Origin: Chloroflexota bacterium
GTDB taxonomy: Bacteria > Chloroflexota > Anaerolineae > UBA4142
Length of the DNA stretch: 63,004 nt
Direction: 5' to 3'
Assembly: GCA_016865935.1 (NCBI GenBank)
Contig: VGOB01000002.1
Location: forward strand, 1 to 63,004
Shown here: positions 1-63,004 of the stretch, in pieces
Numbering within the stretch: the first letter of the stretch is position 1
Layout of the letters: each line of letters starts with the position of its first letter
Translations under genes and position numbers: made by a program
Notes under the pieces: generated by a model
The model's input: the letters and a program-made list of their open reading frames with translations, nothing else
Database searches by the model: none
Told to the model about the DNA's origin: nothing

Positions 1-1073
1 ATTCCGCCCGATACGACCGAATGCCCGCCGAGCAAGATCGGTTGCGGCGTTTCGCGCGCGGCAAACGTCAACGCGCGAATGAACGGATCGGCGATCTCTT
101 CCGCGCGCAGCAAATCGGCATTGAAGCGATCCGACGCGGGTGGGTCAAGTTTGCGATGCGCGAACAAAACGCGCGTGTCCAGGATCGCGGCGTCGCCCAG
201 CCGCGCGAGCGCGGCGAAAAATTCGCGCGCGCCGACCGCGTCCAGAAAATCGCCCAGCAGGGAACGCACCTCGCCGCGCGCGATCCGTCCACTCGCGCGC
301 ATTCCGCGCTCCTCGCTGAAAATGCGCCACTGACAGCGCGTCGCGCGCTCGAGCGTTTGCGCGATCGACGCGGAGACGCGCCCGGCGATCAGCGCGGTGG
401 CGGCGCGGTTACCCAAGACGCGTTTCACTTTTTCGATGCGCGTCCGATCGAGCGGCGCGGCGTCCAGAAACGCGCGCAGATGGTTGCCGACCGCCGGGTG
501 CTGTGCGGTCGTCAGCAAATCCGTGGGCGTATCAATGTCGAGTTGCGTCGCCGCGTTTTTGGCAAGCGGGAGTACGCGCAAATGCGCGCGTTCGCCCAGA
601 CGAAACGCGAGATCGTTGTCCACGGCAGGCGGTTCGATCCGTTCCAGCGCGTCGCCGGGCGACCACGCGGCAAAATCGCACGAGTAGAAATTGTTGGCGA
701 CTAGGGTATTCGGCTCAGCCAGGACTGTATGAATCATCGCGCGCCAATCGTCGGCGCGCATCAGGATGCCGCTGCCACCGCCGATGTAGAGCGGCAGCGC
801 GGCGCGATATTTGCGGACGAGATGGGCGAGGCAATTGCCCCAGTGAAATTCTTCGTCAAGCGGATCGTTTTCGATCTGCGCGCCGAGCGCGCGCGCGGTC
901 GCCGCGAACGATTCACTGCGCGTCGCGACGACGATCGCGCCAATCTCCGGAATCGTCCGAATTTTTTCCAGCGTATCGCGCGCGGCGGCGCATTGCGCGT
1001 CCGCGACGAGTTGCTCGACGTGGCATTCAGCCGTACCTTTGACGAATAAAAAAAGCGTGGCGGTTTGGGTCAC
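1..1073 (-). CDS. CofC-like / nucleotidyltransferase-fold hypothetical protein (partial, runs off left edge)
   Basis: Own translation, absent from the ORF track because it has no stop in the window. GTG at 1073, MTQTATLFLFVKG...LYIGGGSG...ANNFYSCDF...QLDIDTPTDLL...LLGGHSVVSGG; DIDTPxDL resembles the CofC C-terminal motif. Confidence 0.6.
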   Translation of the reverse strand, partial: MTQTATLFLFVKGTAECHVEQLVADAQCAAARDTLEKIRTIPEIGAIVVATRSESFAATARALGAQIENDPLDEEFHWGNCLAHLVRKYRAALPLYIGGGSGILMRADDWRAMIHTVLAEPNTLVANNFYSCDFAAWSPGDALERIEPPAVDNDLAFRLGERAHLRVLPLAKNAATQLDIDTPTDLLTTAQHPAVGNHLRAFLDAAPLDRTRIEKVKRVLGNRAATALIAGRVSASIAQTLERATRCQWRIFSEERGMRASGRIARGEVRSLLGDFLDAVGAREFFAALARLGDAAILDTRVLFAHRKLDPPASDRFNADLLRAEEIADPFIRALTFAARETPQPILLGGHSVVSGG

Positions 1074-1103
1074 GGGAAACTCCGGTGCAAGTGAGAATGA
1101 AAA

Positions 1104-1130
1104 GGGGCTAGGGGACGCGCCCCTAACCCC
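1104..1130 (-). terminator. Probable intrinsic terminator after hpf
   Basis: GGGGCTAGGGG/CCCCTAACCCC stem followed by TTTT on the minus strand. Confidence 0.55.
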
Positions 1131-1156
1131 AGGACATTCTATCGTGTGACGGCGGA

Positions 1157-1696
1157 TTACGTTTCGGGTTCGATCAAGCCATAGTTGCCGTCGGTGCGTC
1201 GGTACAACACGTTGATGTTGCCATGCTCTCGGTTGGCGAAGACGAAAAAGTTGTGTCCCAACAACTCCATTTGCTCGATGGCTTCTTCTTCCGTCATCGG
1301 CGGGGTGTGGAACCGTTTGACGCGGACAATGCGCGGCAGATCGGCTGGCGGCGCGGTTTCGATTTCGGGGAGCGGCGTTTTTTCGCCTTGCGTGCGTCCG
1401 CGCGCGCGGCGTCCTTTGTACCGGTCGATCTGCTTGTACAGTTTCTCCGCGACCGTGTCTACGGCAACGGTGAAATCAGCGGCGCGCTCTTCGCCGCGCA
1501 TAATCGTGCCGTTGGTGCGGAGCGTAACTTGCACGACCTGGCTTTGGTTCGCGTTGCGCGTATTCTCGAGTGCGAGTTCGACGCGCGCCTCCTTCAGCCC
1601 GGGCAGATAGCGATCCAGTTTGCCGATTTTCTTTTCGACGTACTCTTTGAGCCAATCGGACACTTCCAAGTTTTTGCCGTTGATGATCAGTTGCAT
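1157..1696 (-). CDS. hpf: Ribosome hibernation promoting factor (long HPF / RaiA family)
   Basis: N-terminal GKNLEVSDWLKEYVEKKIGKLDRY and C-terminal PMTEEEAIEQMELLGHNFFVF...VLYRRTDGNYGLIEP; GGAGG RBS. Confidence 0.95.
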   Translation of the reverse strand: MQLIINGKNLEVSDWLKEYVEKKIGKLDRYLPGLKEARVELALENTRNANQSQVVQVTLRTNGTIMRGEERAADFTVAVDTVAEKLYKQIDRYKGRRARGRTQGEKTPLPEIETAPPADLPRIVRVKRFHTPPMTEEEAIEQMELLGHNFFVFANREHGNINVLYRRTDGNYGLIEPET

Positions 1697-1773
1697 GGCT
1701 TCCTCCGTCGCTTGAATTTGGATTCTACAAACTCATGGTCTCGTTGGAGAATGTTAGTGGTGTCACCTCCTTA

Positions 1774-1833
1774 AGGTTTCAGGTTTCAAGTTGCCTGTTT
1801 CAAGTTGAAACCTGAAACCTGTAACCTGAAACT
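1774..1833. repeat. Inverted heptamer array (AGGTTTC / GAAACCT)
   Basis: aggtttc-aggtttc-aag...gaaacct-gaaacct-gtaacct-gaaact. Confidence 0.8.
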
Positions 1834-1848
1834 CGGGATGTAATTGCA

Positions 1849-2547
1849 TTAGCGGGCGACGGCTAAACCCCACACGGATTGCGCGCCGTGCGCGTACAGC
1901 GCGGCGCCGCACGCGTCCATCGTCGCGCCGGTCGTGCACACATCGTCCAGCAGCAGAATCCGCGCCCCGCGCACCTGCGGCGACGCGACGAATGCATCGC
2001 GCACGTTTTCGCGCCGTCCCACCGCGTCGAGTTCGGTTTGCGAGCGCGTGGCGCGTGTGCGCGTCAACGCGTCAGGGTGCACCGGCAAATGGTGCCGCGC
2101 GCTCAGGGCATTGGCAAGGAGCGCGGACTGATTGTAGCCGCGCGTGTTTTCGCGTTCGGTGTGCAGGGGCACGGCGATAATTGTATCCACGGGGAGCGGA
2201 AAGGTCAAGAGGTAGGTGTGGAGCATCGTTCCAAAGTGATCAGCCAGTTCGAGGCGGTGGGAGTACTTGAACGCGTGAATCGCGTCGCGCAGCGCCCCAT
2301 CGAAAAACGCGACCGCGCGCGTTCCATCAATCCCGATGGGTAATTTCGCGCAGTACGGGCAGTGCGGCGACGCCAGCGGTCTGCCGCAACGTTGACACAA
2401 CGGCGGCAGGATGTTTTCAAAGCGGGCGGCACAGGTCGCGCACAGCCAGGGTCCCGTGCGTCGGCAGACGGCGCAGCGCGGGGGAAATATGAAATCGAGT
2501 AGCGCGTTTCGCAGAGCCGCGCCATTGCGGGCGAGTCGCGCGAGCAT
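1849..2547 (-). CDS. comF: ComF family competence protein (double zinc ribbon + PRTase domain)
   Basis: FPPRCAVC..CATC..CQRC..CPYC, RGYNQS and LLLDDVCTTGATM. Confidence 0.93.
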   Translation of the reverse strand: MLARLARNGAALRNALLDFIFPPRCAVCRRTGPWLCATCAARFENILPPLCQRCGRPLASPHCPYCAKLPIGIDGTRAVAFFDGALRDAIHAFKYSHRLELADHFGTMLHTYLLTFPLPVDTIIAVPLHTERENTRGYNQSALLANALSARHHLPVHPDALTRTRATRSQTELDAVGRRENVRDAFVASPQVRGARILLLDDVCTTGATMDACGAALYAHGAQSVWGLAVAR

Positions 2548-2562
2548 AGTCCTCCGAAAAAG

Positions 2563-2925
2563 TTACGTGATTTCCAATTCGATCAGATCGCCGATCGCCG
2601 TGTTTGTTTGCGCGATAACTCCGGCGGGGAGTTCCAACACATCCACGGCGCGTGAAACGAACGGGCTGGCGCGCCACGGCGGCATCGCCGGGATCAGATG
2701 GACGACGCGTCCGGCGCGATCCAGGAACAACACGTCTATCGCAAACGACATTCCAATCGTGTGAATCGCGTTTTCGCCGCGCAACAACAATCCTTCGCCG
2801 GGTTGGAGCGGCGCGTGTCCCAGCAAGCCGCGCAAGCGCGTCCACCAACTTGCGGCGACGGCGCCGTGGGTGACCAGGGGCGCGTGGCGCGTGCGATTGT
2901 GCGCGCGTAATTTATTTGATGCCAA
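2563..2925 (-). CDS. DUF192 domain protein
   Basis: RLRGLLG..L.PGEGLLL...IHTIGMSFAIDVLFLD...VLELPAG; overlaps the tadC stop. Confidence 0.85.
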   Translation of the reverse strand: MASNKLRAHNRTRHAPLVTHGAVAASWWTRLRGLLGHAPLQPGEGLLLRGENAIHTIGMSFAIDVLFLDRAGRVVHLIPAMPPWRASPFVSRAVDVLELPAGVIAQTNTAIGDLIELEIT

Positions 2926-3832
2926 AGCCGCCGCCCGTCGTGAATTGCAACACCGCCGGACCCAGCAACACGATCAGGATCGAGGGAAAGACCAGGAAGA
3001 CGAGCGGGATCACCATTTTGACCGGCGCTTGGTTGGCCAGTTCTTCGGCGCGTTGCCGGCGTTTGACGCGCATTTGCTCGGATTGGATGCGGAGCACTTT
3101 GGAGAGACTGACGCCCAGTTGATCGGCTTGGATGACGGCGGCGATAAAGTTCGTCATATCCGGCACGTCGCACCGATTCGCCATATCGCGCAGCGCCTCG
3201 CGGCGAATTTTGCCGAGCCGCACTTCGGCGGCGGCGCGTCCGAAGGCGCGGCTCAGTTCATTGTCCGCCTTCTCGACGACTTTCGCCATTGCCGCGTCGA
3301 ACCCGAGTCCGGCTTCCACGCTGATCGTCAGCAAGTCGAGCGCGTCGGGCAGGGCGCGTTGAATATCGTGCTGGCGCGTGCGAATTTTCGAAGTCAGCCA
3401 AAATGCCGGCAGGTAAAACCCCAGCACGAGCCCAAAGCCCCAAAAGAGAAAATTTTGCGGCGGCGGGGTCCGCAAGATCATCGTCAGGATCAACACGATG
3501 ACGACGGTGACAAGCGCGGAGATCCCGCGCACGCCCAGGAAATCTGCCGCGCCCCAATGGTTGGGATTGCCTGCCAGTTCGAGTTGGCGTTTGAGGTTTT
3601 CGATATTGCGTTGCGGCGTAAAACGGTTGACCACATTGGCGGCGCCGCGAATCAGCGGCAGCGCGACGCGTTCGCTGAAGGGCATACGCATTTCCATTTC
3701 GGCGAGCGTGCGCGGGCGCGAGCCGTATGTTTGCAGGCGTTCTTGTTCGCGGCTGGGTTGCGAAGGAATGCTCAAGCCGATGAAAATCAGAATGACGCTC
3801 AAGCCGAGCAACAGGGAGGCGATCAGTTCCAT
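2912..3832 (-). CDS. tadC: Tad pilus platform protein TadC (T2SSF family)
   Basis: LPDALDLLTISVEAGLGFDAA, IQADQLGVSLSKVLRIQSEQMR, APVKMVIPLVFLVFP. Confidence 0.93.
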   Translation of the reverse strand: MELIASLLLGLSVILIFIGLSIPSQPSREQERLQTYGSRPRTLAEMEMRMPFSERVALPLIRGAANVVNRFTPQRNIENLKRQLELAGNPNHWGAADFLGVRGISALVTVVIVLILTMILRTPPPQNFLFWGFGLVLGFYLPAFWLTSKIRTRQHDIQRALPDALDLLTISVEAGLGFDAAMAKVVEKADNELSRAFGRAAAEVRLGKIRREALRDMANRCDVPDMTNFIAAVIQADQLGVSLSKVLRIQSEQMRVKRRQRAEELANQAPVKMVIPLVFLVFPSILIVLLGPAVLQFTTGGGFGIK

Positions 3833-3847
3833 AGTCTGCTCCGTTCT

Positions 3848-4801
3848 CTACACCTCGATATTGGTGATCCGCCGGATGATGAGATAGCCCGCGACGATCA
3901 TTACGCCGCCGGTGATCAGCATGATAATCCCGCAGACTTCTTCGAACATCCGCCCGATATAAGTCGGGTTGATCATAAACATCACGACGCCGAGGATGAA
4001 GGGCAACAGCGAAATGACATAGCCGGAAAAGCGTTGCTGCGCGGTCATCGCGCGAATCTGTCCTTTGATGCGCACGCGTTCGCGGATCGTGTGGGAGATC
4101 GTATCGAGAATCTCGGCGAGGTTGCCGCCGACTTCGTGCTGAATGTTGATCGCGGTGATCACCAGATCGAGATCGTCGCTGCGAATGCGCTGGAGCATAT
4201 GCGCCAGCGCTTCTTCAATCGTCAAGCCCAAGCCAATCTCGCGGACGACGCGCGCGAATTCGACCGACATAGGCGCGGGCAATTCGCGCGAGACGGTTTC
4301 CATTGATTGCAACAAACTATACCCGGAGCGCAGGGAGTTGGCGAGCAGGATCAACGTATCGCCCAGTTGGTTGTTGAAGGCATTCAGGCGGCGTCCTTGC
4401 AAGTGGCGGACCCAGAGGCGCGGCGCGTAAAAACCCAGAATGCCGCCCAGCATGCTAAACAGGAGATTGCCGCGTCCCAGAATGAATACGAGCGCAAAAC
4501 CGGCGACGATGGCGACGAGGTTGAGTCCGATGAATTCGGCGGGAGTGAATTTCAGATCGGCGCGCGCCAGTTCCGCCGCGATTTTTTGCGCGGTGTTGCC
4601 GCCCAGCGCGCGATCCAAGCCGCGTAACCCGGTGCGGCGCTCCGTTTGCATTTCTTCGGTCTGGGCGGCGACGCGCGTGGCATAGCGATCCAGGCGCGAT
4701 TCGATGTCGCCGGTCTGCGCGCTGAGAACGCGTTCCAAGCCGAAGAAGAACAGAAAGACAGCCAGGAACGCAATCCCGCTGAGAATAAGGGGTGAATCCA
4801 T
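3848..4801 (-). CDS. tadB: Tad pilus platform protein TadB
   Basis: QLGDTLILLANSLRSGYSL, EVGGNLAEILDTISHTIRER. Confidence 0.93.
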   Translation of the reverse strand: MDSPLILSGIAFLAVFLFFFGLERVLSAQTGDIESRLDRYATRVAAQTEEMQTERRTGLRGLDRALGGNTAQKIAAELARADLKFTPAEFIGLNLVAIVAGFALVFILGRGNLLFSMLGGILGFYAPRLWVRHLQGRRLNAFNNQLGDTLILLANSLRSGYSLLQSMETVSRELPAPMSVEFARVVREIGLGLTIEEALAHMLQRIRSDDLDLVITAINIQHEVGGNLAEILDTISHTIRERVRIKGQIRAMTAQQRFSGYVISLLPFILGVVMFMINPTYIGRMFEEVCGIIMLITGGVMIVAGYLIIRRITNIEV

Positions 4802-4810
4802 AAATGGCTC

Positions 4811-6202
4811 CTACGCAAACAACCGCGCGTCCACGCCGAAGATTTGCGGCGGCAGGAAAATATTGGCGGCTTCGATCTTTTCCATAAACTTGGGGCGAAT
4901 GCCGGTCGGTTTGAGTTTGCCCAGGATTTGCCCGTCCTTCACTCCGGCGTGTTCGAACTTGAAAATTTCCTGCGTGACGATCACATCGCCTTCCATCCCT
5001 TGCACTTCGGTCACTTCGGTGACCTTGCGCGTGCCATCGCGCATCCGCGCGATCTGGATGATCAGATCAATCGCGCCGGCGATTTGTTCGCGGATCGCGC
5101 GCAAGGGCAAGTCCACGCCCGCCATCAGCACCATCGTCTCAAGACGGTGAATGCCATCGCGCGGAGTGTTGGCGTGCACGGTCGTCATCGAGCCTTCGTG
5201 CCCGGTGTTCATCGCTTGCAACATATCCAGCGCTTCGCCCGCGCGGCACTCGCCGACGATGATGCGGTCGGGGCGCATCCGCAGCGCGTTGACGACGAGG
5301 TCGCGCATCGTCACTTCGCCGCGCCCTTCGATGTTGGGCGGGCGCGATTCCAAGCCGATGACGTGCTCCTGGCGCAGCTGCAATTCCGCCGCGTTTTCGA
5401 TCGTGAGGATGCGCTCGCCGTTCGGAATGAAACTGGAGAGAATGTTCAACGTGGTCGTCTTGCCGGAGCCGGTGCCGCCGGAAATGACGATGTTCAATTT
5501 CGCTTCCACACACGCCTTGCAAAATTCGATGAACTCGGTCGAAAAAGTGCCGCGCTTGACCAGGTCGTCAATCGTAAAGGGTTTCTTGGCGAATTTACGA
5601 ATCGTGATCGTGGGACCGGCTAGGGCGAGCGGCGGGATGATGATGTTCACGCGCGAGCCATCGAGCAGGCGCGCGTCCACGTAGGGCTGACCTTCGTCCA
5701 CGCGGCGACCCAGGGGCGAGACGATCCGGTCAATGATGCGCGAGACGTGCGCTTCGGTTTCGAACGTCGCCGGAACTTTTTCGATCTTGCCGTGCCGTTC
5801 GATGTAGATGTTGCGCGGACCGTTGACCATAATTTCGTCAATCGTCGGATCGTCCAACAGTTTTTCGAGCGGACCCAAGCCCAGCACTTCGGCGACGACT
5901 TCTTCGAACAGGCGCATCCGTTCCGCGCGCGCCAGCACCACTTCTTCCTGCGCGAGAAACACATCGAACATTTCTTGAATTTTCCCGCGCACCTGATCTT
6001 GCTTGGAGAGATCGAGTTTGGGGTCCAGATCAGCGACGATTTTTTGCTGGAGGCGCACTTTGAGATCGGCGTATGTATCGTGCGGCGGCGCGGGCGGTTG
6101 GCGGCGGCGCAACTCGTCCGGCGTTGCCGTGGGCGCAGTCGGCGTGGTTGGAATATTGGGTTGAGGCGGAGTGGTTTTTTCGATGCGTTTGAGAAGGGAC
6201 AT
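4811..6202 (-). CDS. cpaF: Tad pilus assembly ATPase CpaF/TadA
   Basis: Walker A GGTGSGKTT, LRMRPDRIIVGECR, AMNTGHEGSMTTVHAN. Confidence 0.96.
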   Translation of the reverse strand: MSLLKRIEKTTPPQPNIPTTPTAPTATPDELRRRQPPAPPHDTYADLKVRLQQKIVADLDPKLDLSKQDQVRGKIQEMFDVFLAQEEVVLARAERMRLFEEVVAEVLGLGPLEKLLDDPTIDEIMVNGPRNIYIERHGKIEKVPATFETEAHVSRIIDRIVSPLGRRVDEGQPYVDARLLDGSRVNIIIPPLALAGPTITIRKFAKKPFTIDDLVKRGTFSTEFIEFCKACVEAKLNIVISGGTGSGKTTTLNILSSFIPNGERILTIENAAELQLRQEHVIGLESRPPNIEGRGEVTMRDLVVNALRMRPDRIIVGECRAGEALDMLQAMNTGHEGSMTTVHANTPRDGIHRLETMVLMAGVDLPLRAIREQIAGAIDLIIQIARMRDGTRKVTEVTEVQGMEGDVIVTQEIFKFEHAGVKDGQILGKLKPTGIRPKFMEKIEAANIFLPPQIFGVDARLFA

Positions 6203-6250
6203 ACGCGCTCGCTTTCAAGTCACGCGTCGGACCAAGGGTCCTACGCCGGA

Positions 6251-7504
6251 TCATTTCTTTTTCGCCGCGGCTTTGTCTGGCGCGGCGGATTCCTTGTCGG
6301 GTTGCGCGCGGCGCAAGACGAGCCGCGCAAGATCGTAAATCTTTTGCGACAAGGGAAGATTTTTTTGCAACATCACAAAGGGTGTGCCGCGATTGATGGC
6401 GATGGTGGTGGAGCGTTCGTCTTTGGGCAGGGCAAGACTGACGGGATGTTTGACGCTCGCTTCGATGTCGCGGGCGCTGATGCCGCTGCGCCCGTCTTCT
6501 TTGTTCAAGACGAACAGCGTCTTGTCGGGCGGATACCCCAATTGCTCGGTCAATTCGAAAAAGAGTTTCGAGTTCTTGATGGACGGAATATCGGTGGTGG
6601 CGATCAGCAAAATCAGATCGGCGTGATCGAGAAAGAACACGGTGGATTCTTGGAACGATTTCCACAAGTCAATGATCACAAAATCGTACGACTTGTCGAG
6701 CAGTTCCATAATGCGTTTGAGATGTTCGAGTTTGACCAGTTCGGCAAGCTCAGGGCGCGAGGGCGCGAGCAGGACTTTGAGCGCGCTACTGTGCGCCGCC
6801 AGCGTGCCGTCTAACACTTCTTCGTCAATGTCGGTTTTGCCGCTGGCGAGATCGGCAATCGTGCGATTGCTGGGCAGGTTGAGCAGGACGCCGACATCGC
6901 CGAATTCCAGGTTCGCGTCCACGAGCGCGATGCGCGCTTTGGTTTCTTCGCGCAAGGCGACGGCCAGGTTGACCGCGATGGTGGTGGCGCCACTGCCGCC
7001 CTTGCTGCCCAGGATCGCGATCACTTTGCCGCCGCGCGGCGGCGGAGTCGGCGCGGCAGTCGTTGGCGCGGTGGGGGGCGGCGGCGCGGCGGCGCGGCGC
7101 GTGGCGGCGAATTGATAGACGCGATGGATGCTGGTGACGAGTTCTTCGCCCGAAAACGGCTTGATCAAAAACTCGCGCGCGCCCGCCAGCATCGAACGGC
7201 GCAAGTAATCCGATTCGCCCTGCACGGACATCATCACGACTTGCACGTTCGGCGCTTGCGCGGAGAGGGCTTCGCTCGCGGCGATGCCATCCATCTCCGG
7301 CATATTGATGTCCATCAAGACGACATCGGGCTGTAACTTGACAGCAAGCTCGACGCCTTCGCGTCCATTCGACGCGGTCCCGACGACTTCGATATCCTTT
7401 TCAAAGTAGAGCAGTTTTCTGACGTTTTCGCGCGTCTCGACGATATCGTCTACGATCAGGATGCGGATTTTCCCGGCGGGGCTGGATGGGTTGGTGGCAG
7501 ACAT
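6251..7504 (-). CDS. cpaE: CpaE/TadZ: receiver domain fused to a MinD/ParA-like ATPase
   Basis: N-terminal ILIVDD...VVLMDINMP...KP receiver; deviant Walker A GSKGGSGATT. Confidence 0.9.
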   Translation of the reverse strand: MSATNPSSPAGKIRILIVDDIVETRENVRKLLYFEKDIEVVGTASNGREGVELAVKLQPDVVLMDINMPEMDGIAASEALSAQAPNVQVVMMSVQGESDYLRRSMLAGAREFLIKPFSGEELVTSIHRVYQFAATRRAAAPPPPTAPTTAAPTPPPRGGKVIAILGSKGGSGATTIAVNLAVALREETKARIALVDANLEFGDVGVLLNLPSNRTIADLASGKTDIDEEVLDGTLAAHSSALKVLLAPSRPELAELVKLEHLKRIMELLDKSYDFVIIDLWKSFQESTVFFLDHADLILLIATTDIPSIKNSKLFFELTEQLGYPPDKTLFVLNKEDGRSGISARDIEASVKHPVSLALPKDERSTTIAINRGTPFVMLQKNLPLSQKIYDLARLVLRRAQPDKESAAPDKAAAKKK

Positions 7505-7540
7505 CTACACCTTTGTCAAGTAATCCACTGCGCGCGCAAC

Positions 7541-8350
7541 TCAGCGTCCCTGCGAAGTCAAGGGCGGGGTGAGATTGAACTTGAATCGCTTGTTGAGGTA
7601 CTGCAAAGTGACCGGTTCCAGATCTACGGTTTTATGATCGCCGGCGCGCCGCAAGACGAGATCGATCTGTCCCTGTTCGCGCGCGCTTTTCAAAGCCAGC
7701 GCGTCTTGGCGATCCACCGCAAAGGTGAGGATACCGGCTTGCGCCGCGGCTTGGCTTCCTTCGCCTCCACTGGACCACGCGCCGACCTGAAGGATCAACA
7801 CATCTTGCAACATCATTTGAGTGACCGGCAGACCCTCTAACCCGGTGCAGGGTTTGGCAGGCGGACAAGTCGGCAAGGACGCCGAGTCCAGGGTCAGCAA
7901 GAGATCGACATAGTCGCCGGGTTGCAACGCGTTGCCCACGCCCGTGATTTCGCTGATGCCGAATGCGATCGCGACTTTGCCTTCGGGGATGACAAAGGCG
8001 GCATTGGAACGCGTGCCGATTTCTCCGGCTTTTTTCTTGTCAATGATCATCGGGGGCAGGATGATCTGCCCGGGGAAAATAGGTTGAATCGCCAGCATTC
8101 CAACCACCTTGCTGGTTTCACTAAAGATTTCACCGGGAGGCAGCGCGGTTTCGGGCCACTCTTTGATGCCTACGGCATCCGGTCCAATGATCGAACGATC
8201 CGTGATGGGTTGAAGCGCCACCACCACTTGCTTGGTTGGAATTTGGCGCCCTTGCTCGACGGCGCTGCTGAGAACGAGAAACGTGCCAACCGCCGTGATG
8301 GCGCCGAGCAACAAGCCAAGTACTACTAGAATTCTTCCGCCACGTCGCAT
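7541..8350 (-). CDS. cpaB: Flp pilus assembly protein CpaB/RcpC
   Basis: N-terminal TM helix, SAF-like VVVALQPI, GVGNALQPGDYVDLL, IDLVLRR. Confidence 0.88.
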   Translation of the reverse strand: MRRGGRILVVLGLLLGAITAVGTFLVLSSAVEQGRQIPTKQVVVALQPITDRSIIGPDAVGIKEWPETALPPGEIFSETSKVVGMLAIQPIFPGQIILPPMIIDKKKAGEIGTRSNAAFVIPEGKVAIAFGISEITGVGNALQPGDYVDLLLTLDSASLPTCPPAKPCTGLEGLPVTQMMLQDVLILQVGAWSSGGEGSQAAAQAGILTFAVDRQDALALKSAREQGQIDLVLRRAGDHKTVDLEPVTLQYLNKRFKFNLTPPLTSQGR

Positions 8351-8401
8351 AAGTCTCCTTTCTCTGGTTGCTGGCAGGTATCAAACGCGAATCCCAAAGC
8401 C

Positions 8402-8430
8402 ATTCTACTCCGAATTTGCGAAATTGACAA
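8402..8430 (-). promoter_or_regulatory. sigma70-type promoter for the cpaB-cpaE-cpaF-tadBC operon
   Basis: Minus strand TTGTCA-17 nt-TAGAAT. Confidence 0.6.
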
Positions 8431-8460
8431 GAGAGCAAAAAATCAGGCAAAAAATCTTAC

Positions 8461-8489
8461 TTGACAGTCAACCGATTTTGGCGTACACT
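8461..8489 (+). promoter_or_regulatory. sigma70-type promoter for the LPxTG protein gene
   Basis: TTGACA-17 nt-TACACT. Confidence 0.65.
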
Positions 8490-8566
8490 GAGACCGGCAA
8501 ACGGAACAATGCGATCAGTCGAAAACCATTAGGTTTGAAATAGTTTTGCGTCAAAGGAGCCGAGTC

Positions 8567-9202
8567 ATGCAAGCATCGCGTATTTCAAAATTCATCTATG
8601 GGCTTGGGTTGTTGGCTTTGGTAGTTGCAGGTGTGGCGTTTGTTAATGCACCAATGCAGACGAATATCGCGCCGCTGGCAAATCAACCAGTACTTCAAGG
8701 GCGCACTCCGCCGCCAACGGCGACGGACTCTGGGACGCCCAACTTGACGGCGACACTCCAGTTTACCCAGACACAAACGGCAGTCGCGCAAACGGCTACG
8801 GCTCTGGCGCGCACTCAAACCTCGGTCGCGCAAACCGCCACTTCAGCCGCGCAAACGACGACGGCAGGACAAACGGCTACGGCTTTGGCGCGCACTCAAA
8901 CTGCCGCCGCACAAAACGCAACTGCGACCGCGCTTGCCGCTACACAGACCGCGCTTGCTGCAACGCAAACCGTGCTAGCCCGAACCGCCACTTCGACGAT
9001 GACCGCAGTGCCGACCGGAACTTTGGTCTATACGATCACGCCTTTGTCCGGCGGCGTTGTCGTGGCGACGATAACGAGCGTGCCAACGCCCACCTCCGCC
9101 TTGCCTTCCACCGGCTTGCCGTTGGCTTGGGTGATCGTCGCAGGCGTGTTGATCTTGATCGCGGTCGGTGCGCGGCACTTGCGGCAATCGGCGGATCGCT
9201 GA
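8567..9202 (+). CDS. Thr/Ala-rich exported protein with LPxTG-type C-terminal sorting signal
   Basis: AAGGAG RBS before ATG 8567; N-terminal hydrophobic signal; QTATALARTQT repeats; LPSTG + TM helix + basic tail (RHLR). Confidence 0.75.
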   Translation: MQASRISKFIYGLGLLALVVAGVAFVNAPMQTNIAPLANQPVLQGRTPPPTATDSGTPNLTATLQFTQTQTAVAQTATALARTQTSVAQTATSAAQTTTAGQTATALARTQTAAAQNATATALAATQTALAATQTVLARTATSTMTAVPTGTLVYTITPLSGGVVVATITSVPTPTSALPSTGLPLAWVIVAGVLILIAVGARHLRQSADR

Positions 9203-9300
9203 CGGCGAGTCCGGTTTTCAAGAATGTGGCGGGTATGTCGCGCGCGGCATACCCGCCACTGTTTTTACGCGCGCGACAAATTGTTTTGCCCGCGCGCCGG

Positions 9301-11532
9301 TCATCTGAGAATCAAGGGCAAGAACAATCTGCCCGAAGCCGGCAGCGCGTGGCCACTCGGAACGGGACCTTTGATATTGTTCGCCTCGTTGTTGTTTTTC
9401 TCCATCACCAATCCGTAGGTATGACTGCAATCCAGTCCGTTCGCGTCCCAGCACGTGTCCACTTGCGCGTAATAGTTATGCGTGCCGGTCGTCGTGACGT
9501 AGCACTGGAACGTCAGATCCACGGATTGCCCTGCGCCCAGACCGTACAACTGAATGTATTGCACGCCTGGAATTTGCGTCCCAGTCCAGTCCATACAATT
9601 TCCTGCCGGATAAGCCGCCGTCGGTGCAGGGCTGGGGTCAATGTAGACGTCTACCCACACATAGTAACTGATGGCGGAGGGCGAAGCGCGCGGCACGACG
9701 AACGGTAGCGCGCTGCCGGATTTTGGACGCGCGGGCGCAGAGGAAAGAGCAAGCGGACGCGCCAACGGACTGGCGGGATTGTTGAAATTCTGCGTCCCGA
9801 TGTTGGACACGCGCACGACGATGGTCTGCGAGATTGGCGCGGTGCCGTTGGCGTTGGGCGTTCCAATGTCCACGACGGTGAAATCAATATTCGTCGGTGT
9901 TGGCGGCGGGTAGTAATTCACTTGGAACGCGTTCAGGATCGGAGAGTACGCGTTATTCTCCGTCGTATAGAGCGCGCGATATTGGAGCAGACTGAACGTC
10001 CGATCCGTCGTCGTGATCTGGAAGGTTTGGGTGAGGCCACTCGTGGGGGTTCCGGTATCCATATTCCCCAGCGTCGTCCAGCCCTTGCCCAAGAGCGCCG
10101 CCAGGTCATTCGCCGCGCGATATTGCATCGTCAACGTCATTCCGGTCGTGCGCGTCAGCGTCGCGTTGACTTTGAGATCGATGATCGCGCGATTGTTGGC
10201 GCGGTTAATCACGCGCGATTCGTATTTGCCCGCCGGCGCAAACGTCGAGCCGATGCCGGCGGTTCCACCGTGATAGACGGTGTTCTTGGGTTCGACGCCT
10301 CCGCCGCCGCTTGGACCGAATCCGCCGATGACGTAGATCTCGCCGATACTGCTGATCACGGAGGCGTGGTATTTGCGTCCTTCACCCAGTGGATTCGTCG
10401 TAATCCAGGGATACGCGAGTTGTCCTACTTTGCCCGGCGTCGAATCAATCAAGCCGGAGAGAACCGTGTTGGTGATCGCGGTGCCGCCACTACCACCCTG
10501 GTCGCCGCCAATCGTGAAAAGCACGCCGCCGGATTGAACGGCGGTATGTCCATAGCGCGATGCCGGCAAAGCGGAAGCCAATTGGTCGAAAGAACCTAAT
10601 GCCCCGCCGCTCCCGAAATTAGCATAGTCAACTTGCGCTTGACCAGCCGGATCGAATTTGTTCTTAATGCCGCCGATGAGGTAGAGCCAATCGCCGTTGT
10701 TTTCGCTGTGCCAGATCGCGCTGGCGAACGCGCCGCGCGTAATCGGCGAGGGCGTGTCGGCAATCCAGTCGCCCAACGCGCCATTGGCTTGGATCGGCGC
10801 GCGGTAAATCGCGTTGCCCGGATTTCCACTAGTATCTGCTCCGGCGACTATGTACAAATAACCATTCCGCACGAACGCTTGATGCCAATACAATGGATCG
10901 CCGGGCGCTGGACTGGGTGGCAGTTCCGCGGGACTCCACGCGCCAGATGGCAATGCCCCGTTGAGATTGAGGGCTTTGTAGAGAATGGTCGAGGTGACGA
11001 TTAAATCGGTGGTGTATCCGCCGATGACGTATAGGTACCCGCCGCTGGCAGTCGTCGAGATGACGGCTTGGGTGGAGCCGAGTGGAATATCGAGCGGCGA
11101 GTGGGTGACGGTCTGCCAGCCGGGCGCGGTAATCGCACCGGTAATCGTCGTGGTGGCGGTGTAGATTTCGGCTTGCGGGGCGCCGAGGTTATCGAACCCG
11201 CCAATCGCGAAAATCGTTTCGCGTCCGTCCGGCGCGCGATAAATCGTCGCCGCCAATCCGACGCGCGTCGCGGGCAAGGTGTACGGATCGAGGTACCACG
11301 GTGAAGTGAGCCCCACCGGGATGAGTTGGACTTCGCCATCGCCGATGTTGCGGATGCCGGTATAGTAAAGCGCACCCTGCACAAAATCACTGACGGTTGT
11401 TTCGGTGATGGAGCAAACGCCATTGCACACTTCGCTTCCCGCCGAAAGATGGAAGGGCTGGAAGCACAAAACGATCAACGCGGCGAGAAGCAACGCGCTC
11501 CCGCCGAGCAAGAGCCGTTTTTGATTTCGCAT
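9301..11532 (-). CDS. Exported Kelch-repeat (beta-propeller) protein with C-terminal Ig/CARDB-like region
   Basis: Signal peptide; repeated IFAIGG, LYVIGG, LYIVAG, LYLIGG, LFTIGG, IYVIGG; ends E.NNNEANN...RLFLPLILR. Confidence 0.75.
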   Translation of the reverse strand: MRNQKRLLLGGSALLLAALIVLCFQPFHLSAGSEVCNGVCSITETTVSDFVQGALYYTGIRNIGDGEVQLIPVGLTSPWYLDPYTLPATRVGLAATIYRAPDGRETIFAIGGFDNLGAPQAEIYTATTTITGAITAPGWQTVTHSPLDIPLGSTQAVISTTASGGYLYVIGGYTTDLIVTSTILYKALNLNGALPSGAWSPAELPPSPAPGDPLYWHQAFVRNGYLYIVAGADTSGNPGNAIYRAPIQANGALGDWIADTPSPITRGAFASAIWHSENNGDWLYLIGGIKNKFDPAGQAQVDYANFGSGGALGSFDQLASALPASRYGHTAVQSGGVLFTIGGDQGGSGGTAITNTVLSGLIDSTPGKVGQLAYPWITTNPLGEGRKYHASVISSIGEIYVIGGFGPSGGGGVEPKNTVYHGGTAGIGSTFAPAGKYESRVINRANNRAIIDLKVNATLTRTTGMTLTMQYRAANDLAALLGKGWTTLGNMDTGTPTSGLTQTFQITTTDRTFSLLQYRALYTTENNAYSPILNAFQVNYYPPPTPTNIDFTVVDIGTPNANGTAPISQTIVVRVSNIGTQNFNNPASPLARPLALSSAPARPKSGSALPFVVPRASPSAISYYVWVDVYIDPSPAPTAAYPAGNCMDWTGTQIPGVQYIQLYGLGAGQSVDLTFQCYVTTTGTHNYYAQVDTCWDANGLDCSHTYGLVMEKNNNEANNIKGPVPSGHALPASGRLFLPLILR

Positions 11533-11577
11533 TTGAACGAGTGTGAGATATTGCGGCTGCTGACTTTAATTAGGCAA

Positions 11578-11623
11578 CGAGTGACTAGCCAACCCGGCGC
11601 GCGCCGGGCTGACTAGTCACTCG
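11578..11623. other. Strong intergenic hairpin between tadG and the Kelch gene
   Basis: CGAGTGACTAG...CTAGTCACTCG arms around a CCCGGCGCGCGCCGGG core; terminator or processing signal. Confidence 0.6.
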
Positions 11624-11644
11624 CTCACATCAGCCGCCCCAATG

Positions 11645-13885
11645 CTAGTTGCCACACGATGGTGTGGTACCGGTTTTGAGGAACAGGTCGGTGCGATAGG
11701 TGCCGCTGGCGATGCCAACGGTCACCGTCGGGCTGGAGCCGAGTGCGGGACCACCCAAACCATCGGTGAAGACGTTGTACGTGATCCCGTTGATCGTCAC
11801 GCTGGCGGAAACGATCGTATACGTGCCGTCTACCAGATCAGCGCCGGTCAGAACGAACTCGCCGTTGGAGGTGGTGGTCACCGTGCGCGTCGTGCCATTC
11901 GGATAGCGCACCGTCACCAGCGCGCCCGAGGCAAACGCTTCCGATGTAATGATCTGGCAAGTCTCGGTCCCGATTTGCTGGACGCGCTGCGAGATTTGCT
12001 GATAGATAGTCGCCATCGTCGCCGCGTCGGTCGCGCGGAAATAGTACGGCTTGGCAGGATCGGTGGCGGGGGTCGCGATCGCTTGCAAGAGCGCCGGGTT
12101 GAAATCGGTGCCGATGGCGATCGTGAAGATGAGCGTGTCCGGCTTGTAATCGGCTGGATTCGTATCCCCCTTGGCGATGTTGGCTTGATCCAGCGCGTCT
12201 TGTTCGGCGGGTTGGTTGCAGGTGGGCGCCGTGCCGCGCCCATCATAGCCGGTGATGTGTCCGTTCAAGCGAACATTCGTCATTCCATCGGAGGCGAAGA
12301 TGATCACAGCGACGGCATTGGGGTTGCGACCGCTCCCCAACACCGTTTCGCGACCTCTTTTCAAGCCGCCGGCAATCGGCGTGTAGCCGCTCGCGCTCAA
12401 CCCGTCGATCATAGTTCTGATACTGCTTGAACCGGTGCCGGTGATATTAGGTGAAGAAACCAATCCCGACCTGACGCGACCCCAGTAGTGGGATGAGGTC
12501 GAACCTCCGGATTCGCAGTTGTAACTATAGGAGCCGTCGTTGACATCTGGTGAGTAGGCAGTGGTGGTGGGATAGGTGACCAGAGCCGCCTTGTCGCCCA
12601 AGTCCGGACGCAGATTGCTGTTGAACGATTTCAACGCGTTCTTCGCGCTGGTCAACTTGGTGGTGGTATTGCCGCCGCCCCACTGGTCGCCCATACTGCC
12701 GGAGATGTCAATGACGTTGACCACATCCACCGGCACGTGTGCGGTTGTGGCGGTCGTTTGCGTCAGCGTCAACTTTTGCAGTTTGATCGAGCCGACGAGC
12801 GCGCGCTGGGTGCTGATCGGCGGGCGCACTTTGACGCTCCCCACGCCAAAGTTCGTGCAACCGCCTTCCGCCACTGGGTCTACCCATCTTTGGAATTTGG
12901 CGACGATGTACTTGTCTGTTGCAGTAAAAGTATAACTGATGATGTGGAGACGCGCAAAGCCGATGATGCGATAATTGGCATTGCCGGAGGAACTACTTCC
13001 AGCAAATTGATCGTAGACCGGGACGACTACCACTGAGGGTTTACTGCCGCTGACGCGGCTTGCCAGCGCGGCTTGAATGTTAGTGCCTGCCGTAACACGG
13101 GTATCGGCTTTGAGCGTTTCGCTGACTGTCCATTTTCCACTCACGCCGCTTTCGGTATTATTCATATCGCTGGCGACACTCGCATCGGTGAGCGAGGTCG
13201 CGCCGCGCCAGGCGACCCAACCAAAATTCGAACTACTGCCGAAGACCGCGGCGTCGCTCGTCCGTTGGTACAAAGTGTACGTCTGGGTCGGGTAGTCCTC
13301 TTCATAGCGGACGGTCTTAACTCCAGTGTCCACATCAATTGGAAAGGTGCGTGTGTCAATTGCGATAGGAAATAGTCCGCTGCCGGTACACGCGCCTCCG
13401 GCGGCGTATGCCGCGCTGGCGCCGCCCGCCGGCATCTGCTTCACGCCGACGACTCCAGCAAAGTATGTGGGGAAGATTTTATTCCCTTCGACCTGAACGC
13501 CGACGATGGGCAGTGGTGTGGCGCCGCCGTAATTGATCGTGGTGCGGGTCTCACCAAGGTACGAGGCAATCGTGTTGTCGCGCGCGACAAGATTGTTTCT
13601 GCTCGCGTCCTGAACGACGTAGTACGCCAGCACATCGCTTGGATTGACGCCGTTCGCGCTGACGAATTTCACGATGGCGGCGTTGATCTGATCGCTGTTC
13701 TTGCCTTGCGCGAACGCGAGCGCGCCGGCTTGCGCGCCGGAATCCATCGCGTTCTGGATTTGGCGCCGCTGGACGTACGCGTTGCCGGCGTCAACGACCA
13801 GCGCCAACAACGCGACCAGCGCGACGAGCGCGAACGCGATGATCAAGACCGATTGACCGGTTTGTTGTTTGTACGAGTTTTGCAT
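11645..13885 (-). CDS. tadG: TadG-like minor pilin/adhesin with von Willebrand A domain
   Basis: GGAGG RBS; GQSVLIIAF pilin-like N-terminus, VVDAGNAY..RRQIQNAMDSGAQAGA; MIDAS DISGSM, TPIAGGL, IIFASDG. Confidence 0.85.
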   Translation of the reverse strand: MQNSYKQQTGQSVLIIAFALVALVALLALVVDAGNAYVQRRQIQNAMDSGAQAGALAFAQGKNSDQINAAIVKFVSANGVNPSDVLAYYVVQDASRNNLVARDNTIASYLGETRTTINYGGATPLPIVGVQVEGNKIFPTYFAGVVGVKQMPAGGASAAYAAGGACTGSGLFPIAIDTRTFPIDVDTGVKTVRYEEDYPTQTYTLYQRTSDAAVFGSSSNFGWVAWRGATSLTDASVASDMNNTESGVSGKWTVSETLKADTRVTAGTNIQAALASRVSGSKPSVVVVPVYDQFAGSSSSGNANYRIIGFARLHIISYTFTATDKYIVAKFQRWVDPVAEGGCTNFGVGSVKVRPPISTQRALVGSIKLQKLTLTQTTATTAHVPVDVVNVIDISGSMGDQWGGGNTTTKLTSAKNALKSFNSNLRPDLGDKAALVTYPTTTAYSPDVNDGSYSYNCESGGSTSSHYWGRVRSGLVSSPNITGTGSSSIRTMIDGLSASGYTPIAGGLKRGRETVLGSGRNPNAVAVIIFASDGMTNVRLNGHITGYDGRGTAPTCNQPAEQDALDQANIAKGDTNPADYKPDTLIFTIAIGTDFNPALLQAIATPATDPAKPYYFRATDAATMATIYQQISQRVQQIGTETCQIITSEAFASGALVTVRYPNGTTRTVTTTSNGEFVLTGADLVDGTYTIVSASVTINGITYNVFTDGLGGPALGSSPTVTVGIASGTYRTDLFLKTGTTPSCGN

Positions 13886-13908
13886 TGTGCTACCTCCTTG
13901 AGGAAGAA

Positions 13909-14385
13909 TCATTCAATTGTCATAACCGATTGGGCTTGGATTTGGATCGTGCCGAAACGAATCGCGCTTCCTTGAACTGGAATCGTGACGGTTGGGAGCG
14001 GCACGAAATATGCCGCCGAGACAGAGACTTGCGCGCCGGTCACCCACTGCGCGGTGGGTGGTTCGACGAGGACCGTCATCCCCCCCACCGCCGCGCATCC
14101 GGTACCCGTGCTGCCCCAGAGCGTGAACGTTTTCTGGCGAACCAGCGTACAAATGTCGGCGATGCTCGTGAGTTTGTTGCCGTTGTTGAGCCGGGGCGTG
14201 TCGCAGTTGAGTGAGGGGCAATGGACGACGGCGCTGGCGCCTTCGCGCACGGCGAGATGCAACGTGACGTACGAATAAAATAGAATGGCAAACAACATTA
14301 GCCCGATCAGGACGCCGAGAAAGATCGGGAAGACAAAAGCAAATTCGATTAACGATTGACCGGATTCTCTTTTTCGGAACTTCAT
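13909..14385 (-). CDS. tadE: TadE-like minor pilin
   Basis: GQSLIEFAFVFP and AVREGA motifs. Confidence 0.87.
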   Translation of the reverse strand: MKFRKRESGQSLIEFAFVFPIFLGVLIGLMLFAILFYSYVTLHLAVREGASAVVHCPSLNCDTPRLNNGNKLTSIADICTLVRQKTFTLWGSTGTGCAAVGGMTVLVEPPTAQWVTGAQVSVSAAYFVPLPTVTIPVQGSAIRFGTIQIQAQSVMTIE

Positions 14386-14393
14386 TCGCGTTG

Positions 14394-15077
14394 CTAACGG
14401 ATTGGCATTGAATAAGTATAACGGATTTGATAATAATTAGGTAGTCCCATTCGCCAGCCCGTAGCCCAATCCACGTTGCCCATCACGGCAAAGAACCAGT
14501 TCGTCCATTGGGCTGGCGTGGCGCCCGAACCGGGCATCGCCGGAGTGCCGCTCCGCGCGCGCGGCACCGGCAACGACATATCGCTGGTAAACGTTTTGAG
14601 GTTGAACGTCACGGTGACGGTGATAAAGCACCCCGGCTCTTTTCCGGTTATACAACTACTGCCTGAACTGCCGGGCGCCACGATGGGACGACTGACCGTT
14701 AGCGTATCGGTCATCAAGATTTGTCCGGCGCGCAACGGTTCGCCGATCACCACGACAATATCGTCGTTCACGCGCTTGACGTATTCCCGCCAGAGCGTAC
14801 TCCCTGCGCCAAACGTTTGGCTATCTTTCGGGCCGACGCAGGACGGATTGGGTGTCGCGCCGCACGTGGTATGCGCCAGATCGGGATACATCGTCGCAAA
14901 GACTGCGCCCTCGCGCGTCGCGTTGACCAAGGACAAGTACGAGGCAAAGACGATGCCCATTTCCAGCAGCGCAAAGATAATGAGCAACAAAAACGGAAGC
15001 GCAACTGCCACCTCAAGCATACTCTGCCCCGAGGTGGTTCTTATTCCGCTCTTGTGCTTTTGTTTAATCCGTCGCAT
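14394..15077 (-). CDS. tadE: TadE-like minor pilin
   Basis: GQSMLEVAVALP and NATREGAVFA motifs. Confidence 0.85.
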   Translation of the reverse strand: MRRIKQKHKSGIRTTSGQSMLEVAVALPFLLLIIFALLEMGIVFASYLSLVNATREGAVFATMYPDLAHTTCGATPNPSCVGPKDSQTFGAGSTLWREYVKRVNDDIVVVIGEPLRAGQILMTDTLTVSRPIVAPGSSGSSCITGKEPGCFITVTVTFNLKTFTSDMSLPVPRARSGTPAMPGSGATPAQWTNWFFAVMGNVDWATGWRMGLPNYYQIRYTYSMPIR

Positions 15078-15128
15078 CCGAACACTCGTAGCCGGTCGAG
15101 TAATCAGTTTCCAAATACTCCAGATACC

Positions 15129-15164
15129 GAAACAAGGGGGTTAAGCAAATTTTCTTAACCCCCT
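15129..15164 (-). terminator. Terminator/attenuator between flp and the minor pilin genes
   Basis: AGGGGGTTAAG/CTTAACCCCCT perfect 11-bp stem followed by TGTTTC on the minus strand. Confidence 0.7.
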
Positions 15165-15262
15165 CGTAATGTCATAATGATCGAAAATTGGCGATCGAAT
15201 AGATGTTGGCGTGGACTCCATCTTGGATGGAGCCCAGTACTGGCTAGGTTGTGTTGCGGGGA

Positions 15263-15415
15263 TTAGGTGCCCGTCAAGCCACTGGTGACCTTGGAGAAAA
15301 TGTTGGCGATCTGCGGACCCAACAAAGCCAAAATCGCGATCACGACGATAGCCACCAAAACGAGAATCAACGCGTACTCAACCAAGCCCTGACCTTCTTC
15401 ACGTGGGAGATACAT
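15263..15415 (-). CDS. flp: Flp family major pilin
   Basis: AAAGGAGGTG RBS; MYLPREEG^QGLVEYALILVLVAIVVI Flp motif. Confidence 0.95.
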   Translation of the reverse strand: MYLPREEGQGLVEYALILVLVAIVVIAILALLGPQIANIFSKVTSGLTGT

Positions 15416-15525
15416 TTGTTTCACCTCCTTTCTGTAGTTGATTTTCACTTCTATCTGCGTCCATTATCCGCGAATGCGCCAAAAGCGCAATAGGAGAGCA
15501 GTACTGTGATTGCTTTGATGTTCAC

Positions 15526-15590
15526 AGTATACCACATTTTTGGCGCAAGTGCATAAAGAAGTGTTACGGTTTGATAACAGTTGCGTAACA
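15526..15590 (-). promoter_or_regulatory. flp promoter (extended -10) with upstream inverted repeat
   Basis: TGGTATACT at 15526-15534 with no good -35; TGTTACG (15562-68) and CGTAACA (15584-90) inverted repeat. Confidence 0.5.
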
Positions 15591-15600
15591 TTCTCCACTG

Positions 15601-15656
15601 GGGTGATTGGGCAATTGGGTGATTGAGATTGGGCAATTGGGTGATTAGGTGATTGA
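15601..15656. repeat. Octamer array (GGTGATTG/GGCAATTG)
   Basis: gggtgattgggcaattgggtgattg...gggcaattgggtgattaggtgattg. Confidence 0.75.
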
Positions 15657-15669
15657 CTGTCCCACTGTC

Positions 15670-16725
15670 TCACGCCAGCGGCAACTCGACGCGAACCTTG
15701 GTGCCGCGCCCGGTACCGCTCTGAAATTGGATGCGCCCGCGCAACATCTGAATCCGCTTTTCCAGATTTGCCAAACCCGAACTGCCGCGCTGGTGCGCCG
15801 CCGCCAAGACCGATTCCACGTCAAAACCACTCCCGTCGTCTTCGACGGTGACGACGGCGCGATCGTGTTGCAGTTCGAGCGCGACTTGCACGTGTGACGC
15901 GTGCGCGTGCCGCGCCACGTTGTTCATCAGTTCTTGCACCGAGCGAAAGAGCGCCACTTCGAGATGCGCCGGCAACGCCGTCTCACCCTGGGTCGTCAAG
16001 TGCGTGGAAATGTGATGCTTGCTCTCGAACGTCTGCCCGTAGCGTTTCAACGTCGGAATCAAGCCGAGATCGTCCAACATCATCGGGCGCAAATCGAAAA
16101 TGAAATCGCGGATGCGCTGAAACGTGGAATTGGCGGCGGCTTTGAGATTGCTCAATTCGGCGTGCGCCTTGGCGGGATCGGTGTCAAACAGCCGCTCGAC
16201 GATTTCCGCTTGCAAGATCAAATTCGTCAGCGATTGTGCGGGCCCATCGTGCATTTGCCGCGAGAGATGCTGGCGTTCCAGTTCCTGCGCTTCGACGATT
16301 TGGATGATTGATTGTTGATCGATGCCGCGCGGCGCGTTGCCGCTCAACAGCACGGAGGAGGACGCTTCCGCCAACTGCCGCGCCATCGTGCCGACGCGAT
16401 CCAATTGACCGCGATAGCGCTGCATCACGCGCTGCTTGTTTTGCAGTTGCTCCAACTGTCCGCGCATCATAAACAGACGCAACTGCGCGTCTTGCGAGTT
16501 GAGGTACGCGCTCTTGATGTCCTCGCGCGAGTACGCTTCCAGGTTCGCGTCCAATTGGCGCAAGCGCGCCGCCACTTCGGTTTGGCGTTGCTGCAACTTG
16601 TCTATTTCACCGGTCGTCTGCTTGATCAGAATGTCAATTTCGCGCGCTTCGCTTTCCAACTGCGCGCGCTCTTTTTCCGCTTCGTCCGCCATTTGAGCCG
16701 GATTGGGAATCGCTCGAGTAGGCAT
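15670..16725 (-). CDS. DegS-like cytoplasmic sensor histidine kinase (HisKA_3)
   Basis: Coiled-coil N-terminus YSREDIKSAY...QLRLFMMR, EAQELERQHLSRQMHDGPAQ, DLRPMMLDDLGLIPTL, EDDGSGF; closely resembles recalled B. subtilis DegS motifs. Confidence 0.88.
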   Translation of the reverse strand: MPTRAIPNPAQMADEAEKERAQLESEAREIDILIKQTTGEIDKLQQRQTEVAARLRQLDANLEAYSREDIKSAYLNSQDAQLRLFMMRGQLEQLQNKQRVMQRYRGQLDRVGTMARQLAEASSSVLLSGNAPRGIDQQSIIQIVEAQELERQHLSRQMHDGPAQSLTNLILQAEIVERLFDTDPAKAHAELSNLKAAANSTFQRIRDFIFDLRPMMLDDLGLIPTLKRYGQTFESKHHISTHLTTQGETALPAHLEVALFRSVQELMNNVARHAHASHVQVALELQHDRAVVTVEDDGSGFDVESVLAAAHQRGSSGLANLEKRIQMLRGRIQFQSGTGRGTKVRVELPLA

Positions 16726-16754
16726 AATTTCAACCTCTTGGGTTTATGCTAGGT

Positions 16755-16842
16755 TGTCATTGCGCGGAGGCGGTCTTTGCCGACGAAGCGCTCCCCACCT
16801 CGCGGGGTGGCGATTGCTGCGCGAAAACCGCGCGCAATGACA
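16755..16842. repeat. REP-like palindromic element, TGTCATTGCG...CGCAATGACA family
   Basis: 12-bp terminal inverted repeat; related copies at 37966-38120 and 56520-56603. Confidence 0.8.
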
Positions 16843-16846
16843 CGGG

Positions 16847-17569
16847 CTACGGCGTATCTTGTAAACGGATCCAGCCGCGCTTGAGCGCGTACACCGCCGC
16901 TTGGGTGCGATCGTTCACCGCCAATTTCCGCAGAATCGAAGTCATATGATTCTTCACGGTTTGACGGCTGATCCCCAATTGTTGCGCGACTTGTTTATTG
17001 CTCTGCCCGCGCGTGATGCACGTCAAAATTTCCATCTCGCGCGTCGAAAGGGGCTGAAACGCCAGTTCCGTTCCCTCGATGCCCGCCGTCGGCATTTGTT
17101 CGAATTGATTGAGCAGCCAGGTCGCGACCTGGGGCTTGGAGAGCACCGCGTCGTTCAGAACGTAATTGCCCTGATGCGCTTGGTGAATCGCGCGAATCAA
17201 TTCTTGCGGGTCCACGTCCTTGGGAAAATACGCCGAGCCGCCGGCGCGAATCGCGTGCAACATCTGCTCGTCGCCGTGATACGCGGTGAGGATGATCACC
17301 GCCACATCTTGCCGCGAACCGGTCAGTTCGCGCGTCGCTTGCAACCCGTTGAGATTCGGCAGGTTCACGTCCATCAAAATCACGTGCGGCTTGAGCGCGC
17401 GCGCCTGCGTCAAGGCGTCCTCGCCGTTCGCGGCTTCGCCGACGATTTCCAGATCGGGTTCCAATTCCAAGACGCGATGCAAGCCCGCGCGAAAAAGCGG
17501 ATGATCGTCCACGATCAGCACGCGAATCTTGGGCGACTTTTTTTTCTTGAGAGGGGTCAATTTTTTCAT
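16847..17569 (-). CDS. DegU-like NarL/LuxR family response regulator
   Basis: IVDDHPLFR, LMDVNLP, LSTREMEIL...TVKNHMTSILRKLAVNDRTQAAVYALKRGW. Confidence 0.92.
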   Translation of the reverse strand: MKKLTPLKKKKSPKIRVLIVDDHPLFRAGLHRVLELEPDLEIVGEAANGEDALTQARALKPHVILMDVNLPNLNGLQATRELTGSRQDVAVIILTAYHGDEQMLHAIRAGGSAYFPKDVDPQELIRAIHQAHQGNYVLNDAVLSKPQVATWLLNQFEQMPTAGIEGTELAFQPLSTREMEILTCITRGQSNKQVAQQLGISRQTVKNHMTSILRKLAVNDRTQAAVYALKRGWIRLQDTP

Positions 17570-17583
17570 CGAGTTCTCCTGCG

Positions 17584-18258
17584 TTACGCGATCGAGGGGG
17601 CGCGGTGCGGCACAGTCAGCACGACTTGAACCCCTTTGCCCGGTTCCGAAAATATTTGCAGTTCGCCGTTGAGCGATTCCGCGCGATCGCGCATCGCGAG
17701 CAGACCCAGGCGGCGTCCGGTCGGCGCGCCGCGCGATCGATCAAAGCCCTTGCCGTCGTCGCCGATCGTCACGCGAATTTGTTCCGGCGTCCGTTCCACG
17801 CGGACTTGGACGCGGCTGGCGCGCGCGTGCGCGCGCACATTATCCAACGCTTCCTGGATCACGCGAAAGATCGCGGTTTCCATCGTCGCCGGTAAACGCT
17901 GCGACAGCGCGTCCCAGCCGCTGAGGTGGATCGTCAGTTTGTTTTGACGCGCGAAATTTTCGACGTACTGTTTGACGCTCGCGCGCAAACCCAGCTCATC
18001 CAGCAACGGCGGTTGCAGTTCCGCGATGATGCCGCGCAAGTCGTCCGCGCCCGCGCCAAGTTCTTGCGCCAACGCCGTCAAACCCTCGCGCGCCAGGTGC
18101 GGCTGCGTCTGCATCAACCGCAAGCACGTTTCGATCTCCAGCGCGGCGTTCGCCAACAGATGCGCGGGCCCATCGTGCAAGCGCCGCGCGATCCGCCGCC
18201 GTTCTTCCTCTTGCGCCTGCACCAACAGCGCTCTGGACAACGTGATCGAGTCCGCCAT
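17584..18258 (-). CDS. Sensor-less HisKA_3 histidine kinase
   Basis: MADSITLSRALLVQAQEEERRRIARRLHDGPAH...QEALDNVRAHA...DDGKGF; start set at ATG 18258 because a promoter lies immediately upstream. Confidence 0.85.
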   Translation of the reverse strand: MADSITLSRALLVQAQEEERRRIARRLHDGPAHLLANAALEIETCLRLMQTQPHLAREGLTALAQELGAGADDLRGIIAELQPPLLDELGLRASVKQYVENFARQNKLTIHLSGWDALSQRLPATMETAIFRVIQEALDNVRAHARASRVQVRVERTPEQIRVTIGDDGKGFDRSRGAPTGRRLGLLAMRDRAESLNGELQIFSEPGKGVQVVLTVPHRAPSIA

Positions 18259-18266
18259 TTGCCCCA

Positions 18267-18295
18267 AGTATAACAAAAAAACCGATAGCGTGCAA
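18267..18295 (-). promoter_or_regulatory. sigma70 promoter of the kinase/regulator cluster (near-leaderless)
   Basis: TTGCAC-17 nt-TATACT with TG extension; 8 nt separate the -10 from the ATG. Confidence 0.65.
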
Positions 18296-18300
18296 GGTAG

Positions 18301-18348
18301 GTAGGGGCGACGCATTTTGGGTATCTCAGAAAAATGCTTCGCCCTTAC
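18301..18348. repeat. GTAG-type REP palindrome
   Basis: GTAGGGGCGACGCA...TGCTTCGCCCTTAC; related copies at 38966-39036 and 59454-59482. Confidence 0.75.
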
Positions 18349-18377
18349 TTGACACGCGTTTGCGAACCGGATAGAAT
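18349..18377 (+). promoter_or_regulatory. sigma70 promoter for the acyl-CoA dehydrogenase/etf cluster
   Basis: TTGACA-17 nt-TAGAAT. Confidence 0.75.
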
Positions 18378-18406
18378 GATCGCACACTTGGAGGAGGAAA
18401 TCGCAG

Positions 18407-19549
18407 ATGATTGACCTATCGCTCACAGACGAGCAAAAAGCCCTGCAAGAATTGGCGCGCGCTTTCGCGCAAGAGCAAATCGCGCCGGTGGCGTCCGAAC
18501 TGGATCGCACGAGCAAGTTTCCGTTCGATCTCCTCAAACAGGCGCACAAACTCGGGCTGTTGAATCTCACGATTGACGAAGCGCACGGCGGCGGCGGTCT
18601 CGGCTGGCTCGACGCGTGCATTGTCGGCGAAGAACTTGCGGCGGCGGACGCGGGCTTTGCGACGGCGGCGAACGCGAACGAACTCGCGCTGACGCCCTTG
18701 CACCTCGCGGCGTCGGACGAGCAAAAGAAAAAGTTCATCGCGCCGATTGCGCGCGACGGCGGCTTTGCCGCGTTTTGCGTGACCGAACCGAGCGCGGGCA
18801 GCGATGTTGCCGCGCTGCGAACGCGCGCGGAAAAACGCGGCGACGAGTACATCCTGAACGGCACCAAGCACTTTATCACGAATGGCAGTGTCGCGCAACT
18901 GTACACCGTCTTCGCGCTGACCGAGCCGGAGAAGAAACATCGCGGGATGTCGTGCTTTGCCGTCGCCGCGGATTCGCCGGGGATCACGCATCAGCATATG
19001 GGCGAAAAGATGGGGCATCGCGCGTCCGACACGGCGGAGATCGTGTTCGACAACGTGCGCGTCCCCGCCGAAAATTTGATCGGCGGCGAAGGCGGCGGTT
19101 TCAAAATCGCGATGGAGACGTTCGATCGCACGCGCGTCGGCATCGGCGCCGCTGGCGTTGGCATCGCGCGCGCCGCGCTGCAAGCGTCGGTCAAATTTAT
19201 GAAAGAGCGCCAGCAATTCGGTCAAGCCATCGCGAATTTTCAGGGGCTCCAATTTATGCTCGCCGATATGGCGATCAAGATCGAAACCGCGCGGCTCGCG
19301 GTGTATCACGCGGCGTGGCTGGTCGATCACAATTTGGCGTATGCGTACGCATCGGCGATCGCCAAAGCGTACGGCTCCGACATCGCGATGCAAGTGACGA
19401 CGGACGCGGTGCAATTGCACGGCGGGTACGGTTACTACGCCGATTACAAAGTGGAAAAATATATGCGCGACGCGAAACTGTTGCAGATTTACGAAGGCAC
19501 GAATCAAGTCCAACGCGTCATCATCGCGCGCACGTTGTTGAAAGATTAA
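18407..19549 (+). CDS. Acyl-CoA dehydrogenase
   Basis: FCVTEPSAGSD, LNGTKHFITNG, RQQFG..IANFQ, AVQLHGGYGY, RDAKLLQIYEGTNQVQR. Confidence 0.96.
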   Translation: MIDLSLTDEQKALQELARAFAQEQIAPVASELDRTSKFPFDLLKQAHKLGLLNLTIDEAHGGGGLGWLDACIVGEELAAADAGFATAANANELALTPLHLAASDEQKKKFIAPIARDGGFAAFCVTEPSAGSDVAALRTRAEKRGDEYILNGTKHFITNGSVAQLYTVFALTEPEKKHRGMSCFAVAADSPGITHQHMGEKMGHRASDTAEIVFDNVRVPAENLIGGEGGGFKIAMETFDRTRVGIGAAGVGIARAALQASVKFMKERQQFGQAIANFQGLQFMLADMAIKIETARLAVYHAAWLVDHNLAYAYASAIAKAYGSDIAMQVTTDAVQLHGGYGYYADYKVEKYMRDAKLLQIYEGTNQVQRVIIARTLLKD

Positions 19550-19644
19550 CGTGACAGGTGACAAGGGAAGGGCAACGTCAAGCGTGATACGTGAAACGTG
19601 ATCTGATCCCTGATCCCTGACCCCTGATCCCTGACAGAGGTTCT

Positions 19645-20163
19645 ATGAGTCGTGATTTTATTCTCGTGTTCGGCGGCGGGATGGTGTCGTTGCTAACAAC
19701 GCTGATCGTTCTGTTCGTCGCCGATTTCTTTTATCGCTACGAGCGCGAGCGCCAAGCCAAAGCGGCGGCACCGCAACCCCAAGTGACGATGCAACCGCAG
19801 CCGGTTATAGCCGTTGCCCCTGCGCCAGCGGCAAAACCGATCGCGGCGGCGCCAGCGGCAAAACCGATTGCCGTGCCGCCGCCGCCCTCTGCCGCGCCCA
19901 TTCTGCCGGAGAAACCGGCAACCGCGTCGCCGCCCAAACCGGTCGCGCCAGTGCAAGTGGAGAAACCGGTTGCCGCGCCAGCGCCCGCCGCGCCAGCGCA
20001 GGTCGAGAAACCGGTTGCCGCGCCAGCGCCCGCCGCGCCAGCGCAGGTTGAGAAACCGGTTGCCGCGCCAGCGCAGGTTGCGCCGCCGCCGACGGAAAAG
20101 CCGGTTGCCGCGCCGCCTCCATTTCCCCCTCCTCCTGAAACAATGACCAAGTCAACTGGATGA
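19645..20163 (+). CDS. Membrane-anchored Pro/Ala-rich protein with 15-aa tandem repeats
   Basis: GAGG RBS; N-terminal TM helix; EKPVAAPAPAAPAQV repeats with 45-bp period (19960, 20005, 20050). Confidence 0.65.
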   Translation: MSRDFILVFGGGMVSLLTTLIVLFVADFFYRYERERQAKAAAPQPQVTMQPQPVIAVAPAPAAKPIAAAPAAKPIAVPPPPSAAPILPEKPATASPPKPVAPVQVEKPVAAPAPAAPAQVEKPVAAPAPAAPAQVEKPVAAPAQVAPPPTEKPVAAPPPFPPPPETMTKSTG

Positions 20164-20238
20164 TCAACGTGAAACGTGAAATTGAGTTCACGTTTCGCGC
20201 GTTACGCTTTACGAATTTCACTCCAAAGGAGAAGTGCA

Positions 20239-21018
20239 ATGAACCTCGTGGTCTTGATCAAGCGCGTACCGGATACCGAGACGCGTATTCAGATCAAAGA
20301 CGGCAAAGTCGTCACGGACGGCATTGCTTGGATCATTAGTCCGTACGACGAGTACGGCATTGAAGAAGCGCTGCGGATCAACGAAAAGCAAGGGGGCGGC
20401 AAAGTGACTCTACTTTGTCTCGGTCCCGAAGAAGCGAAGGAAACGATCCGCAAAGGTCTCGCGCTCGGCGCGGACGATGCGGTGCACGTCAACGATCCCG
20501 CGCTGCTCGGCGGCGACGCTTCCGCGACTGCCAAAGTGCTTGCCGCCGCGCTCAAGAAAATGCAGTACGATCTCGTCCTCGCCGGCAAGCAAGCCGTGGA
20601 CGAAGACAACGCCCAAGTCGCGGTGCGCGTCGCCGAATTGCTTGACTTGCCGTGCGTCAATTCCGTCATCAAATTGGAATTTTCCGACGACAAGAAATCC
20701 GCGCGCTGCCTGCGCGAAGTGGACGGCGACCGCGACGAAGCGGAAACCAGTTTGCCGGCGATCATCACCGCGCAGCAGGGTTTGAACGAACCGCGCTATC
20801 CCTCGCTCAAAGGGATTATGGGCGCGAAGAAAAAACCGATCACCGATTGGAAAGCCGCCGACCTGGGTCTTGATCCCGCGTCGCTCGCGCCCAAATTGGA
20901 AACGCTGCGCTTCGATCCGCCGCCCGCGCGTCCGCCCGGCAAGAAACTCCCCGGCGATGCCGCAACGGCGACCAAAGAACTCGTGCGATTGTTGCGCGAA
21001 GAAGCCAAAGTGATCTAG
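20239..21018 (+). CDS. etfB: Electron transfer flavoprotein beta subunit
   Basis: MNLVVLIKRVPDTE, LALGADDAV, LAGKQAVDED, NEPRYPSLKGIM. Confidence 0.95.
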   Translation: MNLVVLIKRVPDTETRIQIKDGKVVTDGIAWIISPYDEYGIEEALRINEKQGGGKVTLLCLGPEEAKETIRKGLALGADDAVHVNDPALLGGDASATAKVLAAALKKMQYDLVLAGKQAVDEDNAQVAVRVAELLDLPCVNSVIKLEFSDDKKSARCLREVDGDRDEAETSLPAIITAQQGLNEPRYPSLKGIMGAKKKPITDWKAADLGLDPASLAPKLETLRFDPPPARPPGKKLPGDAATATKELVRLLREEAKVI

Positions 21019-21019
21019 G

Positions 21020-21100
21020 TCAAAAATGCCAAATGTGCCAAAAGAGCCAAACGTGCCAAAAACGATTTGGCAAATTTGGCAAGTTTGGCAGATTTTGAGG
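21020..21100. repeat. Inverted nonamer array (GCCAAA / TTTGGC)
   Basis: gccaaa units at 9-nt spacing followed by tttggc units; similar array at 29884-29980. Confidence 0.75.
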
Positions 21101-21109
21101 AATTGAAAA

Positions 21110-22087
21110 ATGGGAAACATACTCATTATCGCAGAAGAACGCGAAGGGACTCTGCGCAAAGTTTCGTACGAACTCGTGACCGTCGCGAACGAAATCGCCA
21201 AGGGCTTGGGCGGTGCGGTCGAAGCGTTTGTGATCGGCAACAACGTCGGCGCGTGCGCGGAAGCGCTGGCGAAAACGGGCGTCGCGAAAGTGTACTGCGC
21301 CGATTCGCCCGCGCTCGCGCATTTCGCGCCGGAAGTTTTCGCGGCAACGCTCGCCGACGCGATTCGCAAAGCCGCGCCGTCGGTCGTGCTGATGCCGGCG
21401 ACCGGCTTGGGCAAGGAACTCGGCGCGCAAGTCGCGGCAAAATTGGATTGGGGCGTCGTGACCGACTGCATCACTTTTCAAGTCGAAGGCGGCGCGCTGA
21501 TCTTCAAGCGACCGGTCTACGCGGGCAAGGCAATGGCGACGATCAAAGCGAAAACGTTGCCGGTGATCGCTTCTTTCCGTCCGAACATTTTCCCGCCCGC
21601 GCCGGCAGAATCAGCCGCCGCGCCAATCGAAAAAGTCGAGGTCGCGGCGATCACACCGCGCGCACAAGTGATCGAGAAGGTGAAGAAGGAAGCGGTGGAC
21701 GTTGATCTCGCCGAAGCAAAGGTCGTCGTCTCCGGCGGACGCGGCGCGAAAGACGCGAACGGCTTCGTCCAGATTCGCGAGATCGCCAAGATGCTGGGCG
21801 CGGCAGTCGGCGCGTCGCGCGCGGCGGTGGACGCGGGCTGGATTGATTACAGCACCCAGGTTGGGCAGACCGGCAAGACCGTCGCGCCGCAACTGTACAT
21901 CGCGCTTGGAATTTCCGGCGCGATTCAGCACCTCGCCGGAATGTCGTCGTCCAAGGTGATCGTCGCGGTCAACAAAGACCCGGACGCGCCGATCTTCCAA
22001 GCCGCGGATTATGGCATCGTCGCGGATATGTTCGAGGTGATGCCGGTGCTGAAGGAAGAATTGAAAAAAGTGTTGGCGGAAAAGTGA
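21110..22087 (+). CDS. etfA: Electron transfer flavoprotein alpha subunit
   Basis: VVSGGRG, GASRAAVDAGW, QVGQTGKTVAP, GISGAIQHLAGM. Confidence 0.96.
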   Translation: MGNILIIAEEREGTLRKVSYELVTVANEIAKGLGGAVEAFVIGNNVGACAEALAKTGVAKVYCADSPALAHFAPEVFAATLADAIRKAAPSVVLMPATGLGKELGAQVAAKLDWGVVTDCITFQVEGGALIFKRPVYAGKAMATIKAKTLPVIASFRPNIFPPAPAESAAAPIEKVEVAAITPRAQVIEKVKKEAVDVDLAEAKVVVSGGRGAKDANGFVQIREIAKMLGAAVGASRAAVDAGWIDYSTQVGQTGKTVAPQLYIALGISGAIQHLAGMSSSKVIVAVNKDPDAPIFQAADYGIVADMFEVMPVLKEELKKVLAEK

Positions 22088-22147
22088 CCCCCACCCTACC
22101 CTCCCCCGTTCGCTCAGCGAACGGGGGAGGGTTTGGGTAGGGGTGGG
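22088..22147. repeat. CCCTCCCCC/GGGGGAGGG palindromic element (may also act as terminator)
   Basis: cccaccctaccctcccccgttcgct-c-agcgaacgggggagggtttgggtaggggtggg. Confidence 0.65.
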
Positions 22148-22155
22148 AGTTGACG

Positions 22156-22473
22156 ATGGCAAACGATCGTTTTGAAAACGTGACGGCAATCAAAAAAGCG
22201 AATGTCTATTTCGACGGCAAGGTGACCAGCCGGACGATTTTGTTCGCGGACGGATCGCGCAAGACGTTGGGCGTGATGCTCCCCGGCGATTACGAATTCA
22301 GCACCGGCGCGCCGGAGGTGATGGAAGTTCTCGGCGGCGAGATGATGGTGTTGTTGCCGGGTAAACCGGAATGGCAGACGTTCAAGGTGGGCGATAGTTT
22401 CAACGTCCCGGCGAACGCGTCGTTCAAATTGCAGATCGCGGTGGTGGCGGATTATTGTTGTTCGTACGAGTGA
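22156..22473 (+). CDS. ppnP: Pyrimidine/purine nucleoside phosphorylase (DUF1255)
   Basis: [42 protein letters not shown]. Confidence 0.9.
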
Positions 22474-22480
22474 ACGACGG

Positions 22481-22640
22481 TTGGATCACGAAAGCCGCGA
22501 AATAACGCGATAACCGCGAAACGCGAAAGGGTATATTTTCTTTCGCGGTTTTCGTCCCTTTCGCGAGTTTCGCGTTCCGAACTTTTCGCGGCTTTTGCGC
22601 CTTTCGTGGATTTCGTGTTCCAAACGGTTTCGTGTTCCAA
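22481..22640. repeat. Left ~100-bp imperfect palindromic repeat plus extra half-copies flanking the GxxExxY gene
   Basis: 22481-22580 matches 23111-23210 at 90/100 positions (manual count); TTTCG(C/T)GTTCCAA ends recur at ~22583-22623 and ~22627-22640. Confidence 0.9.
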
Positions 22641-22662
22641 TGTTTTTGCGATGGAGGAACCT

Positions 22663-23109
22663 ATGCCACAACCATCCAAACACAACTTCGAGCCGCTGTC
22701 GTACAAAGTGATTGGCGCGTGTATTGACGTTCAGCGGCAATTGGGGACGCATTGCATGGAAGTGGACTATCAACGCGCGCTCGAAATCGCGCTGCCCAAG
22801 TACGGCGTGCAGTTCGAGCGCGAAGTTGAAATCCCGATTACGTACGACGGCGTGACGGTGACCAAGCGCCGCGTGGATTTCGTGTGCTGGGATGAACGCG
22901 ATCGCTTGCTTCTGGAAACCAAAGCCGCGCAAGCCATTCGCCCAGACGACGTCGAGGGGAGTTTGCTCTACGTGACGAAAGGAAACGAGAGACTCATCTT
23001 GCTCGTCAATCTGGGCGAGAAACCCTTGCGCCCGCGTCGCTTTGTGAACACACCCGAATGTGAACGCGAGACCCGCGAGATGATTCAGAGTATGCAAGCC
23101 GCGAAGTAG
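22663..23109 (+). CDS. GxxExxY protein (PD-(D/E)XK nuclease-like family)
   Basis: GGAGG RBS; LSYKVIGACIDVQRQLGTHCMEVDYQRAL...REVEIPITY...RVDFV...LLETKA...LLVNLG. Confidence 0.85.
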   Translation: MPQPSKHNFEPLSYKVIGACIDVQRQLGTHCMEVDYQRALEIALPKYGVQFEREVEIPITYDGVTVTKRRVDFVCWDERDRLLLETKAAQAIRPDDVEGSLLYVTKGNERLILLVNLGEKPLRPRRFVNTPECERETREMIQSMQAAK

Positions 23110-23110
23110 T

Positions 23111-23210
23111 TTGGAACACGAAAACCGCGAAACATCGCGATAACCGCGAAACGCGAAAGGGTACGTTTTCTTTCGCGGCTTTCGTCTCTTTCGTGAGTTT
23201 CGCGTTCCAA
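23111..23210. repeat. Right ~100-bp repeat flanking the GxxExxY gene
   Basis: TTGGAACACGAAA...TTTCGCGTTCCAA terminal inverted ends; direct repeat of 22481-22580. Confidence 0.9.
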
Positions 23211-23217
23211 GGATTTC

Positions 23218-23775
23218 ATGTTCCAAACCCCCGCCTACCTCGCGCGCGGCACCGCGCGCCAACAACGCGCCTACCGCGCGCTCCAATCACTTGGCATCTT
23301 TCGCGTCTTGCGTGCGTACACGCCCGTTCTCGCCGGGACGATTCCACTTGGCGTTGACATTCGCGGCAGCGACCTCGACATCATTTGCCACGCGCGCGAT
23401 CTCGACGCGTTCGCGCGCGCGGTGACCGACGCGTTCAGCGCGCGTCCGGGTTTTCGCCTCGCGCGCGTGACGATCAAGCGCATTCCATCGCTCATCGCGA
23501 ATTTCGATCACGCCGGATTTCCGATTGAAATTTTCGGGCAGCCGCAACCGGTGACGGAGCAAAACGCGTACCGGCATCTGATTGTGGAAGCACGTTTGCT
23601 GAAAATCGGCGGGGAACGCGCGCGCCGCGCGATTCGCCAAATGAAAAACGCCGGACTCAAAACCGAGCCGGCGTTTGCGCGCTATTTTGGAATCGCGGGC
23701 GATCCGTACGAGGAATTATTGCGCTTGTCGCGTCTGAGCGTACGAGAATTGAAGGAACTTTTTGCTGACGGCTGA
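23218..23775 (+). CDS. DUF4269 domain protein (nucleotidyltransferase-like GSDLD motif)
   Basis: YLARGTARQQRAY, PVLAGTIPLGVDIRGSDLDIIC, IEIFGQ, GLKTEPAFA...GDPYEELL. Confidence 0.82.
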   Translation: MFQTPAYLARGTARQQRAYRALQSLGIFRVLRAYTPVLAGTIPLGVDIRGSDLDIICHARDLDAFARAVTDAFSARPGFRLARVTIKRIPSLIANFDHAGFPIEIFGQPQPVTEQNAYRHLIVEARLLKIGGERARRAIRQMKNAGLKTEPAFARYFGIAGDPYEELLRLSRLSVRELKELFADG

Positions 23776-23809
23776 TCGCTGACCGCTGGTGTTGTGCTGT
23801 GGTCGTCGG

Positions 23810-24250
23810 TCAACGGTCATCGGTCGCCTGTTTGAGCAACTCCACCAACCCATCCGGATACAACGACGCGACGCCGCGTTCGAACTCGCGCAGAGATTTC
23901 CACACCGCGCGCCCGCGGGTGCCATTTTCGTCAATGAGGAATTCATCGCGCGCGTAGAACGCCGGATCAACGAACGCGGCATCGTGTATCCACACGATTT
24001 CGTGCCCCAGTTTGCCATTGCGCACAAAAAGATTTTCTGTCACCTGGAGCAAACGGACGTCTCTGATTTCTGCGCCAAGTTCTTCGCGCATCTCGCGGCG
24101 CAACGTGTCGATCACGCGTTCGCCAAATTCCACGCCGCCACCCGGCGGACGATAAAACGTTTCGCGCTTGACCGAATCGTACCATTCATTCACCAAAATT
24201 TCGTCGTCGCGCCGAAACACGGCAAGCGCGATCACGCGGATTTTTTCCAT
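23810..24250 (-). CDS. NUDIX hydrolase
   Basis: Nudix box PGGGVEFGERVIDTLRREMREELG. Confidence 0.9.
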   Translation of the reverse strand: MEKIRVIALAVFRRDDEILVNEWYDSVKRETFYRPPGGGVEFGERVIDTLRREMREELGAEIRDVRLLQVTENLFVRNGKLGHEIVWIHDAAFVDPAFYARDEFLIDENGTRGRAVWKSLREFERGVASLYPDGLVELLKQATDDR

Positions 24251-25075
24251 TTACGCCCTTTCGCGGCTTTCGTTTTCTTTCGTGGATTTCGCGTTCCAAA
24301 CTTCTTCCCGATACGCGCCCCACATTCGCTCCGGCAACAACGCGCCAAGCGCGACCATCACTTGACGCGCGGCACCCGCGTCGCGTTCATCGCGCGCAAG
24401 ATCACGCGGCACGCGCAGCAGAAACGGCGCGCCGAAATTTACCGTCAGCACGCCATCGTCCTCGAAAATTCCCGCAGGCAAAATCGGAATGTGATCGCGC
24501 GTGAGCAAGAGCAAAAACAACCCCGCACCACGCGGCGGCTGACGCAACGCAAATCCTGCGCCCGTGTGTCCCTCCGGCGCAATCCCCACCAACTCCGGAT
24601 TGTCGCCGCGCGTCAACGCGAGCGCGCCGCGAATGGCTGGCGCACCGGCGCCGCGAAATTCTTCCAAGCCCAGCGCGGGCGGCAAACGAATCGTCCCGTA
24701 CGCCTTGCCGATTTGTCCAAAGAACCAGCGTGTCAACGGCTGTTTGATCCATTTGCGGAATCCGCGCGGATACCACCATTCGCGCGCCATCGCGAAATGA
24801 ATCTCGCGCGGATCGCGCGCGCGCCGCGCGGCAATCGCCGTCACCAGCGCGGCGACGGTCCACCACGCGCCTAACCCAGGTCGGTCGTAATGATTGATCG
24901 TCAAAATGAAAGGCGAAGCGGGGGGAATATTTTCCGGATGCAAGACGCGCGGCGGAGGATGCGCGCCACGGAGGAGCAACGCGCCGTCACGACTCAGCGA
25001 GGACCGAATGCCAAGCCCGACGCGCAACAGCGGAAGCAACAAGCGGAGCGAATAGGCGTAACGCGGCGCGATCAT
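24251..25075 (-). CDS. PlsC-like acyltransferase
   Basis: ENIP..SPFILTINHY, IAPEG, IPILPAGI, VNFGAPF motifs of the glycerolipid acyltransferase family. Confidence 0.7.
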   Translation of the reverse strand: MIAPRYAYSLRLLLPLLRVGLGIRSSLSRDGALLLRGAHPPPRVLHPENIPPASPFILTINHYDRPGLGAWWTVAALVTAIAARRARDPREIHFAMAREWWYPRGFRKWIKQPLTRWFFGQIGKAYGTIRLPPALGLEEFRGAGAPAIRGALALTRGDNPELVGIAPEGHTGAGFALRQPPRGAGLFLLLLTRDHIPILPAGIFEDDGVLTVNFGAPFLLRVPRDLARDERDAGAARQVMVALGALLPERMWGAYREEVWNAKSTKENESRERA

Positions 25076-25680
25076 TTGGGCGCATCATCGCGCAACGCGC
25101 GATAGACCAGCCACATTCGTTGCGCCGCCGTGATCGGCGTGAAAATCGCGAGAAAACCCAGGACGATCAACAGTGGCGCGTCGCCGAAGAACGCCGTGGC
25201 GATCAAACCGATCACGATTAGCGCGATCCGTTCAAAGCGCGTCAAGAATCCTTCCTTGCATTGCACGCCAATCCCTTCCGCGCGCGCGCGCGCGTAACTC
25301 ACCATCAGCGACCCAAGCAACGCGAAGAAAATGATGTACACGACGAAAATCATTCCGCGCTGAACGAACGCGTACAACATTCCGAGAAACAGCGCGCCTT
25401 CGGCAAAGCGATCCGTCGTCGAATCGAGAAACGCGCCGAACGCGGTCACCCGATTCGTGAGCCGCGCGAGCGAGCCGTCGAGCGCGTCGAAAATTCCTGC
25501 CGCGATAATCAACACCCCGCCCAGCGCGAAATTTCCGGTTGCCAGCACCGCGCCGATGAGGCACATAAATCCGAAACCGATCAGCGTCAGCGCGTTTGGC
25601 GTCAATCCCAGTGCGCCGAGTCCCCTGGCGAGTACATCTAAAATCACTTGCGCGCGTTGTCGAATCAAATTACTCAACAT
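25072..25680 (-). CDS. pgsA: CDP-alcohol phosphatidyltransferase, phosphatidylinositol-phosphate synthase-like
   Basis: TPNALT, DALDGSLAR...FGAFLDSTTDR, VSYARARAEG...GFLTRFER. Confidence 0.88.
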   Translation of the reverse strand: MLSNLIRQRAQVILDVLARGLGALGLTPNALTLIGFGFMCLIGAVLATGNFALGGVLIIAAGIFDALDGSLARLTNRVTAFGAFLDSTTDRFAEGALFLGMLYAFVQRGMIFVVYIIFFALLGSLMVSYARARAEGIGVQCKEGFLTRFERIALIVIGLIATAFFGDAPLLIVLGFLAIFTPITAAQRMWLVYRALRDDAPK

Positions 25681-25689
25681 TGCTTTTCC

Positions 25690-26844
25690 TCACGCATCAC
25701 GCAACACGTCTCGCGTTTTGAACCGCGCCATTTCCAGCGCGCGCACATCCACCGTCCGCGCTTCACCGTCCGCCACCAACTCGCCGATGCAGGCGCCGAC
25801 AGCAGGCGCGAGCGCGAATCCGATTCCGCCGAACCCTGCCGCGACGAACAAACCGGTGATGCCTGGAACGCGCCCCACAACCGCGTGATCGTCCGGCGTG
25901 AGATCATAAATGCCGGTATGCCCGCGCGCGTAACGCGCGTTCGCCATCGCCGGCAGCCGCGCGGCGATCCGTTGTTGCAAATCAGCGACGAACGCGGGCG
26001 CAACCGCTTCGTCGAAGGAATCGGGATTCGCGTCATCGGCGGGTGGCGTGTTCAGCGCGCCCATCGTCAAACCGAACGTGTGCGGACGAAACAGCGCGCC
26101 CGTCGTCCAATCTTCAAACGCGCAATGCCCGGCGCGTAAATCGGCGGGACGATCAAAAAACGCGATCGGCGCGCAGTGCGCGCGCAAACCGATTTCGGCT
26201 TTGAGTGGCTTGAGCAGACGATCTGTCCACGCGCTCGTGCAGAGAACGACGTTGAGCGCTTCGATCAAGCCGATATTCGTTTCGATGCCGACGACGCGTC
26301 CGTACTCGATGCGAATACTTTTGACCATCGTGCCGGTTTTGAATGTCGCGCCCAATTCTTTCGCGCGCGCGGCGAGCGATTGCGTCGCCAGAACCGGATC
26401 GACGAAACCGGCGCTGGGTTCGTGCGCCGCCAGCGCGATGTCGTCCACGCGCGCCGCCGGTTGCAGATCGCGCACGTCGCCGCGCGAAATGATCTGCGCG
26501 TCCGCGCCCAACGCTTGCAACTGCGCGGTTTGCTCGCGCAAGCGCGCGGCGTGTTCCGCTGGTGCGACGACGATCAGTCCGGTTGGAGTCCAGCCGCAAC
26601 TGCCGCCCACGATTTCTTTCCAACGCTGAAAAAATTTCGTGCTCTCGACCGCTAGACGCGCCTCGGCGGGATGCGCGTGCGCCGCGCGAACGAACGCGCC
26701 GCTACGCTTGGTCGTCCCCGATCCGAGCGGACCTTTTTCGACGACGAGGACGCGCGTCCCTTTGCGCCGCGCCAGATGAAACGCCGCGCTGCATCCGACG
26801 ATGCCGCCGCCGACGATAATCACATCCGCAATGATCCGGCTCAT
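25690..26844 (-). CDS. FAD-dependent oxidoreductase (DAO / sarcosine oxidase family)
   Basis: VIIVGGGIVG, GTTKRSGA, YDLTPDDHAVVG, GFGGIGFALAP. Confidence 0.88.
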   Translation of the reverse strand: MSRIIADVIIVGGGIVGCSAAFHLARRKGTRVLVVEKGPLGSGTTKRSGAFVRAAHAHPAEARLAVESTKFFQRWKEIVGGSCGWTPTGLIVVAPAEHAARLREQTAQLQALGADAQIISRGDVRDLQPAARVDDIALAAHEPSAGFVDPVLATQSLAARAKELGATFKTGTMVKSIRIEYGRVVGIETNIGLIEALNVVLCTSAWTDRLLKPLKAEIGLRAHCAPIAFFDRPADLRAGHCAFEDWTTGALFRPHTFGLTMGALNTPPADDANPDSFDEAVAPAFVADLQQRIAARLPAMANARYARGHTGIYDLTPDDHAVVGRVPGITGLFVAAGFGGIGFALAPAVGACIGELVADGEARTVDVRALEMARFKTRDVLRDA

Positions 26845-28070
26845 TCGTTTTCCTCACCGGGGGGTGCGGATTTTTTCTTGCGCCGCGGAACGCGGAACAG
26901 ATGCCGCACGCGCGCGCTGCGGCGGTTGCCCGGTGCACGCGCGGTAGCGCGCGCGGCGATGAGTTGCTCGTAGTACGCCAGCACGCGTTGCGCGATAATG
27001 TCCCAATCGTACTGCGCGGCTTTTGCCTTGCCTGCCGCGCTCATTTGCGCGCGGCGTTCGGGCGCGTTCAGCAGATCGATCGCCGCGCGCGCGAGCGCGT
27101 TTTCATCTTGCGGCGGGACGAGCAATCCTTCCGCCTGATCGGTGACGACGGAGCGATAGCCGGTAATATTGCTGGCGATCACCGGCACGCCCGCCGCCAT
27201 CGCCTCCAGCAAGATGATGCCGAAACTCTCAAAGCCGGTGGAGGGCGCGCAAAAGATCGTCGCGGTGCGATAATAGCGCGGCAATTCTTCGCGCGAGACG
27301 CGCCCGACGAAATGCACGCTGCGCAATTTCCACGCGCGCGCATAGCGCACCAACGGCGCTTTGTCTTTGTCGTTGAACGCGCCGACGACGATCAGGCGCG
27401 CGTCGGGAATGGCGCGCTTGATGTGCGGAAACGCGCGCAACAAATAGCGAAAGCCCTTGCGTTTGTCCATCCGTCCGACGTATAAAATATTCGGGCGACC
27501 GTCGTCGAATTTTTCAATCGGTTGAATGTGCGGATCGCAAAAACGCGCGCAGTCAATTCCGTTCGGGATCAAGATATGTTCACCGGGGAAATACTGCGTG
27601 ACGTATTCGCGCACGGCATCGGAAACGAAAATGCGTCCGTCGAGTCGTTTGAAGACGCGTTTGAGCAATTGCCCGGCGACTTGGAACAGCATATTGCTTT
27701 CGCGATACGCGTGGAACGTGCCGACGTTGAGCGCGTGCGAGTGGCGCAAAACGACGAGGGACAACATCGGGACGCTGGGTTCGTGGACGTGCACGACGTC
27801 GAATTGCTCTTGCTTCAAAAGCTGCTTGACGCGGCGATAGATGGCGGGCGCGAACGTGATGCGCGCGTTCGAGCCGCTGAACGGGACGGTGGAGACCGCG
27901 CCGCTCACTTTGAGCACGTGATCGTCCAGCGCGTCTTCGTCCTTGCTCGACGCGGCGATGATGCGCGTGGTATGCCCCAGCGCGCGGAAATGTTGATCGA
28001 GCGCGGCGATATGTTCCGTCACGCCGCCGGGGTAGGGATAGTCATAGGGAGAGACGAGGGCGATTTTCAT
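26841..28070 (-). CDS. pimA: GT4 glycosyltransferase, PimA-like phosphatidylinositol alpha-mannosyltransferase
   Basis: SPYDYPYPGGV..H, VPFSGSNAR, DVVHVHEP, GTFH, IPNGID, RKG, ESFGIILLEAMAAG, YDW; matches recalled mycobacterial PimA motifs. Confidence 0.8.
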   Translation of the reverse strand: MKIALVSPYDYPYPGGVTEHIAALDQHFRALGHTTRIIAASSKDEDALDDHVLKVSGAVSTVPFSGSNARITFAPAIYRRVKQLLKQEQFDVVHVHEPSVPMLSLVVLRHSHALNVGTFHAYRESNMLFQVAGQLLKRVFKRLDGRIFVSDAVREYVTQYFPGEHILIPNGIDCARFCDPHIQPIEKFDDGRPNILYVGRMDKRKGFRYLLRAFPHIKRAIPDARLIVVGAFNDKDKAPLVRYARAWKLRSVHFVGRVSREELPRYYRTATIFCAPSTGFESFGIILLEAMAAGVPVIASNITGYRSVVTDQAEGLLVPPQDENALARAAIDLLNAPERRAQMSAAGKAKAAQYDWDIIAQRVLAYYEQLIAARATARAPGNRRSARVRHLFRVPRRKKKSAPPGEENE

Positions 28071-28115
28071 AATTCTAAATTCTGGATTCCAAATTCATAA
28101 TTCAAGATGCGCCGT

Positions 28116-28886
28116 TCAATGCGGCTCTTGAATTTTGAATTTTGAATTTTGAATTACGAATTTGCTCGCGCGGCGAATGTGCTTGGCGGGCAACTTGACC
28201 AGACTCTGCCACAGTTGCGCGGGTCCGATGCGCGCGAGATATTTCATTTCTTCGGTTGTCCAGTAATGCCCATCAATCGTCGTCGTTTTTTGTTTGAGCG
28301 CGCGCAAGAGATCGTCGGCGGACGCGCCGGGAAAAATCGTCATCGCGCTGCCAATCGTCGGCAGGACGTGCGAATCGCTCCCGGCTGTTTCGGCAAGGTG
28401 CAACACGCGCGCGTTCAACGCGTGCGCCTGACGCGCGACGACGCGCCCGGCGAGCGAGGGATTCAGCGTTTCGAATCCGTCAAAGTAAATGAGATCGTCC
28501 GGCGTTTTGTGGATTCGCATCAAGCCGTTGCGTCCAATCGAGCGGATCATCCAACTCATCGGATGCGGCGCGATGACGACGCCGCCTTGCTCGTGCACTT
28601 GCGCGATCGTTTTGTCGAGACCTTGTAACGAGCGCACCGGCTTGTCAATGCCCAGCACGAGCAAGTGACCTTCAATCGTCGTCACTTCCATTCCGGTCAG
28701 AACCTGGAACCGATAGTTGCGGCGCGCGGCAAGATTGCGCGCTTCGTCCGCGCCGTCGAACATATCGTGGTCGGTGATCGCGATCAGGTCGAGTGCGGTT
28801 TCGTTTTCGACGAAATCGAACACTTGCTGAACGGAAGCCATTCCGTCGCTGTGTGTCGTGTGAATGTGAATATCGGCTTTACCCAT
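28116..28886 (-). CDS. PHP-family metal-dependent phosphoesterase
   Basis: DIHIHTTHSDG, ITDHD, GMEVTT.EGHLL, APHP, GSDSH. Confidence 0.88.
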   Translation of the reverse strand: MGKADIHIHTTHSDGMASVQQVFDFVENETALDLIAITDHDMFDGADEARNLAARRNYRFQVLTGMEVTTIEGHLLVLGIDKPVRSLQGLDKTIAQVHEQGGVVIAPHPMSWMIRSIGRNGLMRIHKTPDDLIYFDGFETLNPSLAGRVVARQAHALNARVLHLAETAGSDSHVLPTIGSAMTIFPGASADDLLRALKQKTTTIDGHYWTTEEMKYLARIGPAQLWQSLVKLPAKHIRRASKFVIQNSKFKIQEPH

Positions 28887-28892
28887 TTTTCC

Positions 28893-29017
28893 AATTACGA
28901 AATGCAAATTGCGAATTGTGAATTACGAACGGTCTTGTGAAAAGCGCAATTCCTAATTCGCAATTCGCAATTCGCAATTCCTAATTCGCAATTCGCGATT
29001 TCTAATTCGCAATTCGC
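28893..29017. repeat. Inverted heptamer array (GCGAATT / AATTCGC)
   Basis: Several aattcgc/aattcct units preceded by aattgcgaattgtgaattacga. Confidence 0.85.
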
Positions 29018-29883
29018 TATTCGTGATTCCAGATCGGTTGAAGCATCAACCACTGATCCGGGTAGCGGCGAATGTACGTTTCGATGACGCCGGTCAGTTG
29101 CTGAACCCCGGTGCGGATGTCGCGTGGCAGGTCGCCGGTGTTCGCAAAGATCAACGGCGGCTCGATGAACACTTCGCTGCGATTATCCGGGCGCCGCACG
29201 GCAAACGCGACGATCACCGGCGCATCGTATTTGAGCGCGAGTTGCACCGCGCCGTCCGGCATTTGCGCGGGCGCGCCGAAAAAGTTGACGACGGGCCCGG
29301 TCTTGGTGATGTCGCGATCGTACGCCAGCCCGGCGATCTGTCCGGCGCGCAACGCTTTGATCAGCGCGCGCGGCGCTACGTCCAGCGGCACCATTTCGAT
29401 CCCCTGGCTGGCGCGCAAACCCAGGATGTACTGGAACAGTTTTTCCGGCTTGATCCGCTCGTTCGGCACGACGACGCGCGCTTTGAGATGGATCGCGGCA
29501 AGGTGGATGAACAAATCCCACGCGCCAAAGTGCGCCGATCCGGCGATCAGTCCCTTGCCTTGCTTCATCGCGTTTTCGAGATAGTCCAGCCCATGCACAT
29601 CGGCAAGTTGCGCGTCGAGCTTTTCTTTCGTCAAGGCGTGTCCGCGAAAGAGATCGAAATAATTTTTCCAGAGATTTTGAAACGCGCGCCGCGCGATCGC
29701 GTTCAACTCGGTCTGTGTCGCCGCATCGCCGACGACGCGGCGGAGGTTGTAAAAGTACGTGGTTTGCCGCGCGGCGGTGAACAACCAAAACAGATCGCCC
29801 AAGCGCGCAAACAGCCAATACCCAAAGCGCGTGGGCAGGCGCGGACAAAACCAACCGGCGAAGCGGAAAAAATAATAGGTCAT
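29017..29883 (-). CDS. Lip_A_acyltrans family acyltransferase, PatA-like
   Basis: GKGLIAGSAHFGAWD, YDRDI...VNFFG...MPDGAV.LAL, IRRYPDQW. Confidence 0.85.
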   Translation of the reverse strand: MTYYFFRFAGWFCPRLPTRFGYWLFARLGDLFWLFTAARQTTYFYNLRRVVGDAATQTELNAIARRAFQNLWKNYFDLFRGHALTKEKLDAQLADVHGLDYLENAMKQGKGLIAGSAHFGAWDLFIHLAAIHLKARVVVPNERIKPEKLFQYILGLRASQGIEMVPLDVAPRALIKALRAGQIAGLAYDRDITKTGPVVNFFGAPAQMPDGAVQLALKYDAPVIVAFAVRRPDNRSEVFIEPPLIFANTGDLPRDIRTGVQQLTGVIETYIRRYPDQWLMLQPIWNHE

Positions 29884-29974
29884 TTGACAAATACCCAAAT
29901 CTGCCAAACTTGCCAAACGCGCCAAAATCGGATTTGGCGTCTTTGGCTCATTTGGCTATTTTGGCAAGTTTGGC

Positions 29975-30904
29975 TCATTTGATCAGCGGCGTTTTGCTGA
30001 GACTGGGAATTTTGCGCCGCGCGCTCGCGCTGTCTTTCCACATCGGGCGAAAGATGTACCACTGCTCGGGATGCGCGCGGATGAACGCTTCCATTCGCCG
30101 CGCGATTTCCTGCATCGTCATCTGCAAATCGCGATGCCGACTGCCGGAACGTTCGATAACGATCGGCGGCGTGACATCCACGACGATGTGTCCATCGAGT
30201 TGAACGTGCGCGTGCCCGACGACGATCGGCGCGCCGGTGAGCAGCGCGAGTTGCGCGGGGCCGGCGGGAAAATCCGTTTCGGTGGCGAAGAAATTCACCG
30301 GCACCGTCGTAATATCGAAATGATGTGTCACGCCGAAATCGAGCAGGAAGGTGGTCATCTCGTTACGCTTGAGCGCTTCGATGATTTTGCGCGGCGCGCT
30401 TTCGTACGGATAGAGGAAAACTTTTTTATCGCGGCGGATGCGCGTCAGGAGATCCATCAATTGCGGCGGGCGCAGCGTTTCGCCGACGAGTGTAAAGGGC
30501 GCGTAGCGATGCGCGAGCAACGCGCTGGGCAAATCCATATTGCCAAAATGCGCGCTGACGACGATCGCGCCTTTGCCGCGCGCTAACGCTTGCTCGAAAT
30601 ACTCGCCGTGCTGAATCGTGATCCGCGCTTCGAGATCGCGCAAGGACATCGAGGGATAGAGCATCACATCGCGCAAGAGGCGCGCGAAATTTTGAAACGC
30701 GCGTTGCGTGACGCGTCCCACCGCCGGATCGTTTGGCGATTTGCCGAGTACGTGCGCGAAATTTTCGCGCGCGACGCGGCGGCGGAGCGGCATCAGATAA
30801 TACGCGCCCGTGCCCATCCATTCGGCGGCGGCGAGACTGAGGCGGGGCGGGGCAAAGCCAACGCAGAACATACCGATCCGCCAAATCCAGTACAGCGCGA
30901 TCAC
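29975..30904 (-). CDS. Lip_A_acyltrans family acyltransferase, PatA-like (second paralog)
   Basis: GKGAIVVSAHFGNMD, VNFFA...FPAGPAQLAL, IRAHPEQWYIFRPMW. Confidence 0.85.
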   Translation of the reverse strand: MIALYWIWRIGMFCVGFAPPRLSLAAAEWMGTGAYYLMPLRRRVARENFAHVLGKSPNDPAVGRVTQRAFQNFARLLRDVMLYPSMSLRDLEARITIQHGEYFEQALARGKGAIVVSAHFGNMDLPSALLAHRYAPFTLVGETLRPPQLMDLLTRIRRDKKVFLYPYESAPRKIIEALKRNEMTTFLLDFGVTHHFDITTVPVNFFATETDFPAGPAQLALLTGAPIVVGHAHVQLDGHIVVDVTPPIVIERSGSRHRDLQMTMQEIARRMEAFIRAHPEQWYIFRPMWKDSASARRKIPSLSKTPLIK

Positions 30905-30929
30905 GTGCGAATAAACTCCTTGTCAGGGC

Positions 30930-31211
30930 TCAGCCCGCGATGAGCGATTGAAATTGCCGTTCGTAATCGTGCAGGCGCGCGTGATCGAGCGAGCAATGCA
31001 CTTCGCGTCCGGCGCGATGCATTCGGATCAACCCGGTTTGTTTCAAGCGATGGAGATGCCAGGAAACGAGCGGCTGGCTCATCCGCAAACTGCGCGCGAT
31101 TTCGTTGACGGTGAGTTCGCGTCGCGCCAACTGCTCCAGAATTCGCAAGCGCGTCGCGTCGCTCAAGGTGCGATAATACCCGCGCAGTTCCTTCAGTCCT
31201 CGAATGTCCAT
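30930..31211 (-). CDS. ArsR/SmtB family transcriptional regulator
   Basis: LSDATRLRILEQL...LTVNEIA..L.MSQPLVSWHL..LKQTGLI. Confidence 0.9.
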   Translation of the reverse strand: MDIRGLKELRGYYRTLSDATRLRILEQLARRELTVNEIARSLRMSQPLVSWHLHRLKQTGLIRMHRAGREVHCSLDHARLHDYERQFQSLIAG

Positions 31212-31365
31212 AAGTGTCAACGAATCTCAAACGCACAGTGGCGCTATGCGTTCCAACCCGCAATGGGAGCATATATAAATGCCGGCTTATATATTAGCGG
31301 AAATCATTTTCTTGTCAAGCCGCACGGAACGCGGTATAATGGGAAAAATGAGGAGGAGGGCTTGA

Positions 31366-32061
31366 GTGCAGATTCCCTCGTCATCGCGCTGGGATGTGAC
31401 TCCGGTGGAGGCGATGCAGATTCAGCGCGAGTTAGCCGCGCGCGTGAGCGCGCAGGACGCGCTAGGCGAGGTGCGCTTGGTCGCCGGAGTGGATGTGGGC
31501 TTGGAAGGCGCGCAGAATCAGATCGCGCGCGCGGCAGTCGTCGTCCTGACCTTCCCCGAACTTGCCCCGGTGGATTACGCGATCGCACGTTTGCCGGTGA
31601 CGTTTCCGTACATTCCTGGCTTGCTCGCGTTCCGCGAACTCCCCGCCGTTTTGAATGCGCTGGAAAAACTCAAGATCAATCCCGATGTTCTCATTGTGGA
31701 TGGGCAAGGGCGCGCGCATCCGCGGCGGCTGGGGATTGCAAGTCACTTGGGCGTCTGGCTCGATTGTGCGACGATCGGTTGCGCCAAGTCACTTCTCTGT
31801 GGGCGCGCGAAAGAACCCGCCAATCGCGCCGGCGCGTGGGCGCCCCTCATCGAGCGCGCCGAAACGATTGGCGCGGCGGTGCGAACGCGCGCGGGCGTGA
31901 CGCCGGTGTACGTCAGTGTGGGGCATCGCGTTAGTTTGAAACGCGCGATTGAGATCGTGTTGCGATGTTGCAAGGGCTATCGTCTGCCGGAGACCACGCG
32001 CTGCGCGCATCGCGTTGCGGGAGGTAGGACAATTTTACAAAATTGTCCAACAAAACTATGA
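31366..32061 (+). CDS. nfi: Endonuclease V
   Basis: VAGVDVG, FPYIPGLLAFRE, VDGQGRAHPRRLGIASHLG, IGCAKS, YRLPETTR.AH. Confidence 0.96.
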   Translation: MQIPSSSRWDVTPVEAMQIQRELAARVSAQDALGEVRLVAGVDVGLEGAQNQIARAAVVVLTFPELAPVDYAIARLPVTFPYIPGLLAFRELPAVLNALEKLKINPDVLIVDGQGRAHPRRLGIASHLGVWLDCATIGCAKSLLCGRAKEPANRAGAWAPLIERAETIGAAVRTRAGVTPVYVSVGHRVSLKRAIEIVLRCCKGYRLPETTRCAHRVAGGRTILQNCPTKL

Positions 32062-32819
32062 TCGGCAACGACAAAAAAATCGTACAAGCGGCGGAACTGA
32101 TCAAACATTCCAAGCACGCCATCGCGTTGACGGGCGCGGGAGTTTCGACGCGTTCCGGCATTCCCGATTTTCGCGGCACCGGCTCCGGCTTGTGGACGCG
32201 CATCGATCCAATGGTCGTCGCTTCGATTTGGGGTTTCATCGAGCATCCACAGGGTTTTTACGATTGGATCAAGCCGTTGTCCAAAACGATGCTGGCGGCA
32301 AAGCCGAATCCGGCGCATTACGCGCTGGCGGAATTGGAAACGCTGGGTCGCTTGCGCGCGCTGATCACGCAAAACATTGACGACTTGCATCAGCGCGCCG
32401 GCAGTCAACGCGTGCTCGAAGTCCACGGGCATATGCGTCAGGCGACGTGCATCCGTTGTTATTATCTCGCCGATGCCAAGCCGTTCATCGAAAAATTTAT
32501 CGCGGACGACGCGATTCCCACTTGCCCGCGGTGCGGCGGCGCGATGAAACCGAACGTCACGTTGTTTGGCGAAGCGCCGCCGGTGCGCGTGTTGTACGAG
32601 GCGCAGCAAGAATCGGAAAAATGCGACGTGATGATCGTCGCGGGCTCGTCGTTGGAAGTGATGCCGGTCGCGGATCTGCCGGTCGTCGCGCGACGACACG
32701 GCGCGCAGATCGTCATTATCAACAATTCCGCGACGCCGATGGACAAGCAAGCCGCCGTTGTTCTGCGCGAGGATGTCGTCATCGCGTTGCCGAAGATTGT
32801 GGAGCGAGTGAAACAGTGA
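32058..32819 (+). CDS. cobB: NAD-dependent protein deacylase (sirtuin)
   Basis: TGAGVSTRSGIPDFRG, TQNIDDLHQRAG, HG, CxxC/CxxC, GSSLEVMP; ATGA overlap with nfi. Confidence 0.94.
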   Translation: MIGNDKKIVQAAELIKHSKHAIALTGAGVSTRSGIPDFRGTGSGLWTRIDPMVVASIWGFIEHPQGFYDWIKPLSKTMLAAKPNPAHYALAELETLGRLRALITQNIDDLHQRAGSQRVLEVHGHMRQATCIRCYYLADAKPFIEKFIADDAIPTCPRCGGAMKPNVTLFGEAPPVRVLYEAQQESEKCDVMIVAGSSLEVMPVADLPVVARRHGAQIVIINNSATPMDKQAAVVLREDVVIALPKIVERVKQ

Positions 32820-32882
32820 TGGGACGCGGTTGTTGGCAATCCAACGTATTTCAGATATAATCAAGGTATAGGAGAGACCAGA

Positions 32883-33149
32883 ATGAAACGCAAGACGCAG
32901 GCGAAATTTCTAGGACGGTATATCGTGGCTGACCCCGAAATCTGTCATGGTCAACTCACTTTTCGCGGCACACGCATTTTCGTTTCGGATGTGCTAGAGA
33001 TGGTTGCGGATGGAATGGCTTGGGAGACAATAATTGAGCGATGCCATAACCGCATCACCAAAGACGCAATCGCGGAAGCGGTCAAACTCTCCAGCGAAGC
33101 GCTCTACAAGCACGCGGGTGAGTTTGTCCTAGAGCCAATCCCCGCATGA
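32883..33149 (+). CDS. DUF433 antitoxin
   Basis: IVADPEICHGQLTFRGTRIFV. Confidence 0.88.
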   Translation: MKRKTQAKFLGRYIVADPEICHGQLTFRGTRIFVSDVLEMVADGMAWETIIERCHNRITKDAIAEAVKLSSEALYKHAGEFVLEPIPA

Positions 33150-33529
33150 ACATCCTCGACGAAAATATTCTCCAAGACCAGCGCGAACTGTTGCGCGGTT
33201 GGGATACCCCCATTCATCAGATTGGTTTCGATGTTGGTCGGTCAGGGATGAAGGACAGGGAAATCGTTCCTTTCCTGCATCAGCAGCACGAGGTCACTTT
33301 TTTCACGCGCGATGGCGATTTCTATGACCGCGATTTGTGTCACACCCGATACTGTTTGGTTCACCTCGCCATTGACAAGGATGAGGTTGCGGCTTTTGTT
33401 CGGCGTGTTCTCCGCCACCCGACATTTGACACGAAAGCCAAGCGAATGGGCAAAGTCATTCGCGCCTCGCGCGCGGGGCTTTCGCTTTGGCAAAGGAACG
33501 CGCAACGTGAGATACGTGTAGATTGGTAG
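33146..33529 (+). CDS. DUF5615/PIN-like toxin
   Basis: ILDENI...GMKDREI...FFTRDGDFY; ATGA overlap with the DUF433 gene. Confidence 0.8.
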   Translation: MNILDENILQDQRELLRGWDTPIHQIGFDVGRSGMKDREIVPFLHQQHEVTFFTRDGDFYDRDLCHTRYCLVHLAIDKDEVAAFVRRVLRHPTFDTKAKRMGKVIRASRAGLSLWQRNAQREIRVDW

Positions 33530-33561
33530 ATTGGTAGATTGGAACAACCTTTGACTCCATT

Positions 33562-33590
33562 TTGACCAGAGTAAGACTCTTGCATATAAT
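33562..33590 (+). promoter_or_regulatory. sigma70 promoter of the hydrogenase operon
   Basis: TTGACC-17 nt-TATAAT; spacer contains the palindrome AGAGT-AAG-ACTCT. Confidence 0.75.
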
Positions 33591-33798
33591 AATAGATAGA
33601 AGGCGCGACGTTGCGCTTGCTCTGTCGAATCGGAGTGGATTCAGGTGCCGCACGCCTGTCCGATGCTTTTGGCATTGGTGGGGCGTGTTTTGTTCTTCAG
33701 CCCAGAGATCACAAGGCATGATCATTTGGAGTGTTGCGAAGAATCTCCCTGTGTTCCCTGCGTTCTCTGCGGCGACAAATAGGAAGTAGGAGAAGCCG

Positions 33799-34824
33799 AT
33801 GAGTCTAAAGATTATCAACAAATCTGACCTTATGCCGTTCGTCGCGAATATGATGGGCGAGTACGAGGTCATCGGTCCCGTGGCAAACGACATTGGGTTC
33901 AAGTTCGCCACGCTGACCGACGCGTCTCAGGTGCGGCTCAATTACAACACCACCGTGATTCCGCCGCGCAAAACTCTCCTCCCCACGCAAGAGACGCTCT
34001 TCTCGTTTCAAAAGGACATGCTGGCGCCGACGTTCGATATGAAGTGGCGCGTCCTCCTCGGCGTGCACACCTGCGACTTGCACGCGATGTGTATGCTCGA
34101 CGAAGCGTTCGCACGCGGTCAGCCCGACACGCATTATATGAAACGCCGCGCGACGACGACGATCGTCAGCATGGAATGTCTCGACACGTGCGACGAGAAT
34201 TCTTTCTGCAAGAGTATGAACACGCTCACCGCCACGTCGGGTTTCGATTTGCACCTGATTCAACTCGGCGATTTCTACGCGGTGGATGTGGGCACGACGG
34301 CGGGCGAAGCGTTGCTCGCGAACCACGCCAAGTCGCACGAAGCGACGCGCGCGGAAATTGCGTTGCTCGACAAAACGATGTCGCAAAAGTGGTCGAAATT
34401 CCCCGTACGGCTCCACCTCGACGGAAAAGATCTGCCCGCGCTGATGGGCGTTAGTTACAAGAGCCCGCTCTGGGAAGAAGTCGGCAAACGTTGCTTTGGG
34501 TGCGGCTCGTGCAACATCGTTTGTCCCACCTGCTACTGCTTCGACGTGCGCGACGAAGTTTCGATGGATGGCAAGTCCGGCGAACGTTATCGCATCTGGG
34601 ACTCGTGCCAACTCGACGAATTTGCGCGCATCGGCTCCGGCGAAAATTTTCGCAAGACGCACGCGCACCGCTTGCGCCATCGGTTTATGCGCAAAGGCAA
34701 GTACATCGCGGAAGCGTTCCCAGGTCATCAAGGCTGCGTCGGGTGCGGACGTTGCGCGCGCGCATGTCTAGTGGACATTACCCCGGTGGGCGTTTGGAAT
34801 TCCCTGCGCCAGGATCACGCATAG
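33799..34824 (+). CDS. hydB: Group 3b [NiFe]-hydrogenase beta subunit (4Fe-4S, AsrA-like)
   Basis: CFGCGSCNIVCPTCYC, WDSC, CVGCGRCARAC. Confidence 0.88.
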   Translation: MSLKIINKSDLMPFVANMMGEYEVIGPVANDIGFKFATLTDASQVRLNYNTTVIPPRKTLLPTQETLFSFQKDMLAPTFDMKWRVLLGVHTCDLHAMCMLDEAFARGQPDTHYMKRRATTTIVSMECLDTCDENSFCKSMNTLTATSGFDLHLIQLGDFYAVDVGTTAGEALLANHAKSHEATRAEIALLDKTMSQKWSKFPVRLHLDGKDLPALMGVSYKSPLWEEVGKRCFGCGSCNIVCPTCYCFDVRDEVSMDGKSGERYRIWDSCQLDEFARIGSGENFRKTHAHRLRHRFMRKGKYIAEAFPGHQGCVGCGRCARACLVDITPVGVWNSLRQDHA

Positions 34825-34833
34825 GAGGCAAAG

Positions 34834-35670
34834 ATGTCAATACCTGCGATCGAATCTATTTACCTGCCGACCCTGGCGTGGATTTCCAAAGTCGAAACGA
34901 TGACGGCGACGGAAAAGTTTTATACTGTCGAATTGCCGCGCGGTCAATCGCTGGGACACAAGCCGGGTCAATTCGTCCAGATCAGTTTGAATGGCATCGG
35001 CGAAGCGCCCATTTCGATTTCGTCATCGCCGAGCCGCAGTAACGGCAAGTTCGAGATGTGCGTCCGTAAAGTTGGCGATGTGACGACCGCGTTGCACAAC
35101 TTGGGCGAAGGCGCGCAAATCGGCGTGCGCGGTCCGTACGGGCGCGGTTTTCCCGTCGAACAATTCGAAGGGCGCGATATTCTCGTCGCGGCGGGCGGCT
35201 TGTCGCTGGCGCCGGTGCGGAGCGTGATCAATCAGATTTTCGACCATCGCAAAAAGTACGATCGCTTTATCATTCTCTACGGCGCGAAAAATCCGGGCGA
35301 GTTGCTGTTCAAGGAAGAACGCGAGGAATGGAAAAAGCGGAGCGACGTCGAATTTCTCGAAACGGTGGACAAGGGCACGCCCGAGTGGACAGGCAACGTC
35401 GGCGTCATCACGACCTTGTTTCCGAAGATCACCGTCAACCCGCGTAACACGGTCGCGATCACCGAAGGTCCGCCGATTATGTACCGGTTCGTGTTGATGG
35501 AATTGCTCGGCAAGGGCATTCCCGAAGATCAAATCTGGGTCTCGCTCGAACGCCGGATGAAATGCGGCGTCGGCAAGTGCGGTCACTGTCAACTCGATCA
35601 TTTCTACTGCTGTCAGCACGGACCGTCGTTCAACTACGCCGAGATTAAAGGTGTGATGGAGGCGCTCTAA
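34834..35670 (+). CDS. hydG: Group 3b hydrogenase gamma subunit (FAD/NAD(P) binding, 2Fe-2S)
   Basis: PGQFV...GEAPISIS, RGPYGRGF, SLERRMKCGVGKCGHC...CCQHGP. Confidence 0.9.
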   Translation: MSIPAIESIYLPTLAWISKVETMTATEKFYTVELPRGQSLGHKPGQFVQISLNGIGEAPISISSSPSRSNGKFEMCVRKVGDVTTALHNLGEGAQIGVRGPYGRGFPVEQFEGRDILVAAGGLSLAPVRSVINQIFDHRKKYDRFIILYGAKNPGELLFKEEREEWKKRSDVEFLETVDKGTPEWTGNVGVITTLFPKITVNPRNTVAITEGPPIMYRFVLMELLGKGIPEDQIWVSLERRMKCGVGKCGHCQLDHFYCCQHGPSFNYAEIKGVMEAL

Positions 35671-36413
35671 TGAAACCCAAAGTAGCATTTTTCGATTTCA
35701 CGAGTTGCGAAGGTTGCCAACTCACCGTCGTGGATTCACTCCAGACACATCTTGATTTGCTCGACGTGGTGGAGATCGTCCAGTTCCGCGAAGCGATGTC
35801 TGAACGCGGCGAAGATTACGCCATCGCGTTCGTCGAAGGATCGATCACGCGCGAAGCGGACGAGGCGCGCCTCAAGCAGATTCGCGAGCAAGCCGCGCTG
35901 GTCGTCGCGCTCGGCGCGTGCGCGCATCTCGGCGGCGTCAACGCGATCAAAAATCTCGCGCCGCTCGACGACGTGCGCCAGTACGTCTACGGGGACAAGC
36001 ACAAGTGGTACGAAACGTACGCCGCGCGCCCGATCAGTGCGGTCGTCAAAGTGGACGCGTTCATCCCCGGTTGCCCGATTGATCGCGAAGAATTTATTCG
36101 CGTCGTCAAAGCGGTGCTGCTCGGCAAGAAACCGCCGATTCCCGATTATCCGGTGTGCGTGGAATGTAAGTTGAAAGAAAATAATTGTATGTTCCACAAA
36201 GGCGGCTTTTGTTTGGGTCCCGTCACGCGCGCGGGTTGCGGCGCGATTTGCCCAACCTACAGCGATGGCTGCGAAGGTTGTCGCGGCGCGATCCCGAATC
36301 CGAACCAGGACGCGATGAAGGACGTGTTGAAAGAACACGGTCTCACCGTTGACGAAGTAATGGCGCGGATGACGATGTTTAACGCGTTTGACGCTAGTCA
36401 ATTGGGGAAATAG
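35670..36413 (+). CDS. hydD: Group 3b hydrogenase small (delta) subunit
   Basis: FTSCEGCQL, GACAHLGG, IPGCP, VCVECK, CLGPVTRAGCGAICP...CEGCRG. Confidence 0.92.
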   Translation: MKPKVAFFDFTSCEGCQLTVVDSLQTHLDLLDVVEIVQFREAMSERGEDYAIAFVEGSITREADEARLKQIREQAALVVALGACAHLGGVNAIKNLAPLDDVRQYVYGDKHKWYETYAARPISAVVKVDAFIPGCPIDREEFIRVVKAVLLGKKPPIPDYPVCVECKLKENNCMFHKGGFCLGPVTRAGCGAICPTYSDGCEGCRGAIPNPNQDAMKDVLKEHGLTVDEVMARMTMFNAFDASQLGK

Positions 36414-36490
36414 TCAATTAGTGATTGGTGATTGGTGGCTAGTCACTAATTGACCAATTACTAATTGACTAATCACAAGTTGACTAATCA
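36395..36490. repeat. Inverted octamer array (TAGTCAAT / ATTGACTA)
   Basis: tagtcaattg...tagtcaatta...taattgacc...taattgactaatc. Confidence 0.7.
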
Positions 36491-36501
36491 CGAGGATAAC
36501 T

Positions 36502-37794
36502 ATGGCACAAAATATGAAAATAGACGTTCACCACGTCACGCGCGTCGAAGGGCACGGCAACATCACGGTCAACGCGAAGAATGGCGTGCTGGAAGAATGT
36601 CGGCTCGACATCGTGGAAACGCCGCGCTTTTTTGAAGCGATGTTGCGTGGACGCCCGTACACCGACGCGAGCCACATCACGTCGCGCATCTGCGGCATCT
36701 GCGCGGTCGGTCACGCGACCGCGTCACTGCGCGCATCCGAAACCGCGCTCGGCGTCGAATTGTCCGAGCAAGCGTGGTTGCTGCGTAAATTGATTTTTCA
36801 CGGCGAGATCCTTGACAGCCACGTCTTGCACACGTATATGCTCGTCGCGCCCGACTTTTTCAAAGTGGGCAGCGTGATTCCGCTCGCAGGCATCGCGCCC
36901 GACGCGGTTTTGCGCGCGCTGCGAATGAAAAAACTCGCGGGCGATTTGTGCGCGATGGTCGGCGGGCGGCACACGCATCCGATCGCGATGAGCGTCGGCG
37001 GGTTCACGCATCTGCCGACCGTTGACGAACTCAAGGCGATGCGCGCGCGCTTGATCGACGCGCGCAAGGATATGGACGAGACGGTCGCGCTCTTCAAGAC
37101 CTTGCCGTGGCCCCAATTCACGCGCGAGACGGAATACGTCGCGCTGAGCAAGCCCGACGAGTACGCGTTCATTGACGGCACGATTACGACGACCGACGGC
37201 GGCAGGTATCACTTGAACGATTACCGCAAAGTGACAAACGAAAAATGCGTCGAACATTCGTCGTCCAAGCACACCGCACACAAACGCGAATCGTATATGG
37301 TCGGCGCGCTCGCGCGGTTCAACGTCAACTCCAAGCAGTTGCATCCCAAAGCGCAAGAAGCTGCGGACGCGCTGGGGCTGAAAGCGGTTTGCACGAATCC
37401 GTACCTGAACAGCGCGGCGCAAGTCGTCGAAATGGTGCACAGCATTGAAGAGTCCGTCAAGATTTGCGACGAACTGATCGCGCGCGGGATCAAGAAAGAA
37501 GACGCGTACAAATTTGCGGGCAAGGGCGGCACGGGCGTCGGCGCGTGCGAAGTGCCGCGCGGGCTCTTGTTCCACAACTATGAAATCGGCGACGATGGCA
37601 AGATCGTCAACGCGAACTGCATCATTCCGACGGGGCAAAATCTCGCGAACATCGAAGCGGATATGCGCGCGCTCGTCCCACAAATTCTCGATCAAGGCCA
37701 GGAAAAAGTGACGTTCGCGCTGGAAATGCTCGTGCGCGCGTACGATCCCTGCATTTCGTGCTCGGTGCATTTTCTGGATGTCAAGTTTGTATAG
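36502..37794 (+). CDS. hydA: Group 3b [NiFe]-hydrogenase large (alpha) subunit
   Basis: TRVEGHG; L1 RICGICAVGH; EVPRG; L2 RAYDPCISCSVH followed by a cleavable FLDVKFV tail. Confidence 0.95.
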   Translation: MAQNMKIDVHHVTRVEGHGNITVNAKNGVLEECRLDIVETPRFFEAMLRGRPYTDASHITSRICGICAVGHATASLRASETALGVELSEQAWLLRKLIFHGEILDSHVLHTYMLVAPDFFKVGSVIPLAGIAPDAVLRALRMKKLAGDLCAMVGGRHTHPIAMSVGGFTHLPTVDELKAMRARLIDARKDMDETVALFKTLPWPQFTRETEYVALSKPDEYAFIDGTITTTDGGRYHLNDYRKVTNEKCVEHSSSKHTAHKRESYMVGALARFNVNSKQLHPKAQEAADALGLKAVCTNPYLNSAAQVVEMVHSIEESVKICDELIARGIKKEDAYKFAGKGGTGVGACEVPRGLLFHNYEIGDDGKIVNANCIIPTGQNLANIEADMRALVPQILDQGQEKVTFALEMLVRAYDPCISCSVHFLDVKFV

Positions 37795-37882
37795 TTGGAT
37801 AGCTTGATAGTTGGGTAGTTGGATGGTTGGCTAGTTCGACTGCAAAACTATCCAACTATGTAACTATGCAACTACCCGACTA
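37790..37882. repeat. Inverted octamer array (TAGTTGGA / TCCAACTA)
   Basis: tagttggatagcttgatagttgggtagttgg...aactatccaactatgtaactatgcaacta. Confidence 0.75.
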
Positions 37883-38499
37883 TGAAACCCATCCTGGTTC
37901 TCGGTCTCGGTAATCCGTTGCAAGGCGATGATGGTGTTGGTTGCCGCGTCGCGCAGGAGTTGGAACGTGTCATTGCGAGCCGTCCTGAGCAGAGCGTAGC
38001 GGAGTCGAAGGAAGCGGCGAAGCAATCTCCAACTCGCGAATCGGAGATTGCTTCGTCGCAGCCCTTCGACTCCGCAGCACAAAACGCTGCTCCGCTCAGG
38101 GTGCTCCTCGCAATGACACGATGGCAAGATGTCGAGGTGATGGATGGCGGGACGCCCGGCGTCGGCTTGCTGAATGTGATCGAAAGGCGCGCGCGCGTGA
38201 TCATCATTGACGCGGCAGAGATGAGCATCGCGCCGGGAGCATTTCGGCGATTCACGCCGGAGCAAGTCGCGCTGACCGGTTCCGCGCAGCGATTCTCGCT
38301 GCATCGTTCCGGCGTCGCGGACGCGCTCGCGCTGGCGCGCGAATTGAAAATCGAACTGCCCGAAATCATTTTCTTCGGCGTTCAACCGGCAAGCGTCGAA
38401 TGGCGCGACGCACTCAGTCCGGCAGTGCAGGGCGCGGTGCCGCGCGTGATCGAAGCGATACTCAACGAATTGAATCAAAGGATGAAATCAGAAGGATGA
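37882..38499 (+). CDS. Hydrogenase maturation protease (HyaD/HycI family) with ~50-aa insertion
   Basis: LVLGLGNPLQGDDGVG, DGGT, IIIDAA, SLH, GVQP. Confidence 0.9.
   Translation: MKPILVLGLGNPLQGDDGVGCRVAQELERVIASRPEQSVAESKEAAKQSPTRESEIASSQPFDSAAQNAAPLRVLLAMTRWQDVEVMDGGTPGVGLLNVIERRARVIIIDAAEMSIAPGAFRRFTPEQVALTGSAQRFSLHRSGVADALALARELKIELPEIIFFGVQPASVEWRDALSPAVQGAVPRVIEAILNELNQRMKSEG
37966..38120. repeat. In-frame palindromic element inside the protease gene
   Basis: Perfect 14-bp inverted ends CGTGTCATTGCGAG/CTCGCAATGACACG; internal GAAGCAATCTCC/GGAGATTGCTTC as in 56520-56603. Confidence 0.85.
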
Positions 38500-38561
38500 A
38501 GGATGAAAAATTTATTCATCCCTCCGCCTTCATCCTTCATCCTTGATTTTAGGAGTTCACT

Positions 38562-38963
38562 ATGGCAAATGAAAAAATTCTGATTATTGACGATGACGAC
38601 GATCTGGTGCTGGCGATGCGCTTGCCGCTCGAAGCCGCGGGCTACAAAGTGGCGCGCGCAGCCAACGGCGAAGAAGGGCTGAAAAAAGTCAAAGAAGTCA
38701 AGCCCGATCTGATCATCCTCGACGTGATGATGGACTCGACGACGGCGGGCTTTCAAGTGTCGCTCGCGCTCCGCAGTCCTGATCCAACATCGGAGTACAA
38801 AGCGTACAGCAAAATTCCGATCCTGATGTTGACGGCGATTCACTCGACCACGCCGTTGCGCTTTGGACCCGACCAAGAGTATCTGCCCGTAGATACCTTC
38901 ATCGAAAAACCGATCGAACCGGCGAAACTGCTCGACCAGGTCCGCAAACATTTGAAATCCTGA
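38562..38963 (+). CDS. Single-domain response regulator (receiver)
   Basis: ILIIDDD, PDLIILDVMM, ILMLTA, IEKP. Confidence 0.92.
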   Translation: MANEKILIIDDDDDLVLAMRLPLEAAGYKVARAANGEEGLKKVKEVKPDLIILDVMMDSTTAGFQVSLALRSPDPTSEYKAYSKIPILMLTAIHSTTPLRFGPDQEYLPVDTFIEKPIEPAKLLDQVRKHLKS

Positions 38964-39054
38964 TCGTAAGGGCGAAGCAGTGGCAGAGTTGCCGCGTCGA
39001 TCGAGCAGTCGGCATCAGCCAATGCTTCGCCCCTACCTTTTTGCGGTGGTGATT

Positions 39055-40944
39055 ATGAATTCAGCCGCGCTACGCGATGCCGCGCAATCCAGTTCCGTGC
39101 CGCTTGAAGCGGAACTCGTTTCCAGTATGACCTGGCTCATCACGATCCGATGGTTGGCAGGCATCGGCGTGTTGGGCGCGACGTTCGTCGCCGACACTTT
39201 CTTTCGCGTATCTCTCCCCGCGCTGTCGCTCTATCTGCTCGGCGTCATTATCCTCGTCTATAACGCCGCGTTCCACCTGATCGCCCGGCGCTTGATGCGA
39301 AAAGAACCGCGCGCGCATCACCAGTCCGATTTTTTCACCAAGACGCAAATCGGGTGCGATTGGCTGGCGATGACCGCGCTGATTCATTTTTCCGGCGGAC
39401 TCGAAAGCCCGGCGATCTTTTATTTTTTCTTTCACGTCGTCATCGCCTCCATTTTGCTTTCGATGCGCGCGACGTTTTTGTACGCGGCGATGGCGGCGCT
39501 CCTGATCAGCGCGATTGGCATTGGGGAATATGCCGGCGCATTGCCGCACTATTTCGTCTTGGCGAACGCGTCCGCCGCGCTGTATCGCCAGCCCCTTTTC
39601 GTCCTCGGTACGATTTTCTTCTTCAGCAGCACGATGTTCGTCGCGGCGTACCTTGCCTCTACGCTCAACGCGCGACTACGCAAACGCGAAGCCCAGGTCG
39701 TCACACTCAGCCAAAATTTGTTGAGCGCGTACACGCGCCTGGAAACCGTCTACGAATCGGCGGAAGCGGTCAACTCGACGCTTGAACTCACGCAGGTGTT
39801 GGATCGCCTGGTGCAACGGACGGCGGATGCGCTCGGCGTGCGCGCGTGTTCGATTCGTCTGCTCGACGAAACCGGCGCGCGCTTGAACGTCGCGGCGGTG
39901 TACGGCTTGAGCGACGCGTACGTCAAGAAAGGCGATTTGACCCTGGATCAAAATCCGCTCGCGCGCGAAGTGATCGCGGGCAAGGCGATCATCGTCAACG
40001 ATGTGGCGACCGACACGCGTTTGCAGTATCCGCAACAGGCACTGGAAGAAGGCATTGCTTCGATGCTCTCCGCGCCGTTGCACGGCAAGCAAGGTCCGCT
40101 CGGTTTGATTCGCGCGTACAGCGTGGACGCGTATCATTTTACAGCGGACGACGCGGAATTCGTCAGCGCGATCGCGCGGCAAGGTAGCATCGCGATCGAA
40201 AACGCGCTGGCGTATCAAGCGCTCGGCAAACTCGATCAGATGAAATCGCGCTTCGTGATGACGGTGACGCACGAACTGCGGTCGCCGGTGAGCGTCGTGC
40301 GCAGTTTGTTGCGGACATTGCTCGCCGGGTACGTCGGCGAGCTGGGCGAGACGCAGCGCGAGATGCTTCAGCGCGTGCAGTATCGCGCCGATTTTCTGCA
40401 AACGCTGATTGACGATCTGCTCGATCTGGCGGCGGGCAAAGCGGACGTGAGCGCGAAAGAGGAAATCGTGCCGGTGCGGTTGGATGAAGCCGTCGCGCGC
40501 GTCGTCGAGCGGTTCACGATTCCCGCGCAGGAAAAAGCCATCGCGCTGGAATGGGAGTGCGCGTGCGCGGACGGTCCGATCAAAATCGCCGCGACGAACG
40601 AGGGGATCGATCGCGTCTTGAACAACCTGGTTTCCAACGCGGTCAAGTACACGCCGCACGGCGGACGCGTCGCGGTCAAGTTGTTCGCGCGCGCTAATCG
40701 CGCGACGCTGGAGGTTGCGGACAGCGGGATCGGGATTCCCGAAGACGCGCTGACGCACTTGTTCGAAGAATTTTATCGCGCGCCGAACGCAAGAGCCCAA
40801 GTCAAAGAAGGCACGGGCTTGGGTCTGGCGATCACCAAGGATTTGATCGTGCGCTACGGCGGGCATATCGGCGTGCAGAGTCAGGCGGGGCGGGGGACAA
40901 CTTTCACCGTCACGTTTCCAATTTTGATCGAGTTGCCGGTCTAG
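39055..40944 (+). CDS. Membrane sensor histidine kinase with GAF domain (start uncertain)
   Basis: About 6 TM helices, GAF (SMLSAPL...IAIENA), THELRSP, NLVSNAVKY, DSGIGI, GTGLGL. Confidence 0.9.
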   Translation: MNSAALRDAAQSSSVPLEAELVSSMTWLITIRWLAGIGVLGATFVADTFFRVSLPALSLYLLGVIILVYNAAFHLIARRLMRKEPRAHHQSDFFTKTQIGCDWLAMTALIHFSGGLESPAIFYFFFHVVIASILLSMRATFLYAAMAALLISAIGIGEYAGALPHYFVLANASAALYRQPLFVLGTIFFFSSTMFVAAYLASTLNARLRKREAQVVTLSQNLLSAYTRLETVYESAEAVNSTLELTQVLDRLVQRTADALGVRACSIRLLDETGARLNVAAVYGLSDAYVKKGDLTLDQNPLAREVIAGKAIIVNDVATDTRLQYPQQALEEGIASMLSAPLHGKQGPLGLIRAYSVDAYHFTADDAEFVSAIARQGSIAIENALAYQALGKLDQMKSRFVMTVTHELRSPVSVVRSLLRTLLAGYVGELGETQREMLQRVQYRADFLQTLIDDLLDLAAGKADVSAKEEIVPVRLDEAVARVVERFTIPAQEKAIALEWECACADGPIKIAATNEGIDRVLNNLVSNAVKYTPHGGRVAVKLFARANRATLEVADSGIGIPEDALTHLFEEFYRAPNARAQVKEGTGLGLAITKDLIVRYGGHIGVQSQAGRGTTFTVTFPILIELPV

Positions 40945-40968
40945 CCCGCGCGGCGGACGACGACGACG

Positions 40969-41002
40969 AAATGCCATTGCGCGCCGCGTAATGGCATTTT
41001 TC
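40969..41002 (+). terminator. Intrinsic terminator after the kinase gene
   Basis: AAATGCCATTGCGC/GCGTAATGGCATTT stem followed by a T-run. Confidence 0.65.
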
Positions 41003-41058
41003 ATTTCGCGCGTCCATTTTTATTTTCCGCGAGACGATGCTATAATGACGCGCAGGAG

Positions 41059-41751
41059 ATGCCCGTGCTGGCTTTGGATTTGTTACCGATCTTGAAACAA
41101 CACCGCCCGTTTGCGATTTTGTCGTCCGTGGGCTTGGCGGTGTTGTACGTTGAATTGAGTTGGGCGAGTTTCAATTTCTGGTCGTCTCGTTCGCTTGACG
41201 AAGCGATCGCGGTGACCGGGTTGATCGCAGTCCTCGCGTTCGTCGGTTATCTGATTTCCTTTTTCGTCCCGCCGTTGCTGGTGCGCGACACCTGGGATCA
41301 TCCGCGCGCGTGGGGCGTGTTGAGCAACGTCGCCGCCTGGTCGGTGGGCATTACGATTGCGCTCAACGTGATCGAATTCGGGCTGTTGTTGTATCTGGTC
41401 AATTTCGATCTGATCGCCAGCTACCATCTTTTGCGCGATGTCTACGTCTACACTTTTTTCGCGCTGCTTTTCTTTCACGGCTTGTTGTTGTACGTCCGCT
41501 ATGTGACTTTTCTCTACCAGACGCCCGATCACGTTCAGCCGCTCAAAGTGATCGCATCGTCACTGGGCGTGGGGCTGATCCTGCTGTTCGTGGGCGGCTT
41601 TTTGTTTTTGATCGATCTGGTTCATCTCGAAAACGCGTCGGCGGCGATGCAAGGCATAATGGGCTTGCACGTCTACGGGCGCGGACTCTATTTGTTTACG
41701 CTCGTGATCGCCGCGTATGTCTGGCACTTGCGCTGGATCGCGGATCACTGA
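41059..41751 (+). CDS. Integral membrane protein of unknown function
   Basis: About 6 hydrophobic helices; TGCTATAAT at 41038-41046 and AGGAG upstream. Confidence 0.7.
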   Translation: MPVLALDLLPILKQHRPFAILSSVGLAVLYVELSWASFNFWSSRSLDEAIAVTGLIAVLAFVGYLISFFVPPLLVRDTWDHPRAWGVLSNVAAWSVGITIALNVIEFGLLLYLVNFDLIASYHLLRDVYVYTFFALLFFHGLLLYVRYVTFLYQTPDHVQPLKVIASSLGVGLILLFVGGFLFLIDLVHLENASAAMQGIMGLHVYGRGLYLFTLVIAAYVWHLRWIADH

Positions 41752-41827
41752 TACACAAGTCAGTATTCAGTGTTCAGTGTTCAGACGACTGAAGACTGAA
41801 CACGGAACACTAAACTCTGGAGGACTA

Positions 41828-42595
41828 GTGCGAATTCCCATCATCGCGGGAAACTGGAAAATGAACAAAACGATTGCGGAGGCGCGCGAGTTGGTCGGCG
41901 CGCTGCGCGATGAGTTGACGCGCGTCGCCGCCGATGGCAAGGTGCAGATCGTTTTGTGTCCGCCGTTCATCGCGCTTGCCGAAGTTGCCGCGCGCGTCAA
42001 GGAGACGCCAATCAAAGTCGGCGCGCAAAATTTATTTTGGGAAGTCAAAGGCGCGTACACCGGCGAAATCGCGCCGCCGATGCTGAACGAAGTGTGCGAT
42101 TACGTCATCATCGGTCATTCCGAACGCCGCCAGTATTTCGGCGAGACGGATGAAGGCGTCAACAAGAAAACGCGCGTCGCGCTCGCGCATCACCTGACGC
42201 CGATTGTGTGCGTCGGCGAGAATTTGCAACAGAACGAAGCGGGGCAGACGGCGCAGATCGTCGGCGCGCAAGTGCGCGCCGCGTTCACGGAGATCGCGCG
42301 CGACGACGCGCGGCGTTGCGTCATCGCGTACGAGCCGGTCTGGGCGATCGGCACCGGCAAAGCCGCGAGCGGCGCGGGCGCGAACGCGGTGATCGGCTTG
42401 ACGATTCGCGGCGCGCTGGCGGACTTGTACGACGAAGCGACCGCGCAAACGATCCGCGTGCAGTACGGCGGCAGTGTCACACCGAAAAACGTCGCGGAAT
42501 TTTTCGCGCAACCGGAAATTGACGGCGCGCTCGTCGGCGGCGCAAGTTTGCTCGCGGCGGATTTCATCGCGATTTGTCAGGCGGCAAGGAAATAG
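41828..42595 (+). CDS. tpiA: Triosephosphate isomerase
   Basis: GGAGG RBS + GTG; AGNWKMN, IGHSERR, AYEPVWAIGTG, YGGSV, DGALVGGASL. Confidence 0.97.
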   Translation: MRIPIIAGNWKMNKTIAEARELVGALRDELTRVAADGKVQIVLCPPFIALAEVAARVKETPIKVGAQNLFWEVKGAYTGEIAPPMLNEVCDYVIIGHSERRQYFGETDEGVNKKTRVALAHHLTPIVCVGENLQQNEAGQTAQIVGAQVRAAFTEIARDDARRCVIAYEPVWAIGTGKAASGAGANAVIGLTIRGALADLYDEATAQTIRVQYGGSVTPKNVAEFFAQPEIDGALVGGASLLAADFIAICQAARK

Positions 42596-42686
42596 TTCAA
42601 GGTTTGCAGGTTCAAGGTTCAAAGTTAAACTTGGAACCTTGAACCTTGAACCTTGAACCTTGAACTTTGAACCTTGAACCCTGAAC
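42595..42686. repeat. Inverted heptamer array (GTTCAAG / CTTGAAC)
   Basis: gttcaaggtt...gaaccttgaaccttgaaccttgaac. Confidence 0.85.
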
Positions 42687-42691
42687 CCCCA

Positions 42692-43441
42692 ATGTCCATC
42701 CTCATCTTCCTCGTCGTCTTCGCGCTGACGATTTTTTTGCAACGCTGGTTGCATCAGCACATCCAGGGATTCGCGCTCGCGCTCACGGGCAAACCGGGTT
42801 GCGGATTGCGCTTGCTGTTCTATTTGCTATTGCCCGGCGTGATCCTGCACGAATTGAGTCATTACATCGTCGCCAAAGTATTGCTCGTGCGAACCGGCAA
42901 CGTCCACATCGGGCTGGGCAACCCGCGCGCCAGACGCGTCACGCTCGGCTCGGTGAACATCGAACGGACAGATCCGTTCCGCGAAAGTCTGATCGGCGCG
43001 GCGCCGTTCGTTTTCGGCGTCGGCGCGATTTGGCTGATCGCGGCGTGGGGCTTTGACGTGTGGCCCCAAGCCGGCGCGTCGTGGGAGTTGTTCTTTCAGC
43101 GCGTCGCGCAGTACGCGGACGATTGGACGACCTGGCTCGATCTCTATCTGATCTTCGCGGTGAGTACCGCGATGATCCCCAGCGAATCGGATCGCGCACC
43201 GTGGGGTCCCGTGTTCACCGTGTTTGGCGCGCTCGTCGCGTTCTTGTTCGTCCTGGGATGGACGCCCAACATTCCGCCCGCCGCGATGACGCTCGCGCGC
43301 AACTGGCTCGACGCGCTCACGTTCGCGCTGGGACTGGCGGTGATCGTCAACGGGGTGATCGCCGTCGCGTTGTGGATTTTGGAGGTGACGTTGCGGCAAA
43401 TCAGCGGCAAGCGCGTGGACTATCGCGTGCGGCGGCGGTAA
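42692..43441 (+). CDS. Membrane protein with HExxH motif (M50-like metalloprotease)
   Basis: PGVILHELSH, LIGAAPF, PSESD; several TM helices. Confidence 0.65.
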   Translation: MSILIFLVVFALTIFLQRWLHQHIQGFALALTGKPGCGLRLLFYLLLPGVILHELSHYIVAKVLLVRTGNVHIGLGNPRARRVTLGSVNIERTDPFRESLIGAAPFVFGVGAIWLIAAWGFDVWPQAGASWELFFQRVAQYADDWTTWLDLYLIFAVSTAMIPSESDRAPWGPVFTVFGALVAFLFVLGWTPNIPPAAMTLARNWLDALTFALGLAVIVNGVIAVALWILEVTLRQISGKRVDYRVRRR

Positions 43442-43448
43442 AAACAGG

Positions 43449-43477
43449 AACCCAGGTTTCGCTACGAAACCTGGGTT
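43449..43477. terminator. Palindrome / bidirectional terminator between convergent genes
   Basis: AACCCAGGTTTCG/CGAAACCTGGGTT perfect 13-bp stem. Confidence 0.65.
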
Positions 43478-44506
43478 TTACTTCTGGGGTGAGGGCGGAC
43501 TGAGTTTGACGAGCAACGCAATCGCGCTCAGCCCGATCACCACCAGGGCGATCAGTTTGTAGATACCGGTCGGCAGAATCAGCGCGAGCGCGCCGAACAA
43601 GATCGTGACGGCATAGTAGAGAAAGACGATCACGCGTTGCGGTACGCCCAGATCGAGCAAGCGATGGTGCAGGTGACCGCGATCGGCGGAGAACGGCGAT
43701 TTGCCCGCGCGAACGCGCTGGATGATTTGCCACGCCACGTCGAGAATCGGGATGCTGAGGACGAGCAACGCGGTGCCCACTTTCGCGCCACCGATGATTG
43801 ACAGCGCGCCGAGCGCCAAGCCCAGCACGTTCGCGCCGGCGCTGCCCATAAAAATTTGCGCCGGGAAAAAATTGAACAACAGGAACCCCAGGACACTGCC
43901 GAGGAGCGCGAGCGCGAGGAGCGCGAGCGAGTTCTGTCCCAGGTTGAATGTGTGCGCGAACAACAGCGCGCCCGCAATCAGGACGACGCCGCCTGCCAAG
44001 CCGTCAATCCCGTCCAGCCAGTTGATCGTGTTCATCATTCCGACCAGCCAGAACAACGTGAAGAGAAAGGCAAACCAGGTTTCGAACGGCGCAAAGTGTC
44101 CCGGGAACGGGTTGGAGACTTCACGGATCAAGACCCCGCTCGCGGCGACGATAATCGCCGCGATGATCTGCGCGATGAGTTGCGGCGCGGGAGCGAGTTC
44201 GCGATGATCGTCGTACACGCCAACAACAAACACCAACGCGCCGCCAATGAAAAGCCCGATCAGGCGCGGCATCTCGAATTCATCCGTGCGCGGATACGAC
44301 AGCGAGACGCCGACCGCCGCGAAAAACGCGACGAAGAGTGATAGTCCGCCGAGTTTGGGTGTGGGCTGGGCGTGCTGATGCCGATTGCGGGGCTGGTCTA
44401 CCGCGCCGGTTCGCAATGCCAGACGCGCGGCGAGCGGCGTGAGCGTGAGCGCGATCAAGAATCCAGTGGCAAAGACAAGAACAAAAATCATCGTGACTCG
44501 ATCCAT
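43478..44506 (-). CDS. WecA/TagO-like polyprenyl-phosphate GlcNAc-1-P transferase (MraY/GT4 family)
   Basis: PTPKLGG, GVYDD, NTINWLDGIDGL, FNFFPAQIFMG, ADRGHLHHRL. Confidence 0.9.
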   Translation of the reverse strand: MDRVTMIFVLVFATGFLIALTLTPLAARLALRTGAVDQPRNRHQHAQPTPKLGGLSLFVAFFAAVGVSLSYPRTDEFEMPRLIGLFIGGALVFVVGVYDDHRELAPAPQLIAQIIAAIIVAASGVLIREVSNPFPGHFAPFETWFAFLFTLFWLVGMMNTINWLDGIDGLAGGVVLIAGALLFAHTFNLGQNSLALLALALLGSVLGFLLFNFFPAQIFMGSAGANVLGLALGALSIIGGAKVGTALLVLSIPILDVAWQIIQRVRAGKSPFSADRGHLHHRLLDLGVPQRVIVFLYYAVTILFGALALILPTGIYKLIALVVIGLSAIALLVKLSPPSPQK

Positions 44507-44555
44507 TCTATTCCACACCGCGTCGCGTGTCAAAGTTGGCGCATCGCGCGCGTAG

Positions 44556-44698
44556 GGTGTAATTCACTTTCGGGGGCAACTGTCATTCTGAGCGAAGCGA
44601 AGAATCTCGCAAGTTCTGGAGAGACGCTTCGCGGAGTTTACAGTGAGCGAAGCCGAACTGCTCAGCGTGACAACTTCTCCCCCAAAGTGAATTACACC
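44556..44698. mobile_element. Nested miniature inverted-repeat element
   Basis: Outer perfect 15-bp IR GGTGTAATTCACTTT/AAAGTGAATTACACC enclosing an inner TGTCATTCTGAGC...GCTCAGCGTGACA palindrome (44581-44672). Confidence 0.65.
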
Positions 44699-44756
44699 TC
44701 GCGCGTTGCGGCAATTGCATATTTGCGCGATTGGGGCTATAATCCAGACAAGAACT

Positions 44757-46085
44757 ATGCAGAACGATCCGAGTTGGGAAACTCACGTGGGCGCGATGCA
44801 CGACGCGGTGCGCGCGCGCCGGAATACGGGCGTCACCGCATTTCTGCTGGCGGCGTTGCTGATCTGCGTGCTCGGCGCGGTGGCAATGCCGAGCGGCTTG
44901 GGTGTGCTGGTGGGCTATCAGGAGTTGCAAGCGCAAAACCACGAGTCGGCGATCATTCATTTCAATCGCGGCTTGAGTTACCTCAACGAAAAATATCCGG
45001 AACTCGCGCGCAATGAATTCGAAATCGCGCTCAAGTACGACGAGACGTTCGAACCGGCGCGGGAAAAACTGGACGAGTTGCAGATACCGAACGGGAGCAG
45101 TACGCCCGGCGCGCTGCAACAAGATCGGATTGCCGCCGCGCTGTACGACGAAGCGCGCGGGTTGGTGAATCAGAAAGAGTGGAGCGACGCGATCACGCGC
45201 CTGGAACAAGTGCGGACACTCAATCCGGGTTATCGAACGGCTGACGTGAACGATCTGTTGTACCAGGCGTACATCAATTCCGGCAAAGCCGCCGTCGCCG
45301 CCGGACAAATCGAAATCGCGCGCGAGCGTTTTGAATCGGCGCTGGCGATCCGCAACACGGACGCCGAAATCAAACGCCAACGCGATCTCGCCGTGTTGTA
45401 TCTCGAAGGACAGCAAGCGTTCGGTTACAACTGGCAGACCGCCGTCACCAAATTGTCCGCGCTCTTTCAGCAAGACCCGAATTACGCCGATGTCAAAAAA
45501 CGATTGTACGACGCGCACATCCAGTACGGCGACAAGGCGTGCAAAGAAGGCGCGTGGGCGCTCGCGCAGCGCGAGTACGACGGCGCGCTCGCGCTGGTGA
45601 ACGATCCGCAACTCGCGCAGAAACGCGCGCAAGCGCAGACGATCTGCAAGCGCGCGCCCACGCCCACACCTGCCGATACGCCGGTGATCGTCGGCACGCC
45701 GGCGATCAGCGGCACACTTGCGCCGGGCGGCACGCCCACGCTGATCGCGCTGCCGATGGCGGAAAGTTACACCTGGGTCACTTCGACCGCGCGCGACAAA
45801 CCGTGCACGGGCGCCGGGACCGTCAGCGGCGCGGTGCGCGACGCGCTGGGACGCGCGCTGGCGAATGTGTTGGTGGGGTACTATGCCGATGACATTCCAC
45901 TGACCACCGCGCGCACGAACGCCACCGGGCAATATCAACTCACCTTGGGCAAAGATCCGCGCGTGTTGCACGTCGTTCTGTTGGGTGCGGATGGCAAAAC
46001 GCCGTTGACTGATACGCTCGTGCATTATCCAGGTGGGCTGGTGGCGGGCTGTCACGTCGTGATCGAGTGGCAACGCGTGCAGTGA
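44757..46085 (+). CDS. Membrane-anchored TPR-repeat protein with C-terminal carboxypeptidase-regulatory-like domain
   Basis: TM helix, TPR-like helices (HFNRGLSYL..ARNEFEIAL), PT linker, VSGAVRDALG...TNATGQY. Confidence 0.7.
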   Translation: MQNDPSWETHVGAMHDAVRARRNTGVTAFLLAALLICVLGAVAMPSGLGVLVGYQELQAQNHESAIIHFNRGLSYLNEKYPELARNEFEIALKYDETFEPAREKLDELQIPNGSSTPGALQQDRIAAALYDEARGLVNQKEWSDAITRLEQVRTLNPGYRTADVNDLLYQAYINSGKAAVAAGQIEIARERFESALAIRNTDAEIKRQRDLAVLYLEGQQAFGYNWQTAVTKLSALFQQDPNYADVKKRLYDAHIQYGDKACKEGAWALAQREYDGALALVNDPQLAQKRAQAQTICKRAPTPTPADTPVIVGTPAISGTLAPGGTPTLIALPMAESYTWVTSTARDKPCTGAGTVSGAVRDALGRALANVLVGYYADDIPLTTARTNATGQYQLTLGKDPRVLHVVLLGADGKTPLTDTLVHYPGGLVAGCHVVIEWQRVQ

Positions 46086-46129
46086 AGTAAGGCGCGAGCC
46101 CGTTTCGCGTTTTACGTTCGAGGAGTGCG

Positions 46130-47440
46130 ATGAGAAAATTTTTTCGTGTGCTGGCGCTGGGTTTGATCGTCTTGGCGTTCGCGTTGCCCGCCATCGCGCG
46201 CGCGCAGAGCGGCGCGCACGTCAACGTGCTCACGGTGAATGGCGCGATTGATATCTGGGTCGAAGGATACATCAATCGGGGCATCACGCTTTCCGAACAG
46301 GATGGCGCGCAGGCGATCGTCATCCTCTTGAACACGCCGGGGGGCGCGCTCAACGCCACGCAAAATATCACGACGCGGATGTTGAACGCGCGCGTGCCGG
46401 TGATCGTCTTTGTGTATCCCCCGGGCGCGTGGGCGGGGTCGGCGGGCACGTTCATCACGCTGGCGTCCCATATCGCCGCGATGGCGCCGACGACGACGAT
46501 CGGCGCGGCGCACCCGGTTGCCGCCGGAAGTGAGCAGCTGGAAGGCGACGCGCGCGACAAGGTCACCAACTTTTCCGTCGCGATGATCCAAAACCTGGCG
46601 CGCGAGCGCGGCAGAAACGCCGAATGGGCGGGCAAAGCGGTCAAGGAAAGTGTTTCAGCCACCGCGCAAGAAGCGTTGCAGTTGAACGCGATTGACTTGA
46701 TCGCGAACGATGTGGATGATTTGCTGAACCGCGTGGATGGCAAAACCGTCAAGACCGCGGCCGGCGAATTGACGTTGCGAACCCAACGCGCCAGAGTCAA
46801 CTCCGTGGAGATGAATTTTGCGGAATTGATCCTGCACACGATCGTCGATCCGAATCTCGCGCTGATCCTGCTGCAAATCGGCTTGCTCGCGATCGCTGTC
46901 GAGTTGTACAATCCCGGCGCGACGTTGCCCGCCGTCGTCGGCGGCATTTGCCTGGTGCTGGCATTCGTCGCGCTGGGCAACCTGCCGGTGAACTGGGGCG
47001 GCGTGATCCTGATCATAATGTCCGTGATCGCGTTCGTGATTGACGTGCAAGTGAACAGCATCGCGTTGACACTGGGCGCGTTGGGGATGTTCGTGCTGGG
47101 CGCGCTGTTGCTCTTTACGCCGCTGACGCCGCCAGCGCCGACGATGCCGGACGTTTCAGTCTCGCCCTGGGTGGTGCTGGCGTTGGGCGGCACGATGGCG
47201 GGGTTCTTTCTCTTCGTGCTAGGCGCGGCGGTGCGCGGACGCAAGTATCCGGTGTTGAACGGCGCGGAATCGCTCATCGGCGCGACGGGCGTCGCGCTCT
47301 CCGATCTCGCGCCGAGTGGAATGGCGCGCGTGAGGAGTGAGGAATGGCTTGCCGACGCGCAGGAAGGAGTGATCAAAGAAGGGGATGCGATCCAGGTTGT
47401 GCGTGTGGAAGGGTTACGGCTCAAAGTAGTGAAGAAATAA
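46130..47440 (+). CDS. nfeD: NfeD (ClpP-class membrane serine protease)
   Basis: LNTPGG, GAWAGSAGTFI, AMAPTTTIGAAHPV, C-terminal OB fold (G.ARVRSEEW). Confidence 0.92.
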   Translation: MRKFFRVLALGLIVLAFALPAIARAQSGAHVNVLTVNGAIDIWVEGYINRGITLSEQDGAQAIVILLNTPGGALNATQNITTRMLNARVPVIVFVYPPGAWAGSAGTFITLASHIAAMAPTTTIGAAHPVAAGSEQLEGDARDKVTNFSVAMIQNLARERGRNAEWAGKAVKESVSATAQEALQLNAIDLIANDVDDLLNRVDGKTVKTAAGELTLRTQRARVNSVEMNFAELILHTIVDPNLALILLQIGLLAIAVELYNPGATLPAVVGGICLVLAFVALGNLPVNWGGVILIIMSVIAFVIDVQVNSIALTLGALGMFVLGALLLFTPLTPPAPTMPDVSVSPWVVLALGGTMAGFFLFVLGAAVRGRKYPVLNGAESLIGATGVALSDLAPSGMARVRSEEWLADAQEGVIKEGDAIQVVRVEGLRLKVVKK

Positions 47441-47512
47441 GGGAACGGGGTACAGGTTGCAGCTGATTGTCGCTCCCTGTCCGCTGATCCCTGAACTCAA
47501 ATTCAAAGGAGA

Positions 47513-48409
47513 ATGAGTATGACGAACCAAACTGTAACGATGCTGTCGTGCATCGGTTTCTTCTTCGTCTTGTTCGCGTTGGTGCTGTTTACGATGGCGA
47601 TCAAGATCGTGCGTGAGTACCAACGCCTGGTCGTGTTCCGACTGGGCAAGTGCGTGGGCGCGCGCGGACCCGGCTTGGTCTTCCTGATTCCTTTCGTCGA
47701 GACCGCCAACTGGGTAGACTTGCGCGAACTGTTCCTCGATGTGCCGGCGCAAACGACGATTACCAAAGACAACGCCAATATCTCGGTTGACTTTTTGATC
47801 TACTACAAGGTAGTGGATCCGGTCGCCAGCGTCGTCCAGGTTCACAATTTTGCCGGAGCGTCGCAAGGGATCGCGATGACGACGCTGCGCGCGGTCATCG
47901 GCGATATTCTGCTCGATGATGTGTTGGCGCAGCGCGAACGCATCAACACCTCGCTGCGCACCAAGCTGGACGACGTGACCGAGCGCTGGGGCATCAAAGT
48001 GACGGCGGTCGAAATTCGCGAAATCTTGCCGCCGCGCGAGATTCAAGAAGCGATGACGCGCCAGATGTCCGCCGAGCGCACGCGCCGCGCGGTCGTCACC
48101 GAAGCGGAAGGCAAGAAATCGGCGGCGATCACAGTCGCCGAAGGCGAAAAGCAATCGGCGATCTTGCGCGCCGAAGGCGAACGCCAAGCGCGCATCCTGC
48201 AAGCCGAAGGGTACGCGCAAGCGCTGGAGACAGTCTTCGCCGCGGCAAAGGGCATTGACGCCAAGACGATGTCGCTCCAGTACCTCGACACGCTCAAGGC
48301 GTTGGGTGCCAGCCCGGCGACTAAATTCGTCTTCCCCGCCGAGTTTACCAACTTGCTCAAGCCGTTCATCGGCTATGCGACGGAGACGGTGGGAGAGGGC
48401 AAGGGCTAA
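47513..48409 (+). CDS. SPFH/stomatin-like (QmcA) protein
   Basis: EYQRLVVFRLG, ITKDNA, TTLRAVIG, WGIKVTAVEI, QMSAERTRRA. Confidence 0.93.
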   Translation: MSMTNQTVTMLSCIGFFFVLFALVLFTMAIKIVREYQRLVVFRLGKCVGARGPGLVFLIPFVETANWVDLRELFLDVPAQTTITKDNANISVDFLIYYKVVDPVASVVQVHNFAGASQGIAMTTLRAVIGDILLDDVLAQRERINTSLRTKLDDVTERWGIKVTAVEIREILPPREIQEAMTRQMSAERTRRAVVTEAEGKKSAAITVAEGEKQSAILRAEGERQARILQAEGYAQALETVFAAAKGIDAKTMSLQYLDTLKALGASPATKFVFPAEFTNLLKPFIGYATETVGEGKG

Positions 48410-48472
48410 ACCCCGCCGAGCGCGCGTGCTGAGGATGAAATCGGCAAAGGTTAAAGAAATTTAACCAAAAAC

Positions 48473-48606
48473 TGTATTGGTCAACCAGATGTTGCACATG
48501 CTTTTGACATAAAAACGCCAGGAAAGCGTTCAATTTGCCCGTAGTGCCCAGCATGGCGCGGCTACCACCCTCGCGGGCACTGTGCAACACCCCGTTGACT
48601 AGTACA
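48473..48606. mobile_element. 134-bp MITE with 26-bp imperfect TIRs and 16-bp target site duplication
   Basis: TIR-L TGTATTGGTCAACCAGATGTTGCACA; TIR-R reverse complement TGTACTAGTCAACGGGGTGTTGCACA; AAATTTAACCAAAAAC at 48457-48472 and 48607-48622. Confidence 0.85.
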
Positions 48607-48625
48607 AAATTTAACCAAAAACCCA

Positions 48626-48654
48626 TTGACATCCACAAATCGTTATGTGATAAT
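48626..48654 (+). promoter_or_regulatory. Strong sigma70 promoter of the cold-shock gene
   Basis: TTGACA-17 nt-GATAAT with TG extension. Confidence 0.8.
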
Positions 48655-48794
48655 GCCAGCGTAGGAACGAGGTTCTGCGCGTCTGGTGTTGTGATGGATT
48701 TGCTCGCCAAGGCAAGAACGACCGATGCCTTGGCGAGTTTTGTTATCCGCCGGTCTCATCTTTTTCCAAATTTTCAAGGGGGTGTTGGGTTCGT

Positions 48795-49007
48795 ATGGAC
48801 AGTCGTTTGCAGGGCACGGTCAAGTGGTTCAACAATTCCAAGGGCTATGGCTTTATCGCGCGCGATAGCGGTAAAGACGTGTTCGTCCACTTTTCCGCGA
48901 TCCAAACGGAGGGCTTTAAATCCTTGAGCGAAGGGGACAAGGTGGAGTTCGTCATCGAAGAAAGTCCCAAAGGACCACAAGCCGCGAACGTTGTGAAAGT
49001 GGCCTAA
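48795..49007 (+). CDS. cspA: Cold-shock protein
   Basis: GTVKWFN..KGYGFI (RNP1), [10 protein letters not shown] (RNP2), KGPQAANV. Confidence 0.97.
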
Positions 49008-49037
49008 TCGGTTTTTGTCTGGGCAGTACTTCACGAG

Positions 49038-49082
49038 CAAACAGCCATTGGCGCGCTGACGCCGATGGCTGTTTGTGTTTTG
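49038..49082 (+). terminator. Intrinsic terminator after csp
   Basis: CAAACAGCCATTGGCG/CGCCGATGGCTGTTTG followed by TGTTTT. Confidence 0.75.
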
Positions 49083-49138
49083 CCGAGTTGCATTTTTCCA
49101 ACAATCGCGTTATGCTAGGCGCGGATCAGAGGTGACGG

Positions 49139-49363
49139 ATGGCGACGTACCACATCTATATGGACTGGCACGTACCCGGCTATCTAGCGCGCGTGCATCT
49201 TTCGACCTGCCCGTTTTGCAACGACGGCAGTGGAATTCATCCGCGCGCCACCAATCGGTACGGGCGATGGTACGGTCCGTACGCCTCGTTCCAAAAAGCG
49301 TACGATGCCGCGCAGCAACTTGGCAGGTACCGGCGCAAGTGCAAACACTGTAATCCAAAATGA
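49139..49363 (+). CDS. Small putative Zn-binding protein (H-x3-CxxC...CxxC)
   Basis: GAGG RBS; VHLSTCPFCNDG...WYGPY...CKHCNP. Confidence 0.65.
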   Translation: MATYHIYMDWHVPGYLARVHLSTCPFCNDGSGIHPRATNRYGRWYGPYASFQKAYDAAQQLGRYRRKCKHCNPK

Positions 49364-49454
49364 TTCCGACGCATCGAACGGCAGACGACCGGCACATCGC
49401 GGTGGTCTGTTCTCTTTTTTGGCGGATGTGTTGGATTCGGTTATAATGATCGCG

Positions 49455-49946
49455 ATGGATCAAAAACCGAATGACCTGCTCGAAGTTGTCGTCGGGAAAC
49501 TCCTGACCGAGCAGAAACACACTTTGGCGATTGCGGAATCGTGCACCGGCGGCTTGCTCACGCATCGCTTGACGAACGTCCCCGGCAGTTCGGCGTACAT
49601 CATCGCGTCCGTGATCGCGTACGCGTACGAAGCCAAAGTCGCCGCGCTCGGCGTGTCGTGGGACACGCTGAACACGTTCGGCGCGGTGAGCGCGGAGACG
49701 GTCACCGAAATGGCGCGCGGCGCGCGCGCGAAATTTTCCGCGACGCTTGGACTTGCGATCACCGGCATTGCCGGACCGGGCGGCGGGATGCCGGGCAAAC
49801 CGGTTGGGCTGGTTTACCTCGCGCTGGCAGACGCAGACGCAGTGATCGTCGAAAAACATATTTGGCGCGGGGATCGTTTGCAGAACAAGGAGCAAAGCGC
49901 GCAAGCCGCGCTGGAGTTGCTCCACTGTTACCTAACGCAGAGTTGA
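49455..49946 (+). CDS. pncC: CinA C-terminal domain / NMN deamidase
   Basis: AIAESCTGG, PGSSAY, GAVSAE..EMARG, ITGIAGPGGG..KPVGLVY. Confidence 0.9.
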   Translation: MDQKPNDLLEVVVGKLLTEQKHTLAIAESCTGGLLTHRLTNVPGSSAYIIASVIAYAYEAKVAALGVSWDTLNTFGAVSAETVTEMARGARAKFSATLGLAITGIAGPGGGMPGKPVGLVYLALADADAVIVEKHIWRGDRLQNKEQSAQAALELLHCYLTQS

Positions 49947-50007
49947 TACAAACTGTGCGACGGTCGGCGGTCTGCCGTCGGCGGTCGTTTGTCAAAGAGG
50001 TTGATCT

Positions 50008-51243
50008 GTGCAACTGATCGGCGCGTCAAGTTTACCTGAGGATTTGACGCCGACGCAAAAGAAAAATTTTCTGAACGTCCAGATTGACGGCATCGCGATT
50101 GGGCTGGCGAGCGCGGCAAGTCCATTCTTGCCGGTTTTCCTCGCGCGGCTCGGCGCGACGAATTTCCAGGTCGGCTTGTTAACCGCGATGCCGGGCGTGA
50201 CCGGCTTGATCTTGGCGATCATCGTCGGACGATTTTTGCAGACGCGGCGCCAGGTGGTGCCGTGGTACAGCGCGGGGCGCTTGATGGTCGTCTCGTGCTA
50301 CGCGTTGACCGGACTCGTGCCGTTCATCGTCCCGTATGAATTCCAAGTGATCGCGGTCTTGGTGATCTGGGCGTTCGCGACGTTGCCGCAAACGCTCGTC
50401 AATGTCTGTTTTGGCGTCGTGATGAACGCGGTTGCCGGTCCCAAACATCGGTACGATCTGATGAGTCGGCGGTGGTCAACCTTGGGCTTTGTGCAAGCCG
50501 TCACGGTGGCGATCGTCGGACAAGTTTTGGATCGGCTCGGTTTTCCGTTCAACTATCAGATCGTATTCATCGGGCTTTCATTGGGCGGCTTGATCAGTTT
50601 TTATTATTCGAGTCACATCGCGCTGCCGGATGCCGAACCGCCACCCAGGTCGGACGAATCGGCGCGTGTGCGCGCGCGGAATTTCGTCGCGTTGATTTGC
50701 AGTCAGCCGGAGTTCGTCTCGTTTATGTTCAAGCGGTTTGTCTACATTTCCGGGACGACGCTCGCGGTGCCGTTGTTTCCGCTGTACTATGTGCGGCAAG
50801 TGCAAGCGACCGACGCGTGGATCGGGATGATCAATATGGCGCACACCGCGATTATGTTGGTGGGCTATTTGTTCTGGTCGCATCAATCGAAACGGCGCGG
50901 CGGACGCTTTGTATTGTTGTGGACGACGCTGGTGATGTCGCTCTATCCGGTGCTCACCGCGCTGACGTTGCAAGTCGAAGTGATCGTGCTGTACGCCGTC
51001 ATCGCCGGAATCTTTCAAGCGGGGCTCGACCTGGTTTTCTTCGACGAGCTGATGAAGACGTTCCCCGCCCAGTACAGCGCGACATTCGTTTCGATTGCGC
51101 AAAGTCTGCAACACCTCGCGACGGTGGCGGCGCCGCTCGTGGGAACACTGCTCGCCGATCAGATCGGGATCGGCGGCGCGCTGATCGTGAGCGGCGCGTT
51201 GCGGTTGGTGGGGTTTGCGCTGTTCGCGGCAGGGAAAAGATGA
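50008..51243 (+). CDS. MFS transporter
   Basis: About 12 TM helices, FLPVFLARLGA..FQVGLL, APLVGTLLADQIG. Confidence 0.85.
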   Translation: MQLIGASSLPEDLTPTQKKNFLNVQIDGIAIGLASAASPFLPVFLARLGATNFQVGLLTAMPGVTGLILAIIVGRFLQTRRQVVPWYSAGRLMVVSCYALTGLVPFIVPYEFQVIAVLVIWAFATLPQTLVNVCFGVVMNAVAGPKHRYDLMSRRWSTLGFVQAVTVAIVGQVLDRLGFPFNYQIVFIGLSLGGLISFYYSSHIALPDAEPPPRSDESARVRARNFVALICSQPEFVSFMFKRFVYISGTTLAVPLFPLYYVRQVQATDAWIGMINMAHTAIMLVGYLFWSHQSKRRGGRFVLLWTTLVMSLYPVLTALTLQVEVIVLYAVIAGIFQAGLDLVFFDELMKTFPAQYSATFVSIAQSLQHLATVAAPLVGTLLADQIGIGGALIVSGALRLVGFALFAAGKR

Positions 51244-51327
51244 AAGATGAGAGATGAAAGATGAAAAATTTCATCTTCGTTCTTCCTTTTTTCATCCTTC
51301 ATCCTTCATCCCTCATCCTTCTGCCTT
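51238..51327. repeat. Inverted heptamer array (GATGAAA/GGATGAA vs TTCATCC)
   Basis: Same unit at 38478-38544, 53659-53737 and 61851-61920. Confidence 0.85.
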
Positions 51328-52455
51328 TGTTGCGCGCTGATAAACGCGATGATTCTTGTACGGCTTGGCGCCAACATTCCCAAGGTCTTGGCGCATTTGC
51401 GCGGCGGTTTCGGCGACCTGGGTCAGATCGCCGTGGTCGAAGTGAAAGCCGGGCGCGCGAAGCGTCTGCTCCATCTCCGAGTACATCAGCGCGTTGCCGC
51501 CGATGCCTTGAAACTCCGGCAGAATTCCCGCGCCGTTGAGCGTGATCCAATTCGTCCGCCGCATTTCGATTAGCAGATCGATCAAGCCGAACGGAAAAAG
51601 ATGCCCGCGCGCGCGCTGCAGCGCGGCGGAGACATCGGGGAACGCGAACACGAAACCGACGACCGCGTCGTCGTGCGCGATCACCTTGATCAAACGCGGA
51701 TCGGCGATCAGCAAAATATTGTCGAGAATGAATTTGATCTCGCGCGCGGTCAGCGGATAATATTCCCAGTTGTTGACGAACGCGTGATTGTACGCGCGTC
51801 CGATGCGCTCCGCCCACGCGATCAATTCGCGTTTGTGTTTGAACTTGATCACCCGCAGATTGCCGCGCTTGCCCGCGCGCGCGGCGATCCGGCGGACGCG
51901 TTCGGGCATCTTGAAATCGGCGCCCAGATAGCACGAGACGAAATCCACTTCTTTGGTGAAACCCAGGTTTTCGATCAGGCGCGCATAGTACGGATAGTTG
52001 TAATTCATCATCGTCATCACTTGACGATGCGCGAACCCTTCGACGAGGATGCCGTAGCCGTCGAGCGCGCCAAAGCCCTTGGGTCCGACGACGCGATTCA
52101 AACCGCGCGCGCGCGCCCACGCGAATACTTGCTCGAACAACGCGTGCGCGGCTTCTTGATCGTCCTCGCAATCGAACAGATAGAATTGCGCTTGGCGCGT
52201 TTTGTGGTACTCGTTGAACCGACGATTCTCGAGCGCGGCGACGCGTCCCACCTCGCGACCATCGCGCGTCGCGATAAAGAAATCCGCGTCCGAATGTTCG
52301 TAGAACGGATGCTTGGCGCGGTTCAACTGCAATTCCGCGTCGACGAATAATGGCGGCACCCACTGCTTGCACTTTGCGTACAATCGAAACGGAATTTGAA
52401 CATAGCGACGAACGTGCTTTTTGTTTGTCGGGTCAATTTTTTCGATCGTGAGCAT
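51313..52455 (-). CDS. YghO-like GNAT-fold protein
   Basis: WVPPL...HPFYEH, VGRVAA, GILVEGF, YNYPYY..LIE..GF.KEVD, PEFQGIG. Confidence 0.78.
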   Translation of the reverse strand: MLTIEKIDPTNKKHVRRYVQIPFRLYAKCKQWVPPLFVDAELQLNRAKHPFYEHSDADFFIATRDGREVGRVAALENRRFNEYHKTRQAQFYLFDCEDDQEAAHALFEQVFAWARARGLNRVVGPKGFGALDGYGILVEGFAHRQVMTMMNYNYPYYARLIENLGFTKEVDFVSCYLGADFKMPERVRRIAARAGKRGNLRVIKFKHKRELIAWAERIGRAYNHAFVNNWEYYPLTAREIKFILDNILLIADPRLIKVIAHDDAVVGFVFAFPDVSAALQRARGHLFPFGLIDLLIEMRRTNWITLNGAGILPEFQGIGGNALMYSEMEQTLRAPGFHFDHGDLTQVAETAAQMRQDLGNVGAKPYKNHRVYQRATKAEG

Positions 52456-52797
52456 AATGCCTCCTTGTGAACTCGACCGCCGACCGCGCTCTTCTGACCA
52501 ATTGACTAATTGACCAGTTGACTGTTTTGGAGAACAACGTTGTGCCGCCGCTCGTCAATTTCGGCAAGTCTTTTGGAAGGTGCGCCGCTGGAGTGCCGCA
52601 AAGCACGTCGGACCCGGCGCGCTGGCGGTTGGGTTTTTCGTGTGAGTGACTTTATTATACCGCATTTTTGCGCGTTTGTCGTGATGGTGATAAACTAAAC
52701 ACTGAAGCCATAATTGACCGTAGACCGACGACCAACGACCGACGAGTTTGAATGGCGGTCTGCGGTCGCCCGTCGGCGGTCGTCCAAGGAGATCACA

Positions 52798-53673
52798 ATG
52801 TCCAAAGTTGCGATTGTGACTGACAGCGCCGCGAGTATTCCGGAAGCGCTCATCGAACGCTTGAACATTCATTGGGTGCCGTACTACATTCATCGCGGAC
52901 AAGAGGTGTTGCGCGATTTGGTGACGCTTCAGCGCGATGCGTTTTACAAGTGGTTGCCCACCGCGCGCGAGTTACCCAAGACGGCTAGCCCCGGTCCCGG
53001 CGATTACGTGGAGCTCTACGAGCGACTCGCGCAAAATCAAGGCGCGCGCGAAATCGTCAGCATCCACATGACCTCGAAGGGGAGCGGCGCGTACCAAGCC
53101 GCGCGCATCGCCAAAGAAACGCTCGCCGAAAAAATTCCGCACGTGCGCGTCGAAGTGATTGACACGCTGAACGTTTCGATGTGTCAGGGTTGGATGGTGA
53201 TCGGAGCCGCGCGCGCTGCGCGCGCAGGCAAATCGTTCGACGACATCGTGAATCAAGTCAAAGCGATGATGCCGGTGACGCGGATGATTCAGACGGCGGA
53301 CACGCTCAAATATTTGTATATGGGCGGGCGCATCGGCAGAGCCAAACATCTGGTTGGATCGTTGTTGAACATCAAGCCGTTGATTGGAATGCAAGACGGC
53401 GTGATCATCCCGTTGGGTCAGGTGCGTAGCCGTCTCCAAGCGTATGAAGCAATGGCGCAAATGATCGAAACCGCCGTAGGCAAAATGGGCAAGATCAAAA
53501 TCGCGTACGTGCACGCGGCGGCGCAAGAGGAAGCGGAAAAGATCAAAAAGTTGGTCGAAGAGCGCTTGACGTGTGTGGAATCGCTGATTGCGGAATTGTC
53601 TCCCGCGCTCGGCGTGCATACCGGACCTGGGACGGCGGGAGTGTGCTACTATCCTGTAAAGGATGAAGGATGA
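52798..53673 (+). CDS. DegV family fatty-acid binding protein
   Basis: IVTDSAA, PKTASP, LKYLYMGGRIG, LLNIKP, GVHTGPG. Confidence 0.93.
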   Translation: MSKVAIVTDSAASIPEALIERLNIHWVPYYIHRGQEVLRDLVTLQRDAFYKWLPTARELPKTASPGPGDYVELYERLAQNQGAREIVSIHMTSKGSGAYQAARIAKETLAEKIPHVRVEVIDTLNVSMCQGWMVIGAARAARAGKSFDDIVNQVKAMMPVTRMIQTADTLKYLYMGGRIGRAKHLVGSLLNIKPLIGMQDGVIIPLGQVRSRLQAYEAMAQMIETAVGKMGKIKIAYVHAAAQEEAEKIKKLVEERLTCVESLIAELSPALGVHTGPGTAGVCYYPVKDEG

Positions 53674-53784
53674 AGGATGAAGGATGAAGGATGAAGGCGG
53701 AACGCGGAAGAATGAAGGCAGAAGGATGAAGGATGAAGAACGCATCGATCCGCGAATGACGCGAATCCCTGGTTTGGACTTTAG

Positions 53785-54714
53785 TCATTCGCGGATTATT
53801 GTTTTACCTTCAAGAGTCACCGCGCGGAACATTAGCCGGTCACCGGGGACACTTTGCGCGACGCGCGCAATGTCTTCGCTGACGACCATCGCAATGATCG
53901 GATAGCCGCCGGTTGTTTGATGATCTGCCATCAGGACGATGGGTTGTCCGTCCGGTGGAACCTGGATCGCGCCGAACGGAACGCCGCACGAGATCAATTC
54001 GACCTCACCCCTAACCCCTCTCCTGAGAGGAGAGGGGGCAATCAACCGATACCCCATCCGATCCGCCGTCTCCGCAACGATGAACTCTGCGCGCGTCAAC
54101 GCGGCGATTGCTTCCGGCGTAAACCAATCGGCGTGCGGACCCAGGATGACGCGAATGTTCGTAGTAGGCGATTCATCGCCATCAGTTGCGCTAAAGCGCA
54201 TACTACTAACGCCCACGCTGCGCCCCGCCGCCGCAACCAGATCGTCCAGCGTTGGCGCGCCGATGTGAATGTGATCGCCCGCTGCGAGCGCGCGTCCTTC
54301 CAACCCTCCGAACTTGCCGCGCAGAAATGTTGACTTGCTCCCCAGGACGCGCGGCACATCAATTCCTCCGTGAATCGCGAGATAAATCCATCCGCCTGCG
54401 CGCTTGGGCGCGATTTCAATCGTCGCGCCCGCGCGCGCGAAAACGCTCATTCCCATCGGCAGCGCGCGTCCGTTGATTTCGAACCGCGCGTCCGCGCCGG
54501 TCAGCGCGATGAGATGCGGCGCGTTCGTGCGCAGCGCGACCGGCGAATGAATTTCGAGCGCGGCTTCGTCCCGTGAATTGCGGACGAGTTGATTGGCAAC
54601 GCTTAGCGCGGGCAAATCCATCGCGCCGGAAACCGGCACGCCGTATGCTTGATAGCCCCAGCGTCCGGCGTCTTGGATCGTCGTGAAAAGTCCGGAATCG
54701 AGAATTCGTAACAT
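53785..54714 (-). CDS. pxpC: 5-oxoprolinase subunit C
   Basis: TTIQDAGR.G...GVPVSGAMD, LGSKST, DRMGYRL, GAIQVPPDGQPIVLMADHQTTGGYP. Confidence 0.9.
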   Translation of the reverse strand: MLRILDSGLFTTIQDAGRWGYQAYGVPVSGAMDLPALSVANQLVRNSRDEAALEIHSPVALRTNAPHLIALTGADARFEINGRALPMGMSVFARAGATIEIAPKRAGGWIYLAIHGGIDVPRVLGSKSTFLRGKFGGLEGRALAAGDHIHIGAPTLDDLVAAAGRSVGVSSMRFSATDGDESPTTNIRVILGPHADWFTPEAIAALTRAEFIVAETADRMGYRLIAPSPLRRGVRGEVELISCGVPFGAIQVPPDGQPIVLMADHQTTGGYPIIAMVVSEDIARVAQSVPGDRLMFRAVTLEGKTIIRE

Positions 54715-54781
54715 TGGGAATGACCGACGACCGATGACCGATGACGGTGGACCTTGTCGGTCGTCCGTCTTCGGTCATCCG

Positions 54782-55438
54782 TCACCGCGCCACGAATCGC
54801 ACGCGATCAGCCGAGCGCAGCAATGTCGGCGGATCCCAACTCGGGTCGAACAATGACAACTCGGTGCGCCCGATGATGCGCCAGCCGCCCGGCGACTCCA
54901 TCGGATAAACTCCGGTCTGACGACCGGCGATGCCGACCGATCCGGCGGGAACGCGCGTGCGCGGCGTTTCCATTCGCGGCGCGGCGATTTGTTCCGGCAC
55001 CGATCCCAGGTACGCAAACCCCGGCGTGAAACCGACAAAGTAGACGCGGTAGATGACGCTCGCGTGCAATCGAATCACATCGTCTTCCGCGATGTCGTTG
55101 TGCCGCGCGATGAACGCAAGATCGGGACCGCACTCGCCGCCATAGCGCGTGGGAATTTCGACAAGGCGCGGGGCGCGGGGCGAATTTGTCGCCGGTGCGC
55201 TGATCGTGTCTTGTATGATCGCGCGCATTGTGACGAAGGGCGCGCGTTGTGGATCATAGCAAACCAGGAGCGACGAGTACGCCGGAACAAGGTCGCGGAT
55301 TTCAGAACGATTCTGCGCGCGCAACGCGTGGGCGAGCGCGTGGACGTGATCGTTGATCGCGTCGTTGATCTCATCGGCGAATTCGATCAAGATCGCGGCA
55401 TCACCGGCGGGGAGAAGGCGGGGCTGGGGATGAATCAT
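54782..55438 (-). CDS. pxpB: 5-oxoprolinase subunit B
   Basis: [58 protein letters not shown]. Confidence 0.93.
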
Positions 55439-55448
55439 TTCTGAGTGG

Positions 55449-55518
55449 AAAGACAAGGTGGCAAGGAGACAAGGAGACAAGGAGAAATTGTCACCTTGTC
55501 GCCCTGTCTCCTTGTCTC
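55449..55518. repeat. Inverted octamer array (GACAAGGA / TCCTTGTC)
   Basis: caaggagacaaggagacaaggag...ccttgtc...ctgtctccttgtctc. Confidence 0.8.
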
Positions 55519-56270
55519 AATGAGGAAATCACTATGCTGTTCTGTTCCAAAGCATCGCGCACCGCGCGCAAAATTTCCACCGCGCCAGGCGAATCGCCGT
55601 GAACACAGAGCGTATCCACCGGCATCGCGATCGTTTCACCATTGGGCGTCGTCACGGTTTGCGTGCGCGCCATTTGCAACGCCTGCGCCGCCGCGCGACG
55701 CGGATCGTCAATCAGCGCGCCCGGTTCGCGGCGCGAACGGAGCGTGCCATCGCGATTGTACGCGCGGTCGGCGAACCCTTCGCGCGCAAAGCGGATGCCT
55801 TGCTCGCGCGCCGCGTGTTCCATCGCCGCGCCGGGTTGCCCGACGAGAATCAAGTTCGCGTCGAAACGCGCGATGGCGCGCGCAATCGCGTTGGCAATCG
55901 GCGGGCGCGTTGCGGCGAGGTTGTAGAGCGCGCCGTGCGGCTTGATATGCGCGAGCGTCGCGCCTTCCGCGCGCGCGAACGCGGCAAGCGCGCCGATTTG
56001 GTACAGCACGTCGTTTTCGATCTCGTCCGGCGTCGCGTCGAGCGCGCGGCGACCAAAGCCGACGAGATCAGCAAAGCCGGGATGCGCGCCTAGCGCGACG
56101 CCGTGCTGAATCGCGAGGCGGACGGTGCGCGCGATCACCTGCGGATCGCCCGCGTGAAAACCGCACGCGATATTCGCGGAGGTGATGAGCGGCATAATTG
56201 CCGCGTCGCTGCCAAGCGTGTACGCGCCGAAACTTTCGCCAAGATCGCAGTTCAAGTCAATTCGCATCAT
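55491..56270 (-). CDS. pxpA: 5-oxoprolinase subunit A (LamB/YcsF)
   Basis: [49 protein letters not shown]. Confidence 0.95.
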
Positions 56271-56303
56271 CGTAGATGCAGTATAATCGAGTTGGCGTGT
56301 ACG

Positions 56304-56507
56304 TCAAAACAGTCCGCGAACCAACAACAGAAATCCGAAGATCGCGAGCGGAATGCCGATGATCGCGCCGATGACCGTGAGACTGACGAGCACACCGACG
56401 ATCAGCAACACGAGCCCCAGGATGATCGCGATGAGCCGTCCGGTCAGTTCGAAGATCAGGGTGACCAATCGCCAGACGGCGCGGAATGGAAGTAGGAGAA
56501 TGGACAT
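56304..56507 (-). CDS. Small membrane protein
   Basis: GAGG RBS; hydrophobic LTVIGAIIGIPLAIFG hairpin. Confidence 0.6.
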   Translation of the reverse strand: MSILLLPFRAVWRLVTLIFELTGRLIAIILGLVLLIVGVLVSLTVIGAIIGIPLAIFGFLLLVRGLF

Positions 56508-56519
56508 TACATTCCTCAC

Positions 56520-56603
56520 GTGTCATTGCGAGGAGCGTTTTCCGCGACGAAGCAATCCCCAACCTGCAACGTGGAGATTGCTTCGCTCCGCTCGCAATGA
56601 CAC
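56520..56603. repeat. REP-like palindromic element, TGTCATTGCG family
   Basis: GTGTCATTGCGAG...GAAGCAATC...GATTGCTTCG...CTCGCAATGACAC. Confidence 0.85.
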
Positions 56604-56607
56604 CTGG

Positions 56608-56808
56608 TTACGGATTTTTCAACTCGTCTTTGTACGGCGCGATGAGCCACAGGACGAGATAGATGATCGCGCCCGCGCCGCCCCAAATTGTCAGCAAGAC
56701 GAAAACCAAACGCACGATGGTTGGGTCAATGTCGAGTAATTCACCCAAGCCCGCGCAAACACCGCCCAACATTTTTTCGGTTCTGCTTCGATACAATCGG
56801 CGTGCCAT
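56608..56808 (-). CDS. pspC: PspC domain protein
   Basis: RLYRSRTEKMLGGVCAGLG..LDIDPTIVRL...YLVLWLIAP. Confidence 0.92.
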   Translation of the reverse strand: MARRLYRSRTEKMLGGVCAGLGELLDIDPTIVRLVFVLLTIWGGAGAIIYLVLWLIAPYKDELKNP

Positions 56809-56976
56809 TTCAACCTCCATTGAAAAACGACGGACGACGGATGACCGCCGACCGCCGCGAGTCTTGAAGGCGACTAACATTCGCGTCTGTTGCCTTCTCT
56901 TGTATCTACGCCAAACGCGGCATTTGGTTACGCCGCTATTGGTTCATTGGCTCATTGGTCAATTGGCTCATTATTC

Positions 56977-58002
56977 TTATCGCGCCTGTCCGGAATTCGG
57001 ATCGATCATCAAACTGGAAACATCCACCGCTTCGAAATTGGAACCGAGCACGCGGCGAAATTCGGTGACGAGGGTATCGTCGTTCCAGCGCGCGTCCGGC
57101 GCGCCGCTGATGTACCAATCGCTGCCGTTGTCCGCAACGATGATGCCGTAGCGCTTGAACGCCGTCAAGATCACCTGCACCTCCGGCGAGAATGTCGAAA
57201 TGTCGAACGACGATTTCAGGCGAAAGCGTTGTCCCATTGCTGGAGCGTTCGCGTTGTACGGCGATGTGGTGCGATGCCGCGCGTGCCAGGTGTACGTCGC
57301 GTTCGTCGCGCGGATGGTGAAACGGATCGCGTGTTTGATTTCGCCTGCCGCGATTTCATCGTAGCGCACCAAGCCCGGCAAGATCGGCAAGCCCGCCGCG
57401 TCCGCCGAAGTCCAGCCCGCCGGACGCAACGCGTTCGAATTCAGATTCCATTTCGCGCCCGAACCGGCGCTCCACGACGCGCCGCCGTCGTTCGTCGAAG
57501 CGTCGTACACTTCGTACAGCATACAAGTCCCTTGCTGCAAAATCAAAATGTGACGATCGCTCCCCCATTCGCGCAGCGCGCCCGGTGGAATTGGATACGG
57601 TCCCGGATCGCTTTCGCCGGGATAGTAAAACGAAATCGGCACATTCGCTTGCGTGCTGGGAACGATGTTGAACGGAATGCCGATCGGACCGCCATCCCAG
57701 GTGCCGGATCCGAAATCGGGATGCAAGCCCTTGCCCGCGCCGATGAAATTGATGTACGTGTTCGATTGCGGATGCACGGGCAGCGCGTCGACGCGCGCGT
57801 TCCAGATATTGTCGGCGGGGAAGAGCGGGCAACCCGCGAGCGTGGGACCGCTTGCGCCGCGCGCGACGAAGGGCAAATAGATCATCGAGTTGGACGCGGG
57901 CAAGTGCGGCGTCGGATCGGCGCGGAGAGAGTGTAACGGCGCAAGCAGAACGATCAGCGCGCACGCGATCAGGATCAAACGGGATGACAAGCGAGAAATC
58001 AA
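56977..58002 (-). CDS. Exported protein of unknown function
   Basis: Signal peptide; IYLPFVAR motif; FPADNIWN...GIPFN...PYPIP...SDRH...ADAAGLP...YGIIVADNG. Confidence 0.75.
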   Translation of the reverse strand: MISRLSSRLILIACALIVLLAPLHSLRADPTPHLPASNSMIYLPFVARGASGPTLAGCPLFPADNIWNARVDALPVHPQSNTYINFIGAGKGLHPDFGSGTWDGGPIGIPFNIVPSTQANVPISFYYPGESDPGPYPIPPGALREWGSDRHILILQQGTCMLYEVYDASTNDGGASWSAGSGAKWNLNSNALRPAGWTSADAAGLPILPGLVRYDEIAAGEIKHAIRFTIRATNATYTWHARHRTTSPYNANAPAMGQRFRLKSSFDISTFSPEVQVILTAFKRYGIIVADNGSDWYISGAPDARWNDDTLVTEFRRVLGSNFEAVDVSSLMIDPNSGQAR

Positions 58003-58285
58003 GCGGCAGTCTCCAGCAGGCGAAAATGATTCTCATTGTACGGCATCGCGTCCGCGCGTCAAGAGAGGAAGCAGTCCTATCTGGCTGGACATTCGAAGAA
58101 AAACGGCAGTATATCCGATTAGCCAAGCCGGTCAATTTGTGATAGAATATCAGCGAATCTATGCAAACGGTTGCGACGAAATATTCAGGCGCCGAAAGTT
58201 ACCTGGAAAGGGGTGATGTTGATTCGACGATTCGATTTCTCGATTCCGAAGATCCCATAACGAATTTCGAAAAGGAGAAGAACAA

Positions 58286-59446
58286 ATGCGTTCCAAGTTA
58301 CTCGTTTTCCTCGCGTTGGTCGCGCTGGTGATTGTCGCCGCGTGCGCGCCCGCGCCGGCACCTGCGCCGACTGCGGCGCCGCCAACGGCAGCGCCCGCAG
58401 CGCCCAAGCCGACCGATGCACCCAAGCCCACCGATGTGCCCAAGCCGACTGCTGTTCCGCCGACGGCGGCGCCACCGACCGCCGCGCCCAAAGTGCTGAA
58501 AGGCGAACTCAATCTGCTCTGCACCCCACAACAAGTTTGGTGCGAGGGGATGAAGAAAGAGTTCGAAGCCAAGTACCCCGGCGTCACCGTGAATTTTATC
58601 CGTCTGTCCAGCGGCGAGGCGCTCACGCGCATCCGCAACGAAAAAGCGAATCCCCAGTTCGATATTTGGTGGGGCGGTCCGATTGATTCGTTCATCGCCG
58701 CGAAAGCCGAAGGATTGCTCGAACCGTACAAATCTCCCGGTCAAGCCAACATCATCGATCCCAAGTTGATGATGGACAACGATCCCAATCCGCAGTGGGT
58801 TGGCATCTATGTCGGCTCGATTGGATTCGCCACGAATACCAAGCAGACCGCGATCAAGCCGCCGACCTCGTACGAGGATCTGATCAAGCCCGAGATGAAG
58901 GGGCAGATCGCGATCGCGCACCCGGCTTCGTCCGGTACGTCGTACACCTTCATGTGCTCCATTCTTCAGATCAAGGGCGAGAAGGATGGCTGGGAATATA
59001 TGAAAAAGTTCGCGTCGAACGTCTTGATCTGGACCAAGAGTGGCGCTGCCCCCGGCAACAATGTCGGTCTGGGCGAAGCCTCGGTCGGTGTCGTGTTCTC
59101 ACATGACATCGTCAAGAATATTGACGTTGACAAGTTCCCGATGGCGCTGTCCTTCCCGTCCGAAGGGACCGGCTATGAGATCGGCGGGATGGGTCTCATC
59201 AAGGGCGCCAAGAACCCCGAGCTTGCCAAAGCGTGGTACGATTGGGCGCTGGAAGCCAAGACCCAGGAACTGGGCAAAAAGTACACCGCGTATCAAGGGC
59301 TGACGATCAAGGGCGCGCAACCGCCCAAGCCCGAGTTGCTGCAAGTGAAACTCATCAACTATAACTTTGATTATTGCGGCAAGAACAAGACGGCGTTCGT
59401 TGACAAGTTCTCCAACGAAATCGCCGCGGCGGCGCTCGCCAAATAA
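58286..59446 (+). CDS. ABC transporter substrate-binding lipoprotein (Fe3+/AfuA-FbpA-like class)
   Basis: Lipobox VAAC, PT-rich linker, RLSSGE, DIWWGGP, HPASSGT, PSEGTGYEIGG. Confidence 0.88.
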   Translation: MRSKLLVFLALVALVIVAACAPAPAPAPTAAPPTAAPAAPKPTDAPKPTDVPKPTAVPPTAAPPTAAPKVLKGELNLLCTPQQVWCEGMKKEFEAKYPGVTVNFIRLSSGEALTRIRNEKANPQFDIWWGGPIDSFIAAKAEGLLEPYKSPGQANIIDPKLMMDNDPNPQWVGIYVGSIGFATNTKQTAIKPPTSYEDLIKPEMKGQIAIAHPASSGTSYTFMCSILQIKGEKDGWEYMKKFASNVLIWTKSGAAPGNNVGLGEASVGVVFSHDIVKNIDVDKFPMALSFPSEGTGYEIGGMGLIKGAKNPELAKAWYDWALEAKTQELGKKYTAYQGLTIKGAQPPKPELLQVKLINYNFDYCGKNKTAFVDKFSNEIAAAALAK

Positions 59447-59493
59447 AACCTCGTGTAGGGGCGGGGTCACCCCGCCCCTACATTGGATTGACT

Positions 59494-61851
59494 ATGACCA
59501 CAGCTACGCTCTCGCGTTCCTCCCCGCTCGACTCGCTCGTCCGACGCTATCGCGAGTACAGACTGATCGCGCGCGATCCCGTGCTCCTGATTGGGTTGCT
59601 CGTCACGGGCGCATTTCTGCTGACGTTCATCGTTTGGCCCCTGGCACGCGTGATCTGGCAGGGCTTTTTCGTCGGCGCGGGCAAGCCGAACGAGGGCGCA
59701 TTCAGTCTGCAGTATTTCCAGTACTATATCGATCCCACCTTCACGGCGCAATACACGCAGATTTTTTGGTGGACGATCACTATGGGCGTCGGCGCGGCGA
59801 TCGGCAGCACGCTCCTCGGTTTTTTGTTCGCGTACACGATGGTGCGCTGCAACATTCCGTTCAAAGGCGTCGTGCATGCGCTCACCCTCGTCCCGACGAT
59901 TTCGCCGCCCTTCGCCATCGCGCTGGCTACGATCCTATTGTTCGGGCGTTCGGGTCTCGTCACCAAAGGTATCCTGAACATTCAATTCAAGCCCGGCGTC
60001 AACGACATTTACGGACTCGACGGCTTGATCTTCGTCCAGATCATCACCTTCTTTCCGGTCGCGTACCTCATCATTCGCGGCTTGCTCGAACGGATCGATC
60101 CTTCGATGGAAGAAGCCGCGCTCGCGCTCGGCGCCAGCAAGTGGCACATTTTTCGCACGATCACACTCCCGTTGCTGACGCCCGGCATCGCCGGCTCGTT
60201 CTTGTTGATGTTCGTCGAATCGCTCGCCGATTTGGGGAATCCGATTTTTATCGGCGGCAACATTACCGTGCTTTCGACGCAAATCTGGATTGCGGTGAAC
60301 GGCGAATTCAATCAACAAAAAGGCGCGGCCTTGTCGCTGATTTTGCTGTTGCCGACCTTGACGGTGTTTCTCCTGCAGCGCTACTGGGTCTCGCGTAAAT
60401 CGTACATCTCCGTCACCGGCAAGCCGACGGGCGGCGGCGCGGGCTTTGTCAAAGAGCCGCTGATTCGCTGGACGTTTATCACCTTGACCTTCCTCGTCCT
60501 TGCTTTGATCGTCGTGCTCTACGGCGCGATCTTCTTCGGCGCGATTACTACGCGGTGGGGGATTGACTATTCGCTCGACTTTTCGCACTTTGCCAGCGCG
60601 TTCGATCGCGGTCTGAAGCCGATTCTCGATACGACCTTCCTCTCCGCGCTCGCCACGCCGATTGCGGGGATTGCCGGAATGATCGTTGCGTTTCTCGTCG
60701 TCCGCAAAACGTTCAGCGGCAAAGAAGCGGTGGATTTCACGTCGAACCTGGGCGGCGCGGTGCCCGGCACGATTCTCGGCATCGGCTACATCATCGCGTT
60801 CATCCAAGCGCCGCTGATCGTCGTCGCGCTGATTTTCGTCGCGCTGGCGTACTATCTCGTTTCATCAAGCGCGAAGAATTTCTGGGCGCGCACCGCGTTG
60901 CTGATGAGCGGCACGCTCATCGGCATTGGGATCAACTTTTTGAATCTCACCGAAAAAGCGCGCCAGCCCTTGCTCGCCAATCCGCTGATCGCGCCATTCG
61001 CTGGTTTGCCGATCATCGATCAGCAAACCTGGATGATGCTACTCGCGGCGATCCTGGTGATAGTTGGGGTTGCGAGTATTTTCTTCGCGGAGCGCAAGGC
61101 GCGGCGCGGCGCGCTGATCGTCCTGATCGTATTGGCGGCGTATTTGCTCTCGCGCCTGTTCATTCAGGACTGGACGCTGCCGCTCGTCGTGTGGGGCAAG
61201 GAACTGGGCGGGATCTATTTCCCGAAAATCTTTGCTAGTCTTGCCGCGTGGATCAATCTTTTCTTCCAACCGCCGCTCGCGATTTTGGGATTCACGTACA
61301 CGGTGATCGCCGGTTTTCTCATCAATACGTGGACGCGCCGCGCGCGCGGGATCGGAATGTTGGCGTTGCTCGCGGTGTGCAGCGCGCTAACGTTCTACGG
61401 CGAGACGCTCGCGCTCGTCGGGTCGCCGTATATCATTCTGGCGGCGTACGCGGTGCGCAGTCTGCCCGCGTCGGTGCGCGCCGGCGTCGCGTCGTTGCAG
61501 CAAATCGATCCTGCGATCGAAGAGGCATCCACGAACCTGGGCGCAGACGCGCAACTGACGTTTCGCCAGGTCACGCTGCCGTTGATTCTGCCCGCATTCG
61601 TCGCCGGGTTGATTTTCAGTTTCGCGCGTCATATGACCTCGCTCTCGGCGATCATTTTCCTGTCGTCTGCCAAGTGGCCCATCCTGACCGCGCTGATTAT
61701 GAGCGAAGTCGAACAAGGCGGTTTCTCGTTATCGGCGGCGTACTCGGTCATTCTGATCGTCATCGTTCTCGCCGCGATCGGCTTGATGTACCTCTGGGCG
61801 GGGCGCGCGTTCCGCACGACCGGGATGGAAACGACGCTGGGAGCAGGATAA
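59494..61851 (+). CDS. ABC transporter permease (FbpB-like, two EAA motifs) with extra hydrophobic insert
   Basis: IDPSMEEAALALGA and IDPAIEEASTNLGA; SLADLGNP. Confidence 0.88.
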   Translation: MTTATLSRSSPLDSLVRRYREYRLIARDPVLLIGLLVTGAFLLTFIVWPLARVIWQGFFVGAGKPNEGAFSLQYFQYYIDPTFTAQYTQIFWWTITMGVGAAIGSTLLGFLFAYTMVRCNIPFKGVVHALTLVPTISPPFAIALATILLFGRSGLVTKGILNIQFKPGVNDIYGLDGLIFVQIITFFPVAYLIIRGLLERIDPSMEEAALALGASKWHIFRTITLPLLTPGIAGSFLLMFVESLADLGNPIFIGGNITVLSTQIWIAVNGEFNQQKGAALSLILLLPTLTVFLLQRYWVSRKSYISVTGKPTGGGAGFVKEPLIRWTFITLTFLVLALIVVLYGAIFFGAITTRWGIDYSLDFSHFASAFDRGLKPILDTTFLSALATPIAGIAGMIVAFLVVRKTFSGKEAVDFTSNLGGAVPGTILGIGYIIAFIQAPLIVVALIFVALAYYLVSSSAKNFWARTALLMSGTLIGIGINFLNLTEKARQPLLANPLIAPFAGLPIIDQQTWMMLLAAILVIVGVASIFFAERKARRGALIVLIVLAAYLLSRLFIQDWTLPLVVWGKELGGIYFPKIFASLAAWINLFFQPPLAILGFTYTVIAGFLINTWTRRARGIGMLALLAVCSALTFYGETLALVGSPYIILAAYAVRSLPASVRAGVASLQQIDPAIEEASTNLGADAQLTFRQVTLPLILPAFVAGLIFSFARHMTSLSAIIFLSSAKWPILTALIMSEVEQGGFSLSAAYSVILIVIVLAAIGLMYLWAGRAFRTTGMETTLGAG

Positions 61852-61934
61852 AGTCAGAAGGCGGAAGGATGAAGGATGAATCTTTTTTCTCTTTCATCCT
61901 TCATCCTTCATCCCTCATCTTTCGGAGTTTTGAA

Positions 61935-63004
61935 ATGTACTTGACACTCGAACATCTCACAAAAAAATTCCCTGCACGCACAAAGCAGAGCGGCGAAGTG
62001 ACGGCGGTGGACGACATTTCGCTGAATATCGAAAAAGGGCAGTTCGTCACGCTCCTCGGTCCCTCCGGTTGCGGCAAGACGACGACGCTGCGCTTGATCG
62101 CCGGCTTTGAGTTTCCAACGTCGGGGCACATCATCCTGGACGGCGCGCGCCTGGAAGACGTGCCGCCGAATCGCCGCGATATGGCGATGGTGTTTCAGAG
62201 TTACGCGATCTTTCCGCACCTCAACGTCTTTGAAAATATCGCGTACGGCTTGAAGGTGAAAAAACTGGCGGGAACCGAAGTCAAGCGGCGCGTCGCCGAA
62301 GTGACCAAGTTGACGCAGTTGACCGGCTTGGAAGAGCGCGCGCCGAATCAACTCTCCGGTGGACAGCAGCAGCGCGTCGCGCTCGCGCGCGCGCTCGTCG
62401 TCGAGCCGAAAGTGTTGTTGTTCGACGAGCCGCTCTCGAACCTGGACGCCAAACTGCGCGAGGAAATGCGCTTCGAGATTCGCGATTTGCAAAAGCGTTT
62501 GGGCATCACCGCGATTTACGTGACGCACGCGCAGGAAGAAGCGCTGGTGATGTCGGACCTGATCGCGATCATTCATCAGGGCAAACTCGCGCAACTCGGC
62601 ACGCCGGAAGAAATCTACGAGCAACCGCGCTCGCGCTTTGTCGCGGATTTCATCGGCTTGTCCGATTTTCTCCCGGCGCGCGTCGAATCGTACGATGCGA
62701 CGACGGCGCGCGTGGCGGTCGCGGGTACGACGTTGAGCGTTCCGGCGACGCTGGGGCTCTCGCGCGATCAAGCGGTCATTTTGCACATTCGCCCGTACGA
62801 CATCGAGTTCGTCGGCGAAGCGGCGCAGGGGAACGTTTTGCCCGGCGTGATCAAGCAGGCGACGTACCTGGGTAACGTCGTGGATTATCGCGTGGAAGTG
62901 GGCGACAAGGTTGGCTTGCGCGTCCAAGCCAGCACGGACCAACGGCGTGTGGCAGGCGCGCGCGTGCGTTTGCATTTTCCAGCGAACAAGTGTCACTTGT
63001 TGGC
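61935..63004 (+). CDS. ABC transporter ATP-binding protein (FbpC/PotA-like; partial, runs off right edge)
   Basis: Own translation: MYLTLEHLTKKF...LLGPSGCGKTT...LSGGQQQRVALAR...FDEPLSNLD. Confidence 0.93.
   Translation, partial: MYLTLEHLTKKFPARTKQSGEVTAVDDISLNIEKGQFVTLLGPSGCGKTTTLRLIAGFEFPTSGHIILDGARLEDVPPNRRDMAMVFQSYAIFPHLNVFENIAYGLKVKKLAGTEVKRRVAEVTKLTQLTGLEERAPNQLSGGQQQRVALARALVVEPKVLLFDEPLSNLDAKLREEMRFEIRDLQKRLGITAIYVTHAQEEALVMSDLIAIIHQGKLAQLGTPEEIYEQPRSRFVADFIGLSDFLPARVESYDATTARVAVAGTTLSVPATLGLSRDQAVILHIRPYDIEFVGEAAQGNVLPGVIKQATYLGNVVDYRVEVGDKVGLRVQASTDQRRVAGARVRLHFPANKCHLL

What the first reader, a model, noticed from the sequence alone, without database searches (positions are those of the whole stretch)
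22481..23228. GxxExxY nuclease-family gene enclosed by ~100-bp self-complementary direct repeats: candidate REP/RAYT-like selfish system
Seen: two 100-bp copies (90/100 identical) bracket the gene. Each has TTGGA(A/T)CACGAAA...TTTCGCGTTCC(A/G)A inverted ends and ~9-nt periodic CGCGAAA units. Stacked half-copies lie at 22583-22640, another end unit supplies the ATG of the DUF4269 gene (23218), and a dispersed half-copy lies at 24258-24300. Known: GxxExxY proteins are PD-(D/E)XK-like with no assigned function, and RAYT transposases are similarly flanked by the REPs they spread. Inference: the nuclease recognises or mobilises these repeats, or they form a structured RNA partner. Best candidate for an undescribed system in this window.
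Basis: partly seen in the sequence, partly recalled or inferred. Interest (0 to 1): 0.78.

Follow-up and report, generated by a model that had tools for sequence, protein, structure and literature searches.

The report
Nuclease gene nested in hairpin repeats
A small nuclease gene of unknown function sits between copies of a hairpin-forming repeat that is also scattered, without the gene, across this bacterium's genome, and the same gene-plus-repeat pairing recurs throughout its phylum, which points to an undescribed partnership between a nuclease and its own repeats.

Summary
Two ~100-nt palindromes built of phased CGCGAAA words (88-91% alike) bracket a PF13366 (GxxExxY, PD-(D/E)XK) gene at 22663-23109. 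About 20 further copies or half-copies lie elsewhere in the genome.

The pairing is specific and conserved. All 20 close homologues in 41 related genomes keep the words beside them (19 with arrays, 1 remnant), as do 61 of 64 Chloroflexota loci. A protein clade of 13 carries CGCGAAG words instead.

The other seven PF13366 paralogues of this genome lack these words, but each has arms built of a different word. Similar arms enclose PF05635 and GIY-YIG genes.

At one shared site two sister genomes carry arm-gene-arm, while this genome carries only the hairpin. Other genera have etfA-DUF4269 with nothing inserted.

The genome's Y1 (RAYT-like) genes have other repeats, so this is not a REP/RAYT member, although the layout resembles one.

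That the nuclease recognises and propagates or homes into its hairpins is inference (about 0.45). An RNA-level, IVS-like role is the main rival.

I found no publication describing this. The scan's own notes report similar GxxExxY cassettes on much other DNA.

The parts
22481..22580 (.). Upstream full hairpin (copy A). The left arm is four to five CGCGAAA words, then a short loop, then the right arm. It starts 8 nt after the ppnP stop codon.
   Evidence: (D3, I7)
22584..22640 (.). Extra right arm (22584-22623) plus one more end unit (22626-22640), stacked between copy A and the gene.
   Evidence: D1, D5. A related population in run X11 lacks 27 nt (three 9-nt units) here (table 4).
22663..23109 (+). 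GxxExxY / PDDEXK_3 nuclease-fold gene. The likely start is the ATG at 22663, behind GGAGG. An in-frame ATG at 22651 is the alternative start. The stop codon is at 23107-23109.
   Evidence: The catalytic-type residues E37, D76 and E89 are invariant and K91 is kept in at least 90% of a 40-sequence alignment (numbering from 22651). The AF2 model has pLDDT 91.4 and a PD-(D/E)XK fold.
23111..23210 (.). Downstream full hairpin (copy B). It starts 2 nt after the gene's stop codon.
23211..23226 (.). End-unit-like 16-mer that holds the ATG (23218) of DUF4269.
   Evidence: D5, 93%; comparison with G003
24258..24300 (.). Solo right arm (half-copy). On the minus strand it encodes the last ~15 codons of the 274-aa ORF at 24251-25075, directly ahead of the NUDIX gene start.
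   Evidence: (D1, I1). Homologues of the 274-aa ORF in other genera align only up to residues 259-268.

Best explanation
The locus is one member of a nuclease-hairpin partnership.

Shown:
- A small PD-(D/E)XK nuclease-fold gene (a distinct Chloroflexota subfamily of GxxExxY/PF13366) lives inside or between copies of a hairpin repeat whose arms are arrays of one 7-nt word (CGCGAAA) phased about every 9 nt.
- The same hairpin exists without the gene at about 20 other places in this genome.
- The gene-repeat pairing recurs across the phylum, the word varies with the protein clade, and one orthologous site holds either the bare hairpin or the hairpin with the gene.

Inferred:
- The protein recognises the word arrays of its own hairpin family, probably on DNA that has folded into a hairpin or cruciform, and cuts there.
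- Repair or strand transfer after the cut then either copies gene-less hairpins to new intergenic sites (as RAYTs are thought to do for REPINs) or copies the gene into the loop of an empty hairpin (homing).
- Slippage among the phased words changes arm length in steps of 9 nt.
For: (1) The association is specific and strong.
- In 41 related genomes there are 20 close homologues (at least 61% identity) in 18 genomes. 19 have at least 3 words within 300 nt, and one 5'-truncated gene keeps only a terminal unit.
- In one genome (G039) the only repeat hit lies 45 nt from the gene, which is a pseudogene there.
- 61 of 64 Chloroflexota loci have at least 3 words within 260 nt.
- Word density is 21.5 per kb near the gene against 1.59 per kb farther out in the same loci.

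(2) The word is conserved beyond mere complementarity, and it tracks the protein.
- A clade of 13 proteins (support 100/100) carries only CGCGAAG/CACGAAG words. 41 other proteins carry CGCGAAA words.
- The tree needs 5 label changes, against 15.5 in shuffles (as low in 0 of 200).
- Within this one genome, all eight PF13366 genes have arms, with five or six different words (CGCGAAA, ACGGACA-type, CACAGAA, CACGAAT, CGGATGA).

(3) The gene-less and gene-bearing forms are alleles of one thing. G000:C5 has left arm-loop-right arm. G003:C60 and G002:C43 have left arm-gene-right arm between the same flanking genes.

(4) Turnover is visible.
- Other genera have etfA-DUF4269 without any insert.
- Hairpins present in G000 are missing at the matching places of G003 (C16, C17, C222).
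- The 64 loci fall into 49 different flank contexts.
- A third hairpin (G000:C29) is 87-89% identical to the two gene-flanking copies. That is as close as those two are to each other (90%). Other copies are 67-81%.

(5) The protein looks like a working nuclease. E37, D76 and E89 are invariant and K91 is kept in at least 90% of sequences, and the PD-(D/E)XK model is confident.
Against: - No activity, cut site, target-site duplication or transposition intermediate was seen. No contig of four metagenome runs bridges an empty site at this locus.
- There are only one to three gene copies per genome although many hairpins are available as targets. This argues against frequent homing.
- The two G003 copies are both diverged from the window protein (90% and 75% identity to it), so they are not a recent copy of each other.
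- Copies within the genome are old: most are 67-81% alike. There is no recent burst.
- Arms of the same design enclose PF05635 four-helix-bundle genes, which are not nucleases, and a GIY-YIG gene. The arms may therefore serve a function common to all cargo rather than being the substrate of this enzyme.
- The word-protein match could reflect co-inheritance of a unit rather than recognition. The tree test does not separate the two.
- Nine genomes have repeat hits but no subfamily gene, one of them (G005) with 27 hits.
Confidence: 0.45

Rival explanations
1. IVS-like RNA-level cassette. The arms matter in RNA. When the element is transcribed within a host operon, the left and right arms pair into a long stem that RNase III cuts. 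This releases the cargo mRNA and separates the host messages, as with ORF-bearing intervening sequences of 23S rRNA. The nuclease would then be selfish or defence cargo whose function has nothing to do with the arms.
For: - Arm-gene-arm is the common layout.
- Sister cassettes in this genome carry PF05635, the family of the IVS-encoded S23p protein.
- Coxiella IVS is an ORF enclosed by terminal inverted repeats and cut by RNase III (PMC4990558, abstract and passages).
- Only 20-40 nt separate the arm from the start codon, and no consensus promoter was found. The arm is therefore probably transcribed with the gene.
- Hairpins sit 0-40 nt from neighbouring ORF ends, some of them between genes on the same strand.
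Against: - G-U pairing shows no strand bias. The sense strand folds better in 22 of 40 hairpins and the antisense strand in 18, with 134 against 127 G-U pairs.
- Pairing alone does not explain why the word sequence itself is conserved across the phylum.
- In the window the gene lies between two complete hairpins, not inside one stem.
- No RNA data are available.
Confidence: 0.2
2. Host-serving structural repeats. The hairpins are terminators, mRNA stabilisers, insulators or recombination-prone gap fillers. They are kept for the host, and small mobile genes tend to land or survive inside them. The gene-repeat link would be co-inheritance or site preference, not enzymology.
For: - A crude screen finds 444 hairpin-like phased-word loci of many word families in this genome, most without any cognate gene in the assembly.
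- The hairpin centres score as terminator-like.
- Hairpins lie right behind stop codons or between convergent genes.
- Several lie at breaks of gene order between G000 and G003.
- Arms have been absorbed into coding sequence.
Against: - A general host element would not pair one word with one protein clade over phylum-scale distances. Nor would each of eight paralogues have its own word.
- G039's single repeat hit lies beside its single (pseudo)gene.
Confidence: 0.15
3. RNA partner of the nuclease. The repeat transcript is a guide, an antitoxin or a regulator of the nuclease, as in type III toxin-antitoxin pairs where a repeat RNA neutralises an endoribonuclease.
For: A repeat array lies directly upstream of a nuclease-fold gene in most loci.
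Against: - The arrays are inverted, not tandem direct repeats.
- They also occur on the 3' side and at about 20 gene-less places.
- There is no Rfam match and no strand bias.
- The same design surrounds non-nuclease cargo.
Confidence: 0.05

Closest known systems
REPIN / REP elements with their RAYT genes (Bertels & Rainey 2011, PMC3116915, abstract read; Di Nocera 2013, PMC3733652, passages read)
   Same: - A gene present in one or a few copies per genome is flanked by the repeat.
- The repeat is dispersed as gene-less hairpin doublets in extragenic space.
- Several gene/repeat pairs coexist in one genome.
   Different: - The enzyme has a PD-(D/E)XK fold, not an HUH Y1 transposase fold.
- The repeats are ~100-nt palindromes of phased 7-nt words, not 20-40-nt GTAG- or CGTC-tagged REPs.
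- The gene often sits inside the hairpin loop.
- This genome's own Y1 genes carry no CGCGAAA arms; two of them sit beside unrelated repeats.
ORF-bearing intervening sequences of 23S rRNA (Coxiella IVS, PMC4990558, abstract and passages read)
   Same: - A small ORF is enclosed by terminal inverted repeats that form a long stem.
- Distribution is sporadic.
- Sister cassettes in this genome carry the same ORF family, PF05635.
   Different: - The element lies between protein-coding genes, not in rRNA.
- The cargo here is a nuclease-fold protein.
- The arms are arrays of words.
- Gene-less copies are dispersed.
- RNase III processing is untested.
GxxExxY protein family (Pfam PF13366 PDDEXK_3; NCBIfam TIGR04256)
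   Same: The window protein scores above both curated cut-offs. The family is listed with function 'Unknown' in the PD-(D/E)XK survey (PMC3424549, table row read).
   Different: It is a divergent, tightly conserved Chloroflexota subfamily. It scores 75 bits, against 71-142 for the seven paralogues, and is at most 41% identical to other PF13366 hits in these genomes. I found no repeat context for the family in print.
Free-standing homing endonuclease genes (recalled from general knowledge, not looked up here)
   Same: A small nuclease gene is present or absent at an otherwise identical site. Nuclease folds known from homing enzymes (PD-(D/E)XK, GIY-YIG) occur as cargo.
   Different: The presumed target would be a dispersed hairpin repeat, not a conserved gene. 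Most available hairpins are empty. Non-nuclease cargo also exists.
MITEs and their parent insertion sequences
   Same: A gene-bearing form and many short gene-less palindromic forms share the same ends.
   Different: There is no transposase family and no target-site duplication was seen. The arms are internally periodic and vary in unit number.

Membership tests
REP/RAYT (REPtron, REPIN-RAYT) | The associated gene is an HUH Y1 tyrosine transposase (PF01797). | tested here: not met
   The gene is PF13366 only. The genome's three PF01797 matches lie on C186, C237 and C229.
REP/RAYT (REPtron, REPIN-RAYT) | The RAYT gene is flanked by the same repeat that is dispersed in the genome. | tested here: not met
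   0 of the 3 Y1 genes has CGCGAAA words in its flanks. C229 and C237 are flanked by other repeat families.
REP/RAYT (REPtron, REPIN-RAYT) | A gene in one or a few copies is flanked by hairpin repeats that also occur gene-less in extragenic space (the layout only). | tested here: met
23S rRNA intervening sequence with ORF | The element is inserted in a 23S rRNA helix. | tested here: not met
   It lies between ppnP and DUF4269. Rfam finds no rRNA in 21900-24500.
23S rRNA intervening sequence with ORF | Terminal inverted repeats enclose the ORF. | tested here: inconclusive
   This holds for relatives (G003:C60, G002:C43, G011:C105, G018, G008). In the window the gene lies between two complete hairpins.
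23S rRNA intervening sequence with ORF | The element is excised from the transcript by RNase III. | not testable with these tools
   No RNA run is listed.
PF13366 / TIGR04256 GxxExxY | The profile match is above the curated cut-off. | tested here: met
   75 bits against a cut-off of 22; 71.2 bits against a cut-off of 35.
PD-(D/E)XK nuclease superfamily | A core alpha-beta fold with a conserved D...(D/E)xK motif. | tested here: met
   D76 and E89 are invariant and K91 is kept in at least 90% of sequences. The model has pLDDT 91.4. The best structural matches are all PD-(D/E)XK proteins, but only at Z 7.7 or lower.
MITE / insertion sequence | Target-site duplication and a transposase-bearing parent element. 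| tested here: not met
   No duplication was seen at the ends of the copies or at the filled, solo and empty comparisons that I inspected by eye. No transposase gene lies within the element.
Type III toxin-antitoxin (repeat RNA plus endoribonuclease) | Tandem direct repeats lie upstream of the toxin gene only. | tested here: not met
   The arrays are inverted, lie on both sides of the gene and are dispersed gene-less.
Integron gene cassette (attC) | An IntI integrase and an attI site with cassette arrays. | not tested
   I did not search for IntI.

The most novel reading that the evidence does not exclude
GxxExxY proteins are the enzymes of an undescribed class of mobile DNA. Each subfamily recognises arrays of its own 7-nt word in hairpin or cruciform DNA. 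It either spreads gene-less hairpins or homes into their loops. The hairpins in turn act as joints at which neighbouring genes are inserted, lost and reshuffled. PF05635 and GIY-YIG cassettes would be parallel branches of the same element class.
Probability: 0.35. Interest if true: 0.88.

Novelty: new variant of a known kind. Interest (0 to 1): 0.72.

Why it matters
- PF13366/GxxExxY is a large family found in many phyla with no assigned function. A conserved, word-specific pairing with hairpin repeats gives it a testable role.
- If the nuclease acts on its hairpins, this would be a second, mechanistically unrelated route to REPIN-like repeat populations, using a PD-(D/E)XK enzyme instead of an HUH enzyme.
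- It could explain hundreds of intergenic palindromes in Chloroflexota genomes. A crude screen finds 444 hairpin-like loci in this genome alone.
- It would link these repeats to the long-unexplained ORF-bearing intervening sequences of rRNA.
- The hairpins also coincide with gene-order differences between sister species and have donated coding sequence: a start codon, a C-terminal tail, a signal peptide and a lysine-rich N-terminus. They therefore matter for genome evolution and annotation even if the enzyme turns out to be unrelated.

Tried and rejected
- REP/RAYT membership is rejected. Y1 genes exist in the genome but carry no CGCGAAA arms; two of them sit beside other repeats.
- 'These repeats flank GxxExxY genes in general' is rejected. 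0 of 7 paralogues has CGCGAAA clusters within 1 kb.
- RNA evidence: no RNA holder is listed among 12 runs.
- Reads: I laid contigs of 4 DNA runs on 21600-24400.
  - No contig joins across an empty site.
  - A 'goes back 665' joint (23204 to 22540) in two runs has only 34 letters on its shorter side and 4 unmatched letters between. It may come from another repeat copy or organism, so I draw nothing from it.
- G-U strand-bias test for RNA-level selection: no bias.
- Rfam: no family matches the repeats. There are only sub-threshold hits on the etfA terminator palindrome at 22085-22145.
- Consensus promoter scan: 0 sites in 21900-24400.
- PDB by sequence: nothing at E of 1 or below that is meaningful.
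- Structure search: only generic PD-(D/E)XK neighbours, at Foldseek E 2.7e-3 or weaker and Z 7.7 or lower. No specific functional relative can be named.
- Homodimer prediction: 'no answer'.
- Target-site duplications: none seen by eye.
- Concerted evolution of the two flanking copies: not indicated. The two copies are 90% and 87% alike within a genome, and 89% and 87% alike between orthologues.
- Literature: searches for GxxExxY, PDDEXK_3/PF13366, TIGR04256, REPIN/RAYT with nuclease and Chloroflexi, PF05635/S23p, PDDEXK with inverted repeats, and IVS with inverted repeats gave no paper linking this family to repeats. Subscription journals and supplements were not searched.
- Synteny breaks at hairpins have no matched control set of hairpin-free gaps, so I report them as observations only.
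Full report
**What is in the window**

Positions 22481-22587 and 23111-23217 are a 107-nt direct repeat, 88% identical. blastn gives 90.8% over 98 nt. Each copy is a palindrome with TTGGA...TCCAA-type ends. Its arms are four to five CGCGAAA-type words spaced about 9 nt apart.

As single-stranded DNA the two copies fold at -25.5 and -26.1 kcal/mol (z -3.3 and -3.5; 0 of 200 shuffles fold as well). The best structure is a small share of the ensemble, as expected if the phased words allow several registers.

Between copy A and the gene lie an extra right arm (22584-22623) and one more end unit (22626-22640). A solo right arm lies at 24258-24300.

The enclosed ORF is PF13366 PDDEXK_3 (E 7.9e-21) and TIGR04256 GxxExxY (71 bits). 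Its likely start is the ATG at 22663, behind GGAGG. The neighbouring genes are etfA, ppnP, DUF4269, a NUDIX gene and a 274-aa ORF.

**The repeat is dispersed and is not tied to the genome's other GxxExxY genes or to RAYTs**

The genome (4.8 Mb, 322 contigs, 93.8% complete) holds 34 clusters of at least three such words. About 21 of them are recognisable full or half copies on 17 contigs. Most lie 0-40 nt from the end of a neighbouring ORF.

The genome has eight PF13366 genes. Only the window's gene has CGCGAAA clusters within 1 kb (1 of 8).

Three Y1-transposase matches exist. None has these words in its flanks. Two of them are flanked by other repeat families and look like ordinary REP/RAYT pairs.

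**The pairing with this particular subfamily is conserved**

A protein search over 41 related genomes gives a bimodal result. There are 20 hits of at least 61% identity in 18 genomes, and about 85 paralogues of at most 41% identity.

I compared these places with the repeat hits and inspected the rest.
- 14 genes have a repeat hit within 100 nt, and one more has a hit at 266 nt.
- G003:C60, G011:C105, G002:C43 and G040:C36 have clear arms on inspection.
- G031:C1, a 5'-truncated gene, keeps only a terminal unit.

In total, 19 of 20 genes have at least 3 words within 300 nt. In G039 the only repeat hit of the genome lies 45 nt from the gene, which carries two in-frame stops there.

A collection scan found 63 more loci. 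All but two carry Chloroflexota labels, and the two exceptions are probably misbinned. With the window included, 61 of 64 loci have at least 3 words within 260 nt. The misses are one gene at a contig start and two gene fragments.

Word density is 676 words in 31.5 kb near the gene (21.5 per kb), against 441 in 278 kb farther out (1.59 per kb).

The usual layout is a left arm or a full hairpin upstream of the gene and a right arm downstream.

**The word varies with the protein**

The loci that lacked CGCGAAA carry CGCGAAG/CACGAAG words. Three long-branch proteins are exceptions: L082 (CGCGAAG and CGCGAAC words), L085 (CGCGAAC) and L086 (CGCGGAA).

On a maximum-likelihood tree of 58 full-length proteins, a clade of 13 (support 100/100) holds only the AAG type, and 41 others hold the AAA type. 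The tree needs five label changes, against 15.5 in shuffles (as low in 0 of 200). As the tool warns, this shows clustering, not co-evolution.

Within this one genome the point is sharper. All eight PF13366 genes have flanking inverted arms of phased words, and the word differs between genes:
- CGCGAAA on C2;
- ACGGACA-type on C71 and C45;
- CACAGAA on C156;
- CACGAAT on the two C105 genes;
- CGGATGA on C23.

Gene-less clusters exist for three of these word families: 10 for CACAGAA, 4 to 15 for ACGGACA-type, and 1 for CACGAAT, which lies at the C105 locus itself.

**Filled, solo and empty sites**

Site next to DUF4269:
- G003 (same genus) has hairpin-gene-hairpin-DUF4269, 81% identical over 1292 nt to the window. 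Upstream it has 3.1 kb of other DNA where the window has ppnP.
- In nine loci from other genera, DUF4269 has neither the gene nor a word cluster. In three of them etfA ends within 150 nt of DUF4269.

Second site:
- G000:C5:37653-37740 is a bare hairpin.
- Between the same flanking genes, G003:C60 has left arm, a 137-aa subfamily gene (75% identical to the window protein) and right arm. G002:C43 has the same arrangement.

Other hairpins differ between G000 and G003.
- The hairpin on C63 is conserved.
- Those on C16 and C17 are missing in G003.
- At C222 a solo left arm stands where G003 has 3.8 kb.
- At C3 the right arm stays with the downstream gene in both genomes, while the upstream neighbour differs.

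I have no control set of hairpin-free gaps, so the link with gene-order breaks is an observation only.

The 64 loci fall into 49 flank contexts.

The flanking copies of G000 and G003 plus G000:C29 form an 85-90% group. Other G000 copies are 67-81% alike.

**A wider class**

A crude screen for phased 6-mers present on both strands gives 444 hairpin-like loci in this genome, in many word families. Ten of them lie in the window.

Arm pairs 300-700 nt apart enclose the following cargo:
- PF05635 '23S rRNA intervening sequence protein' genes (6 of 6 tested);
- a GIY-YIG gene;
- the PF13366 genes;
- some ordinary genes.

The genome has 21 PF05635 matches.

**The protein**

In 40 subfamily sequences E37, D76 and E89 are invariant and K91 is kept in at least 90% (numbering from 22651). 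These residues fit the helix-E and D...ExK pattern of PD-(D/E)XK nucleases.

The AlphaFold model is confident (pLDDT 91.4, pTM 0.81). Its neighbours are all of that superfamily: AF1548, TT1808, the nuclease domains of DrdV and BpuSI, Cas4 and Hjc. They match only at Z 7.7 or lower and Foldseek E 2.7e-3 or weaker. PDB holds no relative findable by sequence.

**DNA or RNA?**

- The sense strand folds better in 22 of 40 hairpins and the antisense strand in 18, with 134 against 127 G-U pairs. This gives no sign of selection on one transcript strand.
- There is no Rfam match to the repeats and no consensus promoter.
- The hairpin centres score as terminator-like.
- No RNA run is listed.
- A related population lacks 27 nt, three units, in the stacked arm.

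**Reading**

Shown:
- a specific, conserved pairing of this nuclease-fold gene with hairpins of one word;
- gene-bearing and gene-less forms at one site;
- turnover between sister species.

Inferred: the protein recognises its word arrays and cuts, so that hairpins are copied or the gene homes into them (0.45).

Rivals:
- an IVS-like RNA-level stem (0.2);
- host-serving structural repeats with co-inherited cargo (0.15);
- an RNA partner of the nuclease (0.05).

**Known systems and novelty**

The layout resembles REPIN/RAYT (PMC3116915, abstract) but fails that family's defining enzyme test. It resembles ORF-bearing IVS (PMC4990558, abstract and passages) but is not in rRNA. PF13366 is listed as 'Unknown' in the PD-(D/E)XK survey (PMC3424549, table row).

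Seven literature searches found nothing that links the family to repeats.

The scan's own earlier notes report repeat-bracketed GxxExxY cassettes on much other DNA: 606 notes hold the two words 'GxxExxY' and 'cassette'. They name the same two analogies. I reached the association before reading them, and I tested the parts cited above on this genome.

Noticed in passing
G000:C229:1-900 and G000:C237:4100-5000 (not in the window): Two Y1-transposase-like genes are flanked by arrays of other short palindromic repeats. These are probably ordinary REP/RAYT pairs and are unrelated to the CGCGAAA family.
   Followed up: partly
window 1776-1832, 21027-21090, 29903-29975, 37792-37884, 38478-38542, 42595-42687, 54722-54741, 61893-61913: Eight more hairpin-like loci built of other phased words (GTTTCA, GCCAAA, TAGTTG, AAGGAT, TTGAAC, GACCGA, TTCATC) lie in the window. 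The one at 21027-21090 fills the etfB-etfA gap.
   Followed up: no
window 24251-24300 (minus strand): The last ~15 codons and the stop codon of the 274-aa ORF are encoded by the solo right arm. Homologues in other genera stop aligning at residues 259-268.
   Followed up: partly
G000:C99:10480-10560 and G000:C52:20420-20520: Arms have been taken into coding sequence. On C99 a right arm encodes a signal-peptide-like hydrophobic N-terminus. On C52 six words encode a lysine-rich N-terminus.
   Followed up: no
G000:C197:4707-4795 (locus L104 1008-1096): A different ~80-nt palindromic, MITE-like element is absent from the matching site of G003 but has at least 26 copies elsewhere in G003.
   Followed up: no
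G000:C56:20480-21640: Two identical full hairpins lie 921 nt apart, each behind a duplicated 3' end of a gene. This is a tandem duplication that includes the hairpin, not a cassette.
   Followed up: no
window 22085-22145: A long, perfect G+C-rich palindrome lies right after etfA (17-bp core stem, -21.7 kcal/mol, z -9.2). It is probably the etfA terminator and marks the left edge of the variable slot that holds ppnP here and 3.1 kb of other DNA in G003.
   Followed up: partly
L024 4227-4857 (G015:C169) and L129 (G011:C105), downstream of the cassette: A 173-aa gene lies next to the GxxExxY cassette in two genera. I did not run it against Pfam; it reminded me of DinB-family proteins. In G015 it is itself bracketed by word arms.
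   Followed up: no
G000:C105:4000-7100: Two tandem modules each hold a small gene (which looks to me like a HicA-type gene, not tested), a PF13366 gene and CACGAAT-word palindromes.
   Followed up: no
L071 2900-2990 and L082/L085 downstream flanks: The terminal unit of the arm is repeated in tandem three to eight times in some genomes. This suggests repeated events at the element end.
   Followed up: no
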